Shown here: positions 1 to 13,230 of the stretch, piece by piece | How positions within the stretch are numbered: position 1 is the stretch's first letter | Layout of the letters: every line of letters starts with the position of its first letter | From: Methanotrichaceae archaeon | GTDB taxonomy: Archaea > Halobacteriota > Methanosarcinia > Methanotrichales > Methanotrichaceae | Assembly (NCBI GenBank): GCA_963754945.1 | Contig: CAVWIG010000043.1 | Coordinates: forward strand, 1 to 13,230 | Length of the DNA stretch: 13,230 nucleotides | Reading direction: 5' to 3' | The notes under the pieces: generated by a model | Told to the model about the DNA's origin: nothing | Databases searched by the model: none | What the model saw: only the letters and a program-made list of their open reading frames with translations | Program-made: the position numbers and the translations under genes

Positions 1-31
1 GAAATCGGCTTTAATTTTAATTATTTCTAAT

Positions 32-250
32 CTATTTAAATAGCTCGTAGGAGATGGGTGTCTTGCATTTCTGGTGCAGCATACGAAAGCTAATCTCCTC
101 TCTAATATGATGGGGATTGCCCCTTACTGGAATGTTGAACAGGCCGGTGCTGATGCTGCCTGACCAGGTTAGATGGCTTGGAATTGGTTCGAGGGACTCT
201 TCTTCTTCGGCAGGCGCTATCTCAAGTTTGGGAGACTTTAACTTGGGCAT
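32..250 (-). pseudogene. ku: Truncated Ku (NHEJ DNA end-binding protein) N-terminal fragment
   Basis: From ATG at 250: MPKLK...LTWSGSISTGLFNIPVR...ISFRMLHQKCKTPISY, matching the prokaryotic Ku N-terminal signature W(S/K)G(S/A)ISFGLVNIPV...ISF(R/N)xLH. Stops after ~72 aa in AT-rich sequence, whereas Ku is normally ~250+ aa. A probable pair of compensating indels lies at ~95-123. Confidence 0.75.
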
Positions 251-729
251 ATACTGATAAAAGGAGTTTGAAGGGATAAATATTAATGGTTCTGGATTTG
301 CTGATCTGGCATCGATAAGCAACCTCAGGATCTTTCTTCATAAACCTTATCCTGTATTGTTGCGACGAAGGGGCAGTCTTAGGAGAATACTAGCGGCCCC
401 TATAATAATAGCAGAGCTTGAAGAGATTCGATCGCTACCAGGATACCTACAAATTGCACCAGTACAACGACCAGGTCGGCAAGAGTTCGTTGCGTCGGCA
501 AAAATTCTGCTGAGCAAATCCAGAAGATACATTTAAACTTCCGGCGGGCAATCTTGTAAAAGTAACGATTGATGGCTCGAAATAGAGACTGTTTCAGGCT
601 GTAGCCGCCGATTGAGTTCCACCCGCAAAATGGGCTTTCTGCTACTCAAATTGGGAAGGCATAGGCGAATCGCTACCAAGGTCGTGGACAATCGGGAATC
701 GATTGAATGAAGGTTCAGGAAGTGGATTG

Positions 730-1032
730 ATGGCGCACATATCCGTTGATAAAGAGAGCATCGCAGCCTTTTGCCGGAAACATCATATCCGGCGACTGGC
801 GCTTTTCGGGTCCGTGCTAAGAGAGGATTTCACCCCAGATAGCGATATCGACGTACTGGCAGATTTCGAGCCCGGACATTTTCCTGGACTTTTCGGTATT
901 TCTCGAATGGAGCGGGAGCTGTCCATCATCTTCGAAGGTCGCAGGATTGATCTGCGGACCGCTGAGGATCTGAGCCGCTATTTCCGCGATGATGTGTTGA
1001 AAGAGGCAGAGGTTCAGTATGCACAAGGATGA
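730..1032 (+). CDS. Minimal nucleotidyltransferase (MNT) antitoxin, MntA-like
   Basis: GSx10DxD motif ([18 protein letters not shown]), ~100 aa, overlaps the downstream HEPN gene. ATG at 730 preferred over the TTG at 703. Confidence 0.9.
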
Positions 1033-1354
1033 CCAAGTCCGCCTGCGACATATGCTCGATGCTGCGCATGAGGCGATGGCGTTCACCAAGAGTCGTACCC
1101 GTACAAGCCTGGATATAGATAGGATGCTTGTGCTGTCGCTGGTGAAAGAGATTGAGATCATCGGCGAGGCAGCTAACCAGGTATCAGAAACAACCAGAGA
1201 GCTAACGTCTACAATTCCGTGGGTGGATATCATCTCCATGCGAAACCGTCTGGTCCACGCCTATTTTGACATCAACCTGGAAATTCTCTGGAAAACTGTG
1301 CAAGACGATCTACCGCCACTGATTGTGGCTCTTGAAGATGTGCTGGAAAGATAA
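1019..1354 (+). CDS. HEPN/DUF86 ribonuclease toxin, HepT-like
   Basis: Rx4HxY motif (RNRLVHAY), EIIGEA and IPW motifs typical of DUF86; 111 aa; 14-nt overlap with the MNT gene. Confidence 0.9.
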
Positions 1355-1597
1355 TGCTCCAAGCGCATCCCCCTTCATCCATCCGACCTTCAGCAGCGCA
1401 GCCTCTGCATTCATCTTCCTGATGCTCTCCAGGTAGACATTGCGTGTCTTGTCGCCCTCTCTCCTGGAAGACATTCATTGGGTATAGGTTCTTGATCCTG
1501 ATAAGTCTCTCTGATTTCTCAATTTCCATACTATGAGATCCTCCAGCCTGGTTCGGAGCTTGAGATTCTCACCTTCGCCCCACGCCCAGCTCCCCCT
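1351..1597 (-). pseudogene. Degenerate small hypothetical gene
   Basis: A minus frame not in the ORF track reads GEGENLKLRTRLEDLIVWKLRNQRDLSGSRTYTQ*MSSRREGDKTRNVYLESIRKMNAEAALLKVGWMKGDALG, with an in-frame TGA at 1477-1475 and no intact start. From memory it resembles a multicopy Methanothrix small-protein family (..RLEDL.VW..YWMASWREGDKTRNV.LG..KM.AE.A..KA..MKAEALG). Confidence 0.5.
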
Positions 1598-1625
1598 TTA
1601 ATCCTCCAAGCCTCCCGCCTATAGT

Positions 1626-2137
1626 ATGGACTTCGAACTTCACTCTTCAGTCTCTCTCCGCCCCAGGTCCTTCAACGCCCTGGTAGCTCCAAACGAGATG
1701 TTCGCCAAGGCCCTCAACCGCACCTGAACCTGCAGCGGTTCAAGGTCCTCTACATCTGCGGCAACTACTCCAGCATCCTGAGCCGGATGGACCGCAAGTT
1801 CCAGGACCTGGAGATCCGCCGGGCCTTCACAGTCTTTCAGCTCATGACCTTTCTTGAAGAGGCCCGTCACTCCCTGATCATCATAGAGCACGATCCCCTG
1901 CTCAACGAGGACGCCGAAGGGATGATCGAGTACGTCTCCCAAGGGTTGCATGATGCTGCAAAAGAGGCCGCAGTCCTGCTTTACTCACCTGGAACTGATA
2001 CTTTCCTGGAGGATATGACCAGAAATGCCGACAGAGTATTCTACTTCGACGAGGGGCCGAGAGCTACGACGAAGCTTATTTCGAAAGCTTATCCAAAAGC
2101 GCAGAAGAGCCAGACCACCCTTGAGGTCTGGACATGA
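1626..2137 (+). pseudogene. Frameshifted conserved hypothetical protein (degenerate RecA/RadA-like fold suspected) with C-terminal PIP-box-like motif
   Basis: ATG 1626 gives MDFELHSSVSLRPRSFNALVAPNEMFAKALNR, then TGA at 1725. A -1 shift at ~1722 continues LNLQRFKVLYICGNYSSILSR directly into the ORF 1787-2137, which ends QTTLEVW. Consistent with a single-nt deletion (real or a sequencing error). Confidence 0.7.
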
Positions 2138-2182
2138 TCAAATCAATTTTCACAAATCAGCCAACATATCCATATCAAGAGA

Positions 2183-2773
2183 TTAATCTAGGCTCTTAAC
2201 CTCGATATCCTTTGCTATCTTCGGAATAACGTTGTGAGACGCTCCGATGAAGAGCAGGCCTGTCTCTCCGTCCTGGAGTGTCGAGCTAATGTTTTGGGCA
2301 ATGAACGCATCCCGATCTTCCATGAGGCGATCCTTAACCTGATCGTACCTGGCTCCAGCTTCAGTTCTCTCTTGGTCTGTTTTGGCCTCCAAGATGGCCT
2401 TGATATGACTGTACTCCTGCCTGAGAAGCTCTGGACTCTCAGTCGCCTCAATCCTTGCTCCCCGATCCATTAGCCTGGCGATTATCTGATAGTTCTTGCT
2501 TCCTTTCTCCGCCGTCTCACGCACGATCCTCTCGCCGAGCTCTCCCGCGCACGGCAGGCCGTCCTGGTATATCCTGACCTTATCAAGCTCCAGCCCCAGA
2601 CGATCCACCTCAACTTCCACCTCTTCCCAGAACTTCTCGATTCTCCGCTGGTTATCCTCCCACCTCTGCCTCCCCATCTTGGACACGCCCTCCTTCTCCA
2701 GGCCATCCTTCATTGACCCCATGTCCGATGGAGTGTGGACGATCCTTATCACCAACAGCTTTCTCAAAAGCAC
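2183..2773 (-). CDS. Conserved hypothetical protein (possible TraB/TIKI/EreA-like fold)
   Basis: 196-aa open frame with coding-like composition, directly downstream of the CoA-transferase gene. Motifs IVHT, YQDG, ATE, RDAFIA, LFIGASH resemble the H...E...RD...GxxH pattern of the TraB/TIKI/EreA superfamily (inference). Confidence 0.75.
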   Translation of the reverse strand: MLLRKLLVIRIVHTPSDMGSMKDGLEKEGVSKMGRQRWEDNQRRIEKFWEEVEVEVDRLGLELDKVRIYQDGLPCAGELGERIVRETAEKGSKNYQIIARLMDRGARIEATESPELLRQEYSHIKAILEAKTDQERTEAGARYDQVKDRLMEDRDAFIAQNISSTLQDGETGLLFIGASHNVIPKIAKDIEVKSLD

Positions 2774-2821
2774 CCCCCCAAGAGCTTCGAACAGCCCCTA
2801 CGTTGAATGAATCCCTGCAGA

Positions 2822-4717
2822 TCAACCCTCGATGAACCTCATGCGCATCTCGTAGACTCCTTCCTCGCGTCTCTTTTCTATTTCGAACCCCATCTTCTCG
2901 AAGAGGCGGAGCATCGCCTTGTTCTCCACCAGAACCTCGGCCGTGAAACCAAGCAGGCCCTGCTTCCTGGCCAGGTATGTTAGATAGGATAGCAGTTCAG
3001 AGCCCACCCCTTGGTTCTGGCACTGGTCCTTTACCACCAAGGCTGCCTCTGCAGTGTGAATGTCCCTGTTCAGCTCGTACTGGCCAAGGCCGATTATAGT
3101 CTCCTTTTCCTTCCCTTGAATGACCGCTAATATCTCCATCTTCTTGGTGTAGTCCACAGCGACGAAATCCTGGAGCCTCTTGTGGGGCATGTCCTTTCTT
3201 TGAGAGAAGAAACGCAGGTACATGCTGTCCCCAGAAAGAGCGTAGAAGAAGTCCTTCAGCATCTGTTCGTCTGTGATTTTCACCGGCCGGAGAAGGAGGT
3301 CAAGACCTTGCTTTGTTGTCCTGTAGGTCTCCAGCTCCTCAGGGTACACTCCCTTCTCGCCGGGAACAAACGCCTGATCCTTGTAGACCAGAGTTCGTTT
3401 TTTGGCCTCCTCCAGCAGCCAGGGCCTGAACATGGGGTGGGCAATGGATATCAGGTCCATGGCCCTCTCCCGGATGTTCTTGCCGTGCAGGTAGGCTATA
3501 CCGTACTCAGTGACCACGTAGTGCACATCTCCCCTCGTGAGGGTCACTCCTGCTCCCTCCTGCAGGACGGGGACTATCCTCGATACTGTATCGTTCAGGG
3601 CAGTTGAGGGCAGGGCCAGAATTGTCCTGCCGCCAGGTGCCAGCACGGCACCGCGCATGAAGTCTGCCTGGCCTCCAATGCCGCTGTAGAAAGTCCCCCC
3701 CAACGACTCGGCAGTGGCCTGGCCTGTCAGGTCTATCTCCATGGCGCTATTAATGGCGGTCATCAGGTGGTTTCGGGCGATGATCAGGGGGTTGTTGGTG
3801 TAATCGATCCTCTTGAACTCCACAGTCGGATTCTCATCGAGAAAATCGTAGGTTTCTTTGCTGCCCATGCAGAAAGAAGCTATGGTCTTGCCCGGATTGT
3901 GGCTCTTCTTTGAGTTGTTGACCACACCCGTCCTCATGAGGTTCACTATGCCGTCGCTCAAGAGCTCCGTGTGAACACCTAGGTTCTTTTTTCCGCCTAG
4001 GTTTGAAACAACAGCGTCGGGTATGATGCCGTATCCAACCTGGATGGTTGAGCCGTCTTCGATTATGCGGGCGACGTAGCTGCCTATTCTCTTGACTATG
4101 TCGCTAGGCGCTTCCACAGCGTACTCCAGCATCGGCTCATCATGTGGCAGCAGAAAGTCGATGTCTTCTATGTTTATGAACCCGTCACCGTGCGTCCTGG
4201 GCATGTTGGAGTTGACCTGAGCTATGACCAGGGTTGCCTTTTCCGTAGCAGCCTTGACGATGTCTATGCTAATCCCGAGGCTCACATAGCCGTGCTTGTC
4301 CGGCAATGAGGTCTGTACCAAGGCTACGTCTATCGGTATTATTTTCCTCCGGAACAGATCGGGAACTGCGGATAGAAAAATTGGGGTGTAGTCAGCAGCA
4401 CCACGGTTTACTGAGTTCCTGGTACTGTCGCCCACGAAAAAAGAGTCAAGGCGAAAGTTCTCCTGGAGCTTCTCATCAGTGTAAGGTGCAACGCCCAAAG
4501 TCCATACGTGGATCAGCTCGGTGTCGAAGAAGGCCTTTGGATTGCTTCTGACGTAGTTCACCAGAGCTTGAACGAGGTACTGGGGCTCACCGCAGCCGGT
4601 GCCTATGAATATCCGGTCGCCAGCGTGAATATGGTGAAACAGCTCCTCCTCTGATGTGAACTTCTCCGGCCATGCCGTTTTCATCCTCTCAAGGTTTCTC
4701 AAGCCCTCAGTGTCCAT
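2822..4717 (-). CDS. Acetyl-CoA hydrolase/family I CoA-transferase fused to a C-terminal GNAT acetyltransferase domain
   Basis: GCGEPQ, QVNSNMPRTHGD, HTELLSDG (catalytic Glu), SGIGGQADFMRGA and VVTEYGIAYL motifs. C-terminal GNAT with QNQGVG acetyl-CoA loop and NKAMLRLFEKMGF. Start set at ATG 4717 after a GAGGAG RBS (631 aa). Confidence 0.92.
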   Translation of the reverse strand: MDTEGLRNLERMKTAWPEKFTSEEELFHHIHAGDRIFIGTGCGEPQYLVQALVNYVRSNPKAFFDTELIHVWTLGVAPYTDEKLQENFRLDSFFVGDSTRNSVNRGAADYTPIFLSAVPDLFRRKIIPIDVALVQTSLPDKHGYVSLGISIDIVKAATEKATLVIAQVNSNMPRTHGDGFINIEDIDFLLPHDEPMLEYAVEAPSDIVKRIGSYVARIIEDGSTIQVGYGIIPDAVVSNLGGKKNLGVHTELLSDGIVNLMRTGVVNNSKKSHNPGKTIASFCMGSKETYDFLDENPTVEFKRIDYTNNPLIIARNHLMTAINSAMEIDLTGQATAESLGGTFYSGIGGQADFMRGAVLAPGGRTILALPSTALNDTVSRIVPVLQEGAGVTLTRGDVHYVVTEYGIAYLHGKNIRERAMDLISIAHPMFRPWLLEEAKKRTLVYKDQAFVPGEKGVYPEELETYRTTKQGLDLLLRPVKITDEQMLKDFFYALSGDSMYLRFFSQRKDMPHKRLQDFVAVDYTKKMEILAVIQGKEKETIIGLGQYELNRDIHTAEAALVVKDQCQNQGVGSELLSYLTYLARKQGLLGFTAEVLVENKAMLRLFEKMGFEIEKRREEGVYEMRMRFIEG

Positions 4718-4923
4718 CTCGTTTCTCCTCGCAGCGCACCCACTGTATATGTCATTCAAGTCAGTTCAACTGCACAATTGTATCGTTGATTTAGCTATCT
4801 TTAAGGATTATCTTCTAGGACTTCATCGTCTTTAACTCTATCTATATCGGCATCTTGTGAAAGGGAGAAGGACTTTGAACACGAGTGCATCAACCTGAAC
4901 TTCCTAGTTTCGAGGCTCAACAC

Positions 4924-4953
4924 CATGAGTCTTAATGTCATGAGTCTTAACGT
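4924..4953. repeat. 15-bp tandem duplication CATGAGTCTTAAYGT x2
   Basis: catgagtcttaatgt (4924-4938) followed by catgagtcttaacgt (4939-4953), 14/15 identical, in the divergent intergenic region. Confidence 0.8.
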
Positions 4954-5088
4954 TAAATTTTGTCTTATTGATCTGAGAAGGTACAAATACGATTAGAACC
5001 AAAATAAAGGTGTTATCGACGTATCCAAAATAATGAGAAGATATTGAACACTTCATTAGAAACATCTGCACCATAGATCCACTGGAAT

Positions 5089-5346
5089 ATGGAGGCGAAT
5101 TATACTTTGTCGGATATAGTGCCGGACGCTGAGCTGGATTGCATCGGGCTGTTCTGCCCCTTGCCCATTGCCAGGACCAAGGAGGAGATAGAGAACATCG
5201 TGGTTGGTCAGGTTCTCAAGGTGGAAGCCGACGACCCAGCTGCAGAGGAGGACATCGCCCGCTGGGCTAAGCGGGCAGGTCACCAGGTCCTCAAGTTCGA
5301 AAAGTCCGGGAACATCATCACCTTCTTCATAAAAAGAATGAAGTAG
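5089..5346 (+). CDS. tusA: TusA/SirA-family sulfur carrier protein
   Basis: LDCIGLFCPLP (CPxP motif), GQVLKVEADDPAAEEDIARW; ~80 aa. True start may be TTG 5107 (GGAGG at 5091-5095). Confidence 0.93.
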   Translation: MEANYTLSDIVPDAELDCIGLFCPLPIARTKEEIENIVVGQVLKVEADDPAAEEDIARWAKRAGHQVLKFEKSGNIITFFIKRMK

Positions 5347-5439
5347 AAACGGGGGACGGATAGAGTAGTCGAGACGTGGTGGGGAGAATAGAGCGGCATT
5401 AGTGGCGCATTACGAATTGGAGGAAAAGGTGAGGATAAT

Positions 5440-5799
5440 ATGAGCACCATACTTTATGTGCAGACCAGCGGCGTAGACACGCCTGAGAGAACCTATGCCC
5501 CTTTCATCCTTGGTATGACCGCCAGGGCAATGGATGTCGAGGCAGAGATATTTTTCATGATCAAAGGCATAACCATCCTCAAGAAGGGCGAAGCAGAGAA
5601 GGTGAAGTTGGGAAGCTTCCCCAGCCTCAAGGAGGTCATCGACCAGGCAGTAACGGCTGGGGTCAAGCTGTACATCTGCGAGCAGAGCACCCAGCTTTTC
5701 GGCATGGCGAGGGGTGACTTCATCCCTGAGGCTAAGGTTGCAGGAGCGGGGACTCTGAACGACCTTGCCCTTGATGCTGACTCTGTTATAACCTTCTAG
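5440..5799 (+). CDS. DsrE/DsrF/TusD-family sulfur relay protein
   Basis: 119 aa; PERTYAPF, IFFMIKG, GVKLYICEQS (conserved Cys) and VAGAGT motifs typical of DsrE-like proteins; AGGTGA/GAGG RBS upstream. Confidence 0.85.
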   Translation: MSTILYVQTSGVDTPERTYAPFILGMTARAMDVEAEIFFMIKGITILKKGEAEKVKLGSFPSLKEVIDQAVTAGVKLYICEQSTQLFGMARGDFIPEAKVAGAGTLNDLALDADSVITF

Positions 5800-5855
5800 A
5801 GTGAATAACTCTAGAGAGATAAATAGGACTGAAAAGAATTTAGGCTGGAGAGCAA

Positions 5856-7010
5856 ATGTGTGGAATATATCTGGACTATCAATCGGCCATGCCGGTGGAC
5901 ACAAGGGTGTTGGAGTTTGCGGAGAGGTATCTCGCCAAGGAGTTCGGAAATCCATCAGCCCTTCACTCCGTCGGCCTGGCTGCCAAATCGGCCGTTGAGG
6001 AGGCCAGAACGAAAGTGGCAGAGCTCATCAACGCCCCAGACCCTTCCAACATAATCTTCACCGGCAGTGCCACCGAGGCAAACAACTTGGCCATCAGGGG
6101 AACAGCCCAAAGAAACGCTGCTAAAGGGAAGAAGCTCTTGGCCAGTGCCATCGAACACATCTCCGTTCAGAACGCCATGAAGGAACTACAGAAAGGAGGC
6201 TTCGAGCTTTCACTGGCTCCCGTGGACTCTACGGGCATTGTCGATCTGGCGGTCCTTGAAAACCAGCTTTCTAAAGACACGATCGTAACCTCTGTAATGT
6301 ACGCCAACAGCGAAATCGGCACCATCGAGCCTATAAGAGAGATAAGCCAAATGGTCCACGATAAGGGCATGTTCCTGCACGTGGATGCCGTGGCCGCCCA
6401 GGGAAAGATTTCCATCGACGTCCAGAAAGACGGCATAGACCTGTTGACAATCTCGTCAAATGACATGTATGGGCCCCAGGGCGCAGGGGCACTGTACGTT
6501 AACCCCAAGGTAAAGCTTCAACCGACACAGCTTGGGGGCGGACAGGAAAAGGGCCTCCGTCCGAGCACGGAGAATCTTTTCGCCATTGCCGGGATGGGCG
6601 AAGCTGCTCGTCTGGCTAAACTGGAGATGAACCAGGAGAGCGACAGGCTGCGGCACATAAGAGACGATCTGATCAAAGAGCTCCTGAAGATCGATGGGGC
6701 TTATCTGACGGGCCATGCTACTATTAGACTGCCTCACCATGCCAGCTTCAGGTTTAGCCGTATAGAGGGCGAGAGCATTCTGCTCACCATGGACGCGATG
6801 TTCAATATTCAGGTATCCACGGGGTCGGCCTGCTCCTCAAGGACCCTGGAGCCTAGCCACGTCCTTCTGGCCATCGGGCTCAAGCACGAGCAGGCCCACG
6901 GCTCGATGGTGACGACCCTGGGAAAGTATAACAGCCCGGACCAGATACCTGTGATATCAAAGGCGGTCAACCAGACGGTGCAGAGGTTGAGGGCGCTGTC
7001 TCCATTATAA
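5856..7010 (+). CDS. iscS: IscS/NifS-like protein lacking the PLP-binding lysine (Archaeoglobus IscS-type)
   Basis: FGNPS, IIFTGSATEANNLA, IEH, GGGQE and STGSACSSRTLEPSHVL (Cys326) are group I desulfurase motifs, but SSNDMYGP replaces SxHKxYGP (Asp203, codon 6462-6464). Confidence 0.93.
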   Translation: MCGIYLDYQSAMPVDTRVLEFAERYLAKEFGNPSALHSVGLAAKSAVEEARTKVAELINAPDPSNIIFTGSATEANNLAIRGTAQRNAAKGKKLLASAIEHISVQNAMKELQKGGFELSLAPVDSTGIVDLAVLENQLSKDTIVTSVMYANSEIGTIEPIREISQMVHDKGMFLHVDAVAAQGKISIDVQKDGIDLLTISSNDMYGPQGAGALYVNPKVKLQPTQLGGGQEKGLRPSTENLFAIAGMGEAARLAKLEMNQESDRLRHIRDDLIKELLKIDGAYLTGHATIRLPHHASFRFSRIEGESILLTMDAMFNIQVSTGSACSSRTLEPSHVLLAIGLKHEQAHGSMVTTLGKYNSPDQIPVISKAVNQTVQRLRALSPL

Positions 7011-7073
7011 ATGTAAGATTGATCTAAATCAATTGAAGTCGATAATCTAACCCGAGTCAAGGTGACTAGCAAA

Positions 7074-7514
7074 ATGGCACAAGTAGGTTACAGCAAGAAA
7101 GTGATGGAGCACTTCATGAACCCCAGGAATGTTGGGGTGATCGAGAACCCGGACGGCTACGGTAAGGTCGGCAACCCTGTCTGCGGGGACCTAATGGAGA
7201 TCTTCATCAAGGTCAGGGACGACAAAATAGACGACATCAAGTTCAGGACCTTCGGCTGCGGTTCGGCAATAGCTGTGAGCAGTATGGTCACTGAGATGGC
7301 CAAGGGTAAGCCTCTGGATGAGGCCATGAAGATCACTAGGAAAGACGTAGCCGACGAGCTCGAAGGCTTGCCACCCCAGAAGATGCACTGCTCCAACCTT
7401 GGCGCGGATGCCCTTCACGCAGCCATCAAGAACTACTGGGTCAAGATCGGGAAGATAAAGCCAGAAGAGGCTAAGCCTGAAGGCGAAGAGGGAGAGACTT
7501 GTTCCACTGAATGA
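7074..7514 (+). CDS. iscU: Fe-S cluster scaffold IscU/NifU-N
   Basis: YSKKVMEHFMNPRNVG, GNPVCGD, FGCGSAIA and LPPQKMHCS: three scaffold Cys plus Asp/His ligands. Start ATG 7074 after an AGGTGA RBS. Confidence 0.95.
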   Translation: MAQVGYSKKVMEHFMNPRNVGVIENPDGYGKVGNPVCGDLMEIFIKVRDDKIDDIKFRTFGCGSAIAVSSMVTEMAKGKPLDEAMKITRKDVADELEGLPPQKMHCSNLGADALHAAIKNYWVKIGKIKPEEAKPEGEEGETCSTE

Positions 7515-7710
7515 GACTTGACGAATCGACCGATCCGTCTGGTTAAATCATTCTTTTTATCCCAATCCCAATATTCTCCAACGTCAATACGTGAGCAACA
7601 AACAAAATCGTGGTTAAGGAATTGATCGGTCAAGTAAAGGCATCATTCGCTGCGTCTCCAAGTCCTGCTGATATGGCATGGCATCTTCAACGATCACAAA
7701 AGCTGTTTCA

Positions 7711-8112
7711 TTAAGCCAGTCTAATGCAAGTCTCAATGGCAGTGCGTAAATCATCAAGCCAAATGGGCTTGGCGAGGTATCCGTCCATGCCTGCTTCAAG
7801 GCATTTCTCCCGATCGCCTCTCAGGGCGTAAGCAGTAATGGCAATTATCCTTGGCCCGTCGTTGGGCCAGCGTTGGCGGATGATTCGAGTGGCCTCCAGG
7901 CCGTCCATCTCAGGCATCTTGACGTCCATGAGCACTACATCGTATGTATGGTGTTCCATGGCCTGCAGGGCCTCTATTCCGTTTGCTACTGCGTTCGCCG
8001 TGTAGCCCAGGTGCTCGAGCATGAGCATGGTTACCTTCCTGTTTGACGGCTCGTCTTCCGCTAGCAATATTCTTAAAGAGCTACCGCTATTCTGGCAGCT
8101 TTTATCTAACAT
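7711..8112 (-). CDS. Stand-alone response regulator receiver (CheY-like) protein
   Basis: ILLAEDE, VVLMDVKMPEMDGLEA (phospho-Asp), IAITAYA and YLAKP motifs; 133 aa with no output domain. Confidence 0.9.
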   Translation of the reverse strand: MLDKSCQNSGSSLRILLAEDEPSNRKVTMLMLEHLGYTANAVANGIEALQAMEHHTYDVVLMDVKMPEMDGLEATRIIRQRWPNDGPRIIAITAYALRGDREKCLEAGMDGYLAKPIWLDDLRTAIETCIRLA

Positions 8113-8338
8113 TCCCCTAACCCCAACCTCAAAAAGGGCTGCAAAATCATTGTAAGGTATCTATCGCGTCGAACAGTTAAAAATCTATGGGAATCTATGT
8201 TACGCAGGAATCTTACTGGTTTGATCGGAGATGATAAGATACTTTTCAACTCTGCTATTCGTTTGTCTTGATCAAAAAATTGGTTTCTCAAAATACTCTC
8301 TAAAAAAATTTGGAATTTCTAAATGACAAAACTTGCTG

Positions 8339-9583
8339 TTAAACCCATCCTCTTACTTTCATCGTTTCTACCAGCCTCTTGAAGGCTACGATATAGGCTG
8401 CCTGCCTCATCGTCACCTTGTACTCCCTCGATGCGCTAAGCACCGACCCATACGCCTTCACCATCTTCTTGTCCAGAAGCTTGCGAACATCTGATTCGTC
8501 CCACTGCCACATATCGAAGTTCTGGACCATCTCGAAGTAGGAGACGATAACTCCGCCAGCGTTGCAGAGAATGTCTGGTAAGACGTGTTTGCCCTCTTTG
8601 CCTAAGATATCGTCGGCCTCAGGCGTTGTAGGGCCGTTTGCAAATTCTGCCACTACTTTGGCCTTAATTCGGGCGGCGTTATCTCCAGTGATTGCTCCCT
8701 CGAGGGCCGCAGGAATTAGAATATCCACATCCAGCTCCAGTAGATCCTCATTGGAAATAGTTTTGGTTCCAGGAAAACCGACTACTGAGCCGTTCTCTGC
8801 CTTGTGCTTCCGGACAGCCTCGGGGTTCAACCCCCCCTCGCTGATGATTCCACCCTTGCTGTCGCTGACTGCAACGATTTTGCAGTCAAAATCAGGAGCG
8901 AGCCTAGCCGAATGATAACCGACATTTCCATAGCCCTGAATTGCAATCCTCGCTTCCTTAAGCTCCAGGCCGATCTCCTTCGCGGCCTCCCTGACGGCAA
9001 ACCAGCCTCCTAGCGCTGTTGCCTCCTCCCGGCCCGCCGAGCCACCGAGAAATAAGGGCTTTCCCGTGACAGAGCCGAAGACGTTCTCGCCCGTTATGTT
9101 GGAGTATTCGTCCATCATCCAGGCCATTACCTGGGCGTTGGTGCTGACATCCGGGGCAGGAATGTCCTTGTGCGGTCCGATGATGTCGCGGATTCCTCGA
9201 ACGTAAGCCCTACTCAGCCTTTCTAGCTCGCCCTTCGACAACTCCTTTGGATTGCAGATCACGCCTCCCTTTGCTCCGCCTAGAGGCAAGTCATGCAGGG
9301 CGCACTTCCAGGTCATGAGGGCAGCTAGGGCCCGGACGCTCTCCAGGTTCTGTTCAGGATGGAATCTGACGCCGCCTTTGGTCGGGCCCAGAACATCGCT
9401 GTACTGAACTCTGAAGCCCTGAAATACCTTCAGCTTCCCGTTATCCATGCGCACTGGAAGCGACACCTGAAGCTCCCTTGCTGATGTGCAAAGTATTTCA
9501 AGGACGTTCTCGTCAAGGCCTAGGTCGCAGCCGCACTTGGCGATATGGGCCTGGACCATAAGAAGAAGGTTTGAGTCTCTCAT
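8339..9583 (-). CDS. gdhA: Glu/Leu/Phe/Val dehydrogenase, probable glutamate dehydrogenase
   Basis: GPTKGGVRFHP, MTWKCA, GGAKGG, DIPAPDV, VTGKP, QGYGNVG (Rossmann), EFANGP and PDILCNAGGVIVSYFE motifs; AGGAG RBS. Confidence 0.93.
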   Translation of the reverse strand: MRDSNLLLMVQAHIAKCGCDLGLDENVLEILCTSARELQVSLPVRMDNGKLKVFQGFRVQYSDVLGPTKGGVRFHPEQNLESVRALAALMTWKCALHDLPLGGAKGGVICNPKELSKGELERLSRAYVRGIRDIIGPHKDIPAPDVSTNAQVMAWMMDEYSNITGENVFGSVTGKPLFLGGSAGREEATALGGWFAVREAAKEIGLELKEARIAIQGYGNVGYHSARLAPDFDCKIVAVSDSKGGIISEGGLNPEAVRKHKAENGSVVGFPGTKTISNEDLLELDVDILIPAALEGAITGDNAARIKAKVVAEFANGPTTPEADDILGKEGKHVLPDILCNAGGVIVSYFEMVQNFDMWQWDESDVRKLLDKKMVKAYGSVLSASREYKVTMRQAAYIVAFKRLVETMKVRGWV

Positions 9584-9781
9584 TTCTCCTAGGAGTGCTC
9601 TGTTTGGACTTAAGCATTTTCAAGGAGAATGTGTTGTGGGGTTATTAATAAATAATGTAAGAATAATAGTAGATGAAGGCTGAGAGCCCCAGGAAGGAGG
9701 ATTGCCGGATGACCTGTAGGCTCAACAGTCTGGTGGGACTCTACCATCTGGATCGATGTTCTTCACACTTAGAATAACTAC

Positions 9782-9796
9782 TTGTATATAGTACAA
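9782..9796 (-). promoter_or_regulatory. Putative TATA box of gdh embedded in a TTGTA-N5-TACAA palindrome
   Basis: Plus strand ttgtatatagtacaa; contains TATATA, ~200 nt upstream of the gdh start. Confidence 0.35.
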
Positions 9797-10254
9797 TTTA
9801 ACTCTTTTGGTATAATTAACAAGTATGCACATCAAGAGGATGTCATACAAGCCAGATAACCAAACAAACTTAACAGGACTTCAATCCAGGAATAAATTAT
9901 TAAAGGCATTAATGATAGAACAAATCAATTTCGTAGTGGCTTGTATTGGAGTTGCCAGTCACTTATGGATGATTGATTTTTTTTCCCGGCAGAATCGCCA
10001 ATCGCAGCCGGACGATGCATCCTGCCTGAAAAGGCTTTTCCGGCAGTGAATTTATGAAAATTCCTGATCTGCCTTTGCCCTGTATCGGCATAGAAACCCT
10101 AGTTTGCGTTCTGAAGTCATCTGAGATCGCGATGGGATTGGAATGAGTCTGGAAGTCGGAACGCTAGTTTGAGGCAATGGAATATCTTGATAGCACTTTC
10201 ATGTGACGACAGGTTGCGATATTAAAATTATTACAAAACCACTTAATAGTAGCT

Positions 10255-10332
10255 TGGTAGCGGGGAGTAGATTTGAACTACTGGTCTACGGGTTATGAGC
10301 CCGTCGGGATTTCCTGACTACCCCACCCCGCT
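10255..10332 (-). tRNA. Initiator tRNA-Met (CAT), intron-less, CCA encoded
   Basis: Reverse complement AGCGGGG TG GGGTAGTCAGGAAATCCC G ACGGG CTCATAA CCCGT AGACC AGTAG TTCAAAT CTACT CCCCGCT A CCA folds as a cloverleaf. A1-U72 and three consecutive G-C pairs in the anticodon stem are archaeal initiator hallmarks. TTATAAA box at ~10375-10369. Confidence 0.97.
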
Positions 10333-10541
10333 TCTCTGCACGCTGTATACCTATCCACCTTAATACTACTTTATAAGGCTTGCGTATCGTAGTTTGTACA
10401 ACAATCATGAGCAACGATATAAAGAGTGCTTTCCATGTGGAATTTGATTAAATGGCAGAACTCTGTCACTCTGTCACGTCGATGGAAAATTATAAATCAC
10501 TTCAAGTAGATTATGCCAGAGTACTGGATGGGGGATCAAAA

Positions 10542-11246
10542 ATGATGTACCTTTCAAATTACCGATTGGTCCTGCTGGCAATGGTCTTTATTTTGCTTGG
10601 CTCTTCGGCCATTGCTCAGGACAGTTCTGCACTCACGTTTGGATCGAAGGTTAAGCTTTCAGACTCGGATGAGTCCAAGGCACTTTGTCGGTTTTTCGTC
10701 GATCCCGAATTTGCATTTTATGATGCGAACATTAAAGGGATTTTCGATTCGGGAGATCCCGTTTACATACACATAAACCCGACAGAGCCTACGGTAAGCG
10801 AGAACGATGTTCGCCTTACTTCGTTTGGCAGCTTCCCACCCGGCAGTCAGGTTCGTTTAACCGACCCAGATGTCGGGTACCCATTATCCCAATTCGGAAG
10901 TAACGGATTTCCACGGGCTGAAGTCAGGTACTTCGATGTAGATGGTGACAAGGCATATAGCCTGAACGATCCTGTCTACCTTGACTTCAATCCTGGCACA
11001 GTGAGATCAGGAGATATCAGGCTGACCAACTATATGGGATATGAGGCAGGCACCAGAGTCCGTGATTCGGACTTAGACAGCGGAAAGCCAACAACTATAC
11101 TTCCTGGTATGCTCAATTTCTTCAACTCCAACGGAGATATAAACAACGGAGGGTATGCCATATACGATTCAGGTGATATAATTTATATGGACACCCAGGC
11201 ACCATTCCTTACCGTAACAATCAACGACATCAGGTTGTCGAGTTGA
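10542..11246 (+). CDS. Secreted three-repeat protein (probable sheath/cell-envelope protein, paralog 1)
   Basis: Start at ATG 10542 (GGGGGA upstream) gives a signal peptide (..RLVLLAMVFILLGSSAIA|Q). Three repeats G[ST]xVxx[ST]DxD...DpVY...[NG]D[VI]RL, shared with the two downstream genes. Confidence 0.85.
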   Translation: MMYLSNYRLVLLAMVFILLGSSAIAQDSSALTFGSKVKLSDSDESKALCRFFVDPEFAFYDANIKGIFDSGDPVYIHINPTEPTVSENDVRLTSFGSFPPGSQVRLTDPDVGYPLSQFGSNGFPRAEVRYFDVDGDKAYSLNDPVYLDFNPGTVRSGDIRLTNYMGYEAGTRVRDSDLDSGKPTTILPGMLNFFNSNGDINNGGYAIYDSGDIIYMDTQAPFLTVTINDIRLSS

Positions 11247-11274
11247 TTCAGATATTTTGTTCTGCTGAATTCAA

Positions 11275-11321
11275 AGCAAGAGCCAACGCGAATACGCGCT
11301 GGCTTGCTGATTTTTTTCTTT
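11275..11321 (+). terminator. Hairpin plus T-tract after paralog 1
   Basis: AGCA..AGCCA-a-CGCG-aata-CGCG-c-TGGCT-TGCT stem (11275-11308) followed by TTTTTTTCTTT. Confidence 0.65.
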
Positions 11322-11443
11322 GAAATTTTGTCCACCGAAGCTCAGCATCTCTTCAGTCAGATCTGCCCTGAAATTATTCTCAGTATTATCTTTTATTCAT
11401 AATTCGAATGTCCTCGCTTTTTCTTGAATCTTCTAAACTACCA

Positions 11444-11480
11444 AAAAATACTTATATTAATACAATAAAGAGGGATATGC
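11444..11480 (+). promoter_or_regulatory. Archaeal promoter (A-rich BRE, TTATAT TATA box, ATGC initiator element)
   Basis: aaaaatacTTATATtaa (TATA 11452-11457) with ATGC at 11477-11480, at methanogen-type spacing; predicted TSS ~G11479. Confidence 0.55.
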
Positions 11481-11704
11481 TGTAAGAGAAGCCCTAGCCA
11501 TAGTTTGGCTAGAGCTAAGGGGCTGCTGATTTGTTTGGCCATATAAAATATCGGGGGGGGTAATAAATTAGGTAGACCGTAGGCGCGTCTATCGAGTCAA
11601 ATATGGCGAATTGAGATGCCGCAGGATCGATGTGGCGTTAGAATCTCTTTGGTTCTGACAATCAATGACGCGTATTGACTGCAGATTAGTTTCTGAGCAT
11701 ATTT
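11473..11704 (+). ncRNA. Putative structured 5' leader / cis-regulatory RNA (no family recognised)
   Basis: Eight mutually compatible nested helices found by eye, many with G-U pairs that work only on the + strand (see findings). Confidence 0.65.
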
Positions 11705-11741
11705 GATGAAATATTACTAGGATTAAATCGGAGGAGGTGTT

Positions 11742-12443
11742 ATGTTGAAAAAGTCAATAAGGGCTTGTATTGTGCTTGCAAGCTTGGTTATGCTAATAGG
11801 AACGAGCCTAGCTACGTCGTACGAGTTTGGCTCGAAGGTACGGGCTGGAGACACGGATGTCAACGATGCGCTTATTCCCAATGGAGGTCTGGTCGTAGGT
11901 TTCATGGATCTACCGCCACTAAACGCATTAGTCCCTGATCCGAATGATGTGGCTTACCTACATCAAGGCGCTCTTCCTGGGGCCATTTTACCAGGTGACG
12001 TCAGGCTTTCGTCGTTTGCAGGTTTCCCCGCTGGGACCAGAGTAATGACAACCGACCCTGATGCCGGACGCCCGATAAACGCATTTCCAATAACAGCTAA
12101 TTGGGCATACTCAGCACTGTTTGATGGAGTGCCACCACAACCTTGTGATATCGAAGATCCCGTATATTGGGCAATTAAAGCAGCATCAGGAGCACATTCA
12201 GTTGCTGATTTGAGGTTGTCAAAAATTCAGAACCTTAATCCCGGAACTTGGGTGAAAGATAGCGATGTCGACTTCAATAATCCCATACAACTCTTGAATA
12301 ACGCTTCACCAATGATCCGTGATCTCAACGGTAACGGGCAGTATGATGACTCGGATTCAGTGTACCTGAAAATAAATAATGCATCACCCACTGAAGTGCA
12401 ACCAGGAGATCTGCGCCTCATAGCAATTAGTGGCCATAGCTAG
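11742..12443 (+). CDS. Secreted three-repeat protein (probable sheath/cell-envelope protein, paralog 2)
   Basis: Strong GGAGGAGGTG RBS; signal peptide MLKKSIRACIVLASLVMLIGTSLA; repeats YEFGSKVRAGDTD / AGTRVMTTDPD / PGTWVKDSDVD, each closed by D[VL]RL. Confidence 0.9.
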   Translation: MLKKSIRACIVLASLVMLIGTSLATSYEFGSKVRAGDTDVNDALIPNGGLVVGFMDLPPLNALVPDPNDVAYLHQGALPGAILPGDVRLSSFAGFPAGTRVMTTDPDAGRPINAFPITANWAYSALFDGVPPQPCDIEDPVYWAIKAASGAHSVADLRLSKIQNLNPGTWVKDSDVDFNNPIQLLNNASPMIRDLNGNGQYDDSDSVYLKINNASPTEVQPGDLRLIAISGHS

Positions 12444-12461
12444 GTATGGAGGTACAACAAA

Positions 12462-13205
12462 ATGAAAGATCTGATTAAAGCTTGCGTATTGTGCGCAAGT
12501 TTGATACTGATGTTCAGTATCGGCAATGCTGCAGCATATGATTTTGGCTCGAAAGTCATATCTGGAGACGCCGATGAAGGGAAGATCCTTGAAAGCTTCC
12601 AGGCTGCTGGACTTACTCCAACCGTTGCCTTTCTGAGCTTGTCAAACCCGACCACGTTCGACGCAAACTCAGTTGTCTACATAAATTTCGCCGGCAACAT
12701 GAGGGTCAACGTCGGCGACCTGAGGCTCACCAATTACAGCAATCTGTATGCCGCTGGTACAAAGGTTAAGAGCGGCGATCTGGACTTCGGGACCGGACCA
12801 CTTACGCCTTTCGCTAACCCAGCCGGGCAGATATACTTCGGACCTCGATTCTCCGCTCCGGACTATGTCTTAGACGATTCAGTATACCTCAAGACATCGC
12901 CTCTGCCCCTCGTAACAGGCCTCAATGACGTAAGGCTGAGCAGCCCAGTAGGCGCCATTCAGGCTGGCTCCAAGGTCAGCGACAACGATGGTGACTGGAA
13001 CACGCCCTTGACGCTGATGACAAGTGCGGCAGCAGGCGTGGTCAACCTTGGACCAGTAGCTGAGCTGAGGTTCTACAACATAGACGGCGATGTCAATGCC
13101 CTGGGGGCACCTGTCTACGGCTCGGAGGACCCGGTCTATCTGGATGTTTCCTTCCCAGGATTCGCAACCTATGGAATAGTGTCGCCCAACGACGTTCGAC
13201 TCTAG
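12462..13205 (+). CDS. Secreted three-repeat protein (probable sheath/cell-envelope protein, paralog 3)
   Basis: GGAGGT RBS; signal peptide MKDLIKACVLCASLILMFSIGNAAA; repeats YDFGSKVISGDAD / AGTKVKSGDLD / AGSKVSDNDGD; ends NDVRL. Confidence 0.9.
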   Translation: MKDLIKACVLCASLILMFSIGNAAAYDFGSKVISGDADEGKILESFQAAGLTPTVAFLSLSNPTTFDANSVVYINFAGNMRVNVGDLRLTNYSNLYAAGTKVKSGDLDFGTGPLTPFANPAGQIYFGPRFSAPDYVLDDSVYLKTSPLPLVTGLNDVRLSSPVGAIQAGSKVSDNDGDWNTPLTLMTSAAAGVVNLGPVAELRFYNIDGDVNALGAPVYGSEDPVYLDVSFPGFATYGIVSPNDVRL

Positions 13206-13210
13206 GCTTA

Positions 13211-13230
13211 GAGCTCGCGAAAGCGGGCTC
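13211..13230 (+). terminator. GNRA-capped 3' hairpin (terminator or mRNA stabiliser)
   Basis: GAGCUCGC-GAAA-GCGGGCUC: 8-bp stem with one U-G pair, just after the stop codon; the window ends before any T-tract can be seen. Confidence 0.6.

Follow-up and report, generated by a model that had tools for sequence, protein, structure and literature searches.

In Escherichia coli, active IscS loads the carrier TusA with sulfur from cysteine. A lysine-less IscS–IscU pair is already known from Archaeoglobus fulgidus (the IscS2–IscU type; PDB entries 4EB5, 4EB7 and 4HVK, and 4R5F for the Asp-to-Lys variant), a type that is represented by crystal structures. In the available text of PMC7585200, the A. 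fulgidus IscS is cited as having neither desulfurase activity nor bound PLP and as donating a cysteine ligand to the IscU cluster. Introduced alone, A. fulgidus iscS2U2 failed to complement E. coli UT109, and supplying Na2S did not change this; the question of what is missing is raised by the authors (bioRxiv 10.1101/2024.03.20.586028). In the available portions of these two sources the pair is treated by itself, and mention of carrier neighbours was not found there. A 2026 review, in its accessible part, describes the minimal IscS–IscU system as the least studied Fe–S pathway.

The window (the whole stretch of DNA analysed here, 13,230 nt) contains a gene of this lysine-less type preceded by genes for two sulfur carriers. 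Four plus-strand open reading frames within 5089–7514 encode, in this order, TusA, a protein resembling DsrE3, an IscS whose His-Lys is replaced by Asn-Asp, and a complete IscU, with gaps of 93, 56 and 51 nt between tusA and dsrE, dsrE and iscS, and iscS and iscU, respectively. Minus-strand genes lie on both sides of the module (2822–4759 and 7711–8112), and the features are as follows.

4760–5088, no strand assigned: A+T-rich spacer of 329 nt from the divergent gene (2822–4759, minus strand) to tusA; presumed promoter region, judged from sequence only
5089–5346, plus strand: tusA, TusA-family sulfur carrier of 85 amino acids with a C-P-L-P motif (PF01206)
5440–5799, plus strand: dsrE-like gene, DsrE3-like sulfur carrier of 119 amino acids with an I-C-E-Q-S motif (PF02635)
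5856–7010, plus strand: iscS, lysine-less, A. fulgidus IscS2 type, 384 amino acids (PF00266)
7062–7514, plus strand: iscU, scaffold protein of 150 amino acids counted from a GTG start (PF01592)
7550–7560, plus strand: T-run ATTCTTTTTAT, possible archaeal transcription stop about 40 nt past the iscU stop codon, read from the bases alone

Together these genes make up a single operon-like module, and the gene that follows the T-run is convergent (7711–8112, minus strand). The coordinates of the open reading frames, the Pfam matches and the motifs all agree with the genes and key residues described in the initial annotation. The module is the Methanothrix-family member of one that is widespread in anaerobic archaea and bacteria. 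When the 260-nt regions upstream of tusA were compared among 14 related loci, an alignment was obtained only between the window and its closest relative (L010), and for this reason no conserved upstream motif or regulator site is proposed.

Contigs from peat RNA libraries overlap parts of all four genes; one of them (X3 record 15, 6968–7130, zero mismatches) spans the iscS–iscU junction and another (X5 record 17) links the end of tusA with the start of dsrE through a spacer that is 70 nt shorter, although contigs of this kind may include DNA and are unable to prove a single transcript. RNA-library contigs give no cover at 4700–5011 and 7508–7611, where the DNA run X1 has at least partial cover, and the missing RNA cover at 7508–7611 is a weak hint of a transcription stop near 7550–7560.

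Both carriers possess the key cysteine of their families. TusA matches PF01206 at 8.9e-24, its 83.6 bits exceeding the cut-off of 28.6, and has its active Cys23 in a C23-P-L-P motif, with a second cysteine, Cys18, five residues earlier; the Pfam score and the CPxP cysteine together place it in the TusA family, of which it is the sole match in the assembly. Across the TusA sequences linked to the module, C23, P24 and P26 are invariant (53/53), and no fewer than 90% have C18. The DsrE-like protein matches PF02635 at 4.9e-21 and contains a conserved Cys80 in I-C80-E-Q-S, with C80 and S83 invariant in 44/44 sequences; it scores 48.1 against a cut-off of 210 for the NCBIfam DsrE2 equivalog. Its nearest solved structure is 3mc3_A (7.2e-17, with the cysteine aligned), which is S. 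solfataricus DsrE3A (available part of PMC11094781). Membership of the DsrE fold family and a single conserved active cysteine, C80, are features that it has in common with DsrE3-type carriers. The initial annotation regarded DsrE and TusA as sulfur-relay partners, and this agrees with the accessible text of PMC11094781, in which DsrE3-type proteins are sulfur donors to TusA, both proteins accept sulfur from polysulfide in vitro, and homotrimers donating sulfur to TusA are known for DsrE3B and DsrE3C.

A one-cysteine DsrE3 also adjoins TusA in sulfur oxidisers (Hyphomicrobium, Thioalkalivibrio and Aquifex, as well as Metallosphaera with DsrE3A). As far as the available descriptions of those systems extend, the sink for sulfur there is the sHdr sulfur-oxidising complex, whereas in the window, which derives from a methanogen-type anaerobe, the neighbours are an Asp-containing IscS and IscU. 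The E. coli IscS–TusA system (IscS structures 3LVJ–3LVM) is similar in that a CPxP TusA has as its partner an IscS-type protein of class I with a cysteine in the mobile loop. It differs in that the window's IscS is without the lysine and the window's TusA falls below the cut-off of the E. coli-type TusA equivalog (NCBIfam NF001423, 49.8 bits against 78).

The IscS of the window matches PF00266 (Aminotran_5) at 7.6e-69 and PDB 4eb5_A at 4.5e-127 over residues 5–384. Its S-S-N202-D203 motif aligns with the N-D of 4eb5_A, in which the same SSND motif occurs, and with the H-K of 9wep_A, the canonical motif being S-x-H-K. Among 82 close relatives the Asn is found in 82/82 and the Asp in 80/82, and the loop cysteine, Cys326 in G-S-A-C-S-S, is invariant in 53/53 sequences. 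With Asp203 at the position of the PLP lysine, the protein is not a canonical IscS/NifS desulfurase, and it scores below every NCBIfam desulfurase equivalog cut-off (405 against 530.75 for TIGR03402, 378.3 against 548 for NF010611 and 377.7 against 643.2 for TIGR02006). Because the lysine is absent, this IscS cannot start a relay from cysteine. Lysine-bearing IscS proteins show conservation of 88% or more at Q180, H202, K203, R352 and A10-T11-T12, and at these positions the lysine-less proteins have other residues or vary. Fold homology, the replacement of Lys by Asp in S-S-N-D, the mobile-loop cysteine (the latter two features being common to the A. fulgidus protein), an adjacent iscU and a shared clade place the protein in the type represented by A. 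fulgidus IscS2. The IscU, the sole match to its family in the assembly, is a scaffold protein with C41, D43, C66, H109, C110 and an LPPQK motif, as well as an acidic tail of 20 residues; it matches PF01592 (NifU_N) at 3.2e-49, TIGR03419 with 206.3 against a cut-off of 187.9, PDB 7c8m_A at 8.4e-68 and 4eb5_C at 6e-53.

The association of the carriers with the pair extends well beyond this locus. Among 80 related loci, 58 archaeal and 22 bacterial by record title, tusA and dsrE precede iscS in 57 of the 70 with enough upstream sequence (tusA alone in eight and dsrE alone in three), iscU follows iscS in 74/77, and the full set of four is found in 52 of the 67 loci with both flanks available. Adjacency of the carriers persists at IscS identities as low as 49%. 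The initial annotation had called for a comparison of lysine-less and lysine-bearing IscS genes, and enrichment was borne out in a sample of one phylum: tusA and/or dsrE lie directly upstream of 61 of 64 lysine-less genes (from 25 genera and 16 families) versus 0 of 57 lysine-bearing genes (31 genera and 17 families). In this sample the carriers are thus tightly and long linked to lysine-less IscS only. No single carrier is obligatory, since 12 of the 64 genes have tusA only, five have dsrE only and three have neither (L097, L150 and L152). IscU orthologues within the same family also occur alone or next to a lysine-bearing IscS.

In A. fulgidus, the gene whose product was crystallised shares this arrangement in part. 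In genome G172, the product of locus L117 is identical to chain A of PDB 4EB5 except for one of 379 aligned residues, and a dsrE-like gene lies directly upstream, as in the window; it is the only carrier gene within 2.1 kb upstream, while the window has both tusA and dsrE. A paralogue in the same genome (L116) has tusA and dsrE upstream.

A related arrangement is found in Methanosarcinaceae, where the isc1 cluster of Methanosarcina acetivorans comprises IscS1 (MA0808) and IscU1 (MA0807). In five genomes of this family, TusA-like and DsrE-like open reading frames lie upstream of 5/5 copies of the His-Thr type, which have a TGSACFS loop, and of 0/6 His-Lys copies. The isc1-type IscS differs from that of the window in keeping the His and having Thr in place of Lys (SAHT), is only 38–40% identical to it and is accompanied by a longer IscU. 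The His-Gln type (L185) has a neighbouring TusA-like open reading frame that scores 49 bits and is without a CPxP motif, and it therefore supports the linkage weakly.

The window's IscS belongs to the N-x type clade (support 100/100), which includes L116 of A. fulgidus, and the His-Thr type of Methanosarcinaceae, including the isc1 type, and the His-Gln type fall outside this clade in three free trees. Constraining all lysine-less types together gave a tree that was better by 23.8 log-likelihood units under LG+G4 (p-AU 0.69) and worse by 21.8 units under a mixture model (p-AU 0.18). As the constrained tree was not rejected by either model, an independent, convergent gain of the linkage was dropped as an explanation, and all lysine-less IscS genes may descend from one ancestor. 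Given this possible single ancestry, the linkage counts do not represent independent events, and the evidence that they provide is of long-kept synteny and not of repeated gain.

These observations suggest a sulfur relay running from DsrE to TusA, to Cys326 of IscS and on to IscU, a reading of the four-gene module that we consider evenly balanced between right and wrong. Cys80 of the DsrE3-like protein would take up sulfane sulfur and pass it to Cys23 of TusA, which would dock on the lysine-less IscS and persulfurate Cys326 in the mobile loop; IscS, being unable to form a persulfide from cysteine, would then transfer the sulfur to IscU, and Cys326 would also act as a ligand while IscU acquires its [2Fe–2S] cluster, a role that it has in the complex from A. 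fulgidus. The first sulfur could be sulfide-derived sulfane sulfur or could be supplied by a true desulfurase in trans. We infer both the direction of sulfur flow and its independence of cysteine. In the literature searched, a functional study of the link between the tusA/dsrE carriers and IscS–IscU was not found, nor was a transfer step reported. The conserved tusA and dsrE upstream of iscS provide a concrete, testable hypothesis for the missing sulfur donor of lysine-less IscS–IscU. If the relay is real, it would constitute a third sulfur feed into Fe–S assembly, beside the desulfurase-dependent systems and SufBC with sulfide, used by methanogens, methane oxidisers, sulfate reducers and many uncultured anaerobes.

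In its fullest form, the proposal is that of a complete cysteine-independent Fe–S assembly line, in which sulfane sulfur derived from sulfide or polysulfide is captured by DsrE and TusA, loaded onto Cys326 and used by IscU; the carriers would be what iscS2U2 of A. fulgidus lacked when complementation failed, and the route would have become indispensable in this organism, its lysine-bearing IscS, SufS-like and CysK-like genes all being broken on this view. We put this forward tentatively and regard it as doubtful as a whole. The relay could also be real while its sulfur still came from cysteine, with a true desulfurase elsewhere, a lysine-bearing IscS or SufS, loading TusA/DsrE as in E. coli and the carriers only distributing sulfur to the Asp-containing IscS and IscU. 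Candidates for such a source exist: the window's own genome has a lysine-bearing IscS (SAHK, contig C39) and a SufS-like gene (contig C44), its closest sampled relative (G358) has an open Lys-type IscS (L163), and a PF00266 search of five module-containing genomes turned up, in two of them (G110 and G017), a SufS-like gene that has both the lysine and an HHCC motif. The two genes of the window's genome, in an assembly whose sole IscU match is the window's, leave room for the case that the initial annotation set against its own reading, full supply of this IscU by a separate canonical desulfurase. Against this, the same search of the other three (G172, G047 and G065, each 99% complete and in a single contig) revealed no lysine-bearing desulfurase, their strong matches being only lysine-less IscS and the next ones class V aminotransferases that lack a Cys loop. 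Moreover, both candidate genes of the window's genome carry one frameshift each in the assembly (as read from the assembly sequence). We judge a cysteine-fed relay to be unlikely. A CysK-like gene of this genome is also frameshifted in the assembly. A tRNA-dependent cysteine route was considered as an explanation for the broken cysK and set aside, since SepCysS was not found above the cut-off in the 87.7%-complete assembly; its absence from the matches argues against the three frameshifts (IscS, SufS-like and CysK-like) being real losses.

That the carriers and the pair are simply co-located, TusA/DsrE serving other thiolation (of tRNA, molybdenum cofactor or thiamine) and the Asp-containing IscS–IscU using free sulfide directly, seems improbable to us. 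The adjacency at IscS identities down to 49%, in 16 families of one phylum and in loci with bacterial titles, speaks against mere co-location, as does its absence beside all 57 lysine-bearing IscS genes of the phylum sample, and iscS2U2 with sulfide was insufficient in E. coli (accessible part of bioRxiv 10.1101/2024.03.20.586028). In its favour, E. coli TusA has several unrelated roles (available text of PMC13066941), sulfide and iron load IscU chemically (available text of PMC7585200), and the three lysine-less genes of the phylum sample that have neither tusA nor dsrE are without a nearby carrier. Sulfur might also flow in the opposite sense, in salvage or detoxification of sulfane sulfur and repair of clusters under oxidative stress, the Asp-containing IscS–IscU acting as holder and TusA/DsrE as acceptors. 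The commonest flanking genes at 143 lysine-less IscS loci, with family names read from the sequences without family searches, fit such a role, namely ferredoxin:thioredoxin-reductase-like (30), flavodiiron-like (23), ferritin-like (22), rubrerythrin-like (20) and peroxiredoxin-like (16) genes, although these counts come from related genomes and reach at most 30/143, and those stress genes are absent from the 13,230-nt window. The accessible text of PMC11094781 bears on both sides, as it credits the DsrE4 group with a proposed part in the detoxification of reactive sulfur and describes sulfur transferases as making networks without a strict direction, but gives DsrE3 to TusA as the preferred direction, and we judge a stress-related role to be quite unlikely.

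The proposed relay may also be set beside the minimal SufBC (SMS) system, which, in the parts of its description that are available, likewise achieves sulfide-based Fe–S assembly without a desulfurase in the same kinds of anaerobes, and differs in using a scaffold family unrelated to IscU. Minimal SufBC is not known to have carrier proteins. One SufB-family gene is present in the genome to which the window belongs.

The four genes of the module lie in one orientation with intergenic spacings of 93, 56 and 51 nt, and the open reading frames found between 5089 and 7514 bear out the closely spaced, co-oriented arrangement read in the initial annotation. Minus-strand genes occupy both flanks, and the four-gene unit is therefore self-contained. 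The window makes up the whole of its contig, in an assembly of 2.97 Mb that is 87.7% complete.

Genes of the module and its flanks
2822–4759, minus strand: acetyl-CoA hydrolase/transferase–GNAT fusion, 645 aa, with the GNAT acetyltransferase domain C-terminal (Pfam)
5089–5346, plus strand: tusA (ORF; Pfam TusA, 8.9e-24)
5440–5799, plus strand: dsrE-like gene (ORF; Pfam DsrE, 4.9e-21)
5856–7010, plus strand: lysine-less iscS (ORF; Pfam Aminotran_5, 7.6e-69)
7062–7514, plus strand: iscU (ORF; Pfam NifU_N, 3.2e-49)
7711–8112, minus strand: response regulator on the other flank (ORF and Pfam)

The motifs on which that annotation relied were all recovered: C23-P-L-P in TusA, I-C80-E-Q-S in the DsrE-like protein, S-S-N202-D203 at the canonical S-x-H-K position of an IscS that retains the loop Cys326, and C41, D43, C66, H109 and C110 together with LPPQK in IscU.

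The IscS–IscU pair is homologous to a structurally defined scaffold pair and belongs to an already known kind, the A. fulgidus type. Among solved structures the IscS, which falls under all NCBIfam desulfurase equivalog cut-offs, best matches 'probable cysteine desulfurase 2' of A. fulgidus (4eb5_A, 4.5e-127), with which it has the SSND motif in common and of which a variant with the Lys restored has been deposited (PDB 4r5f); the IscU matches 7c8m_A (8.4e-68) and the A. fulgidus partner 4eb5_C (6e-53). When 59 lysine-bearing and 64 lysine-less sequences were compared, the differences were not confined to H202/K203: Q180, R352 and the A10-T11-T12 stretch, all with conservation of 95% or more among the former, are replaced or variable in the latter, in which Cys326 and its surrounding loop stay conserved. 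These positions probably correspond to residues that contact PLP and substrate in E. coli IscS. An IscU orthologue within the window's family (L253–L257; genomes G103, G063, G243, G152 and G303), 72–81% identical in four genomes and 49% in one, occurs in three contexts: solo, beside a lysine-bearing IscS (L255) and in a tusA–dsrE–iscS(Asp)–iscU module (the window and its closest sampled relative, G358). PMC7585200, citing Marinoni 2012, Yamanaka 2013 and Pagnier 2014, attributes the lack of desulfurase activity in the A. fulgidus IscS to an Asp in place of the essential Lys, and describes how this IscS contributes its loop Cys as a ligand of the IscU-bound [2Fe-2S] cluster; a preprint reports that A. 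fulgidus iscS2U2 alone fails in E. coli, sulfide notwithstanding (bioRxiv 10.1101/2024.03.20.586028).

Among the matches listed, linkage to the carrier genes is exclusive to lysine-less IscS. The search covered 401 genomes of the window's phylum, 215 of which had a match at E ≤ 1e-30; the control loci were the best 120 non-own places among the 150 listed, with 182 further matches beyond those; taken with 2.5-kb flanks, they held 121 IscS homologues of at least 300 bits against our own profile.

Carrier genes upstream of iscS, by IscS type (among the matches listed)
Lysine-less IscS (n = 64): tusA and dsrE, 44; tusA only, 12; dsrE only, 5; neither, 3
Lysine-bearing IscS (n = 57): tusA and dsrE, 0; tusA only, 0; dsrE only, 0; neither, 57

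The enrichment of tusA/dsrE beside lysine-less IscS for which the initial annotation had suggested a test was thus found in 61 of 64 genes, against none of 57 lysine-bearing ones among the matches listed, although very divergent TusA or DsrE beside lysine-bearing IscS could be missed because the detection profiles were built from the close relatives. Among the same matches, the lysine-less genes with linked carriers come from 25 genera in 16 families and the lysine-bearing genes from 31 genera in 17 families; the carrier-free lysine-less genes are those of loci L097, L150 and L152.

The close relatives were gathered by searching species-representative genomes with the window IscS, which yielded 80 loci (58 archaeal and 22 bacterial by record title), the closest IscS relatives being in records titled Methanothrix or Methanotrichaceae. 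Lys is absent from every row (Asp in 80 of 82, one Thr, one Ala), in a set that leans towards the lysine-less type because one search pattern contained the N-D motif. Where the upstream sequence reached 900 nt or more (70 loci), both carriers precede iscS in 57, tusA only in eight, dsrE only in three and neither in two; iscU follows iscS at 74 of 77 loci, and the four-gene set is complete at 52 of the 67 with both flanks.

The same linkage recurs where the lysine has been replaced differently. Five Methanosarcinaceae genomes carry a third IscS copy in which Thr stands in place of Lys next to a retained His (S-A-H-T) and whose loop reads TGSACFS, a motif listed for M. acetivorans IscS1 in PMC7585200; upstream of all five copies lie DsrE-like ORFs and low-scoring TusA-like ORFs (13–26 bits) that contain CPxP, and downstream a long IscU, while none of the six His-Lys copies in these genomes has carriers. 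In the genome with the crystallized-type A. fulgidus IscS (G172), the protein at L117 aligns with 4EB5 chain A over 379 residues, all but one identical, and has a dsrE-like gene directly 5′ of it; its paralogue at L116 has tusA and dsrE upstream.

The carriers belong to their families without being orthologues of the E. coli or Dsr proteins that bear these names, and neither reaches the NCBIfam equivalog cut-offs. The DsrE-like protein has its closest match in 3mc3_A (7.2e-17, cysteine aligned), identified in PMC11094781 as S. solfataricus DsrE3A, a trimer. Among module-linked homologues DsrE C80 is invariant (44/44), as are TusA C23, P24 and P26 (53/53), and the window TusA is the sole member of its family in its assembly. 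A second TusA cysteine, five residues ahead of that of CPxP (D-C-x-G-x-x-C-P-x-P), is found in 121 of 144 TusA-like ORFs, and its conservation in the module-linked alignment (A2) is 90% or more; the Methanosarcinaceae type and one genus lack it. It might be a resolving cysteine. Upstream of the Asn-Gln IscS variants at L112, L113 and L114 stand three consecutive TusA-like ORFs, two of them lacking CPxP. The window's genome has a second sulfur-carrier set, unlinked to the module, in three adjoining small DsrE/DsrF/DsrH-like genes (125, 119 and 114 aa; G000:C20:22857-23932, minus strand) next to an ArsR-like Fe–S protein gene.

According to PMC11094781, DsrE3-type trimers donate sulfur to TusA and polysulfide loads both. 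In the module, sulfur on DsrE Cys80 would pass to TusA Cys23, from there to IscS Cys326 and finally to IscU. We regard such a relay of the carriers into the IscS–IscU scaffold as an even call, and the stronger claim that its sulfur comes from a source other than cysteine as rather unlikely. The lysine-less IscS–IscU pair is not new, and a drawing of the M. acetivorans cluster already exists; a full-text literature search of main articles found no paper giving the tusA/dsrE neighbours a role, and a 2026 review of Fe–S biogenesis presents TusA solely as an acceptor from E. coli IscS and leaves DsrE unmentioned.

The carriers and scaffold might merely be co-located. The observations of linkage are not very independent. 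The N-x types (Asn in place of His, followed by Asp or, rarely, Gln, Glu or Thr) group in a single clade (support 100/100); free trees place the His-Thr and His-Gln types elsewhere, on weakly supported branches, and a tree constraining all lysine-less rows together was not rejected (p-AU 0.69 and 0.18 in two tests). Most cautiously, these loci reflect a single old arrangement, or very few, whose genes have stayed adjacent in archaeal- and bacterial-titled records, which is no evidence for repeated convergent recruitment. Adjacency nevertheless persists while IscS identity falls to about 50% inside the N-x clade and about 40% against the His-Thr type, and this is good evidence for functional coupling. 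Coupled genes might still serve a salvage or stress role instead of the proposed relay.

Cysteine-derived sulfur might, alternatively, be supplied by a desulfurase acting in trans. When five module-bearing genomes were searched with PF00266, a SufS-like gene with Lys and HHCC was present in G110 and G017; in G172, G047 and G065 (each one contig, 99% complete) the search found no lysine-bearing desulfurase, and everything else it matched was either a class V aminotransferase lacking a Cys loop or a weaker relative of the fold. A true desulfurase thus accompanies the module in some genomes and not in others. The window's own assembly has one SufB gene, no IscU of this family other than that of the window, and two desulfurase genes each interrupted by a single frame change: a lysine-bearing IscS (SAHK; G000:C39:58960-60121, L003/L004) and a SufS-like gene (G000:C44:26486-27662, L001/L006). 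A CysK-like gene (G000:C17:111315-112239) is likewise split between two frames. In a survey with 1342 ORFs from all fetched loci as queries, counting own genes at 55% identity or more, 79 of 92 genes were intact, ten were partial for trivial reasons and only these three, all PLP enzymes making or using free cysteine, were split. Genuine loss, errors of assembly or a mixture of strains could each account for them; the pattern is striking but not reliable, because the queries were drawn from the surroundings of IscS genes, the assembly is a MAG, and a search of it, at 87.7% completeness, found no SepCysS above the cut-off, an enzyme with which a broken cysK could be tolerated.

Contigs from three peat RNA libraries cover portions of all four module genes. 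One (X3 record 15, 6968–7130) bridges the iscS–iscU junction without mismatch, and another (X5 record 17) joins the tusA 3′ end to the start of dsrE across a spacer 70 nt shorter. These contigs only hint at expression of the module, because RNA libraries can hold DNA and contigs are no proof of a single transcript.

The commonest module neighbours elsewhere (L010–L152; family names read from the sequences) look like redox or oxygen-defence genes: among 143 loci, the flanks encode ferredoxin:thioredoxin-reductase-like CPC proteins in 30, flavodiiron-like in 23, ferritin-like in 22, rubrerythrin-like in 20 and peroxiredoxin-like proteins in 16. Within the window, the products of three paralogous genes at 10452–13205 (264 aa, 233 aa and no fewer than 247 aa) have signal-like N-termini and carry motif repeats that end in D-[IVL]-R-L-[ST]; they may be cell-surface proteins, and the two searched gave no Pfam match. 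At 703–1354, two small overlapping ORFs (109 and 111 aa) look, by their motifs alone, like a nucleotidyltransferase/HEPN-type pair.

Follow-up and report, generated by a model that had tools for sequence, protein, structure and literature searches.

A lysine-less IscS of the Archaeoglobus fulgidus class encoded with tusA, dsrE, and iscU in a Methanotrichaceae archaeon: a possible reverse sulfur relay

Lys, Arg, His, and Cys are named as the conserved catalytic residues of cysteine desulfurases, the Arg having a role with the substrate carboxylate (PMC8918507). The IscS of Archaeoglobus fulgidus (AfIscS) has Asp199, binds PMP or PLP, is inactive, and may merely lend its Cys as a ligand; its D199K variant still carries PMP (PMC8918507). 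In the 4EB5 structure, the IscS cysteine is a ligand of the cluster, and free sulfide has been proposed as the sulfur source (PMC8918507, PMC13066941). Cluster formation by A. fulgidus IscS-IscU without desulfurase activity has been named an open question (PMC8918507). The minimal IscS-IscU system is described without TusA or DsrE partners in the accessible text of PMC13066941, and the upstream dsrE and tusA genes go unmentioned in the accessible portions of accounts of the A. fulgidus system. When A. fulgidus iscS2U2 was tried without partners in an Escherichia coli Fe-S mutant, it failed to complement, even when sulfide was supplied; what iscS2U2 was missing in E. coli is a question that the authors raise (10.1101/2024.03.20.586028). 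Canonical Methanothrix iscSU likewise failed to complement (10.1101/2024.03.20.586028), so the failure of the A. fulgidus genes may have another cause.

The isc1 cluster of Methanosarcina acetivorans consists of MA0810 (SirA-like), MA0809 (DsrE), MA0808 (IscS1), and MA0807 (IscU1). IscS1 is without the catalytic lysine, formed inclusion bodies, and has been suggested to act like AfIscS (PMC7585200). The text of that paper terms the neighbors of isc1 of "unknown function," and the legend of its Fig. S1 gives MA0809 as DsrE and MA0810 as SirA-like, beside iscS1 (PMC7585200). The tusA-dsrE-iscS-iscU arrangement is therefore already published, without a relay reading in the accessible parts of the paper. 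Our literature searches, with most subscription journals and preprint supplements outside their scope, returned no paper giving TusA or DsrE a role with a Lys-less IscS. Here, we describe the same four gene types in a 13,230-nucleotide stretch, the window, from a Methanotrichaceae archaeon (GCA_963754945.1, contig CAVWIG010000043.1, positions 1 to 13,230).

Residues, fold, and phylogeny of the window IscS

The gene at 5856..7010 (+) is a single open frame of 384 aa. Its product is homologous to group I cysteine desulfurases and is of the lysine-less A. fulgidus type. We read its motifs from the DNA. SSND stands in place of SxHK (6453..6464, +), as S200-S-N202(AAT)-D203(GAC), with Asp203 (6462-6464) at the Schiff-base lysine position and Asn202 at the His position. 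DAVA replaces DxxQ (6384..6395, +), with Asp177 retained and Ala180 (GCC) for Gln, and NSE, N151-S152(AGC)-E153, replaces NNE (6306..6314, +) at a site that varies within the class. Val352 (GTG; 6909..6911, +) occupies the position of the substrate-carboxylate arginine in the motif G-S350-M-V352-T-T, and the N-terminal motif is D7-Y-Q-S-A-M12. The mobile cysteine loop STGSACSSRTLEPSHVL (6816..6866, +) is intact, with Cys326 (TGC) at 6831-6833. A sequence-only reading of this DNA had listed these substitutions under the same residue numbers and had described a full-length frame with an intact Cys loop, and the DNA agrees on all of it. That reading also spoke of a coordinated loss of PLP and substrate residues. 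The Schiff-base lysine and the substrate contacts are indeed gone, but T73, H101, D177, S200, and T238 are kept. Thus, the loss concerns the Schiff-base lysine and substrate contacts and not the entire cofactor pocket. Here we take T73, S200, T238, Q180, and N152 to be cofactor or substrate contacts, as in E. coli IscS. Two features of active group I desulfurases, the SxHK lysine and the substrate-carboxylate arginine, are absent, and H101, the loop cysteine, and the IscS fold are present.

The protein belongs to Pfam Aminotran_5. When the window protein alone was scanned, it fell below every listed NCBIfam desulfurase cut-off, with a best score of 405 bits versus 530.75 for TIGR03402. The earlier warning against the label "cysteine desulfurase" was apt, as that label is attached to homologs of this protein. 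Identity as a group II desulfurase (SufS/CsdA) was rejected: the SufS profile gave 127 bits against a cut-off of 475, and the loop is of the group I type and not of the short RSGHHC type.

The best PDB sequence match was A. fulgidus IscS2-IscU (PDB 4EB5, 4EB7, and 4HVK; D199K variant, 4R5F), at an E value of 4.5e-127. The 4EB5 motifs are SSND, DATA, DYTSAK, and GTLLLT, with NNE kept, and the window SSND aligns with the SSND of 4EB5 and the SSNK of the D199K variant. We modeled the structure from 91 sequences; a model from 14 close sequences reached a pLDDT of only 56 and was set aside. The 91-sequence prediction had a pLDDT of 92.7, and residues 325-330 were the only segment under 50. Its top-ranked fold matches were 4R5F, 4EB7, 4HVK, and 4EB5 (TM 0.93-0.95, about 50-53% identity), and the model matched E. 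coli IscS with a TM of 0.94. We also built a quick IQ-TREE phylogeny from 104 thinned rows, with no bootstrap and no formal clade test. In it, 55 Lys-less rows formed one branch (SH-aLRT 95) that included the window protein and L060, a locus with one difference from 4EB5 in 378 aligned residues; across the whole tree, the Lys/Lys-less label requires four changes. The sequence-only reading had placed the protein in the same class as AfIscS and had proposed an alignment and a phylogeny. Both bear out the placement, the former by shared losses of Lys, His, Gln, and Arg and the latter by a single clade, and the top sequence and fold matches point the same way.

A second Lys-less group sits apart from the SSND clade on this tree. 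Its members (L111, L260, L269, L300, P0150, P0177, and P0189) have motifs such as SAHQ, AGNQ, and AGDQ and often lie by iscU and sometimes by tusA. An independent loss of the lysine is possible for this group.

We compared 72 Lys-bearing with 134 Lys-less full-length group I genes (L111 excluded). H202, K203, Q180, N152, R352, T11, and C326 were each present in 72/72 Lys-bearing genes. Among the 134 Lys-less genes, K203, R352, and H202 were found in none, Q180 in 2, and T11 in 1, and the loop Cys326 was retained in all 134. The cofactor-pocket positions were also held in the Lys-less set: H101 and T73 in 134/134, S200 in 132/134, D177 in 126/134, and position 238 as T in 106/134 and as Ser in 26/134. 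The sequence-only reading had counted Asn152Ser among the loss motifs. This part does not stand as a class feature, because N152 is kept in 58/134 Lys-less proteins and in 4EB5; Ser152 is ruled out as a class marker, and NSE is lineage drift. Position 208 is Lys in 71 of the 72 canonical proteins and Gln in the window protein, and no conserved compensating lysine was apparent at the active-site motifs in our alignments.

Orthologs (68-93% identity), all free of stops, were found in 14 of 24 genomes of the same family, and the lysine is missing at 15/15 family loci (14 SSND, 1 SSNE). Lysine at this position in close relatives, for which the sequence-only reading had suggested a search, occurred in none of the 120 best homologs listed (75-95% identical); Asp203 and Cys326 were present in all 120, and those with source names are Methanotrichaceae or Methanothrix. 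It had also suggested a dN/dS comparison across relatives, and this pointed to purifying selection: the window gene against 14 orthologs gave 0.06-0.16 by the Nei-Gojobori method over 11 computable pairs, with 3 pairs saturated and low dS only in two same-genus pairs (0.11 and 0.09). We conclude that the change is neither an error nor a recent lesion, because of the 120 homologs with Asp203 and these dN/dS values.

The assembly does carry some frameshifts (2 of 107 orthologs were split, and nine apparent stops all lay at alignment ends), which might favor reading the gene as a decaying pseudogene or a sequencing artifact. That reading is rejected by the full-length frame, the Asp203 shared by the best homologs listed, the dN/dS values, and the confidently predicted IscS fold, and we regard it as having virtually no chance of being right. 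A contig from a DNA run matches 6320-6559, over codon 203, with zero differences, but this run may be the source sample and so is not independent.

From its sequence, its place in the tree, and its fold, we can say with very little doubt that the window IscS is a pseudo-desulfurase that has been maintained and that belongs to the A. fulgidus class. By analogy with AfIscS, it very probably has no cysteine desulfurase turnover, because the PLP-Lys aldimine cannot form and the cysteine carboxylate cannot be bound. It probably binds PMP or PLP noncovalently, as AfIscS does. An IscS pseudo-enzyme is in itself known biology, and the practical value of this result lies in correcting the "cysteine desulfurase" label on many homologs.

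The tusA-dsrE-iscS-iscU operon and its occurrence

The iscS gene is the third of four genes, all on the + strand, in the order tusA, dsrE, iscS, iscU. The tusA gene (5089..5346, +; Pfam TusA, E 8.9e-24) encodes a SirA-like sulfur carrier of 85 aa, or 80 aa from a TTG at 5104, with a D-C-x-G-x-x-C-P-x-P motif whose CPxP cysteine is at 5155-5157. The DsrE-family protein (5440..5799, +; Pfam DsrE, E 4.9e-21) has 119 aa and a single cysteine, Cys80 (5677-5679). The gene for the IscU scaffold (7062..7514, +; likely start ATG 7074) scores above the TIGR03419 cut-off, and C37, D39, C62, H105, and C106 of its product are intact. The locus thus shows two A. fulgidus-type features, a Cys loop that is intact and a neighboring iscU with a complete ligand set. 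In the 88%-complete genome, these are the sole matches to TusA (PF01206), DsrE, and IscU. The sequence-only reading had proposed that the protein is kept as a scaffold or ligand donor; this is supported insofar as the protein is of the A. fulgidus class, but it is incomplete, as it omits the upstream tusA and dsrE that travel with the class.

The acidic tail of the window IscU (7455-7514) ends in an extra cysteine (EGETC). Most family orthologs have such a tail, as does the IscU encoded next to the 4EB5-type gene. Beyond the IscU core, a cysteine was found in 50/119 proteins encoded beside Lys-less genes (fused domains counted) versus 7/37 beside canonical genes. Several operon IscUs carry long C-terminal fusions (L050, L061, L161, L167; L074, L141, L188, L189, L195, L198, L199, L218), either of about 335 aa with a GxGxxG start resembling that of flavoproteins or of about 150 aa of another domain. 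A built-in electron supply is a possible role for these domains.

A scan for bacterial promoters and terminators was at chance level (3 and 3 found versus 2.2 and 2.5 expected). The repeat finder returned no repeat family upstream of tusA; it missed a short direct repeat, CATGAGTCTTAA, present in two copies 15 bases apart at 4925-4952, and similar repeats occur in both same-genus relatives. In an expression search, no run contained half of the operon's sequence words. Three RNA-library runs gave contigs, for the most part from relatives, that overlap portions of each of the four genes. These contigs span the tusA-dsrE and iscS-iscU junctions and leave 4760-4961 and 7487-7688 uncovered. We did not count these contigs as evidence because contigs cannot show transcription, strand, or a single transcript.

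Elsewhere in the window, a gene at 2822-4759 (-), divergent from the operon, encodes an acetyl-CoA hydrolase/transferase fused to a C-terminal GNAT acetyltransferase. Two overlapping small open reading frames (ORFs) of 109 and 111 aa at 703-1354 (+) resemble, by their motifs, a toxin-antitoxin pair of a minimal nucleotidyltransferase and a HepT-like protein. Three tandem paralogous ORFs (264, 233, and 247 aa; about 30% identical) at 10452-13205 have hydrophobic N termini and repeated D-x-R-L and F-G-S-K-V motifs, and they had no match in Pfam or NCBIfam.

The same neighbors accompany the family orthologs. At the 15 family loci, dsrE was present in 15/15, tusA in 15/15 (one a weak partial match), and iscU in 14/15, the one miss being at a contig end. 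We then surveyed the phylum with 139 loci picked by score rank, with flanks of 1.5 or 3 kb, counting as a neighbor any gene within 2.5 kb. By this measure, tusA or dsrE lay near 63/66 Lys-less genes versus 1/74 Lys-bearing genes, and the single Lys-bearing exception adjoins a Lys-less operon. Both carriers were present at 48 of the 66 Lys-less loci and neither at 3. Pfam, used to check our own search profiles, found TusA or DsrE in 0/63 small ORFs upstream of Lys-bearing genes, such ORFs being present at 43/63 loci. A separate metagenome sample had tusA next to 0/65 Lys-bearing genes, with one weak DsrE match, and next to 3/16 members of the second Lys-less group; the difference points the same way, but tusA is missing from most of that group.

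When GTDB genomes were scanned by motif, there were at least 120 matches; of the 120 listed, 80 had flanks, and 69 genes had at least 1 kb of upstream DNA. The matches listed include Bathyarchaeia, Asgard archaea, Thermoplasmata, Hadarchaea, Deltaproteobacteria, Aminicenantes, Actinomycetota, and others. Among the 69, tusA or dsrE was present at 65, both at 47, neither at 4, and iscU at 52. A few loci occur in both sets, whose counts are not summed. Since the SSND Lys-less genes form one clade, these neighbor counts are not independent and amount to about one origin with long retention. The carrier cysteines are conserved as well: the CPxP Cys in 124/124 operon TusAs and the DsrE Cys in 106/107 operon DsrEs, with one gap, and the IscU ligands of the operons are conserved wherever aligned. 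Over 80 loci, pairwise divergence of TusA and IscU tracks that of IscS (Spearman 0.69 and 0.71; best permutation, 0.15), and DsrE tracks it weakly (0.25). Because linked genes share their history, this indicates co-inheritance only.

Some loci depart from the common arrangement. The locus matching 4EB5 (L060) has dsrE and no tusA within 3 kb. Two loci (L048 and L049) have three tandem tusA genes followed by dsrE-iscS-iscU, with Gln for Asp at the lysine position. Two others (L078 and L079) have a Lys-less iscS without tusA, dsrE, or iscU within 3 kb, and it is the sole strong family match in their genomes.

Sulfur supply to IscU

The explanation that we prefer, to which we give about an even chance, is that DsrE and TusA pass sulfane sulfur to Cys326 of the window IscS and thence to IscU; both the transfer and its direction are our inference. 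In this four-gene Fe-S module, the IscS would be the hub at which the partners dock. Cys80 of DsrE and the CPxP cysteine of TusA would take sulfane sulfur from an inorganic pool (polysulfide or thiosulfonate), and TusA would dock on the IscS dimer and load Cys326 as a persulfide, a flow that would be the reverse of the E. coli flow from IscS to TusA. The mobile loop would then hand the sulfur on to IscU and would transiently ligate the newly formed [2Fe-2S] cluster. Which way sulfur flows cannot be read from gene order. TusA and DsrE homologs have been shown to be persulfurated by polysulfide at conserved cysteines and to exchange sulfur, and one archaeal TusA took no sulfur from polysulfide (10.1101/2023.12.18.572138). 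The DsrE3A of Metallosphaera cuprina passes thiosulfonate to TusA (PMC4175335).

A predicted complex of the IscS dimer with TusA lends weak support to docking. It scored 0.59 versus 0.01 for the best control, its runs shared at least 87% of contacts, and the partner had a pLDDT of 86. The mark for such scores was reached by 116/157 solved complexes and 2/215 mismatches, and 18 of the 157 and both mismatches reached it at 0.60 or less. The already solved E. coli complex of IscS with TusA, 3LVJ, may have shaped this prediction.

It is also conceivable, if doubtful, that the protein is a ligand-donor scaffold only, with Cys326 stabilizing a [2Fe-2S] cluster on IscU, sulfide entering directly from the cytoplasm, and TusA and DsrE acting as co-regulated sulfur buffers or in another thio-cofactor pathway. 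The cysteine ligand in 4EB5 and the free sulfide proposed for that system (PMC8918507, PMC13066941) fit this view, as do the few Lys-less loci where both carriers are missing. However, it leaves unexplained why tusA and dsrE lie within a few hundred bases of this iscS in many phyla and are absent beside Lys-bearing genes, and iscS2U2 supplied with sulfide did not complement in vivo (10.1101/2024.03.20.586028). We think it rather unlikely that the relay is still fed by cysteine, with a canonical IscS or SufS loading TusA or DsrE and the window IscS channeling sulfur to IscU, or that sulfur leaves IscU and IscS for TusA, as when clusters are recycled. IscS to TusA is the known direction in E. 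coli (PMC13066941). Members of the host family that have the Lys-less protein also carry a canonical iscS, and iscU adjoins 2/19 of these paralogs; in two other families, 7/7 genomes contain a second match to PF00266 that is strong, judged by score alone. Against this, the desulfurase-type genes at strong scores in five single-contig genomes of one family are all Lys-less. In each of these genomes a transaminase ranks next, and another three matches are SepCysS or MfnA (8 of 33 other matches scanned). Therefore, sulfur in these five cannot come from a canonical IscS or SufS. Among 11 more genomes of that family, 9 had no second match at an E value of 1e-35 or better, and the remaining 2 had a distant SufS-like protein far under the cut-off. 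In the window's own genome, both Lys-bearing desulfurase genes, the canonical group I iscS (G000:C39 near 59613) and a SufS-like gene (G000:C44 near 26800), have one extra base relative to both same-genus relatives, compared with a background of 2 split orthologs in 107. These frameshifts may be assembly errors; if they are real, the Lys-less gene is the only intact family member in this genome.

Slow PLP-dependent reactions that do without the lysine, with cysteine or a different compound as substrate, would suit the retention of T73, H101, D177, and S200 in 126 to 134 of the 134 Lys-less proteins and of T or Ser at position 238 in 132, and a 2013 study reportedly saw AfIscS activity after PLP addition. 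The binding of PMP or PLP by AfIscS is in keeping with this as well (PMC8918507). However, the carboxylate-binding Arg is gone in 134/134, AfIscS is reported to be inactive, and the D199K variant still has PMP (PMC8918507), and we consider such chemistry improbable.

Returning to the reverse relay, we tentatively extend it, at somewhat less than even confidence, to a wider proposal. The tusA-dsrE-iscS-iscU genes may form an unrecognized system of Fe-S assembly that does not depend on cysteine and that belongs to anaerobic archaea and to some bacteria. In it, a dead desulfurase would run the IscS-TusA persulfide exchange backwards, from DsrE/TusA sulfane sulfur to the Cys loop to IscU. The carriers would be the parts missing from the failed A. 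fulgidus iscS2U2 complementation, and the module would have made cysteine desulfurases dispensable in this strain with both Lys-bearing genes frameshifted. The genome also has a SufB-type gene, and many carriers of the module have apparently normal desulfurases, so the module need not be the entry point for sulfur. Specialists would not find the pseudo-enzyme surprising, but the operon opens to direct test a question already raised in the literature. The tusA-dsrE link supplies two named candidates for the missing parts of A. fulgidus-type cluster assembly. If the proposal is true, it adds a route for inorganic sulfur into Fe-S clusters in anaerobes of many phyla.

Comparison with known systems

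The closest system of known structure is that of A. fulgidus. AfIscS and the window IscS have in common the loss of the Lys, His, Gln, and substrate Arg, a degraded ATT motif, an intact Cys loop, and an iscU immediately downstream. They differ in that AfIscS has NNE and the GPK lysine, whereas the window protein has NSE and GPQ; Lys-bearing desulfurase genes are also present in the window's genome. M. acetivorans isc1 has the same four gene types as the window (PMC7585200). Its IscU1 is 24.2 kDa, versus about 146 aa in the window, and we liken MA0808 to the window IscS by its published description.

The canonical IscS, NifS, and MisS proteins (E. coli IscS, 1P3W; IscS-TusA, 3LVJ; IscS-IscU, 3LVL) share with the window protein the fold, the long mobile Cys loop, and the partners IscU and TusA. 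However, they need the PLP-Lys aldimine and the Arg, and their persulfide is formed from cysteine and handed to TusA. No tusA or dsrE adjoins the canonical copies of archaea, apart from the one of 74 noted above. The DsrE-TusA relays of sulfur oxidizers (M. cuprina DsrE3A-TusA and sHdr-linked sets) have a DsrE and TusA pair with conserved carrier cysteines, as here, a likeness at the level of the DsrE family. These relays feed Hdr- or Dsr-type oxidation and are listed with no iscS-iscU link in the accessible text (PMC4175335), whereas here the pair lies directly upstream of a Lys-less iscS and its iscU.

Follow-up and report, generated by a model that had tools for sequence, protein, structure and literature searches.

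In Escherichia coli, the 5′ hairpin of the ompA transcript acts as an mRNA stabiliser. A stem-loop in the 5′ UTR of Lactobacillus slpA is likewise described as stabilising an S-layer mRNA and prolonging its half-life (PMC10221546, excerpted text). For the methanogen Methanolobus psychrophilus, an excerpt of Li et al. 2015 (PMC5378194) assigns 5′ UTRs longer than 150 nt to 24% of mRNAs, and also gives multiple transcription start sites (TSSs) for 14% of the genes of a methanogen related to the one studied here. According to excerpted passages of Qi et al. 2017 (PMC5499594), processing of such long 5′ UTRs stabilises mRNAs of M. psychrophilus, and most UTR processing sites in Methanolobus are found 20-30 nt ahead of the start codon. 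An extract of PMC11576556 describes numerous sheath (SH) protein genes in Methanothrix, of which two adjacent ones are the most transcribed.

We analysed a 13,230-nt stretch of DNA from an uncultured peat methanogen of the Methanotrichaceae (the window) in which two adjacent envelope-protein genes are preceded by a long leader. An initial annotation, made from the sequence of the window, had described this leader as a multi-stem structured RNA of about 230 nt (11473-11704) and had proposed it as a novel cis-acting element. Our analysis shows no conservation of the multi-stem RNA as a unit; the leader is fairly ordinary and does not found a new class of folded RNA. What is real at this locus is a conserved promoter, a probable clade-specific 5′ UTR of about 260 nt with two hairpins that are conserved, and an internal RNA 5′ end that recurs in two runs. 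We put the probability at roughly 0.55 that the region is a lineage-specific ~260-nt 5′ UTR of a two-gene envelope-protein operon, internally processed and carrying two conserved hairpins, that sets the stability of the mRNA. The features of the locus are as follows.

10452-11246, + strand: P0003, upstream paralog of P0001 and P0002
11311-11330, + strand: T-rich tract (a T7 run, then TTTGAAATTTTG) 3′ of P0003, read from the sequence; possibly an archaeal oligo-T terminator
11443-11459, + strand: archaeal promoter core, with an A-rich BRE-like run, TAC and the TATA box TTATATTA (11452-11459)
11482-11741, + strand: probable 5′ UTR of the P0001-P0002 operon, about 260 nt, start predicted from the TATA box
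11490-11516, + strand: hairpin 1, the conserved stem-loop nearest the 5′ end, with core CTAGCCA/TGGCTAG (11494-11512) extended by AGC/GCT
11544-11545, + strand: RNA 5′ end, processing site or secondary start, in the AU-rich CAUAUAAAAUAU; contigs start here in runs X3 and X5
11615-11639, + strand: hairpin 3, GAUGCCGCA / UGUGGCGUU, with a loop (GGAUCGA) invariant in four sequences
11640-11656, + strand: hairpin 4, strong only in the window, with a 4-bp core kept in relatives (alifold consensus)
11730-11739, + strand: ribosome-binding site (RBS) GGAGGAGGTG, 2 nt before the ATG at 11742, kept in all four sequences
11742-12443, + strand: P0001, secreted 233-aa repeat protein, first of the gene pair, with RNA contigs over the gene
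12462-13205, + strand: P0002, paralog of P0001, secreted 247-aa repeat protein, 18 nt 3′ of P0001

Genes, promoter and transcription

The three proteins P0001, P0002 and P0003 each combine an N-terminal signal-peptide-like segment with about three repeats ending in D[VIL]RL. None of them matched a family in Pfam or NCBIfam, and a PDB sequence search with the proteins returned no match. The AlphaFold (AF2) model of P0001, a confident one with a pLDDT of 85.5, found no fold match at E <= 0.001 in PDB or BFVD, and matches in the Atlas scored below 0.9. Homologs of P0001 were present in 72 of 101 family genomes, often in tandem; a further set of related proteins (P0004-P0018) showed 46-94% identity. 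Judged by taxon, signal peptide, copy number and gene pairing, P0001 and P0002 are probably sheath-type proteins of a multi-copy Methanotrichaceae envelope family. P0002 is probably co-transcribed with P0001, and an RNA contig of run X5 (11763-12493) crosses the junction between the two genes.

Relatives carrying the leader comprised G001, which is the closest genome and a Methanotrichaceae MAG of the same genus, and two near-identical contigs from a metagenome scan, L045 and L046, in which the gene order is that of the window and the P0001 ortholog is 84% identical. Together with the window genome (G000), they gave a leader alignment of four sequences that represent three independent lineages.

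By its sequence, the operon appears to be driven by the BRE/TATA promoter at 11443-11459, which is strongly conserved. Identity to G001 is 96.8% over the promoter stretch 11380-11472, and identity to L045 is 90.5% over 11431-11472, compared with 50% for the spacer at 11247-11430. Archaeal transcription starts about 26 nt past the centre of the TATA box, and this rule places the predicted start near 11482; a search for Methanothrix in one literature library returned no TSS map for Methanotrichaceae. With a start at ~11482, or at the ~11479 given in the initial annotation, all or most of the 5′ arm of the proposed closing helix (11473-11481) would lie outside the RNA. The same core, AAAAAA[G]TACTTATA, is common to nine of 28 homologous genes of other genera, where it stands 55-66 nt (eight loci of one genus) or 127 nt (one locus of another genus) from the start codon, against 298 nt in the window. 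The core being so much nearer to the start codon elsewhere, the long leader would have been added in this clade, between the shared promoter and the ribosome-binding site, and would be dispensable for expression of the gene family.

Evidence for transcription came from peat metatranscriptome contigs, 88-99% alike, of four runs (X1, X2, X3 and X5) from four studies, which we placed on 10900-12700; the share of words found in the runs was small (0.04-0.18). The envelope genes 3′ of the leader were covered by contigs in all four runs. The leader itself is transcribed from the + strand and is continuous with the first envelope gene, in line with the initial annotation: contigs spanning 11512-11793 (X2), 11544-12234 (X3) and 11544-11791 (X5) carry at least 198-230 nt of leader together with coding sequence, and the adapter orientation was identical at all nine adapter-bearing contig ends. 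We take these adapters to be Illumina TruSeq adapters of dUTP stranded libraries, in which case the orientation corresponds to RNA of the + strand. No RNA contig lay on 11219-11511 in the four runs, with both flanks covered, a gap in contigs that counts as a hint only. As the spacer is silent in four runs and its flanks are covered, the cover argues for RNA and against DNA carry-over.

In the X3 and X5 contigs, an Illumina adapter directly precedes 11544, marking an RNA 5′ end whose position is ambiguous by 1 nt, the adapter's last T being equal to T11544. The two runs belong to two studies that share year and habitat and may be one campaign. Besides a processing site, this end could reflect secondary initiation or a stop of the reverse transcriptase. 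A further X3 contig of low depth (9.4), bounded by an adapter on either side, extends from 11582 to 11706/07, and the cover of X1 begins in the bin 11571-11631.

Folding and conservation of the leader

All nine helices of the initial annotation are present in the window at the coordinates given there, with 65 of 65 positions pairing (12 as G-U) and the G8 run at 11553-11560. Its statement that the leader matches no recognised tRNA, SRP, RNase P or riboswitch also held: a search of Rfam (Rfam 15) at gathering and permissive thresholds found none over the leader. The sole match of the whole window at gathering thresholds was a tRNA at 10258-10332 on the − strand. The permissive scan of 11300-11800 gave two chance-level matches (E 4.9 and 6) and none at E < 1, the best being Spot 42 on the opposite strand, at 14.2 bits compared with a gathering score of 80.

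The 232-nt stretch has a minimum free energy (MFE) of −78.5 kcal/mol and a z-score of −3.60; the shuffle mean MFE was −63.1 kcal/mol and none of 200 dinucleotide shuffles was as good. Among 114 other 232-nt windows taken from both strands of the 13-kb sequence (18 shuffles each), only one reached z <= −3.6 (mean −0.38, sd 1.10). By predicted energy, the stretch is a folding outlier within the window, and its modelled excess over chance is real but fragile, because it depends on the closing helix, whose 5′ arm precedes or overlaps the predicted TSS and is deleted in L045 and L046. Without that arm, the window leader scored z −2.46 (11482-11741), and −1.63 when folded from 11544. The orthologous leaders (11482-11741) were no better than shuffles, at z −1.43 in G001 and −0.78 in L045. 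Moreover, the nested structure drawn there evaluates to −59.6 kcal/mol, no better than the shuffle mean, and the minus strand of the stretch gave a stronger z-score (−4.62) than the plus strand.

Homologs of the leader are restricted to close relatives. With blastn against 61 relatives and 105 family genomes, we found the leader in G000 and G001 only, plus short chance matches. A covariance model of the whole leader, run on the 105 genomes, returned two true matches and four weak ones (E 0.0014-0.095), none of the latter next to a P0001/2/3 homolog within its own ~3-kb locus. An nhmmer search of 28 homolog loci with the four-sequence alignment gave no match. The leader is absent from the third species of the genus, where the orthologous gene was not found either with the same query.

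Compared with G001, the element is 89.1% identical, and third codon positions are 92.3% (P0001), 94.3% (P0003) and 74.6% (P0002) identical. For L045, the leader is 76.8% identical, and the corresponding third codon positions are at 81.6% (P0001), 69.8% (P0003) and 56.1% (P0002). The difference between leader (76.8%) and spacer (50%) in L045 suggests that the leader is under some constraint. By these sequence identities, conservation of the leader is above that of the spacer, yet not above that of synonymous sites in the adjacent genes.

The nested architecture did not hold up as a unit, most of the fold being unconserved in relatives, with no excess of covariation. Substitutions relative to G001 fall on 14 of 130 paired and 13 of 102 unpaired positions of the proposed structure, and of the 14 at paired positions, 11 disrupt pairing. 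L045 and L046 have lost the 5′ arm of the closing helix (11473-11480) by deletion; for the GCCATAT/ATATGGC helix, the paired share is only 60.7% of cells; the long-range 10-bp helix pairs in 84% of cells, with three pairs broken in L045/L046 and one compensatory pair. Hairpin 5 is lost in L045, where hairpin 2 is weak (z −0.6). The covariation score of the structure was 0.141, compared with 0.132 after shuffling, and 122 of 500 column shuffles scored as high; two of its pairs carry double changes, a number reached in 340 of 500 shuffles. With only three independent lineages, the power of these covariation tests is low. Among the observations that the initial annotation itself had named as speaking against it, three were in part made here: an abundant RNA 5′ end lies inside the structure (11544/45), most of the fold is unconserved, and relatives show no energy excess.

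A pseudoknot between the G8 run and a UCUUU loop, also suggested in the initial annotation, is unsupported, as both partners change; G8 becomes AGGAGGGG in G001 and GGTGTTGG in L045. We considered an alternative pairing of the G-run with GCUGCUGA, which shows two double changes in alifold, but as a local hairpin it does not outscore shuffles (z +0.6 to −1.0), and we rejected it. Two other candidates were set aside. A 20-codon upstream ORF (11616-11678) persists in G001 but has ATA in place of its ATG in L045/L046, and no ORF is conserved in frame and place; a C/D-box-like UGAUGA at 11704-11709 is lost in G001.

In the alignment, the helices kept across the three lineages are only the hairpins at 11494-11512 and 11615-11639, through G-U-compatible changes and one compensatory change. 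For these two, hairpins 1 and 3, the RNA-level reading of the initial annotation was supported by their conservation. Hairpin 1 is predicted in all three lineages at −14.3 to −20.0 kcal/mol (z −3.9 to −5.3). All of its 28 cells pair; two pairs vary from A-U to G-U, which keeps pairing on the + strand only, and C11493T in G001 adds a pair. It begins 8-12 nt past the predicted TSS, in a part of the leader (11473-11511) without RNA contigs. Hairpin 3, rich in G-U pairs and with a predicted energy of −7.5 to −12.5 kcal/mol, pairs in 35 of 36 cells, the single broken cell being an A-C mismatch in G001; one compensatory change replaces a G-C by an A-U pair, and two changes are one-sided. Read on the − strand, only 23 of the 36 cells would pair. 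The initial annotation had taken G-U pairs on the + strand as a sign of RNA-level selection, an argument that is circular in the window alone, where the helices were chosen allowing G-U, but that holds comparatively for the hairpin at 11615-11639. A model of hairpin 3 found one copy each in G000 and G001, with no second copy, and nothing in G002. Hairpin 4 scored z −5.3 in the window, −1.8 in G001 and +0.2 in L045.

Role of the leader and alternative readings

In the mechanism that we propose, the BRE/TATA promoter would give rise to an mRNA of P0001-P0002 with a ~260-nt leader, starting near 11482. This leader would probably be cut at 11544/45, in an AU-rich single-stranded stretch, a pattern known from long 5′ UTRs in other methanogens. 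Most likely it would set the lifetime of a very abundant mRNA, through protection by a hairpin and through removal of the bulk of the leader by processing. Ligand sensing or gating of the RBS would be less likely than such a role in mRNA lifetime. An anti-RBS motif of the CCTCC type was absent from all three leaders searched. The predicted accessibility of the RBS in the full leader, in RNA starting at 11545 and in RNA starting at 11708 was 0.36, 0.46 and 0.46 in the window, 0.53, 0.64 and 0.47 in G001, and 0.57, 0.58 and 0.30 in L045. As there is no anti-RBS motif, and as truncation barely alters RBS accessibility and does not raise it consistently, gating of translation would be unlikely.

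In the chief alternative, the leader would be tolerated filler, a functionless lineage-specific insertion or expansion between promoter and RBS whose hairpins persist only through the youth of the lineages. We consider this unlikely, though it deserves some weight. Presence in only two of 105 family genomes by blastn and covariance model, absence from the third species of the genus (as of the orthologous gene with the same query), conservation not above synonymous sites, a similar density of substitutions at paired and unpaired positions and the much nearer promoter core in homologs would all fit, whereas the higher identity of the leader to L045 than that of the untranscribed spacer, and the changes in hairpins 1 and 3, nearly all of which preserve pairing on the + strand (63 of 64 cells paired, with one compensatory pair), speak against it. 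The RNA ends could also mean that cuts at 11544/45 and ~11707 free a stable, structured, trans-acting RNA of ~160 nt and leave an mRNA with a 35-nt leader. Such a 5′-UTR-derived sRNA would account for the 5′ ends at 11544/45 in two runs and for the X3 contig from 11582 to 11706/07 with its two adapters, and a cut at ~11707 would resemble Methanolobus, whose UTR processing is mostly placed 20-30 nt before the start codon (PMC5499594, excerpt). Its 3′ end, however, is seen in one low-depth contig, the contigs of X2, X3 and X5 run through 11707 into the coding sequence, and 11544-11706 folds no better than shuffles in G001 (z +0.23) and L045 (z −0.16), all of which makes us doubt it strongly. In an extension of this idea that we hold to be improbable, the ~160-nt RNA with the invariant-loop hairpin 11615-11639, freed by both cuts, would work in trans or be bound by a protein linking envelope synthesis with growth, so that the leader would be dual-purpose, with the short-leader mRNA left for translation. 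There is similarly little probability in our view that ATATAAAATAT at 11541-11551 is the TATA box of a second, internal promoter, with a shorter mRNA from ~11570-11582, the upstream part being read-through or a short transcript of its own. Most of the AT-rich box persists in the four sequences, an adapter marks the start of one X3 contig at 11582 and the X1 cover begins nearby (bin 11571-11631), and multiple TSSs are given for 14% of genes in a related methanogen (PMC5378194, excerpt); yet the RNA ends at 11544/45 fall within the putative box, the X2 contig reads through from 11512, no A-rich BRE precedes ATATAAAATAT, and the box is weakened to TATACAAAAT in G001.

The initial annotation had offered a sensor as one option, and a riboswitch-like control of the envelope operon by ligand, ion or temperature would be compatible with the length of the leader, with its invariant blocks (UAAUAAAUUAGG at 11561-11572 and the loop of hairpin 3) and with the failure of known families to account for it. 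From the sequences compared, we nevertheless regard a sensor as very improbable: a conserved, covarying multi-helix core is absent, the orthologs lack excess folding energy, the G8 run is unconserved and the leader is restricted to one genus-level clade. No expression platform was found either, with no anti-RBS motif and an unchanged predicted RBS accessibility. An element acting as DNA, either a miniature transposon, with GGATATGCT/AGCATATTT as its terminal inverted repeats, or an operator formed by the palindrome at 11494-11512, could explain why both strands fold better than shuffles, why 9-bp inverted repeats flank the stretch and why hairpin 1 is, in the window, a perfect 7-bp palindrome with a 5-nt spacer. 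Here the comparison among relatives leaves hardly any room, since the element is single-copy in G000 and in G001, the left repeat is deleted in L045/L046 while the remainder stays, and the changes of the palindrome in G001 and L045 break the symmetry of the DNA and keep G-U pairing on the + strand.

Comparison with described leaders

The locus has some bearing beyond its own operon. Among the methane producers of peat, Methanotrichaceae are a major acetate-using group, and a clade-specific leader of ~260 nt, described with its promoter, hairpins and candidate in-situ processing site, allows better annotation of Methanotrichaceae MAGs. The promoter and the 5′ hairpin are candidate expression parts. 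The leader would also add an environmental case to the processed archaeal 5′ UTRs, which are still few in number.

The leader shares with riboswitches and curated leaders of Rfam its 5′-leader position and a nominal multi-stem fold, but unlike riboswitches it has neither a conserved core nor an expression platform. Like the slpA and ompA stabilisers, it belongs to an envelope-protein mRNA that is very abundant, follows a strong promoter and has a stable, conserved hairpin near the predicted 5′ end. Those two systems are bacterial, whereas archaeal decay enzymes differ, and hairpin 1 begins ~8-12 nt past a predicted TSS that lies outside contig cover. The processed 5′ UTRs of housekeeping mRNAs in Methanolobus psychrophilus R15 differ in that most Methanolobus sites lie 20-30 nt before the start codon, compared with ~197 nt for the 11544/45 site here, and the 'unmasking' of the RBS described for Methanolobus would not apply to a leader without predicted RBS masking. 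In other respects the two correspond: both belong to the same broad group of methanogens, and in both a leader longer than 150 nt with predicted structure precedes a highly used operon and has an AU-rich stretch with an internal RNA 5′ end.

Promoter core and RNA fragment of the leader

11443-11459: promoter core AAAAAA[G]TACTTATA, from sequence comparison
11582-11707: metatranscriptome contig with adapters at its two ends, low depth

The AAAAAA[G]TACTTATA core that precedes the leader of the envelope-protein genes P0001 and P0002 is shared, in near-identical form, by at least three Methanotrichaceae genera, this one included, where it stands upstream of homologous envelope genes. Besides the window, it was found at nine of the 28 loci compared (L012, L022, L024, L025, L027, L029, L030, L031 and L033), and its distance from the start codon varies widely (-55 to -66, -127 and, in the window, -298). 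From this comparison, the core looks like a strong promoter of these genes across the family.

Within the leader, a single low-depth contig from X3, one of the peat metatranscriptome runs, covered 11582-11707. As adapters flank both of its ends, it represents a discrete RNA fragment of ~125 nt. Its 3' end, at 11707, lies 35 nt upstream of the start codon and could be a second processing site.

Paralogous secreted proteins

10452-11246 (+): P0003
11742-12443 (+): P0001
12462-13205 (+): P0002

These three paralogous secreted proteins each contain about three repeats of ~70 aa, every repeat ending in D[VIL]RL. Sequence searches of Pfam, NCBIfam and PDB with these proteins gave no match. The AF2 model was confident (pLDDT 85.5), and a fold search with it against PDB and BFVD also returned no match. 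Homologues are present in 72 of 101 Methanotrichaceae genomes, and the proteins may be SH-type sheath proteins.

Second folding outlier and other genes

1019-1354 (+): protein with a HepT-like ribonuclease domain (Pfam, E 1.9e-22)
2822-4759 (-): acetyl-CoA hydrolase/transferase-GNAT fusion (domain matches)
10258-10332 (-): tRNA gene (Rfam, 61.5 bits)

The second-strongest folding outlier of the window, 5569-5800 (+), had a z of -4.3 when 18 shuffles were used; raising their number to 200 gave -3.13. It falls within the 3' portion of an ORF (5440-5799, +), immediately upstream of genes for a class-V aminotransferase (cysteine desulfurase-like) and a NifU-like protein.

The tRNA gene is divergent from P0003, on its upstream side. 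The 645-aa fusion protein carries N- and C-terminal acetyl-CoA hydrolase/transferase domains followed by a C-terminal GNAT acetyltransferase domain. A small ORF (703-1032, +) precedes and overlaps the HepT-like gene; judged by layout, it would be the putative partner in an arrangement like that of HepT/MntA-type toxin-antitoxin pairs.
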